Virus record (IMG/VR): IMGVR_UViG_3300023444_000001
Location: 17,938-81,937 of that record
Direction: 5' to 3' (one strand)
Length of the DNA stretch: 64,000 nucleotides
DNA from: a virus
In this document: in pieces, positions 1 to 64,000 of the stretch
Position numbering within the stretch: position 1 is the first letter of the stretch
How the letters are laid out: each line of letters opens with the position of its first letter
Notes under the pieces: model-generated
The model's database searches: none
What the model was told of the DNA's origin: nothing
Seen by the model: the letters and a program-made list of their open reading frames with translations, nothing else
Position numbers and translations under genes: made by a program

Positions 1-6
1 ACATAT

Positions 7-3000
7 TCAGTCTTTGGAGTTGATATAATTCTTCCCTTCAACTCTATCACCAAAAACTTTTTTTAATTCTTTTTCCAATTTTGAATTTCGAACTCGAATA
101 ATTTTCACATCCTCAAAGTTTATTCCTCCCTCATGCACAAATTGAACTTCTTTCCGAAATACATTTGAAGCAATTTTCTTCCCTTTAACCTCCAAATTCC
201 CAGTTACCCCTTTATATAAATTTTCTACCCCAGAAAAAGTTTGCCCCTTAATTTTAAACAAAGTTTCCTTCTGAAAAAAGATATCTTTATCCAATACAAA
301 TTTGAACTCTCTATTTTTTCCGACAAATTTCGAGAAATCTAATTCTCCTCCTATCTTTCCCTCTTCTTCTAATGTAGTTGGAATCCTCTTAAACCATAAA
401 GCCTTCATTCCATCTTCACTTTTCAAATTCAAAATAATAGGCTTCAATTCTCTATCTATTGTCTCCACCATCTTTTCTCTTGGAACTGACTCAATATAAA
501 ACTTTTTCAAATTATCTAACATCTCCGACATGAATGTATCACCAATATCTTCCTGCTTTATAGGAATTAACTCCGAAAATCTCTTTGTAGCAAAAATCCT
601 ATTACGAGCCATAATATCTATTGGAGAATCAGAAGTCAAAATATAACTATAGACATCCCTATCCTGACCCAAACGAAAATTTCTCCCATTTCTCTGAATA
701 AATGTCTTAAAATTCTTCGGCAAATCAAGATGAATTGTAACTTTAGCCATTTGAACATTTATTCCTTCAGACTTTGCTGAAGTTAGAATCAAAAATTTCT
801 GCTCTGGAATTTCTGAAAACTTCTTGAGAATCTTTTGCACATCCATATTCTTTGTAGAACCTGTTAAAGCAACAGCCCTATCCTTCCCAAGAAAATTCCT
901 CAAATTCTTTGCTACTTCATTTGATTCTGTATGAATTATAATCTTATCATCGGGATGTTTCTTAGCAATTTTCAAAATTTCCTTATAAAAAGCATTATCT
1001 TTCCCTGAACCAGAACGCAAAACCTTCATTAAATCGTGCCGCCTATGTGTTTCTAATTGAACTAATTCTTTTGTTGCTCCCTTTCTAATCAACTCCTGCT
1101 TCTTAATTTCATACATTTTTTCCAAATTTCTATATTCCATTTTTTGAACTTTAGTCAACTTTACCTTTATTAACTGTTTATTTCTCATTTCAACAGGTAA
1201 AGCCTCATTAAAATAATCAATCAATCTGATCCCTCTTATTGGAGCCTTTGCAACAAATATTGAATCATCGAACAAACTATTAAATGTCTTAACCATCAAA
1301 GGCCGAGCAAAGTTATTCTCTGTTGTCAACCCACCAAAAACTCTTCCTCCAAATTTTGCCCCAGAAAACATATCGACAAATTCTCTCTTTGTCATTCCTG
1401 TTTTTCCGGGCTGTAACCATTCAATAGTATCCCACATCTGCCCAATATTATCCTTTATAGCCGTACCAGTAAGACCAACCTTATATTTAATCCTTTTTGA
1501 AACCAAATCTCTTAAAATCCTTGATTCTTTAGAATATGCTTCATAATCAAACACATCCCCAACAGGAGTTAAATCATGAATTTCATCTATAACAACCATA
1601 TCATACTTCATCCGTAATTCTTTAACCAATGAAGCCGCATCCTTATGTGTTATCACATCTATTTTATACTTACCAGGATTTTTCAACATTTTCAACTCTA
1701 TGTCTCTTTTCCCTGAAATCAATCTTCCCTTATATTTACTAAACTTTTTAATCTCACTAACCCAATTCATTTTTGTTCCTGATGGAACTACAACTAAAGC
1801 CCTTTTTACTTTTCCTGCTGAAATTAAATCTGAAATAGCAGAAATAGATGTCGGAGTTTTTCCAAATCCCACTCCAGCATTGAGTAAAACATTTTTCTGC
1901 TGAACAATAAATTCCTCTGCCGCCCTTTGAACTGGTTTCAAAGTTATACCTTCTTTAATACCCAAAATCTTTCTATCAAATACCCCTCCCTTCAAAACAA
2001 TATTATTTTTTATATCTTCAAACTCATTTTGCCAATTTTTAATTCTCTTCCATCGAATAGCATGAATATCAAGCCATTCTTCAAAATAAAATTTCCTTCT
2101 TTCCGGAAATCCTCTAACCCATTTAGGAATAACATAATAGGCTTTCCCAGTTTTAACATTCTTCCTGATATAAACATTCAAATACCTCATAGCCTTATTA
2201 AATTCCTTTGGAGTTCCTTGACTCCACTTCAATAACAATTCGGGAGAAGGCAAATTTTTTGCCATATCTGCACTTATACCCCAATCTATCAAAGTTTTAC
2301 TTCTTGAACGATAAGGCCAAATCCTATTAGTATAATTTATAAACTCTGATCCACCCAAACTATATGGATCACTCTTAACAAGAGCATCTCTAACAATAGC
2401 ATTTACTATCTCATCAGGAGGAATAAATTTTACAGGAATAAATCTTTCATCATCAATATCTAAAACATCAATTCCAATTTTTTTTAATTCATCTCTTGAA
2501 CCCACATAAGCAATTTCCTTAACCCCATCTCTTGCTTCCGTTATAGCCTCTGGAGTAAAAGATTTCAATGAACCTTTAACTCTAAAAAAGACTTTATGAT
2601 ATTTTTCTGGATTTATCTTAAACTGGTAAAATTTACCTATTTTTCCAAGTATTCCATCTTTTTTAACCTGCAAACCTAAAGTTTCTAATCTTCGCAATGC
2701 AGTTTCTCTTGTTTTTCCAAGTACAACAAAAACATCCTTTGGAGACATTAAAGCCAACCGAATCTGATCTACAGCATTCATACTACCCAGTATTCCACCT
2801 AATTCACTTTGTGCTTGTGAAAATAAACTATCAGCAATTACTCTTGAAGCATTTTTTCCTTTGAATCCAGCCTTTCTCATAGTCCGCAAAGTTGAATATC
2901 CATCATTAAGTAATCCATCAACACTCTTCAATCCACGCTTTGTATAAATTCCAATTCTTTGATGAGTAACCAACTTATCTAAAACCTCTAATAATTTTTT

Positions 3001-4332
3001 TCTGTCCACAGTTTTTGTACTTTGTTTTATTGCTTCAACAAGAACTTGACTTGCATTTTCAACTCCAAGCAAATTAAACTTTTCCCAAGTAAATGCTGGT
3101 TGCCCCAAAAGTTGAAAAGCAATTCCATTCATAGCATCAAAAGCACCTCTTTTGACCGGAAGAGAAAAAGCCGCATTTACAAAATTCTCTACCTCATAAT
3201 AATTACTATTTATAGCCTCCTTCAATTCACTCTCTGATTTCTTAAGAAGAACTTTTGCAAATGTTTTCATCCTACCCTTTCCCCCAACAGACTCCATTTT
3301 TGCAACTTCTCTAACCAAAGACCGAAATGTAGGCCCACTCATTTTATCTAATAAAGCAAGAGTCTCACCTGAAGCAAACCTTTTTGCTCGTTCAATAACA
3401 ATAGAAGGTAATCCTTTATGAACTAAATCTCTTGGAGAAAATTCTTGAGGAGATAATCCAGCCCTTTCAAAGGCTTCTCTTCTACGAGCCATAAGAGCCG
3501 TATAGACTGGACTTAATCCACATTGACAATATGGATGGGGAAATGTTGGGGCCTCATCAGTATAATATACCCCTCGAAGAGAAAGATTTCCAACAGAAAG
3601 ACCCTCTCCTTCAAGAGGTGTTGCATTAGCCAATTTTTCACAAATCTCTACTCCATGTTGATCCAAATGATTTGAAGACAAATCCCACTTAACAAGAGGA
3701 ACTCCCCTTTCTTTTGAAAAAAGAACAGTAGCCTCCTGATAAGCCCTTCCTGCTTCTGATCTAACTAATCTTTGTCCCCATTTTAATTCTGAAGCCCCAT
3801 AAGGAGACCTTCCCGGAATATTATAAGTCAATCTTCCTTTTAACTGTTGTCTAACAAAACTAATGCTTTTCCCCTTTTTAAGAACTGAATACCCAAAAGT
3901 TCTTATACGTTTATCCAAATAATTTAATCTATCTTCAATAGTTAATCCATTAAAGGGCTTAAAATATTGCATAAAAGCCCTTTTCTTAAAATCCTTAATT
4001 TCCTCCATCGAAATTGAAGATAATCCCATTTTTCTAAAAATTCTTTGCTGATGATAAAATGCTCTGTTAATAGATTCTGAAACTGCTTTATTTGTTTTAA
4101 CCTGAAGCCCAAACATCAATTCTTTTGTATTTTGTCGAAGTATTTCTCTTGAAAACTTTTCATCCTCTCGAAGTAAAAATCTCTCACCCTTAAATGAAGA
4201 TGTAACTGTATTTGCAAGATCAGTATATGCTCCATACAAATTATCTCCAATACGTTTACTTTTTCTTACATTTATATCTAACGCATGAACAAAACGCTTT
4301 CTCTGTATTTTCGTAGATAAATACTTAGGCAC
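7..4332 (-). CDS. MuF/SPP1-gp7-like head morphogenesis protein fused to an SNF2-family ATPase
   Basis: N-terminal MuF signature (RLVRSE...ICEKLA...PHPYCQC) directly after the portal. C-terminal half has SNF2 motifs GVGFGKT, VVIDEIH, GLTGT, SEGINVQ and QRNGRNFRLGQ. Confidence 0.85.
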   Translation of the reverse strand: MPKYLSTKIQRKRFVHALDINVRKSKRIGDNLYGAYTDLANTVTSSFKGERFLLREDEKFSREILRQNTKELMFGLQVKTNKAVSESINRAFYHQQRIFRKMGLSSISMEEIKDFKKRAFMQYFKPFNGLTIEDRLNYLDKRIRTFGYSVLKKGKSISFVRQQLKGRLTYNIPGRSPYGASELKWGQRLVRSEAGRAYQEATVLFSKERGVPLVKWDLSSNHLDQHGVEICEKLANATPLEGEGLSVGNLSLRGVYYTDEAPTFPHPYCQCGLSPVYTALMARRREAFERAGLSPQEFSPRDLVHKGLPSIVIERAKRFASGETLALLDKMSGPTFRSLVREVAKMESVGGKGRMKTFAKVLLKKSESELKEAINSNYYEVENFVNAAFSLPVKRGAFDAMNGIAFQLLGQPAFTWEKFNLLGVENASQVLVEAIKQSTKTVDRKKLLEVLDKLVTHQRIGIYTKRGLKSVDGLLNDGYSTLRTMRKAGFKGKNASRVIADSLFSQAQSELGGILGSMNAVDQIRLALMSPKDVFVVLGKTRETALRRLETLGLQVKKDGILGKIGKFYQFKINPEKYHKVFFRVKGSLKSFTPEAITEARDGVKEIAYVGSRDELKKIGIDVLDIDDERFIPVKFIPPDEIVNAIVRDALVKSDPYSLGGSEFINYTNRIWPYRSRSKTLIDWGISADMAKNLPSPELLLKWSQGTPKEFNKAMRYLNVYIRKNVKTGKAYYVIPKWVRGFPERRKFYFEEWLDIHAIRWKRIKNWQNEFEDIKNNIVLKGGVFDRKILGIKEGITLKPVQRAAEEFIVQQKNVLLNAGVGFGKTPTSISAISDLISAGKVKRALVVVPSGTKMNWVSEIKKFSKYKGRLISGKRDIELKMLKNPGKYKIDVITHKDAASLVKELRMKYDMVVIDEIHDLTPVGDVFDYEAYSKESRILRDLVSKRIKYKVGLTGTAIKDNIGQMWDTIEWLQPGKTGMTKREFVDMFSGAKFGGRVFGGLTTENNFARPLMVKTFNSLFDDSIFVAKAPIRGIRLIDYFNEALPVEMRNKQLIKVKLTKVQKMEYRNLEKMYEIKKQELIRKGATKELVQLETHRRHDLMKVLRSGSGKDNAFYKEILKIAKKHPDDKIIIHTESNEVAKNLRNFLGKDRAVALTGSTKNMDVQKILKKFSEIPEQKFLILTSAKSEGINVQMAKVTIHLDLPKNFKTFIQRNGRNFRLGQDRDVYSYILTSDSPIDIMARNRIFATKRFSELIPIKQEDIGDTFMSEMLDNLKKFYIESVPREKMVETIDRELKPIILNLKSEDGMKALWFKRIPTTLEEEGKIGGELDFSKFVGKNREFKFVLDKDIFFQKETLFKIKGQTFSGVENLYKGVTGNLEVKGKKIASNVFRKEVQFVHEGGINFEDVKIIRVRNSKLEKELKKVFGDRVEGKNYINSKD

Positions 4333-5743
4333 CTACTTTCCCCTTAAACATATCAGCAAAAGTACCTCCTCGACCACTTATACTTGCTTCTTGTTCTAAT
4401 TGAGTTTTATGCTCTTTATCAATTCGAGCCAATAATTCAGATATATTTTTAATTCCAAGACGACTTAAAGCCCCTTCACGATCTATCAACCCCAAAGATA
4501 ATTCCATTTCTAACTCTTGCAACAAAGTAATTCTATCCTTGGGCAATGGGTCCTTAAATACTACCGAAGTATCATATGCTTCAAAATCATCTCCATCCTT
4601 CAATTTTGGAATTTTTTTCTTTGTCTCCAAAATCTTCAAGATAAGTCGATTTGTTCTTTCTAATCCACGTCCATACGTAAGCCTTTTTAACTTCATTCTT
4701 TCTACAAGCGGCATATATTGAACATGAAGTGCCGCCGCAGATGTATTTGAAATAGGCTGCATTTGTCCTAAAGTGGCTTCAGGAACATTAGACATCTCAT
4801 GTAAACTCTTTTTTAACAATTCCAAATACTTTATCGAAGAAGATAAATTACCTGCCAGATTCAAAAACTTAACATCTCCATCCGTTGGTATATTTGACCA
4901 AACCCGCCCCGCAGACCTAATAACATTCTTAAATGAAACTCCTTTTATAACTGTAATAGGGGCACCATAATAGGCTATTGTATCTGAAACATCCGAAATT
5001 TTCTCATTATATTCCAAATTCAAATCTATTAAATTTATCATATCACTTAAACCCCAAAATACTCCACTTATAGGCAAATTTGAAATATGCACCAAAGGAA
5101 TCTCCATAATAGGATTTTCCAATGATTCCTTTAATTCATCATCAAGGTATAATTCAATTTTATCTTCATAAAAAATCTCTTTATATTTTCTTCTAACTCT
5201 TTCTCCAGTTTCAGTATTAAACTCATATATCGGAAATTCAATTTTTACCCATATAAGTCTTTCTCTATCACCTGGACTCCATACCACATCAACTAATCTG
5301 CCATCAACGACATTTAATGTAATCTTCTGCGAAACTTCATCAAACCAAATTTTTAGCCATGAATCCCCCGTAACTCCTCCCTCTTGAACTAATTCATACA
5401 AACGTAATCCACGAAAACTATCAGAACCCCAAGCCTTTATTAAGGCTTTTTCTCCCAAAGACTCATTAACCTTCGGCAAATTAAATTCCAACCCATTTCC
5501 AATTAAAGCAAAAGAAACCTTATCTACAAATGCTCTAACAAAATTCACAGTTAATTGAGATTCTCCCTCTTTTCCCTCAAATATCCAATGCTTTCCAAGA
5601 TACCACTTCCAATATTGATTATATTTTCTCCTCCTTTGTTCAAAAGCAACATCTTGATCTTCAGAAACATAATACAGAGGACCTTTAACTGCATTTTGTC
5701 CCGACTTAGATTTGCTAAAATCTATTCTCTCATTAGTAGCCAA
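4325..5743 (-). CDS. Portal protein (SPP1 gp6-like)
   Basis: 472 aa between terminase and MuF; motifs such as NPIMEIPLVHISN...GLSD and SAAAL resemble SPP1-type portals. Confidence 0.85.
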   Translation of the reverse strand: MATNERIDFSKSKSGQNAVKGPLYYVSEDQDVAFEQRRRKYNQYWKWYLGKHWIFEGKEGESQLTVNFVRAFVDKVSFALIGNGLEFNLPKVNESLGEKALIKAWGSDSFRGLRLYELVQEGGVTGDSWLKIWFDEVSQKITLNVVDGRLVDVVWSPGDRERLIWVKIEFPIYEFNTETGERVRRKYKEIFYEDKIELYLDDELKESLENPIMEIPLVHISNLPISGVFWGLSDMINLIDLNLEYNEKISDVSDTIAYYGAPITVIKGVSFKNVIRSAGRVWSNIPTDGDVKFLNLAGNLSSSIKYLELLKKSLHEMSNVPEATLGQMQPISNTSAAALHVQYMPLVERMKLKRLTYGRGLERTNRLILKILETKKKIPKLKDGDDFEAYDTSVVFKDPLPKDRITLLQELEMELSLGLIDREGALSRLGIKNISELLARIDKEHKTQLEQEASISGRGGTFADMFKGKVGA

Positions 5744-7397
5744 ATATATACCTCCTATTTAATCTTCTCCTTCTTGCTACATCCTTAAAAATATTAAAAT
5801 CATCGTCCTGCATTTCGACCATTGTTCCATCTTTAGAAGCCAAAACCATTAAGGCTAAACTATCAGCAAAATCATCTCTTGAACCTTTAATCATCGGGTC
5901 TTTTCCACAAACCAAAAATGCTCCACGCCAAGATTTTGTCAAATTAGTAACTTGCTCCTTAAATCTTTTCCATCGAGCAAGAGATTTATCAGCCTTTTTA
6001 CCCGGAACATGAATTCTCCCCGCATTAACTTCAGTCAACAATGTTTTCCACAAAATACTCTTAGCAGATAATCCTGAAAATGGATAGCCTCTTACAACTA
6101 CACTTGAATCATATCTATCATAATAACCAATAAATCTATCCGCAACCGGATCACCTTTACCTTGACTATCAATATAAACTACTCTAACATTGTAATTATT
6201 CAAAAATTCTACTATCTGTCCAAATTGACTTTCATGATCTTCCCCAAATAATTCCAACCAATTTTCAACATACAACTGGGCATTTCCTTCCTCATCCACA
6301 GAATCTAAATCTATCTTCCCAACAGTACAAACAGTGGAACAAGGTGATTTTCCAATGTCTATTCCAGCAACATGAGTTCCCTCTTTATCTAATGTAACAA
6401 TATGCCAAGACTCATCAACCATTTTTTCAAAAAACATATCTTCAGTAATTAGTGTCCCTTGAGAAAAAAGCCATTTTATTTCATAACTCATCTTAAATTC
6501 ATCAGAATCTTCTCCTAAACGATCTTTCTCTTTCTTAATAAACTGGGCATATTTCAAATGAATAGAGTTATGATCTTTTTCATACTGTTTCTTTTTATCT
6601 CTTATGGCTATCTGATATGGTACCTCTGTATGATAATCTCCTAATCCATCCGCTTTTCTCCGCCTATTTCTCTTTACAGCATAAAAAAAATCAGATTTCA
6701 ATCTATTTGGACTTCCCGTTTTAACTATAACCCCATTATAAGCCGCAAGCATCGGATGAATTGACTTCAAAACCTGCATACTATCGGCATCTTGAGCCTC
6801 ATCAATAAAAATAAGCATATAAGTCTTACTCTCAATTAAAGCCTGTTTATTGCAAGTAGCCGCCTTACAAAATGAACCATTAGAAAGACGTAGCCCCCCA
6901 TATCTTCTATCCAAATTAAGATCAAGGTCTGGATCACTTAATATCATCTTAGCATGATCTGTTTCAATTCGCATTTTGGTCCGAAGAAATGTTGTATCTA
7001 CTTGATCTGCTCTTGGAGCAAACATACCTACCCAGATACCATTCTTATAAATCGAAAGTTTATCCGGATAATATTCTGCAAGGGTAGGTAACAAAATCAT
7101 TGCTGAACCTGTAATTCCAGCAACAGTCTCTGTTTTTCCTGATTGTCGTGCAAATAAGGCTGTTATTTCTTCTCCATTATTTAGCAATAAAGACTTGAAA
7201 ACCTTAAATGCAAACTCTTTCTCATAATCATAAAAATTTAACTTTGTCAATTTTTCCGCAAACACTATAAGCCGCTCAGCCAGAAAATTAACATCAAATT
7301 CCGGCATTTTATCCGGAACATCATTAGATTCCTGATTCTCTAATGCAACTTGAGCATTATATTTCTCTAAACTAACCCTTCGAGCAATTTTAGGCAT
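5733..7397 (-). CDS. terL: Terminase large subunit
   Basis: Walker A ARQSGKT, Walker B IFIDEAQ, RNase H-like nuclease GIDIG...DDFADS. Confidence 0.92.
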   Translation of the reverse strand: MPKIARRVSLEKYNAQVALENQESNDVPDKMPEFDVNFLAERLIVFAEKLTKLNFYDYEKEFAFKVFKSLLLNNGEEITALFARQSGKTETVAGITGSAMILLPTLAEYYPDKLSIYKNGIWVGMFAPRADQVDTTFLRTKMRIETDHAKMILSDPDLDLNLDRRYGGLRLSNGSFCKAATCNKQALIESKTYMLIFIDEAQDADSMQVLKSIHPMLAAYNGVIVKTGSPNRLKSDFFYAVKRNRRRKADGLGDYHTEVPYQIAIRDKKKQYEKDHNSIHLKYAQFIKKEKDRLGEDSDEFKMSYEIKWLFSQGTLITEDMFFEKMVDESWHIVTLDKEGTHVAGIDIGKSPCSTVCTVGKIDLDSVDEEGNAQLYVENWLELFGEDHESQFGQIVEFLNNYNVRVVYIDSQGKGDPVADRFIGYYDRYDSSVVVRGYPFSGLSAKSILWKTLLTEVNAGRIHVPGKKADKSLARWKRFKEQVTNLTKSWRGAFLVCGKDPMIKGSRDDFADSLALMVLASKDGTMVEMQDDDFNIFKDVARRRRLNRRYIFGY

Positions 7398-8365
7398 TCT
7401 TCTTTTAACTCCGCAATAATTTCATAACTTCTTAAATCCACTAAAACCAAAACATCTGGAGGTTTTTTAGGTGCCTTTTCAAGCCAAGAAAAAGCCTCCT
7501 CAATATCTCCTTTTCTTATTAAACTTCTTGCCAATATTACAAAATCTTCTCCAAAATTCGGATTCTCCAGTATATTTTTCTTAACTAAACTAATTGCATC
7601 ATCAAAATTTTCTAATCGTAAACTACTTTCTGCTTTCAATCTTCTTGCATATTGAATATTATATAAAATATAAGACTTTTTCTCTACTATATCAGCAACT
7701 TTATATCCTTCATGAAATTTTTTATGCTCAATCAATTCTCTTGCAAAATGAAGCAATAACCATCCTTCTTTATCATTCTCAAAATCTACTGCTTTTTCAA
7801 CTAAGTCTAAACTCTGTTCTCTTCTCCATTTCTCTCTTTCAAGATTTTTTCTTTTCCTGCATTCAATCCAAACTTTATCAGGAAGAATAACATCCATGAA
7901 ACCAGCACCAATCAATCTATTGTGAACATCTCCTATCCACCAACCTTTATTAACCCGCCATATTCTATTTTGAAATCCCCTAAACCTGAACCTAACTTCG
8001 TTAGTTTTTCTATGCTTATATGGTCTTCTAAAATATGAAAGAGCATATCCAGCCACTTTTTTCCCAGAATTATCTAAAAGACCTCTTAAATATTCAGAAC
8101 TTCCCCTTAAAGTTTCATCTCCATCAACCATAATAGCCCATTCAGTTTTAACAAATGAAGAACAAACATTTCTTAAATGAGCAAAAGAATTATTCCATTT
8201 CTCTTCTAAAACTTTTGCTCCAAATTGTTTTGCCAATTCTACAGTTCCATCCTTTGATCCAGTATCTAAAATCACCATATCATCAACAAAAGGCACAATA
8301 CTCTCCAATGTTTCTTTTAATTCCTCCTCTTCATCTCGTACAATCATTGATAAAGTTAAACCCAT
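7367..8365 (-). CDS. GT2 glycosyltransferase with TPR-like C-terminus
   Basis: LSMIVRDEE, ILDTGSKDGT, FAHLRN and VDGDE motifs followed by a helical repeat-like tail; overlaps the terL start. Confidence 0.85.
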   Translation of the reverse strand: MGLTLSMIVRDEEEELKETLESIVPFVDDMVILDTGSKDGTVELAKQFGAKVLEEKWNNSFAHLRNVCSSFVKTEWAIMVDGDETLRGSSEYLRGLLDNSGKKVAGYALSYFRRPYKHRKTNEVRFRFRGFQNRIWRVNKGWWIGDVHNRLIGAGFMDVILPDKVWIECRKRKNLEREKWRREQSLDLVEKAVDFENDKEGWLLLHFARELIEHKKFHEGYKVADIVEKKSYILYNIQYARRLKAESSLRLENFDDAISLVKKNILENPNFGEDFVILARSLIRKGDIEEAFSWLEKAPKKPPDVLVLVDLRSYEIIAELKEECLKLLEGLV

Positions 8366-8511
8366 ATTTTCCTTACAATATCCATAATTCGACTGCTTTT
8401 ATCAATTTTCTGATTCTTCTTATCAAAATAAGTCTTTTTATTGCTATAAAACCTGCTTGTTCTTCCATATTCAAAATCCAAATATCTGCTCCCACCCTTT
8501 CTCTTTGACAT
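8356..8511 (-). CDS. Small basic hypothetical protein (51 aa)
   Basis: Hand-translated MSKRKGGSRYLDFEYG...; packed tightly between its neighbours. Confidence 0.45.
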   Translation of the reverse strand: MSKRKGGSRYLDFEYGRTSRFYSNKKTYFDKKNQKIDKSSRIMDIVRKIWV

Positions 8512-8649
8512 TCATTTTACCTCTTTCTTCTTTTTCTTATTAGGCAAACGCTTCAAATACTTCTTTCCATACTTACGAACCCATCTTCGAGCAATTCCTG
8601 GGTGAAAAGCAAATAAAAATCTCATCTGTGCTTTTGACTTAAAAGGCAT
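8512..8649 (-). CDS. Small basic phage protein (45 aa, MPFKSKAQ...)
   Basis: Hand-translated MPFKSKAQMRFLFAFHPGIARRW...; AAGGA RBS; this N-terminus recurs in phage packaging regions. Confidence 0.6.
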   Translation of the reverse strand: MPFKSKAQMRFLFAFHPGIARRWVRKYGKKYLKRLPNKKKKKEVK

Positions 8650-8666
8650 CATTCATTCCTTTCTAC

Positions 8667-8709
8667 AAAAAATCCCCCATAAATCTCCCTTTCAGGCTAT
8701 TCATGGGGG
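8667..8709 (-). terminator. Rho-independent terminator
   Basis: Minus-strand CCCCCATGAAT...ATTTATGGGGG stem followed by ATTTTTT. Confidence 0.65.
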
Positions 8710-8740
8710 CACTATAGTCAATCTAATTATCAAACTAATA

Positions 8741-8989
8741 TTACAATATCTTTTTTCTCCTGTCAACCTTAACAACACTATATTTTCCAGATTCTATCCA
8801 TTTACGTGCTAATTCTCTATCTTCTTCCCTCCCACAATCCAAATTTCTATCTGGATACATCAGCATATCTTCCAAACAATGAGCCACTGTACCAGTATAT
8901 ATCATTCCAGGGCGTCTCCCATTTCCCCAATTAGAAATAATTGCCAACAACTCATAAACTCTTTCTCTTAACAAAGTATTTGAACCCAT
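8741..8989 (-). CDS. Hypothetical protein
   Basis: ORF-track 8741..9034; likely start MGSNTLL abutting the ruvC stop. Confidence 0.55.
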   Translation of the reverse strand: MGSNTLLRERVYELLAIISNWGNGRRPGMIYTGTVAHCLEDMLMYPDRNLDCGREEDRELARKWIESGKYSVVKVDRRKKIL

Positions 8990-9483
8990 TATTTTACTCC
9001 AACAAAATTTATTTTTAACCGTCTTCTTCCCCACTCCGCTAAAAGCAAAGCCTCAGCCAACCCATGATCTTTTCTAATCCAATCATAACTTATTTTAGGA
9101 AAAATCCTTTTAACTGCCACAAGAGATTTTCCTTTCTTATCTGACCCGGGAATACCAATTAGCATATCTCTTTTCCATTTAACCGGAGATACCAACTCAA
9201 AAGGAATTTTCAAACAAGAAAGTATTCCTATCCAAACCCCATATCCATATCCATAATTAAACATTGAAGATACACCCTGCTTCGGCATAGCCTGGGCTTT
9301 TTCTACAATAGCATAAATTTTCTTTTTCTTTGCAACCCCCAAACAAATAATCTCAACCATCTTAGACTCATCATATAATCGTTTTCCCGAAACTCTAATA
9401 AATGGACATTTAACAACTTTAATTTCTTTTTCATCAAGAAAAGCCACTGCTCCAGTTATCCCTGGATCAATCCCAATAATCAT
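8989..9483 (-). CDS. ruvC: RuvC-like Holliday junction resolvase
   Basis: IIGIDPG, VEK, SMFNYGYGYG, PVKWK, DHGLAEALLLA. Confidence 0.88.
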   Translation of the reverse strand: MIIGIDPGITGAVAFLDEKEIKVVKCPFIRVSGKRLYDESKMVEIICLGVAKKKKIYAIVEKAQAMPKQGVSSMFNYGYGYGVWIGILSCLKIPFELVSPVKWKRDMLIGIPGSDKKGKSLVAVKRIFPKISYDWIRKDHGLAEALLLAEWGRRRLKINFVGVK

Positions 9484-9674
9484 TCTTCCCTCCGTGCTTT
9501 TTCTCTCAAAAGTTTATAAGCAATCTGTATTCGCTTATCAACCTCCTTTCTCCATTTTATTCTATCTTCCTCAGATTGATTTTTTATATAAGGAGGAAGA
9601 GGCGGCCAATTAACATCTTTTAGAACTGACTTAATAGAACTCGATGATTTCTCTTTTTTCAAAAATTTTTTCAT
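9480..9674 (-). CDS. Hypothetical protein
   Basis: ORF in operon; ATGA overlap with ruvC. Confidence 0.55.
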   Translation of the reverse strand: MKKFLKKEKSSSSIKSVLKDVNWPPLPPYIKNQSEEDRIKWRKEVDKRIQIAYKLLREKARREE

Positions 9675-9677
9675 AAC

Positions 9678-9869
9678 TTATTCTTTTTCCTTTTTACAAT
9701 CAAGCATATTTCTAACCGGAATATCAACCTGTGCTCTCCAAGCCTTATCAAATCTTGAAAATTTTGGCATAGGTTCAGGCTTAACCCCTCTTACTAAATC
9801 AATACCCCTTTTATAACAATCCATACAAATAATAGCCGTCTTAACACCACATTTCCTGCACAGCATCAA
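9678..9869 (-). CDS. Small Cys-motif (Zn-ribbon-like) protein
   Basis: CRKC...CMDC; AAGGAG RBS. Confidence 0.55.
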   Translation of the reverse strand: MMLCRKCGVKTAIICMDCYKRGIDLVRGVKPEPMPKFSRFDKAWRAQVDIPVRNMLDCKKEKE

Positions 9870-9890
9870 TTTTCTCCTTTCAATTTTTTC

Positions 9891-10100
9891 TTAATGAAAC
9901 ACATAATATGCCCAAGCATATCCCAGCCCCACGCAGAGCATCCCCCACAATATCCACGGAGTAGCCCGGTCGATCATCTCGGTGATCTTGCCAGGCTGAT
10001 ATGGTGGCACATCCCGCCAATCGCCCTGGCGGACATGATCTCTAAGGTGCCAGAGTCTCAGTGCATCCCAATCTTGTCTACTACGCTCTTGTGGGTTCAT
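9891..10100 (-). CDS. Small membrane protein (C-terminal TM)
   Basis: WILWGMLCVGLGYAWAYYVF hydrophobic tail; lies in the high-GC island. Confidence 0.55.
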   Translation of the reverse strand: MNPQERSRQDWDALRLWHLRDHVRQGDWRDVPPYQPGKITEMIDRATPWILWGMLCVGLGYAWAYYVFH

Positions 10101-10387
10101 GGCTTTCCCTCCTCTATCACCCGGTTGACTGCTTCCAGGTCCGCAATCTTACGCTCCAATTCGCATCGCTGTTCGATGGCCTTCTTTAGTTCCGCCATTG
10201 CCCAATCGCGCTTGCGCTCTGTATTCTGCAGTTGTACTACAGCCTCGATATACGCCCGTCTGAGGTCCAGCACTTGTTGATCTTGGCGCAAGACCTCTAC
10301 CACGACTATGGCACGGAAGAGGTACAATATGCCTATCAGGATTCCACTGAAGGCAACTGAGCCTATGACAATTTCGTACCAATGCAC
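10097..10387 (-). CDS. N-terminal TM plus coiled-coil protein
   Basis: Probable GTG start after GGAGG; IVIGSVAFSGILIGILYLF then a coiled coil. Confidence 0.55.
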   Translation of the reverse strand: MHWYEIVIGSVAFSGILIGILYLFRAIVVVEVLRQDQQVLDLRRAYIEAVVQLQNTERKRDWAMAELKKAIEQRCELERKIADLEAVNRVIEEGKP

Positions 10388-10617
10388 TTTTAGCCTCCTC
10401 TCTTTATATGGCCCCCGGTGGGGTGATCGACTGCTGGCCTGCAAGTCTCCACTCTGCACCCTCTATACCGGGGGCTCATGGTCATTTATCCTGTCCCGGA
10501 GGGCCTGTATCCTGCGCTCGATGTGTCCCTTGACACCCTCCAGTTCCTCAATGGTCTGCTGGTAGCAGATTATCGCGACTTTGTTCGTGTCCATGTTTCA
10601 CCTCCATTTGGTTAACA

Positions 10618-10839
10618 TTATCGTTTCTGATAGTATTCAAAGACCATAACTATCATCTGCGTTAATGTCTCGTTGCCTTCTATTAACCCCTTTATTGTCC
10701 GTCCGTCTCTGCCGAAGTTTACAAGCATAGTGGCCCGTGCCTCCAGCAACTCTCGCTTCATCGGCAGAATATCATCCTCCTCAAGCGCTTTGACCAGTTC
10801 CCATATCTTACATCGGTTTAATCTCATTGCCCCCCCCAT
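10618..10839 (-). CDS. Hypothetical protein
   Basis: ORF in the co-oriented small-gene array. Confidence 0.5.
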   Translation of the reverse strand: MGGAMRLNRCKIWELVKALEEDDILPMKRELLEARATMLVNFGRDGRTIKGLIEGNETLTQMIVMVFEYYQKR

Positions 10840-10841
10840 AT

Positions 10842-11048
10842 CTAATTAGATGTGCGTCTTAATGCCTGATAGAAAACGTCATTCATCAGTAATTTTTTTC
10901 TGGTATCGCTGATAAACTCAGAGCCGCCCAGACAAAAATCAGGATGCCTTGAGTAGAACTCCTCAAATTGTCTAAGATACGCATCAGCGGCCTGCATCTG
11001 TTCTGCTGTCCCGTAAGGCATTGTTAATATTTTTTTCGCCCTTTTCAT
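10842..11048 (-). CDS. Hypothetical protein
   Basis: AAGGAGG RBS; co-oriented. Confidence 0.55.
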   Translation of the reverse strand: MKRAKKILTMPYGTAEQMQAADAYLRQFEEFYSRHPDFCLGGSEFISDTRKKLLMNDVFYQALRRTSN

Positions 11049-11082
11049 CTTTCCCTCCTTTTCAGGTTGCGGCCAGTGGCCG

Positions 11083-11394
11083 TTAGTCCTTTATCAGGTT
11101 TATGACGTTGTCTTTCGTTATCTCTGCTATGACCGCTGGGGGCAAATTCCAAAAGTTTATTACTATAGGCTTCCTGGTGTCTGTAATGATTGCCAGGTCC
11201 CCACCACGGCCGGGGCAGATAGTCACATGGTCATTGCGACGTTCTGCCTGCCGCGCCGCCTCTTCGAGTATGGCCTTTGCGTCGCCAGTGCGCATGATAT
11301 TATCGCCTGCATCGCTTGCCAGGTGATACGCATGCCGGAACACCGGGCCGTGAAGGGTTAATTGTCTGGTTTCGGAAATTTCAATGTAAAGCAT
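11083..11394 (-). CDS. Hypothetical protein
   Basis: Start reassigned to MLYIEISE after a GGAGG RBS. Confidence 0.55.
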   Translation of the reverse strand: MLYIEISETRQLTLHGPVFRHAYHLASDAGDNIMRTGDAKAILEEAARQAERRNDHVTICPGRGGDLAIITDTRKPIVINFWNLPPAVIAEITKDNVINLIKD

Positions 11395-11405
11395 GTCACA
11401 CCTCC

Positions 11406-11615
11406 TCAATCCTGCCAGCCCTCGAAGGGCCCGCATGTAATCTGCCTCTGTGCAGTCGTCACCATAGCGCTGTTTGTATGCCTGCCAGACCACCAATGTT
11501 CGTCTGGTTTTTCTCCATGTAATGACTTATTGGCGGGGCAAGGAATCTTTTCCAATTGTGCACATGAGGGAATATGTTTAATTTGTTCAGATTTTTTCAT
11601 CTCATCCCTCCTCAA
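11406..11615 (-). CDS. Hypothetical protein spanning the GC-island junction
   Basis: GAGGAGG RBS near 11610; the 5' part is AT-rich and the 3' part GC-rich. Confidence 0.45.
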   Translation of the reverse strand: MRRDEMKKSEQIKHIPSCAQLEKIPCPANKSLHGEKPDEHWWSGRHTNSAMVTTAQRQITCGPFEGWQD

Positions 11616-11639
11616 TTAAATCAAAACCAAATTTTTTCT

Positions 11640-11894
11640 TTAATCCCATCCCCAACAACCACAATAATATAAATCTGTCTCTTTATCCGGTCGATAAGAG
11701 AAAAATGGTAATCCAATCCTTGAATCTGTAACATTATCACATTGACAGCATTCAGCCTTTCTTCCTTCCAAAGAAGGCATTTCAGCAATTTCTATGGCTT
11801 CCGGAACTATACCAAAACAACTTGCACAAACCGGATTTCCTTTTTCATCAACAGCAGTTGCTGTATGTCCACATTTCATCATAACTATAGACAT
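11640..11894 (-). CDS. Small Cys-rich Zn-binding protein
   Basis: CGH, CASC, CCQC, YYCGC; AAGGAGG RBS. Confidence 0.65.
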   Translation of the reverse strand: MSIVMMKCGHTATAVDEKGNPVCASCFGIVPEAIEIAEMPSLEGRKAECCQCDNVTDSRIGLPFFSYRPDKETDLYYCGCWGWD

Positions 11895-11911
11895 TTTTCC
11901 CTCCTTTAGTA

Positions 11912-11940
11912 AAAATAATACCTTTCCTCACAAAAATCAA
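11912..11940 (-). promoter_or_regulatory. Putative sigma70-type promoter
   Basis: TTGATT-N17-TATTTT upstream of the RBS of 11640..11894. Confidence 0.4.
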
Positions 11941-11946
11941 ATTTTC

Positions 11947-12462
11947 TTATTTCAGATATGAATATGAATACACATCCTTCAAAGTCCGAAATTTATCTCC
12001 TTTTCCCATTCCATATCCAACAAGAAAGCCATCCTCCTCTCTTACTTTGAATCCGACATATTTCACCCTATCTATGCCCTTATCCCTTTCAAACAAAACA
12101 CATCCCTCAATAGACCTCGGATTTTCCTTCTCTAAAGACCTTTTTACTTCTTCAAAACTTTTTCCTGTGTCTAAAATATCATCTATAATCAAAACATTTC
12201 TATCTTTCACTTTCTTCAAATCAAACATGAAGTTTACTTTCAAATTTTCCGAAGGATTTAATTCTTCTCCATAAGAAAAAACTCCAGCAAATTGAATTTC
12301 CGGTGATAAACCAGAATATCGAATTAAATCCCATCCAAAAGGAAATCCTCCTTTCAATACAATAAGAAAGAAAGGATTCTTTCCCCAATAATCAAAATTT
12401 ATTCTCCGAGATATTTCATAAACCTTTCCTTTTATTTCCCTTTCCTTAAATATTTTCTTCAT
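11947..12462 (-). CDS. hpt: Hypoxanthine-guanine phosphoribosyltransferase-like protein
   Basis: VLKGG, SYG loop, PRPP motif VLIIDDILDTG, FLVGYGM...FRTL. Confidence 0.88.
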   Translation of the reverse strand: MKKIFKEREIKGKVYEISRRINFDYWGKNPFFLIVLKGGFPFGWDLIRYSGLSPEIQFAGVFSYGEELNPSENLKVNFMFDLKKVKDRNVLIIDDILDTGKSFEEVKRSLEKENPRSIEGCVLFERDKGIDRVKYVGFKVREEDGFLVGYGMGKGDKFRTLKDVYSYSYLK

Positions 12463-12513
12463 TTTTTACCTCCTTTAGTAAACTGAACTTTTCTAATCTC
12501 ATTCTTTTTTAAG

Positions 12514-12547
12514 AAAAAATTAGACCGGACTTTTCAAAATCCAGTCT
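12514..12547 (-). terminator. Rho-independent terminator downstream of the CRISPR-like repeat
   Basis: Minus-strand AGACTGGATTTT-GA-AAAGTCCGGTCT hairpin (with G.U pairs) followed by AATTTTTT. Confidence 0.65.
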
Positions 12548-12635
12548 TTTTTTAAGAAGAGTATCCATGACCCTCTTTTGTCTATCCATTTAAGGGGGGG
12601 GGGTATTATCTTTCTTTCCTTTCCCTCTATAGGAT

Positions 12636-12667
12636 GTTTCAATCCACGCCCCCGCGCGGGGGGCGAC
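12636..12667 (-). CRISPR. Solitary type I-C CRISPR repeat (SRU or mini-array remnant)
   Basis: GTCGCCCCCCGCGCGGGGGCGTGGATTGAAAC: 32 nt, GCCCCC/GGGGGC hairpin, ATTGAAAC 3' handle; single copy with no cas operon in the window. Confidence 0.85.
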
Positions 12668-12700
12668 TGTATACACCTCAAGTGTTTTAACTCCTTTGAA

Positions 12701-12955
12701 TTACATCTTCATTTCCGACATCCTCCTTTCATATTCAGAATCAAAAAATTTCGTCTTATTTCCACATTCAGAACAAATTCCTTCAAACTCTGTTTCCTCT
12801 TCATCTATTGTTCTCCAACATTTCATTTCATCAGACAATTTTACTGGAGGTTCTCCACAACAAATAGACCTCCAATCTGGCTCAAACTCTTCTTCTCTTT
12901 CACAAAATTTCTCTGCTTTACAACGACAACAATTCATTGTACACATCTCATCCAT
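12701..12955 (-). CDS. Small acidic Cys-rich protein
   Basis: 84 aa, very Glu-rich, several CC/CxxC motifs; immediately upstream of the repeat. Confidence 0.6.
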   Translation of the reverse strand: MDEMCTMNCCRCKAEKFCEREEEFEPDWRSICCGEPPVKLSDEMKCWRTIDEEETEFEGICSECGNKTKFFDSEYERRMSEMKM

Positions 12956-12961
12956 TTTTTC

Positions 12962-13132
12962 TCACTTATCTTTCAAAAGTGTTACGTGAATAACCTCAAC
13001 CCACTTTCTACACCTTGCACACTTTCCAAATACAAGATCAGTTGGATATTCGAGATCAGAGGTCAAAGTTCCATAAATTGGCCAATGACCACAAATAGTC
13101 TTCCAATCCTTATCAATTCTAATTCTTTTCAT
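12962..13132 (-). CDS. Small Zn-ribbon protein
   Basis: Start reassigned to MKRIRIDK after GGAGG; CGH...CARC. Confidence 0.55.
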   Translation of the reverse strand: MKRIRIDKDWKTICGHWPIYGTLTSDLEYPTDLVFGKCARCRKWVEVIHVTLLKDK

Positions 13133-13427
13133 TTTGTGCCTCCAATTTTCGATACCATTCTTCAGGATACCCAGGATACTCCATTCTACGAAGAGTGGAG
13201 CGAATCCCAAGGTCTTTAGCCAACTTATCACGAAGATCAAACCAAGGATTGTAATCCACATTATCACCTTGTTCTTCACTCCAGCACTCTGGGAAAACCA
13301 TCCCTGCTAAAGCGTGTGAATATCTCTCGTTCCTATCTAATCTTGATACTGCATCTGTTATAGCAACCAAGATTTCCTCACGACCATTGAGTTTTACAAG
13401 TGCTGATTTTATTGTCGATATACGCAT
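13119..13427 (-). CDS. Early hypothetical protein, paralog of 14225..14524
   Basis: Start MRISTIK after GGAGG; shares RYSHALAGM...GIRSTLRRMEYPGYPEEWY with its paralog. Confidence 0.75.
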   Translation of the reverse strand: MRISTIKSALVKLNGREEILVAITDAVSRLDRNERYSHALAGMVFPECWSEEQGDNVDYNPWFDLRDKLAKDLGIRSTLRRMEYPGYPEEWYRKLEAQNEKN

Positions 13428-13590
13428 TACAAACCTCCCTTTCATTATACCAATCTTCTTCTCCATCATCCCACCGAATTTTTACTCTTCCTTTATGAGA
13501 ATCCAAAGCAATTACTTCTGCATATCGTACTTTATCCCCTTCTGGAATTTCCAAATTCTGTTTGAGATAAAACATTGTTGATTGTCTCAT
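13378..13590 (-). CDS. Small SH3/Tudor-like early protein
   Basis: Start MRQSTMF after GGAGG, just downstream of a promoter; GDKVRYAEVI...VKIRWDDGEEDW beta-barrel pattern. Confidence 0.6.
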   Translation of the reverse strand: MRQSTMFYLKQNLEIPEGDKVRYAEVIALDSHKGRVKIRWDDGEEDWYNEREVCNAYIDNKISTCKTQWS

Positions 13591-13610
13591 TGTAACCTCC
13601 CTTTGTTTGA

Positions 13611-13665
13611 AAGTTAAAGTTTGATTGTATAATATAATATAATATATCTCTTTGAAAAAGTCAAG
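13611..13665 (-). promoter_or_regulatory. Strong early promoter (copy 1)
   Basis: TTGACT-N17-TATATT; 55 bp identical to 31397..31451. Confidence 0.85.
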
Positions 13666-13695
13666 GGTTTTGTTTGTCAAAAGATTCTTTCCTCC

Positions 13696-13884
13696 TTACT
13701 CAATCTCACAATATTCCTCAATTAGACTGATAACCTCAGAATATGACGAACTTTCAAAAGCACGTTTAACAAACTCTTTTGCTCTCTCCTTCTCCCCAGC
13801 CTTTAGCAAAGCCTTCTTCGTAAGGCCAATCAAATTGAAAACATTCCCATTCTTTCCAACCAATTTCACTACTGGCTTTTCCAT
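13696..13884 (-). CDS. Conserved small phage protein (VKLVGxxGNxF type)
   Basis: KPVVKLVGKNGNVFNLIG...KAL...SY; GGAGG RBS. Confidence 0.7.
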   Translation of the reverse strand: MEKPVVKLVGKNGNVFNLIGLTKKALLKAGEKERAKEFVKRAFESSSYSEVISLIEEYCEIE

Positions 13885-14093
13885 TTTATTCCTCCTTGTT
13901 TTGAACCTGGTTGAACCTGGATTTTACCATCCAAAGTCTTAGTCACCAAAGACAACTCTGAATTTTCATCCATCCCAAAAACTACCAACAAATAAGCAAC
14001 ATTCCTTCCAATTTCATCACCACACCAATGGCACATAACCTTCCCATTCCCCAAAACAACTATTCTCTCCATTACCATTGAAATGCAATCCAA
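13869..14093 (-). CDS. Hypothetical Zn-finger-like protein
   Basis: CHWC motif; AGGAG RBS upstream. Confidence 0.45.
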   Translation of the reverse strand: MDCISMVMERIVVLGNGKVMCHWCGDEIGRNVAYLLVVFGMDENSELSLVTKTLDGKIQVQPGSKQGGIKWKSQ

Positions 14094-14224
14094 GCCAATT
14101 CATCATTTTCTCCTTATTTTTTTAGTCCTAAAATCAACTGTGCTGTGTTCAAAAAGAAGAGAGGAAGAAAAAAGAAGCCAAAATTTTCTCTTCCTCTCTT
14201 CTCAAATCAGAATCAATCCCAATC

Positions 14225-14524
14225 TCAATCGGTGGCATCCAACTTTTGGTACCATTCTTCAGGATAACCCGGATATTCCATTCTGCGAAGAGTGGAACGA
14301 ATCCCATATTCTTTTGCCAACTTATGCCGGAGATCAAACCAAGGAGTGTAGTCAACCCAATCTCCCTGTTCATCAGACCAACACTCCGGGAGAACCATCC
14401 CTGCCAAGGCATGAGAATATCTCTCACCTCGATTTAATTTTGTCAGAGCATCTGTTATCGCCGCAAGAATCTCCTCCCGACCACCCAATTCCGCCAACAC
14501 ACCTTTTATTGTCCTAACTCGCAT
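14225..14524 (-). CDS. Early hypothetical protein, paralog of 13119..13427
   Basis: GGAGG RBS; high amino-acid similarity to its paralog. Confidence 0.75.
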   Translation of the reverse strand: MRVRTIKGVLAELGGREEILAAITDALTKLNRGERYSHALAGMVLPECWSDEQGDWVDYTPWFDLRHKLAKEYGIRSTLRRMEYPGYPEEWYQKLDATD

Positions 14525-14604
14525 TGCAACCTCCTTCTTGTTTCCTTGTTTTGCACCAAATCATTTTCACAGTTTCTTCATCTCATCCTTACTTTTGCCT
14601 TTGT

Positions 14605-15006
14605 TTAGGATTGAAGAAGTAACTCCTCCTTTTGTTCTTTTGTCATTTCCTTAAGTAAGAGAATTTTTCCATTAAGGATTGCATATCTGTTGAGTTGACC
14701 ATAGGTCATTAACATCTCTACATCCTCAACTCCTTGATCGAGAAGTTGTTGTAACTCTTCTCTTGAATAAAACCTGTTACGAGGTTTCACTTCAACCCCA
14801 CCTTTGAAATATGCTCTATTTTCAACAAAGGTGGAAAATGGAGAAGGTTTCTCTATCTCTCCTTTTTGAATTGAAGTATAACAGTGAGTAGCACCCCACT
14901 GTTGCTTCTTTCTCCAAAATTCGTGTGTCTTGTTTCCGTATCTCATAGCCTTATTACTTCGGCTATTTACCCCAGACCGGATTTGAATTGTAGAGTGGGT
15001 AGTCAT
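14605..15006 (-). CDS. Early hypothetical protein
   Basis: First gene after the promoter at 15058-15086; AAGGAGG RBS. Confidence 0.7.
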   Translation of the reverse strand: MTTHSTIQIRSGVNSRSNKAMRYGNKTHEFWRKKQQWGATHCYTSIQKGEIEKPSPFSTFVENRAYFKGGVEVKPRNRFYSREELQQLLDQGVEDVEMLMTYGQLNRYAILNGKILLLKEMTKEQKEELLLQS

Positions 15007-15040
15007 TTTGTGCCTCCTTAAAGTTAAGGTTAAAAGTGAA

Positions 15041-15094
15041 GTTTAATTGTATAATATAATATAATATATTTGCTTGAAAAAGTCAAGGGTTTTG
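15041..15094 (-). promoter_or_regulatory. Strong early promoter (copy 2)
   Basis: TTGACT-N17-TATATT with the same TATAT pentamer run as the other copies. Confidence 0.85.
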
Positions 15095-15497
15095 TTAAAA
15101 AATTTTTACAGTCTAAAATAACAACTCCTTACTTTTCTTATTTCAAAAATCAAATTCACTATTACTACTCTCTATAATGTCTACTTTTCTACATACACTC
15201 TCAATCATTGTCGCCTATATGAGGGTACCCGCATTAACTTGTTCTTATTTCTTAACTTACAAAAGTGGGAAATTTTTCACATACTGCTATTCTGTAACAA
15301 TTCTTACATTAAATTCTTCTATAAACGACATCCTATTTACCTCAATAATCTTTCTAACCTACTGTCAATAAATAACTTACAATATAAAACCTCTCTTCTA
15401 TTTCAAAAAGAGAAGTCTTTTTTCTTAATTCTAAATTTCAATTTTACTCTCTCTTCACAACTTCAAATTTCTTATTTTTATGTTCCATAATTTCAAA

Positions 15498-15770
15498 TTA
15501 ACTCAACTCATTTCTTTATACTGATCTATACTAAAATATCTATAAAATTCATTAACTCAACTGGTAGGCAAAAATTTCCTATCTCCATAAAATTCAATAT
15601 ACCTTCAAATGCTGTAACTTATTGCCTACCAACGAGTTCCATAAGCCTCCCACCTATTTGACAAAAACAAACTTGATTTCTATACAATAACACAACTCTA
15701 TCCTAATTACTGGAATTGGACTTATCTTTATAACTTCTTGGTAGGAAACTACTTAACTCAACTGAAGGCT
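15498..15770. repeat. Cluster of short direct and inverted repeats in the long non-coding region
   Basis: TTAACTCAACT at 15498, 15552 and 15753; AACTCAACTGGTAGGCAA (15554-15571) inverted against TTGCCTACCAACGAGTT (15622-15638); AACTTCTTGGTAGGAAA at 15732. Confidence 0.6.
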
Positions 15771-16035
15771 AAGAAGGTAAGAAATTTCTCTTCTGTTCTT
15801 TTTCTATACAAACAACCTAAAAGAACCACTTTTTCCCTTTTTTCTTTATTCCCGCAAAAATTTAATTCATTATACCTTATTCTATTATCCTTTGAAACCC
15901 TTCTTTTATATTTACCGCGAAATTTCAAGGAATACCAACCTTGGCGCAAAACCTTCCAAAATTTTTAAACTTTTAACAACCTTAATAAGAAAATCCTCTT
16001 ACAACTATCAATCTTTTCCCCGCGAAAATTTCAAA

Positions 16036-16695
16036 TTATTTCCATCTAATACCAACTCTTACCAACCCTTTTCCCCCGAAAATATATGCTCCACCGAAAT
16101 CTACAAACTCATTTATATTCCTTGTTGCAACCATTCCTCCAAAAAATTTCTTAGAATTTAATCCCAATCCTCCCAATAACCCGAAATTCGTATGAAATAA
16201 ATGAAGAGACTGAAGTTCCATAGACAATCCTACTTCCGATTTCGGATATATCCCTCCCACCGAAATTCTCCAATAATTCTCCAGCCATTTTTCTCCTTTT
16301 TCTGCTCTTTCTTTCTTTATAGCCTGAGTAGGAGCAACTATTTTTCCTTCACTTGTTTCTCCTTTTATCTTGACTTCTTTATTCTTTTCCTCAACTATAT
16401 GAACTTTTGAAACAGGAGTGGGAAATTTAAGTTCTGTTTCTGATTTTACTGCTGGATGTAATTCCTTATTTCCAACGATCTTCCTGTTTATCTTTGCATA
16501 CCCTTCTTTTTCCAATTTTTTGCCATAATCTGTTTCCATCTGCTCAAAAATCTTATTATATTTCAATTCCATACTTTTATTCTTATACCAGATATAACCA
16601 AAAACTACTGCAAGTATCAAAATCAAATGCCATAATTCAACTGAAATTCTCAAGTGCTTTCGCATTTCCAATATCCTATTTGAAAGATAGAGCAC
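16036..16695 (-). CDS. Membrane-anchored protein with a beta-rich C-terminus (possible lysis/spanin-like)
   Basis: N-terminal TM (LWHLILILAVVFGYIWY), charged linker, Gly/aromatic beta-strands ending VRVGIRWK. Confidence 0.5.
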   Translation of the reverse strand: MLYLSNRILEMRKHLRISVELWHLILILAVVFGYIWYKNKSMELKYNKIFEQMETDYGKKLEKEGYAKINRKIVGNKELHPAVKSETELKFPTPVSKVHIVEEKNKEVKIKGETSEGKIVAPTQAIKKERAEKGEKWLENYWRISVGGIYPKSEVGLSMELQSLHLFHTNFGLLGGLGLNSKKFFGGMVATRNINEFVDFGGAYIFGGKGLVRVGIRWK

Positions 16696-16705
16696 AAAAG
16701 ATTAA

Positions 16706-16801
16706 AATTCTTAAAATAAGCCTGCTCACGAGGTTTTCTTATACCGAGTAATATAAAGAGATTAAAAAAAGAGAACTCCTCACAGAACCCATCAAATGAA
16801 G
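16706..16801. repeat. ~95-bp dispersed intergenic element, copy C (diverged)
   Basis: AATTCTTAAAATAA ... ATGAAG ends, 96 bp; same position relative to the upstream stop codon as copies A and B. Confidence 0.45.
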
Positions 16802-16808
16802 TCATACG

Positions 16809-18239
16809 TTATTTCCCAAAAATTTCCCGCAAAATTCCTTTTCCTTTGGCTCGTATAAAAACCTCATCCCTATTATCTCCCATATTCTTCAATGTCTGAG
16901 CCATATCCATCAACGTTCTTAATTGATCGGTAACATTTGGATCAAGAACTCCTCCATCAGATTTTTCTATGTGAACAGCATGAAAAGTTCTCTGAGCCTC
17001 TATCTCAATAACTGTCTTTACAAGATTTAACAAATCAGAAGAACCTTCTATTTTGAAAGTAAAATCATATCCACAAAGACTTCCTTCTTTATATCGGGGA
17101 CAATTTTCATCCAAATAACACGTATTACAGGAAATCTTTTCAACTATCCTTTCATCTAAAACAGGGACTTTTGGCTTTTTTTCAATAACTTCACTTTTTA
17201 CTTCAACAATTTCATTGTCTCTTTTCATACTTGCTTTCACCCCCTTATTTCCTAACTTCTTGGCTTCTTTTATATCTTCCGGACTTAACCAATAAGCATT
17301 TTTACATTGATATTTATACCAATCAGTCCACTTTTTCCACATGAAAGCATTGATGATATTACAAGGTCTTGCCAATCCATTCTTAAATCCTTCCCAATCA
17401 AACTTGTCCCCAATAGTTTCTTCTATTTCTTCCTTATACTTTTTTTCTATTTTGCTTTTGAATTTCTTTCTCAATATATCGGACTTTTTTCTCGTATCAG
17501 CAATTATCTCAAAATTTTCCATTCGTCCATGTGAAGAGAAAAATATTGCTCCAAATCTTCCACCAGAAATCCAACTTGTAGAATCTACAGTAAAAAATGG
17601 TCTTCTTACTATATCTTTTTCACTACTTAAACCAAACCCATGAAGCAATATTTTCTTTTTTCTTGCAAATCTAAAATACCGATGTAAAGTCAAATCACTC
17701 CGTACCCAACCTGACCCTGTTCCAATGTAATCATAGGCATCAAACCATCCTAAATCTTCTATTTCTTTATTTGACTCACCTTGCAAAACAGGTATCAGAT
17801 GTATTCCCATGTCTTTCGCCTTATTTAACCACTTTACTCTCTCTGCTTTTCCAAAATCCTCAGAAGTAAAATCTAATTCAGCGAACGCTTGAACAGATTC
17901 TCTCATCTTAAAGGCAAAATCTAAATATTCATTATAATACTGCTCTATATCAAGACTTTTCCCTTTTGCCCCTCCAGATTTTTCTAAATCTATATTCAAC
18001 GTATATCCACCTGAATCAATAAATACAAAATCAAAGTCTCTCAAAAATTCTTCTTTTAACTGTTCTATAGACTTTTTCCTTATCAACTTTCTTAAATAGT
18101 AAAAAGACAATAATACATTTCTAATTCCTATCATTCTCAATATACTTCTAAACTCGTTTGTCTCCGCACCAGCAAAAAGCAAACAAGTATTGTATATCTT
18201 TGGATAACATCGAAATTCCATGCCATTAAATTCTTGCAT
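16809..18239 (-). CDS. dpdA: DpdA/TGT-like deazaguanine DNA transglycosylase with a C-terminal Cys-rich/helical domain
   Basis: FIDSGGYT, AELD, IPVLQG, LHGFG and VDSTSW motifs of phage TGT-like proteins; clustered with queCDE and folE. Confidence 0.75.
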   Translation of the reverse strand: MQEFNGMEFRCYPKIYNTCLLFAGAETNEFRSILRMIGIRNVLLSFYYLRKLIRKKSIEQLKEEFLRDFDFVFIDSGGYTLNIDLEKSGGAKGKSLDIEQYYNEYLDFAFKMRESVQAFAELDFTSEDFGKAERVKWLNKAKDMGIHLIPVLQGESNKEIEDLGWFDAYDYIGTGSGWVRSDLTLHRYFRFARKKKILLHGFGLSSEKDIVRRPFFTVDSTSWISGGRFGAIFFSSHGRMENFEIIADTRKKSDILRKKFKSKIEKKYKEEIEETIGDKFDWEGFKNGLARPCNIINAFMWKKWTDWYKYQCKNAYWLSPEDIKEAKKLGNKGVKASMKRDNEIVEVKSEVIEKKPKVPVLDERIVEKISCNTCYLDENCPRYKEGSLCGYDFTFKIEGSSDLLNLVKTVIEIEAQRTFHAVHIEKSDGGVLDPNVTDQLRTLMDMAQTLKNMGDNRDEVFIRAKGKGILREIFGK

Positions 18240-18255
18240 TTTTATCCCTTGAAAT

Positions 18256-18789
18256 TTAATACCTTATTATCAAAAACTTCTCTGGGGTAACCTCATAATG
18301 ATCCAAATATGCTTGTGAAGAATAGCAATTCCTTTTAACCCAAATTTTCTTGGTCAGCATATCTCCAGACAGATTTACAGTCAAATCATACTTTTCCGAT
18401 CCATAAGCAAAAGTCCATAATGATCCAGAATATGCACCATTCACTGCCACATTCATTACTGCTCTATAAACTGCTTGATGATGATTTCCATTATATTCTC
18501 CATATTCTCCATGCGAAACAACTAATTCTGGTAAAATATCTTGTATTTTACTTGAAACAAGACTCATAATTTTTTCTATATCACAAAGAGAAGATTGTTT
18601 CAATTCCCCATACAAAGACTTAAATCCTAAAATTTCAGAGGCTTTATTAAATTCTGATTTTCTAATAGAACAATCTTTCGTATTAAGACCTAAAACATAT
18701 ACTTCAGAAAAAGAAGCAAAAACTTGAATCAATCCTCCAGCAAAAATTGTCTCGTCATCAAGATGGGCCACTATAATCAAAACCTTCAT
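18256..18789 (-). CDS. PIG-L/LmbE-family N-deacetylase
   Basis: VAHLDDET, RKSE, SHGEYGEYNGNHH, YSSQ. Confidence 0.85.
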   Translation of the reverse strand: MKVLIIVAHLDDETIFAGGLIQVFASFSEVYVLGLNTKDCSIRKSEFNKASEILGFKSLYGELKQSSLCDIEKIMSLVSSKIQDILPELVVSHGEYGEYNGNHHQAVYRAVMNVAVNGAYSGSLWTFAYGSEKYDLTVNLSGDMLTKKIWVKRNCYSSQAYLDHYEVTPEKFLIIRY

Positions 18790-19375
18790 TTTCTTTTTCC
18801 AATATTTTGCAAGAAAATATCAATCCACGAGGAAAATATTCATACAAAACATCCTCCCGTATAACATATCCAAAAAGATAAAAACTTTCCTCAAAATGAA
18901 ATCTATCTTCATGGGCTAAAACTATAAATTGAGGTTTCATTAAGACTATCTTCTTTATTCCTTCCTCATATTTATCTTCAAAAAAATACAAGACTTCCGA
19001 CAAAATCACTGTTGTCCAATATCCTATTTCATCCTCTATATTATCTTTCAAAATATCTTTTTTTTCAAATTCAATAAGCCCTTCAACCCAATATTTTTCC
19101 TTTGCTTCTTCAATCCATTTATCAACTTTATCCCATCCTTTGACATACCTTCCCGGAAGCAATGAAGTTAAATTTCCCTGACAACAACCAATCTCCAGCG
19201 TATTACCTTCAAAAATCTCTTTTACTCGCCTTAATAATCTATTCAACCAAATGGCCCGTAAAGAAAAGAGATTGAATCCTTCTGACCCAACCACACTCAT
19301 ATCCCAGGCACTATCTTTAGTAATTTGATCTGAGTAATCAATATTAGTCCAAAGATTATTCTTTATGTCTTTCAT
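18758..19375 (-). CDS. Class I SAM-dependent methyltransferase
   Basis: LEIGCCQG, GWD, VILSEVLYF. Confidence 0.8.
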   Translation of the reverse strand: MKDIKNNLWTNIDYSDQITKDSAWDMSVVGSEGFNLFSLRAIWLNRLLRRVKEIFEGNTLEIGCCQGNLTSLLPGRYVKGWDKVDKWIEEAKEKYWVEGLIEFEKKDILKDNIEDEIGYWTTVILSEVLYFFEDKYEEGIKKIVLMKPQFIVLAHEDRFHFEESFYLFGYVIREDVLYEYFPRGLIFSCKILEKENEGFDYSGPS

Positions 19376-20172
19376 ATCGAATATACAACCTTAAATCTAC
19401 GCCGTTCTATTTCTGAACAAATCAATATTTGTCTTCCATCATCAGAGCATAAAATTCGATCTTCTCCAAATACTCCAAAACCTTTTTTCACAGTAAAACG
19501 TTCTCCTCTTTTACAAAAGCATCCACAAACCCATCCATCCTCTAATATTTCTACTTGTTCTCCAACTCGAAGAAAACATTCTTGTGGTTTAATATAATAT
19601 CCTATTCCACACTGATGATTGCTTTCATCAATTTCAATTCCATTATATTTGGCTTTTATTTCCCTCCACAAAACCGGAACCTCAAATTCACTTTTATTTC
19701 CACAGTCAAAAATATTGTGAAACGCAATTATTCCTTCAGATCTAACTAAAGGAGTATATAATTCATAATCTCTTCTTGCACAAACTATATCATGATTTCC
19801 ATCAATAAAAAGAGCATCAACAAAATCTTCTCCAACTATTTTCTTAATCATACCAGATAAAATAACCGGAGAAGACTCTCTTATTGAATCTAAATTCAAA
19901 TAAATCGGCCAATATTTTGGATCGTTCCCAATCCATTTTGCTTTACATATATCAATATCAATACTAAACACCCAATCACAAACATGACAAAAAGCCCAAG
20001 CAGTATATCCTTGACTTGCTCCTATTTCAACTAAAACCTTTGGCTCTATTCCTTTCAAAATATTCAAAAATACAAATAATTCTCTTGAATTTTGTTCCCC
20101 TCCTAAACTTTCAGAACGTTCTGCTATTTTCCACAATTCTTTCATATTCCATGATTTAACCATTACATCCAC
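19372..20172 (-). CDS. Methyltransf_24-like SAM methyltransferase
   Basis: LVEIGASQG, SIDID, DALFIDGNH, GIIAFHN. Confidence 0.82.
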   Translation of the reverse strand: MDVMVKSWNMKELWKIAERSESLGGEQNSRELFVFLNILKGIEPKVLVEIGASQGYTAWAFCHVCDWVFSIDIDICKAKWIGNDPKYWPIYLNLDSIRESSPVILSGMIKKIVGEDFVDALFIDGNHDIVCARRDYELYTPLVRSEGIIAFHNIFDCGNKSEFEVPVLWREIKAKYNGIEIDESNHQCGIGYYIKPQECFLRVGEQVEILEDGWVCGCFCKRGERFTVKKGFGVFGEDRILCSDDGRQILICSEIERRRFKVVYSI

Positions 20173-21161
20173 CTTCCAAGCAACCTTGTATATCCTTCTT
20201 TCATAACAGCAAAAGAATAATTCTCTCTAATAAATTCTCTATTTACATCAATAAATCCATCCCAACTTTTAACTGCTGTTTCAAGGCACTGATATACTGT
20301 TTCATCATCAGCAAACAGTACTTTCTTTCCCTTAATATGAAAATAATCTGGAATATTTGGCAAAACTAAAGCCCTTCCTGAAGCCATAGCCTCTAAAGCC
20401 GGATATGAAAAAGTATCAGTCAACGAATAATTCCAATATACCTTCGATTCCATAAATGCTTGAGCCATCTCATTTCTATTCAAACTAAACCGTGTCTCAA
20501 CGTTAGACAAATTCAATGCTTCAACCTTCTTAGCCTCTTCTTCCCAAGGAAAAACAAGCAAAAACTTTATTTTCTTCAAATCTCTAATTATACTTAATAC
20601 TTCATCTATTCTTCTAATTAGATGCCAATGCCCAGTCCATAAAACATCAAATTTTATGGGTCTCTCCCTGTCTACGCCAAAAGTTTGGAGGTCAATACAC
20701 AATGGAATTACAACTAATTCTTTTGGAATAGCATAAGGAAAGACCCGAATTATCCTTTCAATACATTCCTTTGTTGGAACAACCATTAACGGTAATTCAA
20801 ACATGAATTGTCTCATTTCACTAATTGCTTTCTTATCCCATAAATGGGGAATATAATGAGCATAATAAATCGTTTTATCATACCATAAAGACAAAAACCT
20901 ATATCCCAAATTTCCATAAAAGACTACATCTGGACATATTTTCTCTAATTTCTGCAATACAGACCAATAATTCACCAAAGCATTTTTTTCATATTCCCAT
21001 TTTGAATCCTTATTTTCCAACAAATTTGTCTTAATCTCAGATTTCACAAGAGAAAATTCTATACCTAACTCCTCACAAATTCTCTTTATCTGAAGGATAA
21101 ATGTATGATGACCTCCAGTCTTTTCTGCTTGCATTTTCTGCGTAACATAAACTACTTTCAT
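20163..21161 (-). CDS. GT4 (GT-B) glycosyltransferase
   Basis: GG near the N-terminus; SLTDTFSYPALEAMASG matches the E-x7-E-type GT4 motif. Confidence 0.82.
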   Translation of the reverse strand: MKVVYVTQKMQAEKTGGHHTFILQIKRICEELGIEFSLVKSEIKTNLLENKDSKWEYEKNALVNYWSVLQKLEKICPDVVFYGNLGYRFLSLWYDKTIYYAHYIPHLWDKKAISEMRQFMFELPLMVVPTKECIERIIRVFPYAIPKELVVIPLCIDLQTFGVDRERPIKFDVLWTGHWHLIRRIDEVLSIIRDLKKIKFLLVFPWEEEAKKVEALNLSNVETRFSLNRNEMAQAFMESKVYWNYSLTDTFSYPALEAMASGRALVLPNIPDYFHIKGKKVLFADDETVYQCLETAVKSWDGFIDVNREFIRENYSFAVMKEGYTRLLGRWM

Positions 21162-21173
21162 ACTTCAGTCTCC

Positions 21174-21875
21174 TCAAGCAATAATTTTTTTCACACTTAA
21201 AATATCATTGCATCTCTCTTTATCATAATATCCTATTTTAGCCCTTTTAACATATTCATCAAATAAAAAACTTTCTGCAGGCCACATTGCAAAATTATTT
21301 CTCAACTCATCTTCTGAAAAAAATCCATAAAGACCAAAAAATCTCCTTAAACAGGCTGGACAATTTCCACAATGTCCAAAATTTCCATTATAACATGACA
21401 CAGTGCTCAACAATACATCTTTAGGATACTTACTTTTTAAGTACCAACTTATTATCCTTCTTTTAGTCCAAAAGAGAAAAGGAGAAAAAATTTCTATTTT
21501 TTTCTCCTTTCCGAGTTTTGTCAAACATTCAGATAAAATCTTATTTGCTTGTTTTCCTTTATCCTCAACTTTATCACCACAAATACCAATAAGCCCAATT
21601 TTATTTCCGTAATTGGCCGCTATTGTACAAAGAATTATATTTCTCCACGGAATATAAAAATCCTTTCTTTCCCAATTTCTACCATAATTTTTAGCCGAGT
21701 CATCAATCAATAAATCCATCCCAACTTTCTCTGCTATCATTTTAACAGCAAACTTTTCCTTTTCTATATATTTGCTTCCAATATCAACAAATAAAACTGA
21801 GGGTTTGTCAAGATACCACCATGCACAATATGAATCTACTCCCCCACTAAAAAGCAAAATCAAATCTTGTGGCAT
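21174..21875 (-). CDS. queC: 7-cyano-7-deazaguanine synthase-like protein
   Basis: LLFSGGVDS PP-loop, IPWRN, SCY...HCGNCPACLRR Zn site. Confidence 0.88.
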   Translation of the reverse strand: MPQDLILLFSGGVDSYCAWWYLDKPSVLFVDIGSKYIEKEKFAVKMIAEKVGMDLLIDDSAKNYGRNWERKDFYIPWRNIILCTIAANYGNKIGLIGICGDKVEDKGKQANKILSECLTKLGKEKKIEIFSPFLFWTKRRIISWYLKSKYPKDVLLSTVSCYNGNFGHCGNCPACLRRFFGLYGFFSEDELRNNFAMWPAESFLFDEYVKRAKIGYYDKERCNDILSVKKIIA

Positions 21876-21949
21876 ACAATATTATCCTTATCTTTGATTC
21901 TTCAAAACCATCTTTGTATTCATAAAAGTAAAATTTCTCTTAATTTATC

Positions 21950-22867
21950 CTATCCTCTATAATCATGAGTTAATACCTTATTCTTTGGTTCTGACCATTC
22001 TAATTGAACCTTGTGATTGTAATAACATCCACTACAATTTTTTACCGATTCTATCCATTGTTGTTTGTATTTTTTCAAATCCCAGGAAAAAATATCAAAA
22101 GAAAACTGACCAAATACATCGTTACACGCAAGAATTTTTCCATCGCAATCTATTATCAAATAATCCGGCTTGGAACAATGCCAAGATAAATTCCAATATT
22201 TGGGCAAACCCTCAAAATAATCGCGAATATTGTGGATTTTAAGCCCCTCATCAATTAACTTAAGTCCTATCTTTCTTATCTTTTTCGCTTGCTCAAAATT
22301 GATAGCAAGATCATTTTTGAACCTAAATTCTCCATCTCCACTGTGAACTATTCCTGCTATAATCCAAATTCCCTTTGAATCAAAAAATCTTACTATATCT
22401 TCAAATTCTAAATAATTTTCCTTCGTCAATATAACATTCGCTGTTCTATCCCCTATATGAGTATTTTTAACCAATGCTCTTTTCCCCATTACAGCCTTAT
22501 ACAAATCTGCCTTTTCTTTTCTTAAACTTAAAATGGGTTTACCATCATTTCTCTCTTTTAATGTATCCACAGAACAAGTTAAACTCTTCAAATTATCAGG
22601 AACAATTCTTGTTCCATTTGTAATAACAGTATATGGAATATCAAGATTATTAACTTCATCTACAATTTCTCTAAAATCCTTTCTTAAAAGAGGCTCTCCG
22701 CCAAACAAAACCAAGATTTCCGGATCAATTTTCTTGATGATTCTCAAAACATCAAAAATTTTATCTTTTGATAATTCATTCTTTATTCCCCTTCTTGGAA
22801 CTCTACAATATCTACACCGGATATTGCATCTTCGAGTCAAATATAGACAAACTTCCCTTATCATCAT
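21950..22867 (-). CDS. Radical SAM enzyme with SPASM/Twitch-like C-terminus
   Basis: CNIRCRYC, GGEP, TNG, C-terminal HC...AC...CSGC. Confidence 0.88.
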   Translation of the reverse strand: MMIREVCLYLTRRCNIRCRYCRVPRRGIKNELSKDKIFDVLRIIKKIDPEILVLFGGEPLLRKDFREIVDEVNNLDIPYTVITNGTRIVPDNLKSLTCSVDTLKERNDGKPILSLRKEKADLYKAVMGKRALVKNTHIGDRTANVILTKENYLEFEDIVRFFDSKGIWIIAGIVHSGDGEFRFKNDLAINFEQAKKIRKIGLKLIDEGLKIHNIRDYFEGLPKYWNLSWHCSKPDYLIIDCDGKILACNDVFGQFSFDIFSWDLKKYKQQWIESVKNCSGCYYNHKVQLEWSEPKNKVLTHDYRG

Positions 22868-23012
22868 TCCAAACCAAAATTAAGAGTTGAACACCTGCCT
22901 TACTATCCTTATAATTCTTAAAATAAGCCGCACAGTAAGGTTTTCTTTTCAAAAAGGTATATTGAGTAGAAGAATAATAAAAACCTTCCTCAGACGTTTG
23001 AAACAAGGTCAT
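22812..23012 (-). CDS. Hypothetical protein
   Basis: Short ORF filling the gap; ATGA overlap with the GT2 gene. Confidence 0.4.
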   Translation of the reverse strand: MTLFQTSEEGFYYSSTQYTFLKRKPYCAAYFKNYKDSKAGVQLLILVWNDDKGSLSIFDSKMQYPV

Positions 23013-23959
23013 TTATATATTCTCCCTTGAGATACAACCTCTCTTGCCATTCTTGTTTCTATCATAGCCTGTGGTATAAATTTCCAAGGTCTCTCCAAAA
23101 ACCCAGTTACGAGAAAATCATCCTCAACCCAAATTTCCAAATTTTTCTCTCTTGCCATATTCCAAATATCCCAAACTCTTTTATTCTCATTAAATCCCAT
23201 CCCATAGTAAAATCCTATTGGAAAAACAAAATAAGCATCAAACCCAGGCACATAATCATTCTTTTCCCATAGAATCTGAACTCTCTTATTTCTATAATTT
23301 AATTTCGATTGGATCAACCTATGAACTCTACAATGATCCCATTGAACATCTAACCGAGGATAAGCCTTTCCCAATTCAGCCACTATTTTATCCACAAACT
23401 TAAACTTAACATCCGAAAAATAATGAAGATTTAACCACATACAGTAATCTTCAGCACCTTGAAACTTTGGATTAAATGGAAATCTCATAAATATACTTTT
23501 ATCGGCTATAGCCGCTCCAATTGAAATTCCATTGAACCAATTAAGCCAAGACCTCCATACATCTTCTCTCGGATCAGGTATTTTTCTTCCCCTATATAAA
23601 CAGGAAAAATAACAAACAGTATTTGGCTCACAAGCCTCAAACATATCCTTTACCACTTTGGGAGAAGTAAATACATCATCAGAATCTCGCAATAGAATAA
23701 ATCTTCCTCTCGCTGATTTTATTCCAAAATTTCTTGCCTCAGACAAACCATGATTTTTTTCCCATCCAACCAAGTTCCATAATACACCTTTAAGATTCTC
23801 TTCAACTATATCTTTTATTTCAGGCCCTCCATCGCGAACAATTATAACTTCAAAATTTACTCCCCTTTGAAAACTTAATGACCTTAATACCTTTTTGAAC
23901 ATATCCTTACGCCAATCAGAATCTATTAAAACAGGAATAATTACTGATACATCTATCAT
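23009..23959 (-). CDS. GT2 (GT-A) glycosyltransferase
   Basis: VSVIIP, EVIIVRDG, GLSEARNFG, DSDD, EDY. Confidence 0.88.
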   Translation of the reverse strand: MIDVSVIIPVLIDSDWRKDMFKKVLRSLSFQRGVNFEVIIVRDGGPEIKDIVEENLKGVLWNLVGWEKNHGLSEARNFGIKSARGRFILLRDSDDVFTSPKVVKDMFEACEPNTVCYFSCLYRGRKIPDPREDVWRSWLNWFNGISIGAAIADKSIFMRFPFNPKFQGAEDYCMWLNLHYFSDVKFKFVDKIVAELGKAYPRLDVQWDHCRVHRLIQSKLNYRNKRVQILWEKNDYVPGFDAYFVFPIGFYYGMGFNENKRVWDIWNMAREKNLEIWVEDDFLVTGFLERPWKFIPQAMIETRMAREVVSQGRIYK

Positions 23960-23962
23960 CTT

Positions 23963-24538
23963 TCACTCTCCATTCTTATGCAGAAACAAATTCATAGCCT
24001 CTTCCTTCGGAAAATTTTCCCCTCTAATTGCACTCGTAGTAACTACAACTCCAGGCTCTTTAATTCCTCTCATTTGCATACATAAATGCTGACCTTGAAG
24101 AACAACCATCACTCCAAAAGCGTCTAAAACATCAAAAAGAAAATTTGCAATTTCTTGGGTCATTTCCTCCTGTACTTGAGGCTTTTTGGCAAAATACTTG
24201 ATTATTCTTACTACTTTAGATAATCCAACATACTTGGCATCAGGAAGGTATGCTACGTAAGCCTTTCCAAAAAATGGCAAAAAATGGTGGCTACACACAG
24301 AATAAAACGAAATATCCGAAAATACTATGAGTTGATTATATTGCTCCCTATTGGGAAAAACAGTAATTTTATCTAATTCTGACTTATCCCACATGGCCCC
24401 ACAAATATCAAAAAGCATCATATGAGCCCATCTTTTTGGGGTATCTTTCAAATTAGGCAAAGTTAAATCAAATCCCAAAATATCAAGAATATCTGAAAAC
24501 TTCTCTTCTAATTGTCTTTCAATCTTTAATGTGTTCAT
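23963..24538 (-). CDS. folE: GTP cyclohydrolase I
   Basis: DTPKR, SVCSHHFLPFFG, GLSK, PQVQE, HLCMQMRG. Confidence 0.95.
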   Translation of the reverse strand: MNTLKIERQLEEKFSDILDILGFDLTLPNLKDTPKRWAHMMLFDICGAMWDKSELDKITVFPNREQYNQLIVFSDISFYSVCSHHFLPFFGKAYVAYLPDAKYVGLSKVVRIIKYFAKKPQVQEEMTQEIANFLFDVLDAFGVMVVLQGQHLCMQMRGIKEPGVVVTTSAIRGENFPKEEAMNLFLHKNGE

Positions 24539-24773
24539 CTATTTTCTTCAAAATCCCCAAAACTGCTGAACTATCTCTAAAAACCATTCCTGTAAAAGTC
24601 TTAGGACAATCGTCTGGTGATCCAAATTTACAAAAAGGTTCAAAATTATTCACTTCAACTATTGACCTTTGACACAAACAATTTCTAAAAGAATTAACTC
24701 TTAAAATTTGAACTGGAATTTTTTCAAAATTCAAAAGTAAAATATCAACCTCTGAACTTTTATTCTCATTCAT
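24519..24773 (-). CDS. Hypothetical Cys-containing protein
   Basis: ORF overlapping both neighbours. Confidence 0.5.
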   Translation of the reverse strand: MNENKSSEVDILLLNFEKIPVQILRVNSFRNCLCQRSIVEVNNFEPFCKFGSPDDCPKTFTGMVFRDSSAVLGILKKIDEHIKD

Positions 24774-25483
24774 TTTAACCCCACAAACTTATGAACTTGG
24801 GGGATTATTCTAACCGGATAATTTCTAAAATCCCAATTACTTAAAATATCTTTACAAAATGATTTTCCTTTGCTCCACTCAGGTTGAAATACAACAGAAA
24901 TAAAACTTGGAATATCCTCAAGAATATTCTTAACTTCTTCCATATCTCTCTTTTTTGTCAAAACAAACTTAACTTGCCCACTAAATAATCCTTCCTTCAT
25001 ATATAATTTCCAATTATCATTCAATTTTCTTTCTATTTTACTGTTTCCAGAATTTTTTAATTTCGGAGAAAGTGACCAAAAATCTACCCAAGGAAGCAAT
25101 GAACTATCAAAAAAAGTCCCATTTGTTTCTATTACTACCCAGTTAAACAACCCCTTATCTTTTCCCTCATAAATAAATTTTTCCAGAAATCTACTTTGAA
25201 GTAAAGGCTCTCCACCTGTAATAACTAAACTTTTTGTCTTCCATCTTCCATCAAAATATCCAAACAATTCCTCTTTACTTACTTCATCAAACAAAGAATA
25301 CTCTGTATCACACCAACTACACTTAAGGTTACATCCCGCCAAACGAATAAAAATACTTGCTTCTCCAACTATTATTCCTTCTCCTTGTATAGAAAAAAAT
25401 GGCTCTTTTGCTAATTCTAACCTATTTTTAGCCCGAGTCAATTCCCTCTTCCCTCCATTTCTTTTAACTCCAATATTCAACAT
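24770..25483 (-). CDS. queE: 7-carboxy-7-deazaguanine synthase
   Basis: FFSIQGEG, FIRLAGCNLKCSWCDT, TGGEP, ETNG, SPK, QVHK. Confidence 0.93.
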   Translation of the reverse strand: MLNIGVKRNGGKRELTRAKNRLELAKEPFFSIQGEGIIVGEASIFIRLAGCNLKCSWCDTEYSLFDEVSKEELFGYFDGRWKTKSLVITGGEPLLQSRFLEKFIYEGKDKGLFNWVVIETNGTFFDSSLLPWVDFWSLSPKLKNSGNSKIERKLNDNWKLYMKEGLFSGQVKFVLTKKRDMEEVKNILEDIPSFISVVFQPEWSKGKSFCKDILSNWDFRNYPVRIIPQVHKFVGLK

Positions 25484-25835
25484 AATGTTTAGAGGATTCC
25501 CAAAGACGTACTTTATCTAACGTGACTTCTACTTGAGAAAAATCTAACTTCTGTTTGAATCTCTTATAAATCCATTCAGCAAAATTTTCTGCGGTAGGAT
25601 TACAAGAGACAACTTCATTTAGAAACTTGTGATCTAACTCTACGTCAACTATCTCCTTCAACATATCAGAAAAATCAGAAAAATTCCAAACAACCCCATT
25701 AGACTTAACAGTTTCAGATATTATAAATACTTCTACTTTCCATGTATGCCCATGCAAATTAGTACATTTTCCAAATTCTTTTCCTTTTAACTGATGGGCA
25801 GAATCAAATTCTTGACTTATTCGTAACCTAATCAT
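25464..25835 (-). CDS. queD: 6-carboxytetrahydropterin synthase
   Basis: FDSAH, CTNLHGHTW, LDHKFLN, PTAEN, LWES. Confidence 0.93.
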   Translation of the reverse strand: MIRLRISQEFDSAHQLKGKEFGKCTNLHGHTWKVEVFIISETVKSNGVVWNFSDFSDMLKEIVDVELDHKFLNEVVSCNPTAENFAEWIYKRFKQKLDFSQVEVTLDKVRLWESSKHYVEYWS

Positions 25836-25844
25836 TTCATCTCC

Positions 25845-26117
25845 TCACTTGATAATAATATCTAAAATTATAGCCGATTTTTTGACGCTATCAATTTCTA
25901 CATCCTTAAATCCTGGCCGAATAAAAACATCCCTACCTTGAGAAGCCAAAATTGAACGTGCAATAATTATACCTTTAACCGCTTGATTTACACTTCCAGC
26001 CCCAACAGACAATAAACTTACATCATGTCTTTCCTCGTAAGTCTTTACAATAGCCCCAGCCAAACTGTGTGCATTTGATTTTGCCGCAACTCGCATTTCC
26101 ACTTTATCCTGATTCAT
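25845..26117 (-). CDS. spoVS: Stage V sporulation protein S-like (Alba-like fold)
   Basis: RVAAKSNAHSLAGAI...VGAGSVNQAVKGIIIAR...PGF matches the SpoVS consensus. Confidence 0.9.
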   Translation of the reverse strand: MNQDKVEMRVAAKSNAHSLAGAIVKTYEERHDVSLLSVGAGSVNQAVKGIIIARSILASQGRDVFIRPGFKDVEIDSVKKSAIILDIIIK

Positions 26118-26123
26118 CTGAAA

Positions 26124-26585
26124 CTAATCTCCCTCCGCATACTCAATATTTCCTCTGCGAGTAATTTCCCTTGATAACAATGCAGTAGCCTTTTCACACC
26201 CCGAACAAATAACCTTAAAATATCTCAATTTCCCTGATTCAACATCTAATCTCTTCTTCAAAAATATAACATCTTTTCTGGTATTAGCAAAAGCCTTTCT
26301 ATCCGAAACATTCTTAAATTCCTCCTGACACTTTTTAGACAATAAAGCCTCTTGATAAGCCGCATCTAATGCCGATGTCAAAATAGAAACTACTACCTCT
26401 AATTTAACTCTTTGATAATCGGCCCAAATCCCAAACTTAACAAATCTTCCATGTAAAAATCCAATTTCTTTAGAAGATAAAACAGTTATATCTTCCGGTA
26501 ATTCTGGCATTTTTGACTTTTTAGGTTCTTCTAACTCTGACTCCTTCAAATATTTCTTTATTTCATGTTCTATTTCAAATTCCAT
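26124..26585 (-). CDS. Helical protein, possible UvsY-like recombination mediator
   Basis: Coiled-coil character ending LSREITRR; recombination-gene context. Confidence 0.4.
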   Translation of the reverse strand: MEFEIEHEIKKYLKESELEEPKKSKMPELPEDITVLSSKEIGFLHGRFVKFGIWADYQRVKLEVVVSILTSALDAAYQEALLSKKCQEEFKNVSDRKAFANTRKDVIFLKKRLDVESGKLRYFKVICSGCEKATALLSREITRRGNIEYAEGD

Positions 26586-26605
26586 AGTAAACTACTGCCT
26601 TTCTT

Positions 26606-27604
26606 TTACTTCAAACAAAACAAATAACTCAATGCCTTTCTGCTTCCATCAAGGTCAAAATTCAAAGTCTGCTTAATAACTTTTTTACCCCATCCACATC
26701 CCTCCTTTTCTCTAATTATCAAAGTTTTTGCGTTCCACAAACCTTCAATAAACTCATCAATCGCTTTAGACTTAATCGAAGCAAGATTTTCCTCTCCTTG
26801 AACATTCCCCATTGGTATTCCAAGAAGGGAAGAATGTTTTTCCGACCAACGAATTGGCAATTTAACCCATTTATCCGAAGAATCAAAATGATACTCAACC
26901 TTCATACATTCACCCGGATTGCACCAATACCCAAACTGAATTTCAATCTTTAACTCCCCCTTACTATCGCACCAAAACTCAAGGTATTCCGCCAATTTTC
27001 TTCCTTTCATCTGTTCTTCCATATACGTCTTATATCTTTCTTCTTCAGTTTGAGAATAATAATCCTTTTTCTCTTCCTTTTTTGCATTCAATAATACTTT
27101 AGTGCCTACTTTACTTGCCTCAATTACCTCTTTAGTAAATTTAACTCCACCTGGAACTTCAAAAAGTCCTGATCTTGCATGATCTAATTCAACGAAAAAA
27201 TTCATTTCTTCTGAATTAAGAGATACTCGCTTTCTCTTCTCATTCAACATAGCAAAAATAGAATCCCCTAAAGGAGAACATCTCAAATCCACTGTCCATG
27301 AATCATATTTTGGCTCTACCAAATCCCTCAAGGCATTTACACTTGCCTTCTCCTCCTGTAACTCTCTTTGTATGCCCCGCATTATCTCTAATCTCTCATT
27401 CTCAGGAAGAGTGTACTTCCTTTCCATTTCAATAGAATGCTCTAAATCATAAAGCCATCTTTCAACTGGCCCCATTTCAGATGGGTCTTTCTTATCCCAG
27501 TCAAAAGATGATCCTTCCAGATTAGAAGTTGAATCTTGAGCAAAGCCAAGACTTGAGAATACCATCGCTACAATTACAACTAAACTTAAAAATACAGTTT
27601 TCAT
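26606..27604 (-). CDS. Secreted/periplasmic hypothetical protein
   Basis: Signal peptide MKTVFLSLVVIVAMVFSSLGFA. Confidence 0.65.
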   Translation of the reverse strand: MKTVFLSLVVIVAMVFSSLGFAQDSTSNLEGSSFDWDKKDPSEMGPVERWLYDLEHSIEMERKYTLPENERLEIMRGIQRELQEEKASVNALRDLVEPKYDSWTVDLRCSPLGDSIFAMLNEKRKRVSLNSEEMNFFVELDHARSGLFEVPGGVKFTKEVIEASKVGTKVLLNAKKEEKKDYYSQTEEERYKTYMEEQMKGRKLAEYLEFWCDSKGELKIEIQFGYWCNPGECMKVEYHFDSSDKWVKLPIRWSEKHSSLLGIPMGNVQGEENLASIKSKAIDEFIEGLWNAKTLIIREKEGCGWGKKVIKQTLNFDLDGSRKALSYLFCLK

Positions 27605-27621
27605 TTCAACAACTCCTGAAG

Positions 27622-27891
27622 TTAAACCTTGAACTTACCTCTATTTCTCACAACATCAATTTTAGGTTTTACAATTTGAATCCTGCTATTTTTCAAATGA
27701 GCCATAAGAATCAAAGCCAATTTCTCAAATTTCAAATCCTCCTCTACTTGTCTGCATAATTCTCTAATCTCTTCAATAGAAGCCGCCCTTACAATATTCT
27801 CTGAAGAAATTTCCTGCAACACAACTCTACCTGAAGTTTCCTTGAATAAAGCAATTCCATATTCAAATTTCTTCTCACTATTCTTACTCAT
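27622..27891 (-). CDS. Hypothetical protein
   Basis: ATGA-coupled to the Cas4-like gene. Confidence 0.6.
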   Translation of the reverse strand: MSKNSEKKFEYGIALFKETSGRVVLQEISSENIVRAASIEEIRELCRQVEEDLKFEKLALILMAHLKNSRIQIVKPKIDVVRNRGKFKV

Positions 27892-28724
27892 GTCAACTCC
27901 TCAAACCGAGTATCACTAAAACAAATTGAACACCAAGGGCATGATTTAGCAGTTGAATCCTTTGTTCCCTTACAAAATCTATCAGCAAACCTCCCATCTC
28001 TTATATTCTCCAAAACAAGATCAACTCCATCAAAGATTCTATCCACAATCTCATCATTACGATTGATACAAAACTCTTTTACATCCCTCAAATCTCCAGA
28101 CAAAAGAGTAGATTTAGGCATTCTTACTGCCGCCACCCAATCTTTACAATAATACTGAACTCTAACTTTTTTACATCCTCTCTGTCGAGCATACAAATAT
28201 GCTTGAATCTTATGAACATCTTTTGCTTCCTTCAAATAAGCAAAAGAAGCCGCAGTAATAGACTTCAATTCAAAAATTTCCTCCTCACATCCCTTTTCTA
28301 ACTCAAATACTCCATCCGCATGACCCAAAATTTTTCTTTTAGAATCAAAAAAATTCACTTCTCTCTCAAATTTATACAAAAAACCCTTTTTAACCATCTC
28401 CTCATAACAAGTTTGAAACCAACTATGTACTATTATTCCAAACGAAAATGTCCTCAATAAAACAGGATCAACAAGTGCTTTCTCTTTATCAGAAGGCTCA
28501 ACTTTCATCTTAATGTATTGAAGTCTCCTCAAACATTTCTCTCCAGCAAGAGAAGAAATATGAAATACTCCGATCTTTCTTTTCTCAAAATCATGAAAAA
28601 CCGGAGTAATCTCATATCCATGCGAATCCATCCAATATAAAAATGAATTTAATCTTTCAATCAACTGTGCTCCATTTGCTTTCTTTTGTTCTCGTATATT
28701 ATCTAAAACATTTCTTAAAGTCAA
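27888..28724 (-). CDS. Cas4-like PD-(D/E)XK exonuclease
   Basis: CLRR, GHADG, ELKS, QAYLY, C-terminal C...CPWC...C. Confidence 0.8.
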   Translation of the reverse strand: MTLRNVLDNIREQKKANGAQLIERLNSFLYWMDSHGYEITPVFHDFEKRKIGVFHISSLAGEKCLRRLQYIKMKVEPSDKEKALVDPVLLRTFSFGIIVHSWFQTCYEEMVKKGFLYKFEREVNFFDSKRKILGHADGVFELEKGCEEEIFELKSITAASFAYLKEAKDVHKIQAYLYARQRGCKKVRVQYYCKDWVAAVRMPKSTLLSGDLRDVKEFCINRNDEIVDRIFDGVDLVLENIRDGRFADRFCKGTKDSTAKSCPWCSICFSDTRFEELT

Positions 28725-28733
28725 TTTATTCTC

Positions 28734-29195
28734 TCACTTTTCTCCAAAGACTGGGGAGCCAAAAAAATAACCATTAACCTCATCAATACAGGAAGAAAAA
28801 AACTCCATATCACCCCTTCTCCACAAAGACAATAAAAAATCTTCTGAATACTCTTCTTCAAAAACTATTGGGCCTTTCCAAAAAGTCAATTTTATGGCCC
28901 GTGTACGCCAATCCCAAACTCCATCCCCTTTTATTTCTGAACTAAATCTTATCTTTTTATTTATTGTAATATTCAATGAACTAATAAACCATTTTAATAC
29001 TTCTCTAACATATTCAGAATCTTGAATTGTTTCTTTTTCAATTTTTTCTTCTGTCCAACCAAACCACTTTTTAACTTGAAACAATAACCTCTTAAACCCC
29101 GAAATTCCCTCTTTCTTACATCTTTGAACCTGTTCAAGTTTTTTATCCCTATTTTCTGCGATAAACTCAGGAAATATTTCTTTCAATAAAATCAT
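28734..29195 (-). CDS. Hypothetical protein
   Basis: Co-oriented 153-aa ORF. Confidence 0.6.
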   Translation of the reverse strand: MILLKEIFPEFIAENRDKKLEQVQRCKKEGISGFKRLLFQVKKWFGWTEEKIEKETIQDSEYVREVLKWFISSLNITINKKIRFSSEIKGDGVWDWRTRAIKLTFWKGPIVFEEEYSEDFLLSLWRRGDMEFFSSCIDEVNGYFFGSPVFGEK

Positions 29196-29223
29196 CTTAC
29201 CAATACCATCAAAAAATTAGACT

Positions 29224-30240
29224 TCATTCTATTATTCCTCCTTTATCAAGTTTTTCAAGAATCTCCTTTGCAATATACCATTTTGGCCTTTTTCTTAAAG
29301 TTTTATACTCAAGCAATCCATTAGGCAATCCTCCCCATCTTCCTGGAGCCTCTGAATCTTCAAGAAAATCAAACTCTCCTCTAACAACTGAAGTATTCAA
29401 AAACACTTCTTTTGCAAGTAAAAACAAATACTCAGCCGCACTTGATTCAGATAAATGCCCTCCATCAGAAAGACTATTAAATACAAGTTCTGTTTCAATA
29501 TTATAATCCAATAACAAATTCTCTACCTGATTTATGGCAGGTAATATTACATTAACATTTCTACTATAATCAAAAATATCAAAAAAGTCTAATTGCCAAC
29601 CATTATCAATAACAAGACTCAAAAACCTATCAATCCAATCCATTGTAGGAGTTTGACAATACCAAGGACGTCCTTCTCCTCTCATGTTATCCATTATATC
29701 ATCTACTTGAACTCCTCCAATTTTAATTTCTATTCCTTTCTTAGCCTCAAATTTTTGAACCTCCTCCTGAACTACATCGTAAAAGTCATAAAATGTACTA
29801 TCCGTAGCCCTCCAATAATATCTATTTGGCTCTACCCAAATATTAAAATACAATCTATCTGGAGAGTTCTTTTTCAAAAATTTCTTAATCACTTCAATAT
29901 ACAAATCAGCCCAAGAATGATAATCAACAGGTGGGTGCTTAGGATAAACCACTCTTCCATTAGGGTCTTTTTGAGTGGTAGATACAGAAGCCAAATCTTT
30001 TGGAGTTCCCCAAATTCTAATTTGAGACCATCCCCCTTTAGAAGTAATTCTATGGGCAAGATTTATCTGATCCTGCAAAGCCTTTTTTCCTGTACGATGT
30101 AATCCTACTAATTGAACATGGTGCTGATTTTTCCATCCATTTTCCTTTTCCCATACATTTATGGCCTCAAAAGGAACAACATGAGTCTTAGATGATCCCC
30201 CCCATAAATCACACCCAGGCAAAGCATTGATTTTCCTCAT
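29224..30240 (-). CDS. GH39/clan GH-A-like TIM-barrel protein
   Basis: PPVDYHSWADL, YFNIWVEPN, IKIGG, LDFF, GLL...RKRPKW resemble GH39 proteins. Confidence 0.6.
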   Translation of the reverse strand: MRKINALPGCDLWGGSSKTHVVPFEAINVWEKENGWKNQHHVQLVGLHRTGKKALQDQINLAHRITSKGGWSQIRIWGTPKDLASVSTTQKDPNGRVVYPKHPPVDYHSWADLYIEVIKKFLKKNSPDRLYFNIWVEPNRYYWRATDSTFYDFYDVVQEEVQKFEAKKGIEIKIGGVQVDDIMDNMRGEGRPWYCQTPTMDWIDRFLSLVIDNGWQLDFFDIFDYSRNVNVILPAINQVENLLLDYNIETELVFNSLSDGGHLSESSAAEYLFLLAKEVFLNTSVVRGEFDFLEDSEAPGRWGGLPNGLLEYKTLRKRPKWYIAKEILEKLDKGGIIE

Positions 30241-31274
30241 TCCTCAATTCCTCCATACAAAACTGGATCATTCAATCCATACTTTTCAAAAGTTTGTTCA
30301 TTTGAATTTGCATCCGATCTCAGCCTGACAAACCTTGGATGACGAACAGTGCCTGACTTACTCATATACTGTCCCATTATTTCAACAACCGAACCAATTA
30401 ACTCTTCCTTCCGATTTGAAATTTCAGCCCTCATTTCTTCATCCATTCCAGAAGTTTGTCCACATTCATGCAAATTTCCCTTTGAATCATATAATCCATA
30501 TTTAATAGCACCTATCCATCCATTATTTCCATACTTTCCATTACCATCAGTGAATCCCGTAATCACAACATCCCAAGTTTCAATCCTTTTAACCTTAATC
30601 CAAGCATTTTTATTACCATACTCCAACCTCGTATCCTTAATCATACCCCCTTCTCCACCAGAGCCAATAGTATCAATCAAAAAATTTATTCCATCCTTAC
30701 CAACATATCTTGGCACAAGATGAATATATTCAACAGCGGCTTTATCCTCTATCATAGCCAATTCTATGACATCTCGAAAATAATATTCCAACTGCTGCCT
30801 TCTTATACCATCAGGCTTTGCCATCATAGGAACTCCCCTCAACCACAAAAGATCAAAAACATGATATTCAACATAACCTATCTCTTTTTGCCTCTCAATA
30901 GCCCTCTCTTCACTCGACCCCATAACAGAAACTGTATTTCCAAACTGTGTCACATCATCACCGTTTCCTACTATTTCTCCGTCTAAAACTGTATATCCTT
31001 CCAATTTAATATCCCTCAAATGAGGAACATTATCTGACTTATCTACCGGAATATTTGTCTTAGTTGAAATATGTCGAGACAACAAGATGTTCCTTCCATT
31101 CCGATCTTTAGGAATATACAAAAGGTACCTACTCCCATCCAACTTTGGCTCCACAATAAAATTAGTATCCTGAAGCATTCTTTGAACAGGATAAGGAACA
31201 TAATCTCCAGTTTTTACAACAAAACTTCGTCCAGCAACGGCCGGATTCACAAACTCTGGAATAAACTTATACAT
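30237..31274 (-). CDS. ATP-dependent DNA ligase
   Basis: EPKLDGSR, LDGEI, FDLL, EGGMIK, WIKVK, RHPRFVRLR. Confidence 0.93.
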   Translation of the reverse strand: MYKFIPEFVNPAVAGRSFVVKTGDYVPYPVQRMLQDTNFIVEPKLDGSRYLLYIPKDRNGRNILLSRHISTKTNIPVDKSDNVPHLRDIKLEGYTVLDGEIVGNGDDVTQFGNTVSVMGSSEERAIERQKEIGYVEYHVFDLLWLRGVPMMAKPDGIRRQQLEYYFRDVIELAMIEDKAAVEYIHLVPRYVGKDGINFLIDTIGSGGEGGMIKDTRLEYGNKNAWIKVKRIETWDVVITGFTDGNGKYGNNGWIGAIKYGLYDSKGNLHECGQTSGMDEEMRAEISNRKEELIGSVVEIMGQYMSKSGTVRHPRFVRLRSDANSNEQTFEKYGLNDPVLYGGIEE

Positions 31275-31304
31275 TTCAACTATCTCCTTTCTTTTTCAAT
31301 TAAG

Positions 31305-31373
31305 TCTATGGGAGCAATCAACTATAATAAGGCGAGGCACTTCTCCTTTCTTATAATCAACTACTCCCATAGA
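31305..31373 (-). ncRNA. Long leader RNA hairpin upstream of the ligase
   Basis: TCTATGGGAG/CTCCCATAGA outer stem extends 13 more pairs only with G.U wobble on the minus-strand transcript. Confidence 0.6.
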
Positions 31374-31396
31374 AATCATTTTTCAAACTTAAACTC

Positions 31397-31451
31397 AAGT
31401 TAAAGTTTGATTGTATAATATAATATAATATATCTCTTTGAAAAAGTCAAG
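31397..31451 (-). promoter_or_regulatory. Strong early promoter (copy 3)
   Basis: Identical 55 bp to 13611..13665; TTGACT-N17-TATATT. Confidence 0.85.
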
Positions 31452-31462
31452 AGAATTGTTAT

Positions 31463-31774
31463 TTATTCAACAAATCCCCTATCTTGCAATTCTTTCAAAA
31501 CAGTCTTATCTCCAACTTTATAAAGTTTTATTAACTTCAAATTTTCCTCACATCTCTTGAGAACCAATTTTCCAAACTTAGTTCTTTCTGTTCTCTTCAA
31601 TTCTTTTATTAAATTAGTCAATGTATTCTCTGGAAACAATGATTTAATCTGATTTAATCCCCACAAAATAATCTTATCAATTCTAAGCCAATCTTCCCTT
31701 TCAAACATATCTCCATTTTTATACTTTGTATACAACCAATCAACCTCAGAATATACTTCGCTATACGTCATCAT
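31463..31774 (-). CDS. Hypothetical protein
   Basis: Co-oriented ORF. Confidence 0.6.
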   Translation of the reverse strand: MMTYSEVYSEVDWLYTKYKNGDMFEREDWLRIDKIILWGLNQIKSLFPENTLTNLIKELKRTERTKFGKLVLKRCEENLKLIKLYKVGDKTVLKELQDRGFVE

Positions 31775-32114
31775 TCATACCCTCAAGCAAAAAATCTTTC
31801 AACCTCATAACAACAACTTCCAATAAAGGCTGTCCAACTTCATTCGTAAATGATATTACTCGAAACCATATTTTATCAGGATATGCTAATATTTCCTTTT
31901 TTAATTCATCCCTATTCAATCGAAAAGATTTATAAGTTGTTGTCTTTAACTCACAAACCTTATCTTTACCTATCAAATCTAAAAACCACGGAGCCTGATT
32001 TCCCGATCCCGGAGTTTCTTCCATTTTCAATAATTTAGACAAACTTTTTGCCTGCATCCGAGACCTATCATAAGACGTTGGAATATCCTTACTCATCCAC
32101 TTTGGTTTTTTCAT
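31761..32114 (-). CDS. PD-(D/E)XK nuclease, Hjc-like resolvase
   Basis: TPGSGN...D...ELKTT, located next to recA. Confidence 0.65.
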   Translation of the reverse strand: MKKPKWMSKDIPTSYDRSRMQAKSLSKLLKMEETPGSGNQAPWFLDLIGKDKVCELKTTTYKSFRLNRDELKKEILAYPDKIWFRVISFTNEVGQPLLEVVVMRLKDFLLEGMNDDV

Positions 32115-32200
32115 TTTTTAACTTATCCTCAACATCCTTCAACAAATCCCTCAAAAGACGCTCTTCAAAACACAATCGCCCTTTTTCTCCTTGAAGAGAC

Positions 32201-33319
32201 TTAAGACGCTCTTTTAATTCCTTTTTTCTTACTTTTAACAGATTCTTCTTTTTCAAAACAAAAACCATTTTTTACTTCCTCCAAACTAATTCCAAGTTCT
32301 TCACAAATCTTCCCATGTACCTCCTTTACAAAATCAATATCTTCTCTTAATGCTTCTACAAGAGCAGGAACTCCATGAAAACTTTTTCCTTTAATATTAA
32401 ACCAACCCGAACCCGAAGATTCAACTACTCCAAGTCTCGTACCAAACCTAATTATTTCTCTAACCCAATCAAAAGCCCCCTGCTTAAAACCACTTCTACT
32501 TTTAACCACAAGATAAAGCGAACCTGTTCTAAAAGGTACAGAAGTTTTATTTTTAACAACCTTGCAATCAATTCCAAAAGTAACAAGATTTTTCATATCT
32601 CCTTCAAACTCCATTTCTCCTTTTTTCAATCGAACTCTAATAGAATCAGAATATTTTACCCCACGTCCTCCAGGCAAAATTTCTGGAGAACCCCACTGAT
32701 CCAAACTTGATCTGATTTGATTCACCAGAATGACTGTCGTATTATTTTCTTTGCCTTCAGAGGTTTTAGAATTTAGAGCCGCATGAACTTTTCTTAACCC
32801 CTTATTTATTAAACGAGGATTAACTGCCATTTGCTCCTTTTCCATGGGAACATCTAATTCCAACCTTGAACTCATAACTGCAACTGAATCAACAACAATT
32901 AACGAAATATCTTCCGCTCTAATAAAGGCTTCAATAATATCAAATCCTTCATTCCCATTCACAGGTTCAGACAAGTAGACCTTATCAAGATCAATACCAA
33001 TTTTATCCGCCCAAATATCATCCCATGAACCCTCAAAATCAATATATACCACCTTTTTATCCGGAAAAACTCTCTGTGCCTCTCTCATAGCATGAAAACA
33101 CACAGTAGATTTACCAGATGATTCCAAACCATAAATTTGAACAATTCTCCCACAAGGCCATCCTCCTCCAATAAGATAATCCAAAACAGGAGAACCAGAG
33201 GAAAATCTCTCCAAATATCTTTTTCGAGATTTACTTCTACAAAGCACTGTTCCAATACCAAACATCTTATTCAAAACTTTTACTGCTTCCTCACTTGTAA
33301 AAACTTCTTTATCATTCAT
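32201..33319 (-). CDS. recA: RecA/UvsX recombinase
   Basis: GGGWPCGRIVQIYGLESSGKST, VVDSVA, NQIR, PGGRG, KNK. Confidence 0.93.
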   Translation of the reverse strand: MNDKEVFTSEEAVKVLNKMFGIGTVLCRSKSRKRYLERFSSGSPVLDYLIGGGWPCGRIVQIYGLESSGKSTVCFHAMREAQRVFPDKKVVYIDFEGSWDDIWADKIGIDLDKVYLSEPVNGNEGFDIIEAFIRAEDISLIVVDSVAVMSSRLELDVPMEKEQMAVNPRLINKGLRKVHAALNSKTSEGKENNTTVILVNQIRSSLDQWGSPEILPGGRGVKYSDSIRVRLKKGEMEFEGDMKNLVTFGIDCKVVKNKTSVPFRTGSLYLVVKSRSGFKQGAFDWVREIIRFGTRLGVVESSGSGWFNIKGKSFHGVPALVEALREDIDFVKEVHGKICEELGISLEEVKNGFCFEKEESVKSKKKGIKRAS

Positions 33320-33639
33320 TCCACTTCACCTTCAACAATTTCAGACTTAAATTCCATTATATCTGAAGCAGTCAAAATTCTCTTTTTACACTCATTAACA
33401 GAAATAACTTGACTTGTTACTTTTATAACAAGATAATTCTCTCCTACTTCTCCAAAATCTTTAATCCATTTTCTCGCCTCCTTCGTGCTCTTAAATCCAG
33501 TTTTAACAAGAGAAATATCTCCAACTCTACCAAGACCTTTTTGAGAAAAAGTTCCAACAGAAAACCTTCCAAAATTCTTTTCCTGTGTAGTCATCATTTC
33601 ATCCATTATCAATTCTCCCTTCTTTTCAATCACAATCAA
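33316..33639 (-). CDS. Hypothetical protein
   Basis: ATGA-coupled to recA. Confidence 0.55.
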   Translation of the reverse strand: MIVIEKKGELIMDEMMTTQEKNFGRFSVGTFSQKGLGRVGDISLVKTGFKSTKEARKWIKDFGEVGENYLVIKVTSQVISVNECKKRILTASDIMEFKSEIVEGEVE

Positions 33640-33937
33640 CAGCCTCAGAATTTGTCCAAAAAGTCATAGTTGTTCCAGCAAGCCTTACCTTTACTTTGCC
33701 AGACAAAAAACTCCAGGACTCCACATAGACCTTTGTTCTCCCTGTAGTCCAAACCAATTCGCTTGCAACGAGGAGAGACAATGCCTGTGTGTCTCCCTCA
33801 ACAGAATACTCGACCGCCTCATCAAATATCTGTTCAGTTGCCGCAGCCAAATACCCTCGTTTCAGAGTACAAGAGCCATCAAGATTTGCTCTCAAATTTC
33901 CAACTATAAGCAAAAGAAAAACAAAAGTAATAAACAA
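33626..33937 (-). CDS. Small secreted protein
   Basis: Hydrophobic N-terminal signal-like segment; beta-rich C-terminus. Confidence 0.55.
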   Translation of the reverse strand: MFITFVFLLLIVGNLRANLDGSCTLKRGYLAAATEQIFDEAVEYSVEGDTQALSLLVASELVWTTGRTKVYVESWSFLSGKVKVRLAGTTMTFWTNSEAVDCD

Positions 33938-33953
33938 CTATTTTATCCTCCTC

Positions 33954-34145
33954 TTAAATATCTTCTTCTCTAACCGTCTTCCTCCCATTAGCCTTTGCCC
34001 GATACATTGCAACTGTTAAAATCCCTTCAACCAAATGACTCAATTTCGGAATAGCACTAACCGAACACTGAAATCCTTGGTCATGACAAAAATTCCTAAC
34101 TGTCATACTTACCACCAACAACTTTTCTTTCTGTGTCTCTTCCAC
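33954..34145 (-). CDS. Histone-fold protein (bacterial Bd0055-like)
   Basis: 63 aa: LLVVSMTVRNF...S..AI..LS..V..I...A..RAKANGRKTVREEDI; RKTV..D L2/alpha3 histone signature; GGAGG RBS. Confidence 0.85.
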   Translation of the reverse strand: MEETQKEKLLVVSMTVRNFCHDQGFQCSVSAIPKLSHLVEGILTVAMYRAKANGRKTVREEDI

Positions 34146-34157
34146 TTTAGACCTCCT

Positions 34158-34772
34158 TCAATCCCAAGTGATTGCTCCATCATCATCCAAAAATCCACAC
34201 TTCTTTTTTAACTCTTCCGAAGTCATCGGTTTCAGAATGGTATCCAAAGGTGGCAAATCCTTTGTCAACTCTTCTGGAACATCCGCTTCCTCAAGTGTAT
34301 CAAAGTTGTACGAAGTATTAAATCCCTCACCAGTCCGAGTAATTTCAAATTTATACCCAGACAATCCTCTTGGCTTTTTACTGTTTATCTTCTCTAACTG
34401 ACCCAAAACCAATATCCCTGGAGTATAAAGTTTAACAACAGGAACACCATCAAAAGATTTTGATGTTGAAGACCAACTGCCTCTGTAATCTACAACGTAA
34501 AATGCTCCAACAAATCTTGGAGAATTTCCTCTCTTACAAAGAGGACAATTTTCTCCTTCATCACCTTCATCAATATCAGACAGACAAACAAATGTACGCC
34601 ATCTACCATCAACTTGCACAGAGTGCTGATAATGAACATAAGGTGAATCTGAAACAAACTGAATAACTGCTTCGGCTCCATCCAGCAAGAAAAACTTTGG
34701 AAAAGTTGCTTTTCTACTCTCTTCTGCTTTTCTTTGGGCCTTTCTAACTTTATCCCATCCTGTTTCAGCCAT
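34158..34772 (-). CDS. Single-stranded DNA-binding protein (gp32-like)
   Basis: H...C...CPLC Zn site, ITRTGEG..TSY, acidic tail. Confidence 0.75.
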   Translation of the reverse strand: MAETGWDKVRKAQRKAEESRKATFPKFFLLDGAEAVIQFVSDSPYVHYQHSVQVDGRWRTFVCLSDIDEGDEGENCPLCKRGNSPRFVGAFYVVDYRGSWSSTSKSFDGVPVVKLYTPGILVLGQLEKINSKKPRGLSGYKFEITRTGEGFNTSYNFDTLEEADVPEELTKDLPPLDTILKPMTSEELKKKCGFLDDDGAITWD

Positions 34773-34785
34773 TTCTACTACCTCC

Positions 34786-36504
34786 TTACGCCTTCACCCA
34801 ATACTTGTCAACTTTGACATCTACAACAAGCGGTACAATCAATTCCACTGCAGTTTCCAGAATATGCTTTATCTCTTTAGCAATATCTGGAAGGTACTCA
34901 TCCCCTACCTCCACAACTAACTCATCATGTACTTGAATCAAAATCACCCCCTTTCCCTTCAAAAATTTGGCCAATTTAACCATAGCCATCTTAACAATAT
35001 CTGCTGCACTTCCTTGAACCTTCGTATTTATGGCCAATCTCCGTAAAAGCCCATATTCATCATTCATACCGGAAAAATCTCTAAATCTCCCCATAAATGT
35101 TGTTACTCCATTATTTATCTTAGCCCCCCTATAAACAATATCAGCATAATCTTTAATAGAAGAAAACCTCTCAAAATAAGCCATTAAAAACATCTTGGCT
35201 TCATCTTCTGATATACCCAATCCTTGAGATAAACCATAAGGCCCCATCCCATATACAATTCCAAAATTTATTGTCTTCCCCATACTCCGACTAACTTTAT
35301 ATCCAACAATATCAGATAATTCATTTGCAGTCCTTTGGTGAATGTCTTCTCCATTTCTAAAAGCATCAACCATACGTTCATCATGGGACAAATGAGCCAA
35401 AACTCGCAATTCAATTTGTGAATAATCCGCCACTACAAAAGATTTATCCTTTCCAGAAATAATTGCCTTTCTAACCTGTCCATCTTCCCCATACGTAATA
35501 TTCTGAAAATTTGGATTATTAGAGGAAAACCTTCCTGTTTGTGTTCCCACAGAATTAAATCTACCTCTCATTCTTCCATCTTTTTCACTTTTCACAAGAA
35601 ATGAATTGATATATCCCAACGTTTTTCCAATCTCTCTATACCGCAACATCTTTGAAGTGATTCCAATAGTATCTTTTGCACTTAATTTCTTCAAAATATC
35701 CCTACCAGTGGCATACCTTCCTGTACTTGTTTTTTCAATAACAGGCAATTTCAAATCTTCAAACAAAACCTTCCCAACTTGCATCGGAGAATTTAGATTG
35801 AATCTATATCCAACAAGATTTCCACAGAAATTATCTATCTCTTCAGCCTCACACTCTAATTTATTTTTCAAACTAAGTAACTTTTCTCTATCTACTTTAA
35901 CCCCAGTTTGCTCCATCAAAACTATGACTGGGATCAATTTCATTTCCAACTTAAAAACCTTATCAAGATTTCTAAGGCCAAGTTGATTCTTATATTCATT
36001 CCACAATTTCAAAGTATATATTGCATCTTCCATCGAATATTTAGCCAACTTCTCAAGACTTTTAGAAACATTCTTAAACTCATCCATCTTATACCCATAC
36101 CGCTCAAAAACCACTTTTTTAAGTCCAGCCGGAAGATTGGAAAAAAGCAATTTTCTTGCTACCATAGCATCAAAGATATTTCCATCTTTATCAAATTCAA
36201 TTCCTTCTCTAAACAACAATCCACAATCAAAAGTTGCATTCCAGGCTATCTTATTCAACTTTGATTCAAAGAGCATATCCAAATATTTTCTGGAAGATTC
36301 AAATTCCTCAAACTTTCCATCAACAGAGAATTTTTCCTTTATACATTCTCCAACCAGAAATAAACTCTCATATTTATCTTCCTCTCCCCTAATCGCCAAT
36401 GATAATCCAAGTATTTCTGAATCATGCTCCAACCCCTCAGTTTCAAAATCAAAGGAAAACTCCCCCCTTGAAAATGCTTTTTCAACAAAATCCTTAATCT
36501 TCAT
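34786..36504 (-). CDS. polA: Family A DNA polymerase (3'-5' exonuclease plus polymerase)
   Basis: FDFET, TGRFSS, DYSQIELR, KTINFGIVYG, QGSAAD, QVHDEL. Confidence 0.95.
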   Translation of the reverse strand: MKIKDFVEKAFSRGEFSFDFETEGLEHDSEILGLSLAIRGEEDKYESLFLVGECIKEKFSVDGKFEEFESSRKYLDMLFESKLNKIAWNATFDCGLLFREGIEFDKDGNIFDAMVARKLLFSNLPAGLKKVVFERYGYKMDEFKNVSKSLEKLAKYSMEDAIYTLKLWNEYKNQLGLRNLDKVFKLEMKLIPVIVLMEQTGVKVDREKLLSLKNKLECEAEEIDNFCGNLVGYRFNLNSPMQVGKVLFEDLKLPVIEKTSTGRYATGRDILKKLSAKDTIGITSKMLRYREIGKTLGYINSFLVKSEKDGRMRGRFNSVGTQTGRFSSNNPNFQNITYGEDGQVRKAIISGKDKSFVVADYSQIELRVLAHLSHDERMVDAFRNGEDIHQRTANELSDIVGYKVSRSMGKTINFGIVYGMGPYGLSQGLGISEDEAKMFLMAYFERFSSIKDYADIVYRGAKINNGVTTFMGRFRDFSGMNDEYGLLRRLAINTKVQGSAADIVKMAMVKLAKFLKGKGVILIQVHDELVVEVGDEYLPDIAKEIKHILETAVELIVPLVVDVKVDKYWVKA

Positions 36505-36542
36505 CTTTAATGCCTCCTTTTCTCTATATTTTATATATAATG

Positions 36543-36571
36543 AAGATAATATATTCTCCCGTAAAAGTCAA
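36543..36571 (-). promoter_or_regulatory. Putative promoter for polA
   Basis: TTGACT-N17-TATCTT. Confidence 0.5.
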
Positions 36572-37500
36572 GAGTTTAATTTCTCAGATATAATTCTTGA
36601 TATTACATCCTCCTTCTTCAGATATACTTGTTTCCATTCCTCAACGGTATGTTGTGCTGGGTCTTTATATATTAGCCTAACCAAGTATAAATTCATCATA
36701 ACTTCCTTCAACTTAGAAACCAACCGATTCCGTCCCTTAAATCCCGAAAAATCATTATCCAAAGCCAAAACTAACCTTGAAAAATTCAAAAGATTTTGAA
36801 TTTGTCTATCAGTAACTCTCCATCCAAGTAGGGCTATAGAAGAATTTCCAGCCCTCCAAACATTCTCACAATCGAGTTCACCCTCTACAATAACAGGAAT
36901 TTTTGAATCCTTAACCAAAAGCGCCCTATAAAGTCCATATAACCCTCCCAACTCTGATTTTAACCCGCTTGGATAAACATATCTTCGATCTGAATAAACA
37001 CCTCTATAAGTTACTCCTATTATTTCTCCTTTTAGATTTCTTATGGCAAAAACAAGACAATTACTCAACTTATCATACCTTACATCATTAAGATTTATTC
37101 CTCCTAATTTTCTTCTCTCCAAATACTTTACTGCAACAGAATCTTTATCTTCTCCTTTTAATTCTGGAAGAGCAAAAAATCTAACTTTTGGAGACTTAAC
37201 ATCTTCACATTCTCTCTTCCTGTATAAATCTTCCAACAATTTGTCTCTTTTTGCAATTTCTTTCATATCAAAAAAACCAGATATTTTATCTTCTTTCAAT
37301 CCTTTTTCTCTAAGAAGCCTTAAAACAGAACCTCCTTTTCCACATCCAAAACAAAACCAAACCCCTTTATCCAAATTCAAAAAGAAACTTCCCTTTGTTT
37401 CTCTATGAAAAGGGCACAACGAACGCAATTCATTCCCAACTATTCTTGGATTTTTAAGCCCAAAAACTTCAATAATCTTCTCATAAGATTTTATCTTCAA
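36568..37500 (-). CDS. dnaG: DnaG-type primase
   Basis: CPFH...CFGC Zn finger; TOPRIM IVEGELD and LALDND. Confidence 0.92.
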   Translation of the reverse strand: MKIKSYEKIIEVFGLKNPRIVGNELRSLCPFHRETKGSFFLNLDKGVWFCFGCGKGGSVLRLLREKGLKEDKISGFFDMKEIAKRDKLLEDLYRKRECEDVKSPKVRFFALPELKGEDKDSVAVKYLERRKLGGINLNDVRYDKLSNCLVFAIRNLKGEIIGVTYRGVYSDRRYVYPSGLKSELGGLYGLYRALLVKDSKIPVIVEGELDCENVWRAGNSSIALLGWRVTDRQIQNLLNFSRLVLALDNDFSGFKGRNRLVSKLKEVMMNLYLVRLIYKDPAQHTVEEWKQVYLKKEDVISRIISEKLNS

Positions 37501-37561
37501 ATTTTTCTCCTCCTATAATAATATATAATAATATAATTAGGCTGTTATAGTTTAATAAAAT

Positions 37562-37626
37562 AAATAATCTACTCCTATAACCTATAAAGAAATACTTTCT
37601 TTATAGTTTATAGTAGTATATTATTT
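37562..37626. repeat. 31-bp inverted repeat with a 3-nt loop
   Basis: AAATAATCTACTCCTATAACCTATAAAGAAA-TAC-TTTCTTTATAGTTTATAGTAGTATATTATTT; 3 mismatches. Confidence 0.8.
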
Positions 37627-37788
37627 GCCTTTATCCTTACCAAAAACTTTATCTTTAACTACTAAATAAATTCCCTCTTTTAGTTGAACTAACATACATT
37701 GAATTACCACTCTACAAAATTCACAATTTGAAACAGAAACTTTCTTTCCACTTTTTAATTTTCCAGTACCAAAACATTCAATGCTCAT
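37621..37788 (-). CDS. Small Cys-rich protein (55 aa)
   Basis: Hand-translated MSIECFG...CEFC...C; ATGA coupling. Confidence 0.5.
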   Translation of the reverse strand: MSIECFGTGKLKSGKKVSVSNCEFCRVVIQCMLVQLKEGIYLVVKDKVFGKDKGK

Positions 37789-37958
37789 TTTTCTTCTCCT
37801 TCCTTGGAATCCTCTTTATGCCAAATAATAAACGTAGTAATTACAGCAAAGAAAATTGCTATAATTGCCAAGTACCAAACTTCAGGCAAAAATTTCATAA
37901 TACTAATCCAAATAACACTTGTAACTAAACTTTCAGGCCATTTATTCTCTTGACTCAT
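37785..37958 (-). CDS. Small membrane protein (57 aa)
   Basis: Hand-translated MSQENKWPESLV...WYLAIIAIFFAVITTFIIW; AAGGAG RBS. Confidence 0.55.
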   Translation of the reverse strand: MSQENKWPESLVTSVIWISIMKFLPEVWYLAIIAIFFAVITTFIIWHKEDSKEGEEK

Positions 37959-37984
37959 AGTTCTTCTCCTTTCTTTTCAGGTTT

Positions 37985-39208
37985 TCAAAGAGGCAAAAAT
38001 TCACTTCTTTCTTCTCTACTTTCAATTTCTCCAAGAGTATTAGGATTGTCCAAATCCCACCTTATAGTATAATTTCTTCTATCTGATCTTTCTCTGATTT
38101 TCAAAAATTTGATTCCTTGAACCTTCTCCTCATTCATTTCTTCAGTATGCCAAATAGAAAATACAACGTCAGAATCCTGGCTAATTGCATAAGCAAGACC
38201 AACTTCATCAAGAGACCCCGATCCTTGAACTCCTCTTTGAAATTGCCATGAGGCTATAACAGGTACTCTAAATTTTCTTGCAACAAGTAAATGCAATCCT
38301 CTTGAGACCTCTGAAACCGATTCCCACCCAGTTTCTGCAATCAAATATGCACCGTCAATCAAAAGTATTTCTGGCCTATATTGTTCAACTTTTTGAATAA
38401 CTGCTGTTAAACTAACTTGATCTTCTATTTGAGTAATAACAAACAACTCTTTGTCCCTGAAACTTTCCATTGAAATTTTAAGTCTATTCCATTCCTCTTC
38501 ATCAAGTGCTCCTTCAGTTATTTTTTCATAACTAATTCCTGCACTAATAGAATCAATTCTTCTTGCAAGTATTCTTGAAGGCATTTCCATTGAGATCATC
38601 AAAACTCTTAATCCCAATTCTCTTAACTTTGACGCAATTAAACACATAAGCCAAGTTTTTCCAACCTTTGGTTTTCCATATAAAGAAATAACTTCTTCTC
38701 TATGAAACCCTAAAACACTTTCATCTAAAAATTCTATCCCCGTAGGTATATCAATTCCTTTTGTAACCTTCAAATCTAAATAGGACTTAAATCGACTTTC
38801 AACATTTTTTCTTAAATCAATATCTTTTGTCTTCCTGCTAACAATATACAAAGAAGAAACTGACTTTTCTGCTATTTTAGATGCGTTTTCAATATTATCC
38901 TCTTTTAACGACTCTGCACAATTTACAAGCATATTGCTCAATATGTTCTTTTGTTTTCTAAACCTTAATTGTTCAATCCAATATTCAACAGGCTCTTTTC
39001 CAACATTTATCAATTCAAATCCAGGAAAATTTTTCTGAACAGTTTCTAAATCCGGAACTGTTCCAAATTTTGCTTTATGTCTTTCAAGAAACCTGAAAAC
39101 CTTTTTTTCTAAATTTTCAAATAATTCCAATCCAATTTCATTATCTACTACAGGGCGCCAATCTTTTGAAACTATTATTTCACTTACGAAAGACATTCCA
39201 ACACTCAT
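37985..39208 (-). CDS. dnaB: DnaB-like replicative helicase
   Basis: GKPKVGKT, SMEM, IDG, QFQR, ISQDSD; start taken at MSVGMSF. Confidence 0.9.
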   Translation of the reverse strand: MSVGMSFVSEIIVSKDWRPVVDNEIGLELFENLEKKVFRFLERHKAKFGTVPDLETVQKNFPGFELINVGKEPVEYWIEQLRFRKQKNILSNMLVNCAESLKEDNIENASKIAEKSVSSLYIVSRKTKDIDLRKNVESRFKSYLDLKVTKGIDIPTGIEFLDESVLGFHREEVISLYGKPKVGKTWLMCLIASKLRELGLRVLMISMEMPSRILARRIDSISAGISYEKITEGALDEEEWNRLKISMESFRDKELFVITQIEDQVSLTAVIQKVEQYRPEILLIDGAYLIAETGWESVSEVSRGLHLLVARKFRVPVIASWQFQRGVQGSGSLDEVGLAYAISQDSDVVFSIWHTEEMNEEKVQGIKFLKIRERSDRRNYTIRWDLDNPNTLGEIESREERSEFLPL

Positions 39209-39221
39209 TTGTATTTTCCTT

Positions 39222-40196
39222 TCATGTTTCCAAAATTTCGCTTTCAAGTCCTTCTTCAAAATAACTTGATTCAATTAAATGAAGAAATTTTTGAGCCAAT
39301 AACCTATATCTCAATATTTGAACTAAAGATACATGAGATATTCTTGGCCCAGGTCTAAATTCTCCTTTAGGACCTTCTTCTGAAATCATACGTAAAATAA
39401 CTCCTATATATTCTCCTTCAGATTTAATTTCGTTATCAAATTTATTCATTAAAAACTCTGGTATTAAAATAACTCTTCCAGCGTTCATAATTGTAATTTT
39501 ATCTACAAACAATTTAGATAAAACAGATACAATGTTATTTCTCTTAAAACTGTCTAATTCCTCTGAGAACATCTCAATCATACTATCAAACATTTCTCTA
39601 AATTTAATCATAGATTGAAGATGACTTATACTTTTACCTTTAGATATAAATTGCCATTCTTCATCAAGTAAAACTACCGGAATAATTCTCAATCCTTGAA
39701 ACACCTCATTTGGTATTTCTGGAACAATAAATCCCAATCCATATTCACTATTTTTTTCTAAACTCGACTTTCCATATTTTGCAAACTGATAGATTACAAA
39801 ATTCAAATTTTCCTCTCTATAATATAAAGAAGGCTTGAACCCATCAAATCTATACATCCAATCCACAACATTTGAAAAATCTACTGGAGTGTAAACACTT
39901 GAGGTAACACTCCTAACCAACCCTTCGTAGGTTCTAAATAATATTGGAGTTAATTCTAATTCTCTTAATTTTCCCTTCATTTCACTCTCAGAACCCACCA
40001 ATTTTTCAAATGCTTCCCACCCTTTCTTTGTGAATAAATATTTTTCTCCATTATAGATTAAACTTTTAGAACCAGATTCTATTTTTATTCTGAAATCCTT
40101 CGGTTTAAGAAAAAAGTCTTTTGTTTTCTTCTTTTGTATCCTTGCTTCCTCATATATCTTTTTTTCTATTTTCAAAAACATGGCTTTATTCTCCAA
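39222..40196 (-). CDS. Hypothetical protein (weakly DUF932-like)
   Basis: ILFRT...VRSVTSSVYTPVD; replication context. Confidence 0.5.
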   Translation of the reverse strand: MENKAMFLKIEKKIYEEARIQKKKTKDFFLKPKDFRIKIESGSKSLIYNGEKYLFTKKGWEAFEKLVGSESEMKGKLRELELTPILFRTYEGLVRSVTSSVYTPVDFSNVVDWMYRFDGFKPSLYYREENLNFVIYQFAKYGKSSLEKNSEYGLGFIVPEIPNEVFQGLRIIPVVLLDEEWQFISKGKSISHLQSMIKFREMFDSMIEMFSEELDSFKRNNIVSVLSKLFVDKITIMNAGRVILIPEFLMNKFDNEIKSEGEYIGVILRMISEEGPKGEFRPGPRISHVSLVQILRYRLLAQKFLHLIESSYFEEGLESEILET

Positions 40197-40236
40197 ATCT
40201 AAGTCTTGAGTTTGTAGTTTGTAAATCTCTTGTTTT

Positions 40237-40332
40237 AATTCTTAAAATAACGAGGTATATCAAGAGTTCTCCCACTCAGTAGTGGTAAAGTATGAAAAAA
40301 TATAATCGTCCATTACAACGCATCTATGAAGG
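40237..40332. repeat. ~95-bp dispersed intergenic element, copy A
   Basis: Colinear similarity to 54918..55013 (AAC.AGGTATAT.CAAGA, TATAA..GTCC, CTATGAAGG). Confidence 0.7.
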
Positions 40333-40340
40333 TTTTAACC

Positions 40341-40985
40341 TTAATCAGAATCCTCCTTGAAAAGAATATCTTTCACTCTCTTTTGCTCTACTGTCTTTCT
40401 AAAATCGGAACCTCTAACTTTAACTCCATAAATACAACCGGCTAATAATGAAACTACGCTCTCTCCATAATTGCTCTTTATCTCTATTGGCTCTTTATTG
40501 CTTGTAAACAATGTTGGCAATTTCCTATACACTCTATATCGCAATAAATTATCAAATACAGCCTCTGTAAGCCCAGACCTTCCCCGAAATTCTTTTCCAA
40601 TATCATCAATTCCAAGCAAATGTACATTTCTTATCTGTTTATGCCATTTTCTCTTTTCAACTTCACTCCACCAACTTCCAGCAAAGACATCTACAATCCC
40701 TGATAATGAAGCAAATTGAACAGAATACTTTTTCCGTTGGAACAGTATCTCTTTCATTACTCCTATCATTAAATAAGTCTTTCCCACTCCAGTATTTCCC
40801 AAATAATAAAGCCCAATTCCTTCTTCAAACATCTCGTCAAACTTATCAACATACTTCAAAGAAATCTCTAAAGCCTTTTTATCTCCTTTGAAATCTTTTA
40901 ATTCTAAATCCCAAAATTTCTCTAATATTCCTGCATGAAGCATTTTTTCCACCCGAACATTCTTTTTAGAATCTGATCGAGTCAC
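40341..40985 (-). CDS. DnaC/IstB-like helicase loader ATPase
   Basis: GNTGVGKT, LGIDDIG, TSN, GSDFR. Confidence 0.88.
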   Translation of the reverse strand: MTRSDSKKNVRVEKMLHAGILEKFWDLELKDFKGDKKALEISLKYVDKFDEMFEEGIGLYYLGNTGVGKTYLMIGVMKEILFQRKKYSVQFASLSGIVDVFAGSWWSEVEKRKWHKQIRNVHLLGIDDIGKEFRGRSGLTEAVFDNLLRYRVYRKLPTLFTSNKEPIEIKSNYGESVVSLLAGCIYGVKVRGSDFRKTVEQKRVKDILFKEDSD

Positions 40986-41463
40986 TATCTTCTTCCTCCT
41001 GATTTATTCTATCATTCATAATAAACCCTATCTTAGAAATTATACTCCTTCTAAACCCATATAAAACCGGAATGGAAGGAGAATCCACTTTAATAACTCT
41101 ATAATTGTTCATTAGAAAGTCTATCATTTTTACTACTCCGGATGGAGTATAAGTATCAACCAACTTTTTTAACAAACCATATTCTTTACCACTAATTTTT
41201 CCATAGGGAACTTTGAACTTTATGCTAAACTTTGAGGAAAAATATTTTCCAATATCTTTCACATTCAAAATATTTGTATCCTTTAATACATTCCCAATAA
41301 AAACACCTTCGACTTTATTCTCATTTTTTTCTTGATTTATTCTTCTTACTATATTTGAACAGAAAATCCATAGAGCCCTATCTCCCATATCAGAAAAATT
41401 TTTCCTTTTCAGTTTATCTACTAAATACTGAATTTTTTCTTCTTCAGTCATTTTTAATCTCAT
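40966..41463 (-). CDS. Hypothetical protein, possible replication initiator partner
   Basis: Helical ORF immediately upstream of the DnaC-like gene. Confidence 0.5.
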   Translation of the reverse strand: MRLKMTEEEKIQYLVDKLKRKNFSDMGDRALWIFCSNIVRRINQEKNENKVEGVFIGNVLKDTNILNVKDIGKYFSSKFSIKFKVPYGKISGKEYGLLKKLVDTYTPSGVVKMIDFLMNNYRVIKVDSPSIPVLYGFRRSIISKIGFIMNDRINQEEEDSDSIRF

Positions 41464-41866
41464 CTAATATCTTATACAGACTCTTCAACATTTCACTTTC
41501 TCTTTTACTTTCAAATTTTCTGTTTTTAGATTTTAATTCTCTTGCTTTCAAGGAAATTTCATCTAAATCAGAATGTTCAATCTTTGATTTTACAATAGAT
41601 TTGACTTTGATTTTTTCTATCATTTTTCTTATTTCTTTCTCTGATACCCATTGAGGTAAAGAAAACTCCTCGCAGGATTCTAAAGAAGAAACATTTTTTC
41701 CAAGAATACATTCCATATCTCCCTTTTGTAAATTCTTTGAAGAATCACTTTCAAATCCATATTCTCCTACAATTCTTGAGTGTTCACAATAACAGCATTC
41801 TTCATTTACAACAGATTTTCCCCATTCTTCTAAAAATTTGTCTTTTGAAATCTTTTTCTTCTTCAT
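41444..41866 (-). CDS. Hypothetical Cys-motif protein
   Basis: CCYCEH...C...CEEF. Confidence 0.55.
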   Translation of the reverse strand: MKKKKISKDKFLEEWGKSVVNEECCYCEHSRIVGEYGFESDSSKNLQKGDMECILGKNVSSLESCEEFSLPQWVSEKEIRKMIEKIKVKSIVKSKIEHSDLDEISLKARELKSKNRKFESKRESEMLKSLYKILDEIKND

Positions 41867-41875
41867 AAGAAACTC

Positions 41876-42154
41876 TCACTTTTTTGAAGAAAGAACCTCT
41901 GAAGCCTGTTCACCTAACTCTTCTTCTACAACACTCCATGCCTTCTGAAACGTTTTCTTAGCATTCTTTATATCTTCTTTACTTGGATTAAGAGGTAATG
42001 TAAGTCCTGCTTCTATCCTTGCAGATTCATAATTTCCCAAGTTTAACGTAACAGAAGAACTTACACTTACACTTCCAGAACTTTTCAGTATTGGAAGCAA
42101 ACGATCAATAACTTTTTCTGAAACAGATTCTGCTGTAATTTTTTCCTCTGTCAT
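41876..42154 (-). CDS. Conserved phage hypothetical protein
   Basis: TLNLGNYESARIE motif; start MTEEK after AGGAG. Confidence 0.65.
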   Translation of the reverse strand: MTEEKITAESVSEKVIDRLLPILKSSGSVSVSSSVTLNLGNYESARIEAGLTLPLNPSKEDIKNAKKTFQKAWSVVEEELGEQASEVLSSKK

Positions 42155-42167
42155 TTTTTTTCTCCTT

Positions 42168-42449
42168 TTAATCTTCTGCAAATAATTCCCAAACTTCCTT
42201 CTTAAATTCTTCCGGAAGAGAAACACCCTGCTTGACATACTTCTTAACTAACTCAGCAAGACCTTTAGCCTGTTTTTCCGTATACCACCTCCATCCCTTA
42301 TCATCTCTAATTGTAGCCGGGGGAATAATTCTTTCCTTTTCCCACTTTCGTATTGTCTGTGATCCTCTCTTGCACAAAGTAGCCACTTCTTTTACACTAT
42401 ACAGCATAACAAGATTAGATTCTCCTTCTATTCTAAAAGGTTTTGGCAT
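42168..42449 (-). CDS. MerR-type HTH DNA-binding protein
   Basis: YSVKEVATLC...TIRKWEKERIIP...R..GWRWYT. Confidence 0.82.
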   Translation of the reverse strand: MPKPFRIEGESNLVMLYSVKEVATLCKRGSQTIRKWEKERIIPPATIRDDKGWRWYTEKQAKGLAELVKKYVKQGVSLPEEFKKEVWELFAED

Positions 42450-42450
42450 T

Positions 42451-42876
42451 TTAATCCCTCCTTATTTCCTTACTTTGTTCTTGCTTCTTAATACTCAAAA
42501 CTTCAATAAGTTTTTCCTTCAATAAAGCCTCTATCTCTTCTTTTGTTATTTTTCCATTATTAAACTCCATTTCAAATCCTTTTTCAATCAATGTTGGAAC
42601 TTTTCTAACACAGGATTTCCTAATTTCAGGATGTATCTCAACTAATGACCATCCAAATGATTCATCTAAAGTAATCATTCTTCTAATCTGTCTCTGAAGT
42701 TTCATTCCCTCTCCAAATAAAGTGATAGTCTCATTATTATCTCCTCCATTTTTCTTAATCCATTCAAGAATCCCCTTTTTTAAGACTTTAAGTTTTAACT
42801 CCAAATCTTCTTTTGCATTTTTTAGAAGAAGATATTGCTCCGCCATTTTCCATAAAGTGCTTTCATCTTGTTTCAT
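42451..42876 (-). CDS. Coiled-coil phage protein (Gam/gp157-like?)
   Basis: N-terminal coiled coil, then a beta segment; family assignment weak. Confidence 0.45.
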   Translation of the reverse strand: MKQDESTLWKMAEQYLLLKNAKEDLELKLKVLKKGILEWIKKNGGDNNETITLFGEGMKLQRQIRRMITLDESFGWSLVEIHPEIRKSCVRKVPTLIEKGFEMEFNNGKITKEEIEALLKEKLIEVLSIKKQEQSKEIRRD

Positions 42877-42890
42877 TTTACTTCTCCTTT

Positions 42891-44246
42891 CTAAATCTTA
42901 AAATCCTTGACAGAATAACCAAGTTTCTCATATAAAAACTTTCTCTTTCGAGCCATCCCAAGAGTAATTAACATATTTGAATCTACAATATCAATAATAA
43001 CAGGAAATTTTTTCCCCTTAAATTTACGCTGTATTCTTCCAGTTGCTTGAATTAACCCCAACTTGTTTCCAATAGGAGTAGTCAAAACAAGTGTATCAAG
43101 TCTTGGAATATCTAATGCTTCCTTTACCATTTGAACTGTGGCCAAAATAATACTTCCCTTTTCCTCCAATTTTTGCCTATCTTCTCTTGAAGTTTCTCCG
43201 ATATAAAGTCCAATTTTTCCTCTAATAGTACCTTCAAGTTTTTCTTTCAAATATTTCAAATGTTTTACCCGATGAGACAGAACTAACACAGTTCTTCCAA
43301 CCCTATTTATTTCAATAATTTTATCTATAATCAATTCATTTCTTTTTCTATCCTTAGATAAAGTTGTTATCAACATTCCTAAATCAAGTTTATTTCTCCA
43401 AGAAGAAAATGCTTTATAATAAGGAACTTTTGTATTAATCTTGATCTGAAAAACCTTTGTATTCTTAAATTTCTCTTCTTTTCTATAAACAATAGAACCT
43501 ATACCATATATGAAAATTTTTTCTAATCCATCAGTTCTTTTATCTGTTGCAGTCAATCCAACCCGTAATTTTCCAGGGAATTTTCTTATAACTTTACTCC
43601 ACTGCTCTGAACCTAACCTATGAACTTCATCGGAAATAACAAGCCCAAATTCTCGAAAAATTCTTTCCTGCCGAAGAAGTGATTGAATCATTCCTATCAC
43701 TATAGGCTTATCTAAATCAAAATATCCATTTCCAATTTTTCCTACTTCAACTCCAAGAAAATTTTCAATTCGATTTGCCCACTGATCCATCAAAAAGTTT
43801 TTATGGACTAAAATCAATGCTTTGACTCCACACCGTCTAATCATTTCAATTCCAACAACAGTTTTCCCAGACCCTGCAGGCATTACAATAATCCCACCTT
43901 GATTTTTCTCTAATTGTTCAACTGCATCATTCTGATCTTTATAAAGTGGTTTTAACAATTTTGCAGGGAAAGAAACTTTTTCTCCTTTTGCTCTTTCATC
44001 TATTGTTACAAATTCATCTATATACCCTTCAATCGGAAATTCTCTTGGAATTTCAATTGTATTTTCAGAATCTATAATCTTATAGTAAAATAAATACTCA
44101 GAGATTCCCTTCAAAGAAAATCCCATATTTTTCAACTGTACATACTTTGGATTCTTGAACATTAAAGCATTTTTTATTTTATCAAGAATTAGCATATTAT
44201 TACAACCACTTAATACTAAACTATGATTTTTACGAACATAAATCAT
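42891..44246 (-). CDS. SF2 (UvsW/XPB-like) helicase
   Basis: PAGSGKT, DEVH, GLTAT, EALDIP, QATGRIQR. Confidence 0.92.
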   Translation of the reverse strand: MIYVRKNHSLVLSGCNNMLILDKIKNALMFKNPKYVQLKNMGFSLKGISEYLFYYKIIDSENTIEIPREFPIEGYIDEFVTIDERAKGEKVSFPAKLLKPLYKDQNDAVEQLEKNQGGIIVMPAGSGKTVVGIEMIRRCGVKALILVHKNFLMDQWANRIENFLGVEVGKIGNGYFDLDKPIVIGMIQSLLRQERIFREFGLVISDEVHRLGSEQWSKVIRKFPGKLRVGLTATDKRTDGLEKIFIYGIGSIVYRKEEKFKNTKVFQIKINTKVPYYKAFSSWRNKLDLGMLITTLSKDRKRNELIIDKIIEINRVGRTVLVLSHRVKHLKYLKEKLEGTIRGKIGLYIGETSREDRQKLEEKGSIILATVQMVKEALDIPRLDTLVLTTPIGNKLGLIQATGRIQRKFKGKKFPVIIDIVDSNMLITLGMARKRKFLYEKLGYSVKDFKI

Positions 44247-44255
44247 AATATTCTC

Positions 44256-46370
44256 CTATATTTCCTTTATTTTTTCTTTCATAACCTTTCTAATCAAATT
44301 AGCCAATTTACTTGGTAATTCAGAAACATTCTCAATGCATAAATTCTTTGAATATAAGTTACTCCTATTATTTCTCCTTTTATAATAACCCGACGAATCT
44401 CTAATCCTAATCCCAAAAACTGGAATCTCCTTTTCTACTTTCTTAATAACATTAGCAGTATGAGTTATTGCACTACGGAAACTATAATTACGTGCCAAAG
44501 GTTCTCCATCACTTATCACGAAAAGCCATTTATTGGGATTTTTACAATTCTTCTTAAAATCTTTTACTACCATTTCAATAGCGACTCCATCTCGATTATT
44601 TCCAGCCACATCGGCTAAAAATCCCAAACTTTCTTTCTTTGCTTTTGGAGAATAAAATCTTATCACATTTGTAGAAGTAGCAAGCGGAGAAAAACGTCCA
44701 TCATCACCTAAATCTGCTTTATGTCCATATACGAAAAATTCAATTCCAAGTCTTAAAAATACTTCAGTCAAAAGAATTGCAGTATGTTTTGCCATAGTTG
44801 CTTTTAATCCAAACATACTACCTGACATATCAACTAAAATAGCAATAGCCGGAGTTAAAATTTTACCTTCAACCTTTCTATAATAAAGATTGTCATTATC
44901 ACTTCTTACTAAATACAATTTTCTTCGATCTAATTTTCCATTTTTTAATCCTGCAACTGTTCTTCCCTTTTTCTTTCGAGTAAAATTAAAGATTTTAACC
45001 ATTTTTGAAATATTAGGCCCTATTTCTCTTAAAGATTCAGAATAAGAATCTAATGATACATTAGATTCAACTTCAAATTCTTCTTTCCCAAATTTCCCTT
45101 CAATTCTTTCAAATGATCTTTCTTCAAGTCTTTTAATCTCTCTAACTGTTTCGGTTTTCAATTCCTTATATGTATTAGCCTTCTCGGTTATTATACCTAT
45201 AATAATTTCTATACTTTTTTCTAACTGCAAATCTTTGTCTTCATCATCAACTTTATCTTTATTTCCTTCCTTACTATCAGAAATATTTTTAGAATCTGAT
45301 TCTCCTTTATTATTCTTTCTTATTCTTATTCTACCTTTCTTATTCTTATCATCAATAGAAGAATGTTCCTCCAATTTTTTTTCAACTTTTAATCCCAATT
45401 TTCCTTTTCCTTTACCTCTTCCTTTAATTTCTACAGTTTTAGGATTTATTTTACTTTTATCCCAACACTTTTCAAATTCCTTATAAATCTTAACAGTCAA
45501 AGATTTTACTTCTTCTGATTCAGTAGGAAATGGAGTAATTAATTCTATTGCCTTTTTTATTTCTTCATTCCACTTTTTCATAACTTCTTTATCTATCAAA
45601 TGAGGATATCGAACTAATTTTGCCCAAGTACTTATCCAAGATGATTTTATTATATCTTCTACAGAAAGTCTTTTTTTCTTCAAAAATGTCTTAAATTCTT
45701 TACAATACTCTTTTATAATTTCTTCCATTCTTTCACTCATCATGTATTCAGCAACTTTTTCTATATACCCTATATATCCGGGGGCATAATTTTTCAACTT
45801 TGCTTCAATTCTTTCATCTTCAAGAATATTCCATATAAACTTAAGTCTATTGCATATATCTGAATCTGAAATATCAATCCCTTCTGATTTAGCATAATCA
45901 AAAACTTCTTTAATTATTTCTACCGGAGTTTCTATTAGATGAAGTAATTCGTGCAAAGTTATCCCGATTACTATATCTGTCTTTTCCCCGATAGACATTT
46001 TATTACAGGATTTACTTTCAAACATTGAACAATCAACAAAGATTTGCTTTTTCTTCAAATCACTAAATCCTGCTGCATCTCTATCAAAACCAGTTGGATG
46101 TATTGAAAAATTCAATTCCGAAGATGGACAAGTTATATCTGCCATCAATCGAGCCAATTTTAACGCCGAGTAAATCTCTTTAGATTGAGATTCTCTTGAC
46201 GTTTTACTATAACCCCAATTAAAATATCTATCTACATACGACTCATCATAAGTTTCTTCCCAATCATAAAGAGATTTTCTTATTCTTCTTTCTCTCCGCT
46301 TTTTAATAAATTCTTCTTGTTCAAAATCTAAATCTTCATCTTCCCAAGTTTTTCTCCACCATCTTTTCAT
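44256..46370 (-). CDS. vWA-domain protein with N-terminal HExxH (CobT/NorD-like)
   Basis: HELLH, NILEDERIE, GKLD, MIDAS DMSGSM, VISDGEP. Confidence 0.85.
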   Translation of the reverse strand: MKRWWRKTWEDEDLDFEQEEFIKKRRERRIRKSLYDWEETYDESYVDRYFNWGYSKTSRESQSKEIYSALKLARLMADITCPSSELNFSIHPTGFDRDAAGFSDLKKKQIFVDCSMFESKSCNKMSIGEKTDIVIGITLHELLHLIETPVEIIKEVFDYAKSEGIDISDSDICNRLKFIWNILEDERIEAKLKNYAPGYIGYIEKVAEYMMSERMEEIIKEYCKEFKTFLKKKRLSVEDIIKSSWISTWAKLVRYPHLIDKEVMKKWNEEIKKAIELITPFPTESEEVKSLTVKIYKEFEKCWDKSKINPKTVEIKGRGKGKGKLGLKVEKKLEEHSSIDDKNKKGRIRIRKNNKGESDSKNISDSKEGNKDKVDDEDKDLQLEKSIEIIIGIITEKANTYKELKTETVREIKRLEERSFERIEGKFGKEEFEVESNVSLDSYSESLREIGPNISKMVKIFNFTRKKKGRTVAGLKNGKLDRRKLYLVRSDNDNLYYRKVEGKILTPAIAILVDMSGSMFGLKATMAKHTAILLTEVFLRLGIEFFVYGHKADLGDDGRFSPLATSTNVIRFYSPKAKKESLGFLADVAGNNRDGVAIEMVVKDFKKNCKNPNKWLFVISDGEPLARNYSFRSAITHTANVIKKVEKEIPVFGIRIRDSSGYYKRRNNRSNLYSKNLCIENVSELPSKLANLIRKVMKEKIKEI

Positions 46371-46382
46371 TTTATATCTCCT

Positions 46383-47597
46383 TTACTGTTTCTGAAGAAT
46401 AGCCTTTACAATAGTTCTTTCAGAATTTACACCGCCTTCTGCATCATACATCGGAAGAATTACCATCTCCAATGCAACGATTAAATCAAATCCATCCGAA
46501 ACCATATACCCAACATCAAGAGCCATTCTTGTAGAAGGAGGAGAAACTATATCTCCCTTCTTCCAACTATTTCTCATTGACTCAAATACACTTGCAATAT
46601 TATTAGCCATTGTTTTACTGATATCACACCGTTCTAAAAGTAATTTAGACTCTAAATCTTTTGACAAATAATCCAACTCTACTGGACGAAATCTATCCTC
46701 AAATGCGGTATCCAAAACATTACATCCAGCATAGGCACTTCCTTTATTAGCCGTAGCAATAATTCTTGTTCTTGGATGAATGTTAACAATCTTTTCTCCA
46801 CGCCCTTCATCCAAGGGTAAATATTTCTGAAAATCAAGAACCGGAAAGAGATAATTGTCTGCTTCATGAGGAGCCCTTGTCAACTCATCAAGTAATATTC
46901 CCTTTCCTGTTCTAACTGCCTCTACGAAACGGGACTCTTCAAATATTGTGCCTTCCTTATCAAGATGGGTATTTCCAATAAGAGCGCTTCTTGGATCAAT
47001 CCACTCACCACAATTAAAACGAATATATTCCATGCCCAATCCTTCAAATACTCTTCCTGCCAAATCAGTTTTTCCACATCCCTTTGGACCATAGATCATA
47101 ACATTTCTTTTTCTTTCAATACACCAAAGAATAAACTGAATTGTTTTCTCCTCAATCTTAAATCCTTTAAGAAAAGGATACTTTTCTTCAAAATCCTCAT
47201 CAGATTCATTTTCTGATTCTAAATTCTCCTCATCTATAGAAACTTCTGAAGATGAAGAAATATGATCTTTATCTAAAGCACATTTAACTTTCCACAACGG
47301 AACAACTGGAGGAAGTTCAGCATCCGGAAGTTCTGCTTCTGGTGGATCAACAAGTTTAATTCCAGATGCATCAACTGCAGCCCAATCTCTTGTTGCTGTT
47401 AAAAATCCTTTTCCTCGACGAGTTACTGATAAAGACCCCACTGAAAAAAATTGACCAACAGGAAATTCATCTCTGGCCTTTTTAGAAAAAGCAACCTTCA
47501 TACCCAGATACTTTTTGGGCACAATCTTAAATCCTACTGCATTGCAAGGGACAACTCTTTTTCTACCCCCAATCAATACTGTTTTGACCAAATACAT
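46383..47597 (-). CDS. MoxR/CbbQ-type AAA+ ATPase
   Basis: GPKGCGKT, LLDELTR, ATAN, LDTAFEDRF, PSTR. Confidence 0.9.
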   Translation of the reverse strand: MYLVKTVLIGGRKRVVPCNAVGFKIVPKKYLGMKVAFSKKARDEFPVGQFFSVGSLSVTRRGKGFLTATRDWAAVDASGIKLVDPPEAELPDAELPPVVPLWKVKCALDKDHISSSSEVSIDEENLESENESDEDFEEKYPFLKGFKIEEKTIQFILWCIERKRNVMIYGPKGCGKTDLAGRVFEGLGMEYIRFNCGEWIDPRSALIGNTHLDKEGTIFEESRFVEAVRTGKGILLDELTRAPHEADNYLFPVLDFQKYLPLDEGRGEKIVNIHPRTRIIATANKGSAYAGCNVLDTAFEDRFRPVELDYLSKDLESKLLLERCDISKTMANNIASVFESMRNSWKKGDIVSPPSTRMALDVGYMVSDGFDLIVALEMVILPMYDAEGGVNSERTIVKAILQKQ

Positions 47598-47645
47598 TTG
47601 TACCTCCTTTGACTTTGAAAACTTTTGACTTATAATATAATAAGG

Positions 47646-47682
47646 TATAATATAATATAATATGTCTCTTGAGAAAAGTCAA
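47646..47682 (-). promoter_or_regulatory. Strong early promoter (copy 4)
   Basis: TTGACT-N17-TATATT with the TATAT pentamer run. Confidence 0.8.
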
Positions 47683-47809
47683 TAGTCTTATTATTTTATC
47701 AAATTCCTTTCTTCTTTAACTTTTCTTACCTTAATCCAAAACTCAACCAATCTATATCTTCTTGTGAAGTATGGCTTAAAACAAAATATCAAAATGTTGA
47801 GTATAATAT

Positions 47810-47838
47810 ATTATAATAGGTCTTACTATAAAAGTCAA
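47810..47838 (-). promoter_or_regulatory. Near-consensus sigma70 promoter
   Basis: TTGACT-N17-TATAAT, in tandem with the promoter at 47654-47682. Confidence 0.7.
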
Positions 47839-47901
47839 GACCCAAAAAAATTATACTATAAATCTTATATGACTTGTTTACTTATCAAACAAATTCTCAT
47901 T

Positions 47902-49926
47902 TTACGAAGCAAACTTAGGCAAAGAACCTCCACCCCAAGATTCATACGTAGGCATTGCATACATCCATACTGGACTTATATCAGTAACCCCTTGTGAAAA
48001 ATTAAGAGTACTTGGCAATGAAACCAATGATATTCCTAAATCAATATAAAAATAAAAAGGCAATCTCGGCTTTCCAGTGGTAAATAAATCACCAAAATTG
48101 TATATTTTTGCCTGAGCCGTTGTAGCCACATTTTGATTTACTGCAAAGCACAACCAATACATAGTTGGCCCAACCTGAAGAGAAACTACATTAGTTAAAG
48201 CAACTCCAATCATTCCTGTTGATCCAATAGCAAACATTCCAGTATCAGCAATAAGAGTCCCGGAATCATCATAAATACCCAATCCATAATTTAATCCCGT
48301 TGTATCTGTTCCGACAGCCTGAACGCAAAAATATAAATATTCAATATTAGTCAAAAATCCGACTTCCATGGGCATCAAATGAATTCTTGCATTTCCTGCA
48401 TTTGTTCCAACCTCACTATAATTTGTTGGCAATTCTCTAATCGTAATTCCAACTATCGTAGGATCATTCCTTGCCATAACTGATCCTGTAACAGTTAAAT
48501 TACCGCTTATCCTTGTATCACCATTAACATCTATCGGATATTGAGGAGTATCTGTTCTAAGCCCAATTCTTCCTCCTTGAGCCTCTTGAACTATAAAAGA
48601 AGCCCCTCTAACATGAAGTTCTTCCAATTCAACTTTTCGTGAGAAATAAAACCTATCTTCTGAAGCCCAGACTCCATCTGTAGCAAAAGGAGAAGTATAA
48701 AAAGAAATCTTTCCAGCAGTGCCATGAAAATTCACACTTGCAATATTATTATCACTATTTGAATCTACCCATATATCCCCTTGTGACTTTATATTATCCC
48801 AAGCAAGAACCCTATTTAATTGAATTTCCCCTGAAGATAATAACTTAAATAAATCAGAACTATCATTTTTCAAATGCAACACCGGAATAGGAGTTGCAAA
48901 GACAGAACCTCCTAAATCTATATCCAGAATTTTTGTTCCTACTGAATTTGTCAAATTTGGAGCCGAAATTGACAGAAACACTACTCCACCAGATTCTCCA
49001 GTTAAATCAACAGCAACCTGCTTAGTAGATGAATCCAAAGAAAACCACGGATCATTACCTTGAGCCGTAAGCAATTCAACCTTTCCATTTGCATCAGTAA
49101 TTCTAAAAATTCCTCCAATTTCAAGCGTTGTATCAGGAACCCTATCTAAAGCAATTCCCGCCCTTCTATTTGAAATATCAATATCTAAAGTCCTATCAGT
49201 TCCATCCCAAAAAAGTGAATTTCCTCTTACATCCAGTTTATATAAAGAAGAAATTACACTGGTATTTATTCCAACTCCAGCAGTTGTAACCTTCAAAACT
49301 GTTGTTCCAACCTGCAAATCTCCGCTAACAAAATAATCTCCATTAAGATTTGATCCTAATACGACTGTATTCTGGGTTATATCGCTATCATGTATTTCTG
49401 TTTGCCCAGAAGCATCCCTTGAAATTGTAGCAATTAATCTATACTTGTAAGTAGAAGTATCTACTGGAACACTCGTTCCAATCCCAAAATTCCAAACCAA
49501 TTTTAATCTACGTGATGTCTCTACCCCGATATTCATATTTATCAAGTTTGGGTCTTCTGTAGAATCTATTTCATCAAAATAATATCTAATCCAAATATAT
49601 TGAGGATCATTTTCTTGCCCTAAAAAATTACTCTGTACTGAATCTGCTGATAATTGAAAAATAATACCATCTATGAGTATGTCTCCCTTTTTAACTATAA
49701 CAGTATTATCTCCTGATCCTCCAACAACTTTGAACCCATCATCTGTTCCATCACTTATTCGTGCCTTCGTATGATTAGATAAAGCATAAGAAATCTTCGT
49801 CAACCAATCCCATAAAATATCCTGAGATTCATTCTGATCTGCATCTACCCACAACTTTCCTTGCTGAAAAATTACTTTTCTATAAAGTTTCGTTGAATCA
49901 AACGTATCTCTTGAAATATCCGCCAT
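47902..49926 (-). CDS. Tail fibre with DUF6519-like N-terminus
   Basis: DISRDTFD...VIFQQGK..VDADQNE; VGINT/IGLRT...LDV.G fibre repeats. Confidence 0.75.
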   Translation of the reverse strand: MADISRDTFDSTKLYRKVIFQQGKLWVDADQNESQDILWDWLTKISYALSNHTKARISDGTDDGFKVVGGSGDNTVIVKKGDILIDGIIFQLSADSVQSNFLGQENDPQYIWIRYYFDEIDSTEDPNLINMNIGVETSRRLKLVWNFGIGTSVPVDTSTYKYRLIATISRDASGQTEIHDSDITQNTVVLGSNLNGDYFVSGDLQVGTTVLKVTTAGVGINTSVISSLYKLDVRGNSLFWDGTDRTLDIDISNRRAGIALDRVPDTTLEIGGIFRITDANGKVELLTAQGNDPWFSLDSSTKQVAVDLTGESGGVVFLSISAPNLTNSVGTKILDIDLGGSVFATPIPVLHLKNDSSDLFKLLSSGEIQLNRVLAWDNIKSQGDIWVDSNSDNNIASVNFHGTAGKISFYTSPFATDGVWASEDRFYFSRKVELEELHVRGASFIVQEAQGGRIGLRTDTPQYPIDVNGDTRISGNLTVTGSVMARNDPTIVGITIRELPTNYSEVGTNAGNARIHLMPMEVGFLTNIEYLYFCVQAVGTDTTGLNYGLGIYDDSGTLIADTGMFAIGSTGMIGVALTNVVSLQVGPTMYWLCFAVNQNVATTAQAKIYNFGDLFTTGKPRLPFYFYIDLGISLVSLPSTLNFSQGVTDISPVWMYAMPTYESWGGGSLPKFAS

Positions 49927-51873
49927 TTATTCTATTCCCCCTCCAAGAACTGATAACCCATATTCAACCATTCTTCCAATAAAATACCGTTCACCAGCAA
50001 AAGTTTTTCCATTCACATAAGATGTAAGTCCAAGCAAGGTATCCGAGATAACATTCTCAATCTCATAAACACCATTGTTTTCATGTTCACTACCATAAAT
50101 AACTAATATATCTCCAGCCCTCACTAAATTCCTAAAAATTGTATTTTCTCCTGTTACTACCGGAAAATTTTCTACACAATCTATTGACTCATCATCATAC
50201 AAAATCCGCATATAATAAGACCCAGCCGGAATATACTTCCAAATATCATTATCAATAAACTTCTTTTTATCTTCACTTTCCACAACAGATGTAGCAGAAG
50301 AACCTTCTTCAAATTTTACTCCATCCACCCAAAAACTTCCATTTTGATTTTCAGAAACCGGAATACTAACTGATAACTGTATTCTTCCCGGAACATTAAA
50401 AGTAATTGATTTTTCCAATCTTATCCAATTTTGACCAATAACCTGATTTGATAAAATTGCTTCTGTAACTGAATTATACAAATCAGAATGAGTCAATCGC
50501 AATTCAAAATTAGTCAACATATTGTCTGCTTTAACATAAGCAGAAAACGTATATGTTCCAGCAGGAAATACCTCTAATTTCGTAGTTATTCCTCCCCATT
50601 GAAGAATAGTAACTTTCAAAGAGTTATTTCCAAATAAATAATCTTCAAATTCTGGAACAAGAACTTCATCTCCTTTAATTATCTGCCAAGGAAAAAATTC
50701 TAAATTACTATCTTCTTGAAAACTACTAAGCATATACGGATTTTGAAGATAATTCCATCCCTGACCACTTATTTTAATTCCTAAAACCCTTAATGATTGA
50801 TTCGGATACCATAAATAAGAACCAACATCCCCAGAAGTTCCAATATTTGCAAGCATATAACTATCATCTGTATCTACACTTCTATAAAAATTGTTATTTG
50901 AAATTCCAACGACTTTAGAAGGTACTACTTCTGTAGATTCTATATTTCCACCTTCACTTTCATCAATATCAAATGACATAGTAGTTATCCCGCCATCAGA
51001 CCACACAAGACCTTCATATGCTCTATCAAAAATAATATTCCGTAAATCCAATCCTGTAAGACTATCTACCAAACTGCCATCCAAATACATTTCAACCCGA
51101 ACATTATTTGACTCCAAATTATATGCTCTTGTTTCAAGGCAAATCCACGTATCTGAATTTATACTTATTGTATTTCCAATATCACCCCTAATTTGAAGAC
51201 GTATTTCAAAAGTTCCATCTGTTTTCCTATGAAATTGCGGAATTATCCCAATCCCATCTAAAGAACTATACCACTCTCCAATCCCAATAAACCATCCAGA
51301 ACCTGTAAATCCAGAAGAATTTAATCTAAAATAACATTTTCTATAAGCCGAAGTATCTAAACTTAATCCTAATCTATATAAATAATACCCCTGACTTGAC
51401 GCTGTTGTTGTAAATCTCATCCCATAACTTCCAATAAAAGCAGCAGAAGATAATACTGATCCAGAACCTCCATTATCTTGAATTAACCAATTTGAAGTAT
51501 CTCCACTTTCATAGCCATCATAAAAAATTGCTCTATCCCTATTTACAGTAGCATTATATCCGGTCATATATTGAATAGCATCAAAAATTGAACTTAATGT
51601 TCCCTTTCTTCTCCATATATCTACGGCATACTTAATATAATTTCTCTTTTCCTGCTCACTTGCAGAATCAACAATCTTTACTCCAACATTTGAAGCAAGA
51701 AAATTCAAAAATTCTTCCGGACAATCTTCTGTACTCTTAAAATTAAACAATCCTTGAATTAAAGATTTTATCGGATTTATTCCATGTTCCTCAATAAGAG
51801 ATAGAAAAGCATTAAGGTCTCCTTCAACATCTTCCATCTTATAAATACTGGGCAAATAATCAAATAAACTCAT
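49927..51873 (-). CDS. Baseplate wedge protein (P2 gpI-like) with inserted beta-sandwich domains
   Basis: LFDYLPSIY, CPEEFLNFLA, RRKGT; later YTFSAYVK...WIRL...WVDGVKFEEG (CBM-like). Confidence 0.78.
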   Translation of the reverse strand: MSLFDYLPSIYKMEDVEGDLNAFLSLIEEHGINPIKSLIQGLFNFKSTEDCPEEFLNFLASNVGVKIVDSASEQEKRNYIKYAVDIWRRKGTLSSIFDAIQYMTGYNATVNRDRAIFYDGYESGDTSNWLIQDNGGSGSVLSSAAFIGSYGMRFTTTASSQGYYLYRLGLSLDTSAYRKCYFRLNSSGFTGSGWFIGIGEWYSSLDGIGIIPQFHRKTDGTFEIRLQIRGDIGNTISINSDTWICLETRAYNLESNNVRVEMYLDGSLVDSLTGLDLRNIIFDRAYEGLVWSDGGITTMSFDIDESEGGNIESTEVVPSKVVGISNNNFYRSVDTDDSYMLANIGTSGDVGSYLWYPNQSLRVLGIKISGQGWNYLQNPYMLSSFQEDSNLEFFPWQIIKGDEVLVPEFEDYLFGNNSLKVTILQWGGITTKLEVFPAGTYTFSAYVKADNMLTNFELRLTHSDLYNSVTEAILSNQVIGQNWIRLEKSITFNVPGRIQLSVSIPVSENQNGSFWVDGVKFEEGSSATSVVESEDKKKFIDNDIWKYIPAGSYYMRILYDDESIDCVENFPVVTGENTIFRNLVRAGDILVIYGSEHENNGVYEIENVISDTLLGLTSYVNGKTFAGERYFIGRMVEYGLSVLGGGIE

Positions 51874-53360
51874 CTTAATCTATCCCCCATTGATACTGGA
51901 GGCCCTATATTTATTTGAATTGATCCAACCTCTGAAATTTCAAAATCATCAATAACTACATCAGTTCTTGGAGTATCAATTATAACATGATCTACTCCAG
52001 AAACTCCTTCTATTAAAGCATAAAGTTGAGACAAATACACATCCCTTCCAAATTCATTTGTATGCCGTCCCTTATCATCTATAAATGTTGGAGATAAATA
52101 ACTTTCTATCACTTGATTTACCTCTCTTGACACATCTTCTTCAATATATCCCTCTTCAATATATACAGTACATACCACATCTATTGGAACATACGTTGGG
52201 TCTTTTATCTTAACTGAAAAACAAGCCAACCTCTTTGTATCCAAATAAGCCTCTAATTCCAATTTTAATGAAGTCGATGGAAGTCCGCCTCCCTCTGGAA
52301 CTACAACTACCCAAACTGTTTGAGCCTGTTCATATGCCTTTGCTTGAGCAATACGACCAGTTGTACCTTCCCAATGTTCTACTAAATATGAAAAATCAGA
52401 AGGTGTAACTGCTCTATCCAGAGACCGAAGATTACGTATGGCGTTTTCTCGTATAACTTCCACCGACTCTCGTAATGATCCACCAGAAGCCGCCCTTTCA
52501 TTTATTACTGAATCTAAATTTGTCAATAAATCTACAAAACTTATTATTCTTCCAGAACCTACATTACCATCTTCACCTCCTCCAACTTGATAATCCGCTG
52601 TAATAACACTTGAAACCGGAGGAATTTTTCCTCTAATACCATCTGAAAAAAGGATAAAAACTCTTTCTCTCGAATTTACACTTATCACATAGTGCTCATC
52701 CATAGCCCCCGAATCAATAAAATCACCAACTTCTGTCCATTTTGTTCCATTAACATAAACTACCACAGAACTTGGAATAATTTCATTCCTGCTCAATTCA
52801 AAAACCTGATTTGCGACCCCATTACTTGTTCCAACATTTTCCCCACTAACAAATTCTCCATGAAAAGCCGAAAGATAGAATGTTGTTGCAGTATCTGGTA
52901 CTAACCAATTCCTATTACCATCATCTGATATATTCAAACCAGTATTTTCAACCAAAGACTCAAAAAAATTGACAGAAAATATCTTTCTCTCTTCAGTGGT
53001 TAACGGAACAGTTCCAACTTGAAATCCTCTTGGAACAATTAAATTACCTGTTCCACTCCTGCCCATTTTCAAAATAACATAAGCCGCTGTTCTTTCTCTT
53101 GGAGTATAATCAATCAACTTAGCCAATTCTACAACAGAATCTCTCCTTCTTGCTGTTCTAAAAAATCCCTCATTTGCCGCAAAATCAATATACCAAGACA
53201 ACATATCTCCCATATAAGCAAATAATTCCAACAAAACAATACCAAGATCATCAGAATTAAAATCTGTCCACTTATTTGTATAATTCGGAATTTCTCTTAA
53301 TAATTCTGATCTTATTGAATTAAAATCTCTATTTGAATAATCTAACTTTATTCTTGCCAT
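51870..53360 (-). CDS. Baseplate J/gp6-like wedge protein
   Basis: DYSNRDFNSI, WTDFNSDDLGIVLLELFA, GGEDGNV, RAVTPSDF. Confidence 0.9.
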   Translation of the reverse strand: MARIKLDYSNRDFNSIRSELLREIPNYTNKWTDFNSDDLGIVLLELFAYMGDMLSWYIDFAANEGFFRTARRRDSVVELAKLIDYTPRERTAAYVILKMGRSGTGNLIVPRGFQVGTVPLTTEERKIFSVNFFESLVENTGLNISDDGNRNWLVPDTATTFYLSAFHGEFVSGENVGTSNGVANQVFELSRNEIIPSSVVVYVNGTKWTEVGDFIDSGAMDEHYVISVNSRERVFILFSDGIRGKIPPVSSVITADYQVGGGEDGNVGSGRIISFVDLLTNLDSVINERAASGGSLRESVEVIRENAIRNLRSLDRAVTPSDFSYLVEHWEGTTGRIAQAKAYEQAQTVWVVVVPEGGGLPSTSLKLELEAYLDTKRLACFSVKIKDPTYVPIDVVCTVYIEEGYIEEDVSREVNQVIESYLSPTFIDDKGRHTNEFGRDVYLSQLYALIEGVSGVDHVIIDTPRTDVVIDDFEISEVGSIQINIGPPVSMGDRLR

Positions 53361-53362
53361 AC

Positions 53363-54517
53363 TTAACCATTCCTTTTTACTTCATATTGAGACGTAACTA
53401 TCCTTCCAACTCCTACAAATACTACTTCAACAAATAACTTAGAAGATTCTTGTTTTATCTGAATATCTCCTAACTGAATACGAGATTCATACTTGAAAGC
53501 CTTTGAAACTGTATTTTTAATTATAGGCATTAAATCAGAAGACACTTCTTCAAAAACAAATCTTCTTAAATTTGCCCCCCAAGAAGGTCTCATCATTCTT
53601 TCTCCATACCCTGTAAATAATAACTGCTTAACATCCTCTTTCAAATGAATAAATTCTAAAGTATTGTTCTTTGATATTCTTACCCCTCCATCTCCCTCAA
53701 ACTGAAAAGGATAATGTATTCCCTGTCCAAAAGGTTCATCTGGATAAGATACAGGAATTTCTCTAAAAACTACCACATTATCAGAACTAAACACAGAACC
53801 AAAATGAACCATATCTACTAATACTTCTCCGGATGAAGATAATTGGGAAACTTGAATTTTAACCTTTTTTGTATCTGCATTAAGAGGAGATAAATTATAT
53901 ACATATCGAGTCCAATTCCCATTAACAGCCTGCCCGTTTAATAATGTCTGAACTTGTGTTTGAGTAATTTCATCTTCCTTATATTCTCTAACTTTCAAAT
54001 TAACTTGAGAAGTCCCACTCAATTCTCTCAACATTATTGTTAAATAATATGATTCCTGATTATCTACCCAAATACCATCACTTTCTATTATTGCAGTTCC
54101 TGTACCTCCTGAAGCCAATTTAACACACCTTGAACCTTGAAAAGCGTCCAAAATATCCTCTGTAACTGTTCCATCAAGTGTTGTTGTAATATTCCAATTA
54201 TCAAAACTATTCCCACTACCATTTTCAAAACTATAATTTTGAACAAAATTTGAAGCCACTCCAACAAACAATATCCTTCCTACTTCTATCTTTGAAGAGA
54301 TAATTGGACTTAACTTAAATCCTTTACTATCTAAACTACAAGCATAATCTGGATTATAAGCAGAATCTAAAGAAGAGACTGTATCAAATCGTAAACTATA
54401 TGATTTTGCATATCTATTTTTTTCATTTGCCACAATATAACTCCTATTCCATGAAACTAATGCTTCATCATCTTTATCTAATCTTGAAATCTTAATATTT
54501 GATGGAATTATACTCAT
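53363..54517 (-). CDS. gp25/gpW baseplate protein with N-terminal carbohydrate-binding-like domain
   Basis: NYSFENG CBM-like domain; C-terminal GIHYPF...TGYGERMMRPSWG...YESRI. Confidence 0.82.
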   Translation of the reverse strand: MSIIPSNIKISRLDKDDEALVSWNRSYIVANEKNRYAKSYSLRFDTVSSLDSAYNPDYACSLDSKGFKLSPIISSKIEVGRILFVGVASNFVQNYSFENGSGNSFDNWNITTTLDGTVTEDILDAFQGSRCVKLASGGTGTAIIESDGIWVDNQESYYLTIMLRELSGTSQVNLKVREYKEDEITQTQVQTLLNGQAVNGNWTRYVYNLSPLNADTKKVKIQVSQLSSSGEVLVDMVHFGSVFSSDNVVVFREIPVSYPDEPFGQGIHYPFQFEGDGGVRISKNNTLEFIHLKEDVKQLLFTGYGERMMRPSWGANLRRFVFEEVSSDLMPIIKNTVSKAFKYESRIQLGDIQIKQESSKLFVEVVFVGVGRIVTSQYEVKRNG

Positions 54518-54870
54518 GAAATTCCAGTCTCCCCTTTATTATCATTAGACTGTCCAATATTGCTTATGGCATGAGAATGCGAAGGACTTCCTCCCACTGC
54601 TGTAACTCCAGAAACTTTTATTCCATGCAATACTGCATGATTTTTTATCTCATCAATAACCGTATTTGTAACCGCTTCTGCGATAGCCATTGCAATAGTA
54701 TACAACAAATCCTCCATAACTGGAACATTATCATTTTGCCCTGGATAACCTTCGGGTTTTCTTACAAAATGTCTTTCTTGAGCAATAGTCTGCAACAAGC
54801 CATTTTCATTATCCGTACTATATAAAGCATTTTGTAAATTTGTTCTCAACCGATCTTTATCTAAAGGCAT
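54514..54870 (-). CDS. Small baseplate/spike-associated protein
   Basis: Positioned before gp25; HSH motif. Confidence 0.55.
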   Translation of the reverse strand: MPLDKDRLRTNLQNALYSTDNENGLLQTIAQERHFVRKPEGYPGQNDNVPVMEDLLYTIAMAIAEAVTNTVIDEIKNHAVLHGIKVSGVTAVGGSPSHSHAISNIGQSNDNKGETGIS

Positions 54871-54917
54871 TTGTAAATCCTTACACTTAAGGTAGAAGTC
54901 CCTATTTGAACCAAGTA

Positions 54918-55013
54918 AATTCTTTAATTAACAAGGTATATTCAAGATTTTTCTTCTCCTGAAGGGTTTTATATGGATAATTATAAAGTCCTTATATACG
55001 GGCGCTATGAAGG
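54918..55013. repeat. ~95-bp dispersed intergenic element, copy B
   Basis: Colinear similarity to 40237..40332. Confidence 0.7.
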
Positions 55014-55017
55014 TATT

Positions 55018-55983
55018 TCATCTCTTTGATAATATCAAACCTTTGTTCATCATTTTTTCCATAACCCAAATTCCTATTGCTCCAATAAATTCCAAACTAA
55101 ACACTTTCCAATCTACTAAATATATTGGCTCCATCGAAAATACAACCAAAAAACTCAATATTATAACATACCATAACCAATGAAATTCTCCTTGTTCTAT
55201 TCCGGAAAAATTTCCTAAAGCCATTGGAATAATTACCGGAAAAGCAAATACAAATATCATATCTGGAACCTCAGAAAAACTCCCAACAAAATAGAGAAAT
55301 AAAACTAACCAAGCAAGTTTACTCATTCTAAAATCTTTACTCCAATCCATTCCAGACAATAATGCTAAAGGTCCCAAAATTCCCCATATTCCAAGTGTAT
55401 GCCTATAAAATTCCATATTATCATTCAAAACCAAACTCTCTTTATTTCCAAGATATAAATTATTCCATTCTAAAGGCAATAAAGATCGAAAAACAATAAA
55501 TATCAAAACCGGAATTATAGCCAATTTGAAAACTTCCCAACTTTCCTTTTTTATCCTATCCCATATCCAAGGATAAACTCTCCATATTAAACGTACTGGA
55601 AGCAAAATCAAAACTACTCCATTGCATAAGACTCCAAATAACAAAACAAGAAACAACACCTTATCATTTTCTCTTGTTATATAAATCACCCCTAAAAGAA
55701 ACAACATCATAGAAAAAGGCATTACTATAGAAGTTTGATAGAAATACACTGGAACTAAAGACCAAGTAAAAAAATAAGCCAATCCTCCAAGCAAAGCCCA
55801 TTTTATATCAAACCCCCAAAAGATTCTCAACCAAGAAAACAACACCATTCCAATTCCAAATATGCATATAATTTCAAAAATCTTTTCATAGTAATTTTCT
55901 TTTGAAATCATCATAAACATGAAAAATAAAACTAATCCTTCAATTAAAAATGCCTTTTTATTTTCAAAAAGAAACTTTTTCAT
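55018..55983 (-). CDS. Multi-pass membrane protein (GT-C-like?)
   Basis: About 9-10 hydrophobic segments; start MKKFLF overlaps the spike-gene stop. Confidence 0.6.
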   Translation of the reverse strand: MKKFLFENKKAFLIEGLVLFFMFMMISKENYYEKIFEIICIFGIGMVLFSWLRIFWGFDIKWALLGGLAYFFTWSLVPVYFYQTSIVMPFSMMLFLLGVIYITRENDKVLFLVLLFGVLCNGVVLILLPVRLIWRVYPWIWDRIKKESWEVFKLAIIPVLIFIVFRSLLPLEWNNLYLGNKESLVLNDNMEFYRHTLGIWGILGPLALLSGMDWSKDFRMSKLAWLVLFLYFVGSFSEVPDMIFVFAFPVIIPMALGNFSGIEQGEFHWLWYVIILSFLVVFSMEPIYLVDWKVFSLEFIGAIGIWVMEKMMNKGLILSKR

Positions 55984-56603
55984 TATGGAGCCTTTACTGT
56001 TGAAACCATAATATGCTTTGATCCAGTATATGGACAAAGAGAATTTGTCGTAATAACTTGTCCATCTCCATCATTACAAATAACTTCAACACCTCTTATT
56101 TGAATTTTTCCATCAGGTTCAAAAATAATCTCTTTTCCAGAACTATGAATAATCTTTATATATTCTTCTCCATTTGTATCATCAAAAATTATTCTATGCC
56201 CACTTCTTGTCTTTAATACCCTTACATTTGGCCTATTTTGAAGGGCATCAACAGGAAATTCTGTTTCTCCATTAGGTCGAGTCCAAAAACAACCAGACCA
56301 TATTGGCTTAAGTATATCTCCCTCTTCAAACTCGATCCAAACTCCAGAATCTAATTCTGGAACAAAAGCAAATCCTACTTCATCTATTCCTCCAAAGGGA
56401 AGACAGGGCATAGCCCAGTTTGTAAGTGTCTCTTCTTCACGGTATTTGCCCCCATGAATAGCCGGAACGTATGCCCTAATTCTTCCCATTTGCAATGAAT
56501 CTTTATTATCTTTGCACAACCCCCTATACTTTCCATATAACCTTGAAGATGTATCTTCTATTGCTCGATCCCTAAAATGAGTTGCCAACTTAAATTCTCT
56601 CAT
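55983..56603 (-). CDS. Baseplate spike (gpV/VgrG OB-fold)
   Basis: YGKYRG..DNKD...GRIR..VP, WAMPC, VWIEFEEGD..PIW.G, TRSGH.I.FDD. Confidence 0.9.
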   Translation of the reverse strand: MREFKLATHFRDRAIEDTSSRLYGKYRGLCKDNKDSLQMGRIRAYVPAIHGGKYREEETLTNWAMPCLPFGGIDEVGFAFVPELDSGVWIEFEEGDILKPIWSGCFWTRPNGETEFPVDALQNRPNVRVLKTRSGHRIIFDDTNGEEYIKIIHSSGKEIIFEPDGKIQIRGVEVICNDGDGQVITTNSLCPYTGSKHIMVSTVKAP

Positions 56604-57023
56604 TTATACCTCTATAGGAATACCAAATAAAATCCGATTTAATTCAGCCTTATCTGTTATACTTCCTTCTTCAACTTCTCTTTCTCCAACAGGCATAGCA
56701 TAAGAGAAAAAATCTATATCATCACTCAACTGGTATTCAAAATCTTTTGGAATATCTTCTAATGGATACGATACAGAACTTACTGCATTTCTAATAAGTG
56801 TTAAATCACAAGTATATCCATTACTTCCAATTCGATGTTTTACTCTATACACTAACCAACTTCCAGAAAATCTCTTACCTACTCCACTTATATAAACAGT
56901 CCAAAGAGTTCTTAATTCTTTAATTCCTATTGTTGTAGCCTCAGCCTCAAGAACCCATCTTCCTGACAAATATCGACTATTTATCAGTTGTTGAATATAA
57001 TTTTCCTCTTGATTAGAACTCAT
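56604..57023 (-). CDS. C-terminal part of a gpD/hub-like protein
   Basis: G..EL...V.ISGVGKRFSGSWLVYRVKH...GYTC; ATGA overlap with the upstream ORF. Confidence 0.7.
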   Translation of the reverse strand: MSSNQEENYIQQLINSRYLSGRWVLEAEATTIGIKELRTLWTVYISGVGKRFSGSWLVYRVKHRIGSNGYTCDLTLIRNAVSSVSYPLEDIPKDFEYQLSDDIDFFSYAMPVGEREVEEGSITDKAELNRILFGIPIEV

Positions 57024-58159
57024 GGTGAAATCCCCAACCAAATTGTATAAGTTTCATCATTTCCAGAAACTGAATTACTTTTCAAACTCTCTTTATCACG
57101 TTCCTCAAAAGGAATAACCACCCTATTTGCTTCACTCTGAAGTTCTAAACTTGGAGTCATAGACCTTTCCCATAATTCAGATACATTTGGAGTCCCTTGT
57201 ACATTAGAATTTTGTTTTGGCTTTCTTATAATCTCTTTAGATAATTCATCCGGTTTAACGGAAGCAATTTTAACTTCCTTATCATCTGCAATCCAACTTT
57301 TACTTTCTCCTACAACATCTCGTGTTTGAAGTTTTGGTCTAAAACTCTTCAAAGCATAATTTCCAGTCTTATACCCAAGATTAAGCATAGGTGATTCTGA
57401 TAACCTTGGAAGCATAAAGAAAAACACTCTTTCCCTAACAAACGCAGAGTAGCCCCATCTTTTTGCTATTTCAGTAATCATCTTCCAATCACTCTTATCA
57501 GCCTTTTGAGTCCATTTCTTTTTCGTACTAAAATAAGGACTAAAATCATCAAATTGTTGCTCCGTTTTCATAATATAATATCTACTAAATGGAGCCGGAA
57601 AACCTTGTTTACGAGCCATTCTCATGTTTCTTTCAACAATAGTCTTAACTACAGCACTATCTCTTGGAGCAAAAGTATCCGGTAACTCCGTACTTGTATC
57701 AGTTCCTCCCTTTCCCTCTCCCAATACTCCTTGCACAACATCAGTAGTATAAACAACAGATGCTGGAACTAATTTTCCTTCTTCATTTTCTACCAGATTA
57801 GAATTTTTCAATAATACAGCAAGTTCTTCTCCAACTATTTCTACAACATCTTTTCCATCCCATCTTGAATTTATTCTGGTAATTTGAAAATCATTCATAA
57901 ATTTTACCCCCGACCCATACCCCATATACAATGAAAAAATATTTCCTTCAAAAAACAACGGATTCTCCGTAAATCTTCCATTAGAATTTTCAAGCAATAA
58001 ACTCGCCTTATCTAATTGATCCATATGATCTTCATAATACATTTCTTCAACGGCTTTTATTTCTTGACCTTTCAATCCTGTTCCAGTCAAATTATAATCA
58101 CTCATTTTAACTTGCTGCAATCCAGCAAATCTTATTGCAAATCTCGGAACAAACTTCAT
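57020..58159 (-). CDS. Late control gpD/baseplate hub protein (N-terminal part)
   Basis: YED...D...L.L.N, LYMGYG, Q..KSDW..I..IAKRWGY. Confidence 0.75.
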   Translation of the reverse strand: MKFVPRFAIRFAGLQQVKMSDYNLTGTGLKGQEIKAVEEMYYEDHMDQLDKASLLLENSNGRFTENPLFFEGNIFSLYMGYGSGVKFMNDFQITRINSRWDGKDVVEIVGEELAVLLKNSNLVENEEGKLVPASVVYTTDVVQGVLGEGKGGTDTSTELPDTFAPRDSAVVKTIVERNMRMARKQGFPAPFSRYYIMKTEQQFDDFSPYFSTKKKWTQKADKSDWKMITEIAKRWGYSAFVRERVFFFMLPRLSESPMLNLGYKTGNYALKSFRPKLQTRDVVGESKSWIADDKEVKIASVKPDELSKEIIRKPKQNSNVQGTPNVSELWERSMTPSLELQSEANRVVIPFEERDKESLKSNSVSGNDETYTIWLGISP

Positions 58160-58458
58160 CGCCCAAATTTCCTAAATACCTCATTTGGATTTGGAATCCA
58201 AATAACCTCTCCAACAGGAAGTATAAAAGGATCATCTAAATATTCTGCATTTGCATCGGCTATAATCCACCATTTTTTTGCATCACCATATAATCTGTGC
58301 GCCATAATATCTAATCTATCAGATTCCTTTAATACATAAGAAAACATATCTGATTTCTTAAACTGAACTAAAAATCGTAATCCACTCATAGAAATGATAT
58401 TTCCATTAGAATCCTCATAATCAAAAATTTCTTCTGACATATATCTTGAATTTCTCAT
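58156..58458 (-). CDS. LysM/tail X-like baseplate protein
   Basis: SRY...DRLDIMAHRLYGD..WWIIADAN...IP. Confidence 0.85.
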   Translation of the reverse strand: MRNSRYMSEEIFDYEDSNGNIISMSGLRFLVQFKKSDMFSYVLKESDRLDIMAHRLYGDAKKWWIIADANAEYLDDPFILPVGEVIWIPNPNEVFRKFGR

Positions 58459-59153
58459 ATAGATGAAACTCCATATTCCTTTAATTCTAAATCTACTTCT
58501 GCTCGAATCGGAGTTAAACCCTCATCAAACAAAGTATATCGTGTTTTCATACTCGTTATTACACAATCCATCGTTAATTGACTCCCCCAAACAAAAATTA
58601 AAACTCTTGGAGGAAGAGATACTCCAGAATCTTCATTCTCTCTTGGGAGAAAAACTTTTAACAAACTTATTACAGGTTCAACTGAAGCCTTTGAAAATTC
58701 CGGAATCGAAAAATGAGAAAGCATTTCTTTAGACCAATCAATAGGCAAATTTCCAAATAATCTATTTGAAATATGATCTATATTAGAAATCATATTCAAT
58801 AATTCCGGTGGAATTAAAACTATTGCCCTTCCTATTTCACCAATAACTGGAGAAGTTGAAGATACATCAAATAATAACTTCAAAGAAAAAGTGGTGCTTT
58901 TCCCTCCAACATATTGCAATACTGGTTTTGCACTCCCAGGAAAACTATGTTCAACAAATGAAACTTCCTTCTTAAATTCCAAAATCTCTGGATTATACTG
59001 AAATGTAAATGCTGCATCCATATATACCCTCGAAAAATCAGGTTCTCCCGTTCCAAGAACTCCATAAGGTATAAGTTTACCCTTATTGATCCTTTTAACA
59101 TAACTTGGAGCCGCAAAAATATCTCTTTGCAATGAACCAAAACTTACAGGCAA
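58455..59153 (-). CDS. CIS tube initiator-like protein
   Basis: FQYNPE, LQYVGG, LLFD, PPRVL.FVWG, FD..LTPIRAEV...LKE. Confidence 0.82.
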   Translation of the reverse strand: MPVSFGSLQRDIFAAPSYVKRINKGKLIPYGVLGTGEPDFSRVYMDAAFTFQYNPEILEFKKEVSFVEHSFPGSAKPVLQYVGGKSTTFSLKLLFDVSSTSPVIGEIGRAIVLIPPELLNMISNIDHISNRLFGNLPIDWSKEMLSHFSIPEFSKASVEPVISLLKVFLPRENEDSGVSLPPRVLIFVWGSQLTMDCVITSMKTRYTLFDEGLTPIRAEVDLELKEYGVSSI

Positions 59154-59155
59154 AA

Positions 59156-61501
59156 TTATCTCCTATCAAATAATCCAGACCTACGATTTATCTCTTCAAT
59201 ATGATCCTCTAATTGGCTTATACCATCATCAAAAATTCCAACAATATCTTTAGAAGTCTCCAATTTTGGAACTACAATATGAAAAGTAATTGACCCAATA
59301 GTCAATACTGGATTTTTCTGGGACTGATCCAATCCTTCTTTATATTGAAACAAAGGTATTTTTGCTGGTTGCACAGGAGAAGGAGAAGACTGTATCGGAA
59401 GTCCTGTAGTCTCATCTAATCCTGCAATTCCCCGCATAATTGCCAACCTTTTGCCTAAATCAAGAGTATATTGATCCCTTGTACTAATATTACTTTTCAA
59501 AGCCGCAGTATTTTCATCGAGTGATCCTGTTATTTCATTTGCCCATTGTTCTCTCATATGTGCTAACTGAGCCAAAGTCTTATCATCTATACTTAATTGA
59601 GACAGATTAAATTTTCCCAATTCTAAATTAGAAATCTCTTTTGGAACGTCTGTTTCAAAATCTTTTTTCATTTTATCCCAATCTAAAGACAAACCAAATA
59701 AAGACCCAATCGCCCCAAGTAATTTCCCTGAAATCCAAGAAGTAAGTTTCTTAACTTGATCTAAAATCCATCCAAACAAATCACCCCACCAACCCAATTT
59801 ATGACCAACATAAACTAAAGCCGCTCCTAAAGCCACTATACCTAATACAATTAATCCTTCAGGTGAAAACAAAAATGCTCCAACAGTTGTAACAAGCCCA
59901 GTAAGTACCTCCCATAACCATGTAAGTGCTCTTGCTAATGATGCTACTCGAAGGGACAAAAGAAACGTTGCAACAGTATTCAATTTAGTAAGTATCCAAT
60001 ATGCCGCCTGTAAAGGCACTAAAATTAAATATTTTCCAATTATCATCCCAAGCCCATTATAAAACATTTTCAAAACACCTGTTGCTATCATTAAAATTGG
60101 AACTCCTGCAAGGAAAATCACAAATAACTGTCCTAATTCCGGTTGTTGATCTACAACATGAATTATCCTATTTAGCCACTCAGTAAACCCCGAAATAATA
60201 TCAGTCAAAGGCCCACTTGCAGTTGCTCCAAGCATCCCTCCAAACAATTCTACTGAACCTGTCAATAATTGAATCTTTCCCCATAATGTATCAAGTATTT
60301 GACTTGTATACCTTGTAGCAACTCCATGAGCCGCCTGAATATCTCTTTGAAGTTGTCTTACAGCCTCTATACCAACCTTATCAGCATAATGTATTCTATC
60401 AATAGCAACTGCTAATTGAACTCCCATTCCTTTCAAAATTCCAGAATAAGCCTCAGTTTGTTCTGCCGCAGTCTTAAACCTTGCTTTTGTTTTATCTATT
60501 ATTCTTCCCATTATCTCCAAAAGTGGAAAATACTCTCCTGTGGCTTTATCTCTCAAATCATCCATACTTAATCCAAGTTGTTGAACATACCACAAAGGAC
60601 TTCCAACCCGTCTACCTCGACTTGAAATTGCTCCTGCTTGAATACGTCTAATATATCTCTGCAAGATACTAATACGTCTTATAGTGGCATTTATCACCAT
60701 CCCAGCCTGAGCAGGAAGAAGCCCTATCTGCCTTAAAACACCACCAAGAGCCAACATTTCTGAAAGTGAAGATTTCATCAATGCCGGTCCCGCTCTTAAT
60801 GACCGAAGAAAAATAGGCAATTTTTCCATGTGAAACAAAGTTCGCTTAACTGTAGCCCCTAATTCATCTACTATCTTCATAGATTGACTTGTCTGAAGAT
60901 TAAATTTTCCTAATACTGCAACAAGAGCCTCTCCAGCCTGTCCTAAATTTAATGCTCCAGCAGTCATTGTAGTAAAAGCCTCAACAGCAGGAAAAATAGC
61001 CTCCAACTGTTTAGAAGTAGAATATCCAGCCGAGGCTATTTCATAAAGTCCTTTTATAACCTGTGTAGGCGAAAATTCAGTCAACATAGCAGTTTGTCTT
61101 GCAAATCTCATCATCTCCTTTCTAAAACTTTCCATGTTTTTTGTGCCTCTTTGGGCAACAAAAACCAACTTCTCCATATACAATTCAAAATCTCTCGCCT
61201 GTTTTATCGGAAAATACATTGTAGTCATAAGAGTTGCAACTCCAGCCAAAACTCCCATCAATCCCTTTCTCAACCCAAGAGTAAATGCTGTTGTTCTTAC
61301 CTCTAAAGCAGTTATTTTTGTTTTCAGATAAGTAGCCGCAGTTCCAGCCTTTGTAAAAGCAGAGGCCAATCCAGCCCCCGCTTCTTTAGCCTTCAATTTT
61401 AATTTTACAAATGCACCCTCCAATTTTAACAAAGTAGACTGCATTTGTTCTGCACCACGAGTATAAAACATAAGGCCCATGCCAAACATTTTAGGAGTCA
61501 T
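59156..61501 (-). CDS. Tape measure protein (TP901 core)
   Basis: TEFSPTQV..GL..IASAG; Ala-rich helical body with a hydrophobic segment. Confidence 0.88.
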   Translation of the reverse strand: MTPKMFGMGLMFYTRGAEQMQSTLLKLEGAFVKLKLKAKEAGAGLASAFTKAGTAATYLKTKITALEVRTTAFTLGLRKGLMGVLAGVATLMTTMYFPIKQARDFELYMEKLVFVAQRGTKNMESFRKEMMRFARQTAMLTEFSPTQVIKGLYEIASAGYSTSKQLEAIFPAVEAFTTMTAGALNLGQAGEALVAVLGKFNLQTSQSMKIVDELGATVKRTLFHMEKLPIFLRSLRAGPALMKSSLSEMLALGGVLRQIGLLPAQAGMVINATIRRISILQRYIRRIQAGAISSRGRRVGSPLWYVQQLGLSMDDLRDKATGEYFPLLEIMGRIIDKTKARFKTAAEQTEAYSGILKGMGVQLAVAIDRIHYADKVGIEAVRQLQRDIQAAHGVATRYTSQILDTLWGKIQLLTGSVELFGGMLGATASGPLTDIISGFTEWLNRIIHVVDQQPELGQLFVIFLAGVPILMIATGVLKMFYNGLGMIIGKYLILVPLQAAYWILTKLNTVATFLLSLRVASLARALTWLWEVLTGLVTTVGAFLFSPEGLIVLGIVALGAALVYVGHKLGWWGDLFGWILDQVKKLTSWISGKLLGAIGSLFGLSLDWDKMKKDFETDVPKEISNLELGKFNLSQLSIDDKTLAQLAHMREQWANEITGSLDENTAALKSNISTRDQYTLDLGKRLAIMRGIAGLDETTGLPIQSSPSPVQPAKIPLFQYKEGLDQSQKNPVLTIGSITFHIVVPKLETSKDIVGIFDDGISQLEDHIEEINRRSGLFDRR

Positions 61502-61680
61502 TTTAACCCTCCCTGCATGGCTTTGAGCCTTTTATTATCCAATTCATTTAACAACTCCGCATATTTTATTCTTAACCAAATAGGCAAATTCAAAATATCA
61601 TTTTCAGCCCATCCAGTAAGCATAGCAATATAAACAATCTCTCTATATAAATCCTCCGAGTTTATTTCCCAACGAAAAAA
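61498..61680 (-). CDS. -1 frameshift extension of the tail assembly chaperone (DUF6760-like)
   Basis: Slippery T TTT TTC at 61680-61674; -1 frame FFRWEINSEDLYREIVYIAMLTGWAENDILNLP... ends in a TGA overlapping the TMP ATG. Confidence 0.7.
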   Translation of the reverse strand, partial: FFRWEINSEDLYREIVYIAMLTGWAENDILNLPIWLRIKYAELLNELDNKRLKAMQGGLK

Positions 61681-62405
61681 TTTGATACATCCATCATTGC
61701 TTCAAATTCATTGCCACATTCTATACAAGTTACACTTATCATAGGATTAGGCCCCGGAGTAGCCTTATCTAATTCTCCTCTAATTTTGTCTCTATCCCTT
61801 TTAGTCAAAGATTTGAATACTGTATCTGTAATTCTTTCTAAAGTTCCAAATCTTTTACAACACCGCAAAAACATTGCAGTTGAGGCTTTTGCTGGATTTT
61901 CTCTTGCTAAAGAGGTTATGGCTTCTTGAACTCTTCCTGTAGGAAATTCAATTTCTAAATCTTTATGAATAGTTCCTTTTTCATCCATATATCCCCCATC
62001 CAAAGTTATTTCTACAGACCTTGGATTACCATTTTCTAAACGAGTCACTTCTATATCATCAATATTTATATCTAAAGTCAAATTAGATTCACACCTCGGA
62101 CAAGGTAAATTCATTTCCACACTATCCCCAAAACTTATCTTTTGAAGCATCAAAACAAGATAATCCCTATCACCGCCAAGCAAATTTCTAATGTCTTCTC
62201 TTGTAGGCTTTTTCTCTCCAATACTTGATACTACAGAAAACAGCAATTCCGTAATCAAATTATTTCTATTCCTTTGAACTTTCTTTGAAGCAAGAATCTC
62301 TTCATCATATCCTGTCATTTCACGCATAACAACCTTATGCTCAATTTTCCCATCAATCTCATACCCACCAGGTAATTCAACTTCATGCTCTCGATAATTT
62401 TTCAT
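61662..62405 (-). CDS. Tail assembly chaperone (T4 gp26/hub-like)
   Basis: VELPGG, REMTGYDEE, LLGGDRDYL, CPRC, CIEC; lies between tube and TMP. Confidence 0.75.
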   Translation of the reverse strand: MKNYREHEVELPGGYEIDGKIEHKVVMREMTGYDEEILASKKVQRNRNNLITELLFSVVSSIGEKKPTREDIRNLLGGDRDYLVLMLQKISFGDSVEMNLPCPRCESNLTLDINIDDIEVTRLENGNPRSVEITLDGGYMDEKGTIHKDLEIEFPTGRVQEAITSLARENPAKASTAMFLRCCKRFGTLERITDTVFKSLTKRDRDKIRGELDKATPGPNPMISVTCIECGNEFEAMMDVSNFFVGK

Positions 62406-62420
62406 TTTACTTCCTTCCTT

Positions 62421-62927
62421 TTATACTACTGAAACAACTTCTTCAAAACCATTATGCTCTACAGCAAGTTCATAAAAAGCAACTTCATTCCTCATAGCAT
62501 CAAAACCTGAAATCGAATACTCTGATACCCATGCTCCAAATATATTCCACCTTTTAACTTCTTTATCCAAAAATCTATCCAACAATACCACAGACAAATT
62601 TCTCTTGAATAAAAAAGGTGGCATTTCTCTATTCTGAATTTGATACCGTGATGCAAACCAATTCCATAAATCATAATCTGAAACAATTCCCCTTTTCAAC
62701 AAAATAGGAGAATATGAAACTCGCCCTGGCAATTTATATTCTGTGAAATTTTGTCCACCTTCTCTAACTCTTAAAACATCTACTTTTGCTCTTAATCCCT
62801 TAACTTGATTAAACCCGCCAGATACAATACCATCAATCATTACTCCAAACTTAAAAGACAAATAAGGATTCTTTGTCTCTCCAAACCATCTACCATAAAC
62901 AGTAGAAATTGTATCCCCTATTCCCAT
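62421..62927 (-). CDS. Tail tube protein 2 (T4 gp19/Afp5-like)
   Basis: PYLSFKF, GFNQVKGL, REGG, LKRG, LWNW. Confidence 0.88.
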   Translation of the reverse strand: MGIGDTISTVYGRWFGETKNPYLSFKFGVMIDGIVSGGFNQVKGLRAKVDVLRVREGGQNFTEYKLPGRVSYSPILLKRGIVSDYDLWNWFASRYQIQNREMPPFLFKRNLSVVLLDRFLDKEVKRWNIFGAWVSEYSISGFDAMRNEVAFYELAVEHNGFEEVVSVV

Positions 62928-63394
62928 TAAGGAATTACCTCTTTGAACCCTTCATTTTTCAAAGTTATAGTCTTAATCAAAACATCATTAGCAGTTGCAT
63001 CAAAATCTCCAAGAGAATATCCACTAATCCACGTCCTATAAACCTCCCATTTTCTAACCTCTGAACCATCTTTATCTAAAAGAACAATGGCAATATCCTT
63101 CTTATATTCCGGTTCAACTGGACTTCCTTCAACTCCAAATTCATCCACTAAAGAAAGCCAATCCCATAATTCAGTATTTCCTGTTGGCATAATTCCTCTT
63201 TCCAATGTTATATCATCATAAGTCGTCAAACCAGGTTGTTTCCTGAATGTCATTTCATCTGGGCCTTCTCTATACGTAATTTCCTCAGAAGTTCTATTCA
63301 ATCCTGAAACCTTTTGAAATCCAGCGTGTTGGATTCCAGCCCATTCAACTCTAAACTTTGAAGATTTATACGGGTCTTTTCTTGCAACAGCCAT
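62927..63394 (-). CDS. Tail tube protein 1 (T4 gp19/Afp1-like)
   Basis: RKDPY..KFRV, GFQKVSGL, YREG, ITLERG, LWDW. Confidence 0.92.
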   Translation of the reverse strand: MAVARKDPYKSSKFRVEWAGIQHAGFQKVSGLNRTSEEITYREGPDEMTFRKQPGLTTYDDITLERGIMPTGNTELWDWLSLVDEFGVEGSPVEPEYKKDIAIVLLDKDGSEVRKWEVYRTWISGYSLGDFDATANDVLIKTITLKNEGFKEVIP

Positions 63395-63411
63395 TCTTAC
63401 CCCTCCTTAAA

Positions 63412-64000
63412 TTACATTGAAGCCAATTCTCTAACCAACCTTCCTCCATCCCACAAACCAATCTGAATAATAACAAATTCAGCAGGCTTCACTGGAGCCA
63501 CACCAATCTCAACATGAACTCTCCCCAAATCAATTTCACTTTGAGGATTTGTCGTTGAATCACACTTAACATAAAATGCCTCTGAAGGCTTAACTCCCTG
63601 TAAAGCCCCTGTTCTCCAAGTAGACAACAAAAATGCTTGAACTGAAAGCCTCAATTTAGACCATAACTTTGAATCATTAGGTTCAAAAACAGCCCACTTA
63701 AGTCCATCAGATATTGACTCTTCAATGTAATTCAAAGTCCTTCTAACAGGAATATACCTGTAATTTGAATCCGAAGAAAGAGTTCTCGCTCCCCAACAAA
63801 CATTCCCTATTCCCCGCAAAGAAATGCAAGAATTTACTTTTGCCGGTAAAAGTGTATCAATATCCGTATCAGTAACTACTTGTTGAAATTGTCTAACTCC
63901 TCTCAAAACTGCCAAAGTACCCGCAGGAGCCTTATGTACACCTCTCGAATCATCAGTTCTTGCTATCAATCCAGCAATATGCCCCATCAAAGGCACATAA
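63412..64000 (-). CDS. Contractile tail sheath (C-terminal part, runs off the window)
   Basis: RGVHKAPAG, WGARTL, YIPVRR, WAVFEPND, GVAPVKPAEF. Confidence 0.95.
   Translation of the reverse strand, partial: YVPLMGHIAGLIARTDDSRGVHKAPAGTLAVLRGVRQFQQVVTDTDIDTLLPAKVNSCISLRGIGNVCWGARTLSSDSNYRYIPVRRTLNYIEESISDGLKWAVFEPNDSKLWSKLRLSVQAFLLSTWRTGALQGVKPSEAFYVKCDSTTNPQSEIDLGRVHVEIGVAPVKPAEFVIIQIGLWDGGRLVRELASM

Follow-up and report, generated by a model that had tools for sequence, protein, structure and literature searches.

A solitary type I-C CRISPR repeat closing a phage operon, a candidate RNA anti-CRISPR

The phage genome and the repeat locus

The locus described here resides in an IMG/VR virus record of 81,937 bp, whose ends are 127-bp direct terminal repeats and whose genome is rated complete. 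The stretch of DNA analyzed (the window, 64,000 nucleotides) corresponds to bases 17938–81937 of this record. The genome has a GC content of approximately 33% with a strong strand skew, and all open reading frames (ORFs) of 200 or more amino acids, as well as all elements of the repeat locus, are located on the minus strand (Table 1). Pfam matches include portal, baseplate, and tape-measure proteins, a family A DNA polymerase, a DnaB-like helicase, glycosyltransferases, methyltransferases, and a radical SAM enzyme. The phage is tailed, with a baseplate of the contractile-tail type, and its DNA is present in a microbial-mat metagenome. This 82-kb AT-rich mat phage is apparently virulent. Neither a tyrosine nor a serine recombinase or integrase was found in the phage, and therefore the idea that the repeat represents an integration site was dropped.

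Table 1. Elements of the repeat locus in the order in which they would be transcribed. Positions are those of the window.
Feature	Positions	Strand	Description
Sigma-70-like promoter	13664..13636	minus	TTGACT-17-TATATT; 997 nt upstream of the repeat
orfA	13378..13590	minus	70 aa, first operon gene; GGGAGG RBS upstream; no Pfam match above noise
orfB	13119..13427	minus	102 aa; paralogue at 14225-14524; no Pfam or PHROG match
orfC	12962..13132	minus	56 aa; GGAGG RBS; start overlaps the orfB stop
orfD	12701..12955	minus	84 aa; Cys-rich, Glu/Asp-rich orphan; stop 33 nt before the repeat
Linker between orfD stop and repeat	12700..12668	minus	33 nt; last 24 nt resemble I-C leader ends, in register
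Type I-C CRISPR repeat GTCGCCCCCCGCGCGGGGGCGTGGATTGAAAC	12667..12636	minus	perfect 32 nt, crRNA-sense orientation
Spacer-like tail ATCCTATAGAGGGAAAGGAAAGAAAGATAATA (ATCC...AATA)	12635..12604	minus	78% purine, 31% GC
C10 run	12603..12594	minus	sole C run of at least 8 on the coding strand of the genome
TTAAATGGATAGAC	12593..12580	minus	remainder of the claimed decayed repeat; chance-level together with the C run
Intrinsic terminator	12547..12522, with tail to 12512	minus	11-bp stem, 4-nt loop, T-rich tail AATTTTTTCT
Phosphoribosyltransferase (PRTase) gene	12462..11947	minus	next gene; the repeat is intergenic between the orfD stop (12701) and 12462

Profiles for Cas5d and Cas7 gave no match in the complete record although positive controls for both did match, which agrees with the original prediction that the window carries no cas operon. 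The Csd1 profile also found no match in the phage, but its control matched nowhere either. Protein searches with the PRTase, orfD, or orfB identified no close phage relatives, and searches with the upstream junction and with the pattern of repeat plus C run likewise found no relative. Six viral loci carry a terminase that is 38–40% identical to that of the phage, and repeat-like sequence is absent from all six. A foreign-looking block with a GC content of about 50% is located at roughly 10000–11600, 1 kb from the repeat. One protein that is 99% identical to a protein of this GC-rich island was found, on a contig of 1,246 nt. The block recurs at about 95–99% identity in another run, in GC-rich DNA without the phage flanks, and thus the phage does acquire DNA.

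The promoter-like site is embedded in a 65-nt element (13610–13674) that has a second copy at 15032–15096 with 89% identity. Its 18-nt core occurs on the gene strand as two exact copies and one copy with three mismatches, compared to an expectation of 0.22. A strong promoter approximately 1 kb upstream had been foreseen, and a promoter-like site indeed exists at that distance. The paralogue of orfB is located behind the second promoter copy and shares 76% amino acid identity with orfB, for which no relatives were found in viral contigs. Searches with orfA through orfD yielded no Pfam, PHROG, or PDB relative and no match to known anti-CRISPR (Acr) families. When orfD was compared to collections of 5.8 billion and 1.84 billion proteins, it recovered only itself along with weak matches to repetitive proteins (P0005 and P0006), which we discarded as noise.

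The interval from orfD to the repeat contains neither a promoter-like site nor a terminator call, and the first terminator call comes at 12547. The terminator after the repeat, which was part of the original prediction, is the only strong minus-strand call within 8000–17000, and about 30 nt separate it from TTAAATGGATAGAC. Most simply, the repeat would constitute the 3′ end of a four-gene operon transcript. It had been assigned to the end of an early operon; the repeat does appear to close an operon, of four genes, whereas “early” is an assumption. Contigs assembled from a small RNA run contain exact phage pieces corresponding to 8000–8144, 9978–10114, 11893–12095, and 15160–15332. Among the pieces listed, none falls on the flanks of the repeat, which is uninformative either way, and such contigs give no transcript starts, ends, or strand.

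Identity, copy number, and distribution of the repeat

The GC content of the element is 75%, within a genome of 33% GC. The repeat matches the window once when up to three mismatches are allowed, compared with no matches in 100 shuffles, and it has a single match in the whole 81,937-bp record. Among bacterial genome contigs, at least 120 stretches contain the exact 32-mer, and the arrays formed by it reach 107 copies among the matches listed. One such array, in a Syntrophus MAG (L091), consists of 13 copies with at most one mismatch followed by a degenerate last copy. It is located downstream of Cas5d, Csd1, and Cas7 ORFs, which match PF09704, PF09709, and PF05107, and has the same orientation as these genes. 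Because the array is co-oriented with its cas genes, the direction from GTCGCC to GAAAC is the transcribed sense, and the gene strand of the phage carries the repeat in this same sense. The claim of one perfect 32-nt I-C-type repeat in transcribed orientation therefore rests on a 32/32 match to the repeat of a cas-linked array, and the comparison with real I-C arrays proposed at the outset gave a positive answer, both in the number of genome-contig stretches and in the L091 array beside cas5d-csd1-cas7.

The closest plasmid matches are arrays of Nitratidesulfovibrio vulgaris with 90–95% identity. A search of Rfam linked the repeat to CRISPR-DR9 with a sub-threshold score (23.4 bits versus a gathering score of 45); the window contains no Rfam family above threshold and no tRNA gene. 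Matches to the L20-leader, RsaE, and U6atac families were rejected as noise driven by the terminator.

RNAfold predicts the structure ..(((((((.....)))))))........... for the repeat, with a free energy of −15.1 kcal/mol. This corresponds to a 2-nt overhang, a 7-bp stem, a 5-nt loop, and an 11-nt tail, UGGAUUGAAAC, that starts with UGG. The same 2-nt/7-bp/5-nt/11-nt architecture and a matching cleavage geometry are described for I-C repeats, in which Cas5c recognizes both the 5′ handle and the site of cleavage (PMC8524198), and the predicted Cas5c cut in the phage repeat is between 12647 and 12646. The phage thus carries a true I-C repeat, and carries it in the crRNA sense.

The original prediction also described a 32-nt segment after the repeat that leads into a decayed repeat-like sequence, which would make a mini-array conceivable. 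The segments are indeed arranged in this manner (Table 1), but the second repeat did not withstand scrutiny. With SRUFinder-like scoring, the best alignment between the repeat and the 100 nt downstream of it is ungapped and in register with 15 of 32 positions identical. When the flank was shuffled 1000 times, this score was equalled or exceeded in 222 cases. A stricter second scoring scheme likewise placed the downstream sequence at chance level, and the best local alignments in the two 100-nt flanks (15/32, or 47%, and 13/32, or 41%) are both within the shuffle range. Because its alignment is at chance under both schemes, the decayed repeat was dropped as a repeat, and the element is not a repeat–spacer–repeat mini-array. 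Viral mini-arrays are delimited by at least two repeats that flank one or two spacers, an arrangement that the phage element lacks. SRUFinder calls a repeat solitary when no full or partial second repeat of more than 70% identity is located within 100 bp (PMC10651486), and by these criteria the phage repeat is solitary.

We retained the C10 run as an anomaly. It stands out against chance in a genome in which C makes up 10.6% of coding-strand bases, and it could be what remains of the C6 stretch in a second repeat that was lost, or it may have another role.

To characterize the sequence in front of the repeat, a position matrix was derived from 25 nonredundant arrays, using the 24 nt that immediately precede the first repeat of each. 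The corresponding 24 nt of the phage score 4.9 bits, which places them in the top 0.58% of coding-strand 24-mers, and the result persists when L117 and L118 are removed from the matrix. None of six other viral copies of this repeat has such a leader-like front (fractions 0.15–0.80). A 12-nt identity to the L117 and L118 leaders was set aside, as it does not keep the register and falls inside the range obtained by shuffling. The leader-like front is a weak hint that the unit may have been taken from an array at its leader-proximal end.

The repeat had been expected to help identify the host, but the exact 32-mer is too widespread to serve this purpose. Among the matches listed, it occurs in MAGs labeled Thermodesulfobacteriota/Deltaproteobacteria, Acidobacteriota, Verrucomicrobiota, Planctomycetota, Chloroflexota, Bacillota, Bacteroidia, Gemmatimonadota, Alpha- and Betaproteobacteria, and others, and this spread over many phyla rules out naming a host from the repeat. 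None of the 128 examined loci with the exact repeat has a GC content below 43.6%, versus 33% for the phage.

The same repeat is found in three other viral contigs with GC contents of 53–56%. One of these (L004) has one lone copy, another (L006) combines a mini-array of two repeats with two variant lone copies, and in the third (L009) a mini-array is accompanied by a lone copy. Both DNA runs of the phage's mat include contigs in which this repeat is joined to GC-rich spacers, and the repeat is also present in the RNA library of the same mat sample. The summed depth of the repeat bin is 1286, 3321, and 1256 (two DNA runs and one RNA run). Repeat-containing RNA is abundant in the mat community and, because repeat-bearing contigs occur in the DNA and RNA runs of the mat, the phage shares its habitat with I-C arrays that use this repeat.

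The 32-nt tail and searches for its target

The composition of the tail is like that of the phage's own coding strand and unlike that of the GC-rich spacers that accompany this repeat in the mat. Searches for exact matches to the full 32 nt, or to 20 or 22 nt of it, returned none in viral and metagenome contigs, in collections that hold no close relative of the phage, and no target was found in cultured phages. The best match elsewhere in the phage genome comprises 22 of 32 positions, and TTC followed by a tail seed of at least 7 nt occurs nowhere in this genome. Thus, the target adjoining a TTC PAM that had been suggested for this segment was found neither in viral or metagenome contigs, nor in cultured phages, nor in the phage itself. 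In the examined repeat loci, nothing beyond words of 10–13 nt was shared with the tail. A total of 1,180 spacers from the examined arrays have a modal length of 34 nt, with 25 of them having a length of 32 nt. None matches the phage, and the best partial agreements are 19 nt with two mismatches, or 15–17 nt.

One short match deserves description. Across the 820,930 bases of examined loci, there is one site at which TTC is followed by the first 10 nt of the tail. It is in L091, on the opposite strand, and precedes the cas5d start codon by 107–119 nt. For comparison, 36 of 81,927 phage 10-mers (0.044%) have a match of this kind within the 24 usable cas5d-upstream regions, and 2,120 of the 81,927 (2.6%) match anywhere in the examined loci. 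The site represents one of 24 such regions, its position was noticed post hoc, and no clear promoter adjoins it. When the Syntrophus genome was searched for a CreR-like element bearing the tail seed, four matches were obtained versus six in a reversed-pattern control (one genome). We regard the seed match as a lead only, and there is no reason for the Syntrophus MAG to be the host.

Candidate functions of the solitary repeat

We consider there to be about an even chance that the element is a phage-borne solitary I-C repeat unit that acts as an RNA anti-CRISPR (Racr). The promoter listed in Table 1 would give rise to a single transcript that proceeds through orfA–orfD and the repeat to the terminator. 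In a host with a I-C system, Cas5c would bind the hairpin with its 7-bp stem and 5-nt loop along with the U22-G23-G24 that follows, and would cut at the predicted site. It would then be retained on the 11-nt 5′ handle of a downstream product of about 134 nt, which would comprise this handle, the 32-nt purine-rich tail, the C10 run, and the terminator hairpin. Cas7 and Cas8c would assemble on this RNA of the phage's choosing, so that Cascade subunits would be drawn from host guides and interference would be reduced.

Note that this mechanism is an extrapolation, because the only mechanistically studied Racr is of type I-F, where inhibition comes from the RNA on the upstream side of the cut (PMC10651486). 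Cas5c stays on the 5′ handle and, therefore, the loaded RNA in a I-C system would be the downstream fragment, unlike in I-F. As a consequence, the distinction between decoy and guide would be blurred. The original prediction of an RNA mimic that titrates or redirects host Cascade is upheld with respect to the I-C identity, sense orientation, solitary state, operon context, and terminator, but not with respect to a mini-array.

The features that argue for the Racr reading are the 32/32 identity, the I-C fold, the uniqueness and intergenic position of a solitary repeat, and a terminator that follows only after the repeat. As specified for Racrs, the match is full-length and intergenic with no partial repeat of more than 70% identity within 100 bp, and no cas association was found as far as Cas5d and Cas7 are concerned. 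The occurrence of the same repeat as lone copies or mini-arrays in L004, L006, and L009, and the presence of I-C repeat-bearers in the same mat, are consistent with this function as well. Against it can be held that the phage has 33% GC versus at least 43.6% GC for the 128 loci with the exact repeat, that the upstream ORFs match no known Acr and no close phage relative was found, and that the C10 run and the leader-like front would be needless for a pure decoy. There is also no promoter-like site directly before the repeat; many solitary repeats are described as having their own promoter directly in front (PMC10651486).

The nearest precedent is RacrIC1 from a Bifidobacterium pseudocatenulatum prophage, which follows an AcrIC5 homologue at a distance of 11 nt, shares a transcript with it, and can inhibit type I-C by itself (PMC10651486; Camara-Wilpert et al. 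2023). As described there for RacrIC1–AcrIC5, the phage has a single intergenic I-C repeat that lacks its own promoter and lies just downstream of a small, co-oriented ORF, and in common with viral solitary repeat units in general, it is a virus without cas genes that has kept the repeat sequence and hairpin. The two loci differ, on the published description, in several respects. The gap is 33 nt in the phage rather than 11 nt, and the upstream ORF is an orphan rather than a known Acr. Moreover, the phage repeat is a perfect copy of a widespread repeat in an uncultured mat phage of 33% GC, and it has leader-like 24 nt before it and the unique C10 run and the terminator after it. The position of orfD corresponds to that of AcrIC5 beside RacrIC1.

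A related explanation, which we consider less likely, is that the unit is a one-repeat guide cassette. The repeat would supply the I-C 5′ handle to the next 28–32 nt, and host Cascade would thereby be re-aimed, either at a sibling phage that carries the same sequence behind TTC, as with mini-arrays, or at a host promoter through a short seed, such as the promoter of the cascade operon, as with viral Cracr/crlRNAs. The retention of the downstream product by I-C Cas5c (PMC8524198) favors this proposal, in that what follows the repeat gets loaded. Furthermore, the order of repeat, spacer-like tail, and terminator is the layout reported for CracrVA1 (10.1101/2024.10.29.618823), and the tail is purine-rich and AT-rich like the phage, as expected for a protospacer from a related phage. 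Such a guide would not target its own genome, because the phage's copy of the tail abuts the repeat and not TTC, and because TTC with a seed of at least 7 nt is missing from the genome. The leader-like 24 nt fit capture of the leader-proximal end of an array, and the TTC plus 10-nt seed upstream of cas5d in L091, which has an array with the exact repeat, is a lead in the same direction.

However, no target was found with the 32-, 20-, or 22-mers in viral and metagenome contigs or, beyond 22/32, in the phage's own genome. The seed match in L091 concerns 1 of 24 loci, was noticed post hoc, and lacks a clear promoter and a CreR-like partner. There is no second repeat, a 32-nt spacer is short for this repeat (25 of 1,180; mode 34), and the repeat is preceded by ACA instead of TTC. 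One elaboration, which we find improbable, holds that the leader-proximal end of a I-C array has been kept as a guide cassette that re-aims Cascade at siblings that lack the insert or, through a 10-nt seed, at the cascade promoter. In this elaboration, Cas5c would release the 5′ handle with a guide of 28–32 nt, and the terminator about 90 nt further on would take the place of the second repeat. With a leader-like end in register before the one repeat, host Cas1-Cas2 could perhaps even provide the unit with new spacers while it resides in the phage.

Comparisons with other virus-borne elements are similarly two-sided. As reported for viral Cracr/crlRNAs (Liu et al., 10.1101/2024.10.29.618823), the phage element combines a repeat, a spacer-like stretch shorter than canonical spacers, and a terminator, and its single 10-nt PAM-proximal match with TTC, upstream of a cas5d gene, would recall these RNAs and host CreR/CreA (10.1101/2023.03.10.532045). 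For assignment as a Cracr, the published description calls for at least 9 PAM-proximal nt plus the PAM to match a host cas or creT promoter; the TTC plus 10 nt found here is in 1 of 24 cas5d-upstream regions, that of L091, which is not known as a host. In contrast to the Cracrs described, whose repeats are degenerate and were found through similarity to host CreR/CreA, the phage repeat is perfect, and no matching CreR/CreA was present in the Syntrophus genome, the only genome searched. The virus-borne mini-arrays reported in PMC11656645 likewise combine a host-type repeat with a spacer-like stretch of viral appearance in a virus without cas genes, but these have at least two repeats and spacers mostly matching related viruses, whereas the phage has one repeat and no match. 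Relative to canonical I-C (Dvulg) arrays, the repeat and its fold are identical and the upstream 24 nt are like leader ends, but the phage has one copy, without cas genes or a leader promoter, inside a phage operon.

It is also conceivable, although improbable in our estimation, that the element is an inert relic, in which a piece of a I-C array (leader end, first repeat, and perhaps a spacer and part of a repeat) recombined into the phage and has yet to decay. Because its GC content is 75% versus 33% for the genome, the element is clearly foreign, and the second foreign block of about 50% GC at a distance of 1 kb shows that the phage takes up DNA. A captured array fragment would account for the leader-like end and for the C10/TGGAT remnant, and no relatives were found that could show conservation of the element. 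Varble et al. in 2019 reportedly observed recombination between spacers and phage protospacers, which is a route by which array fragments could be captured. Nevertheless, the first repeat is perfect at 32/32 while the supposed second is at chance level, an imbalance that points to selection acting on the first repeat or else to very recent capture. The orientation, intergenic site, and operon-end position all suit use as RNA, and other viruses retain the same repeat as lone copies. In addition, according to the abstract of PMC10651486, nine functionally tested Racr candidates were confirmed to give strong inhibition.

We assign a very small probability to the remaining explanations, namely that the locus is an artefact of assembly joined through the abundant repeat, or that a 53-codon ORF through the repeat (12681..12520, minus strand; TTG start with AAAGGAG 9 nt upstream) is real. 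The depth of the repeat bin (1286/3321/1256) does exceed the 35–51 of the phage, and among the contigs listed none spans 12604–12641. However, independent contigs from the probable source run cover 8313–12603, 12642–12726, and 12697–13640 at phage-like depths of 35–47, and one of them, 85 nt long and with a depth of 47.5, runs from the upstream phage flank into the repeat for 26 nt. The upstream junction between phage and repeat is thus bridged, because independent contigs at phage-like depth cross it, and both flanks are alike in depth, composition, and gene strand. The best repeat–spacer–repeat joints among those listed for the source run are GC-rich and reach a depth of at most 19.7, and hence no array of phage depth has been collapsed. 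The ORF is open across the repeat, tail, C10 run, and terminator, but it starts with TTG and ends inside the terminator stem, and L004 reads the same repeat in another frame.

Solitary phage repeats are an established class of RNA anti-CRISPRs, and a I-C example beside an acr gene has already been validated. If the favored Racr reading is correct, the repeat described here would be a new example rather than a new principle, distinguished as a clean, perfect I-C copy in an AT-rich mat phage. It may serve as a useful test object for whether solitary I-C repeats act as decoys or guides, since the processing enzyme stays with the downstream fragment, and the four orphan proteins encoded upstream (orfA–orfD) are candidates for new anti-CRISPR proteins.

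Surroundings of the repeat

The spacer-like tail of the phage repeat is followed on its 3′ side by a run of 10 C residues (window 12594–12603). The coding strand is 10.6% C across the 82-kb genome and has no other run of at least eight C residues. Contigs from the source run, the probable origin of the phage, end exactly at the edge of the 10 C residues. Two Cys-rich small proteins lie one on each side of the repeat region; orfD is located upstream of the repeat, and the other is encoded downstream, past the phosphoribosyltransferase (PRTase) gene. No family match was found for either protein. A promoter element is also duplicated in the window, with one of two paralogous orphan genes behind each copy.

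Features in the window and in other contigs
Feature	Location	Strand	Remarks
84-aa Cys-rich protein	window 11640–11894
84-aa Cys-rich protein (orfD)	window 12701–12955
65-nt promoter element, two copies	window 13610–13674, 15032–15096		89% identity between copies
Paralogous orphan genes, one behind each promoter copy	window 13119–13427 (orfB), 14225–14524		76% aa identity
Promoter core, third copy	window 31438–31455		weaker
I-C repeat site	L004 8107–8138
I-C repeat sites	L006 3608–3704, 10250–10281, 10912–10943
I-C repeat sites	L009 1071–1102, 1868–1967	reverse
TTC plus first 10 nt of the phage spacer-like tail	L091 531–543	minus	107–119 nt upstream of cas5d

A GC-rich block

At window 10000–11600, a block of ~50% GC composed of small orphan ORFs is present within the 33% GC phage. 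Part of this block (10487–11481) was also recovered from another run of the same study, at ~95 to 99% identity and 42 to 52× depth, where it has GC-rich flanks, occurs without the phage, and has 21 other letters in place of a 366-nt stretch. One 99%-identical counterpart of a protein from the block is encoded on a 1,246-nt contig. The block looks as though it was recently exchanged with a genome or element of higher GC content.

The repeat elsewhere

The I-C repeat is also carried by three further viral contigs (L004, L006, and L009), both as lone copies and as two-repeat mini-arrays, and the copies are flanked by small ORFs that are often Cys-rich. In L004, the repeat falls inside an ORF of 40 codons. 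The Syntrophus MAG locus with the short match upstream of cas5d (L091) has an array whose repeat is identical to that of the phage.

Among the contigs compared with the phage, the RNA run X3 (a metatranscriptome of 15 million letters) yielded at window 12636–12667 a 56-nt contig with a depth of ~11,800. It is made up of 24 nt of nonphage sequence, rather rich in AT, and then a version of the repeat with two mismatches. Some RNA containing the repeat is extremely abundant in the mat. Contigs from the DNA runs X1 and X2 have loose ends at window positions 12625, 12637, 12668, 12671, and 12726, wherein the repeat or its edge is held in common and is then joined to different AT-rich sequence of 92 to 255 nt. 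These contigs may represent strain variants, or further AT-rich elements that bear the same repeat.
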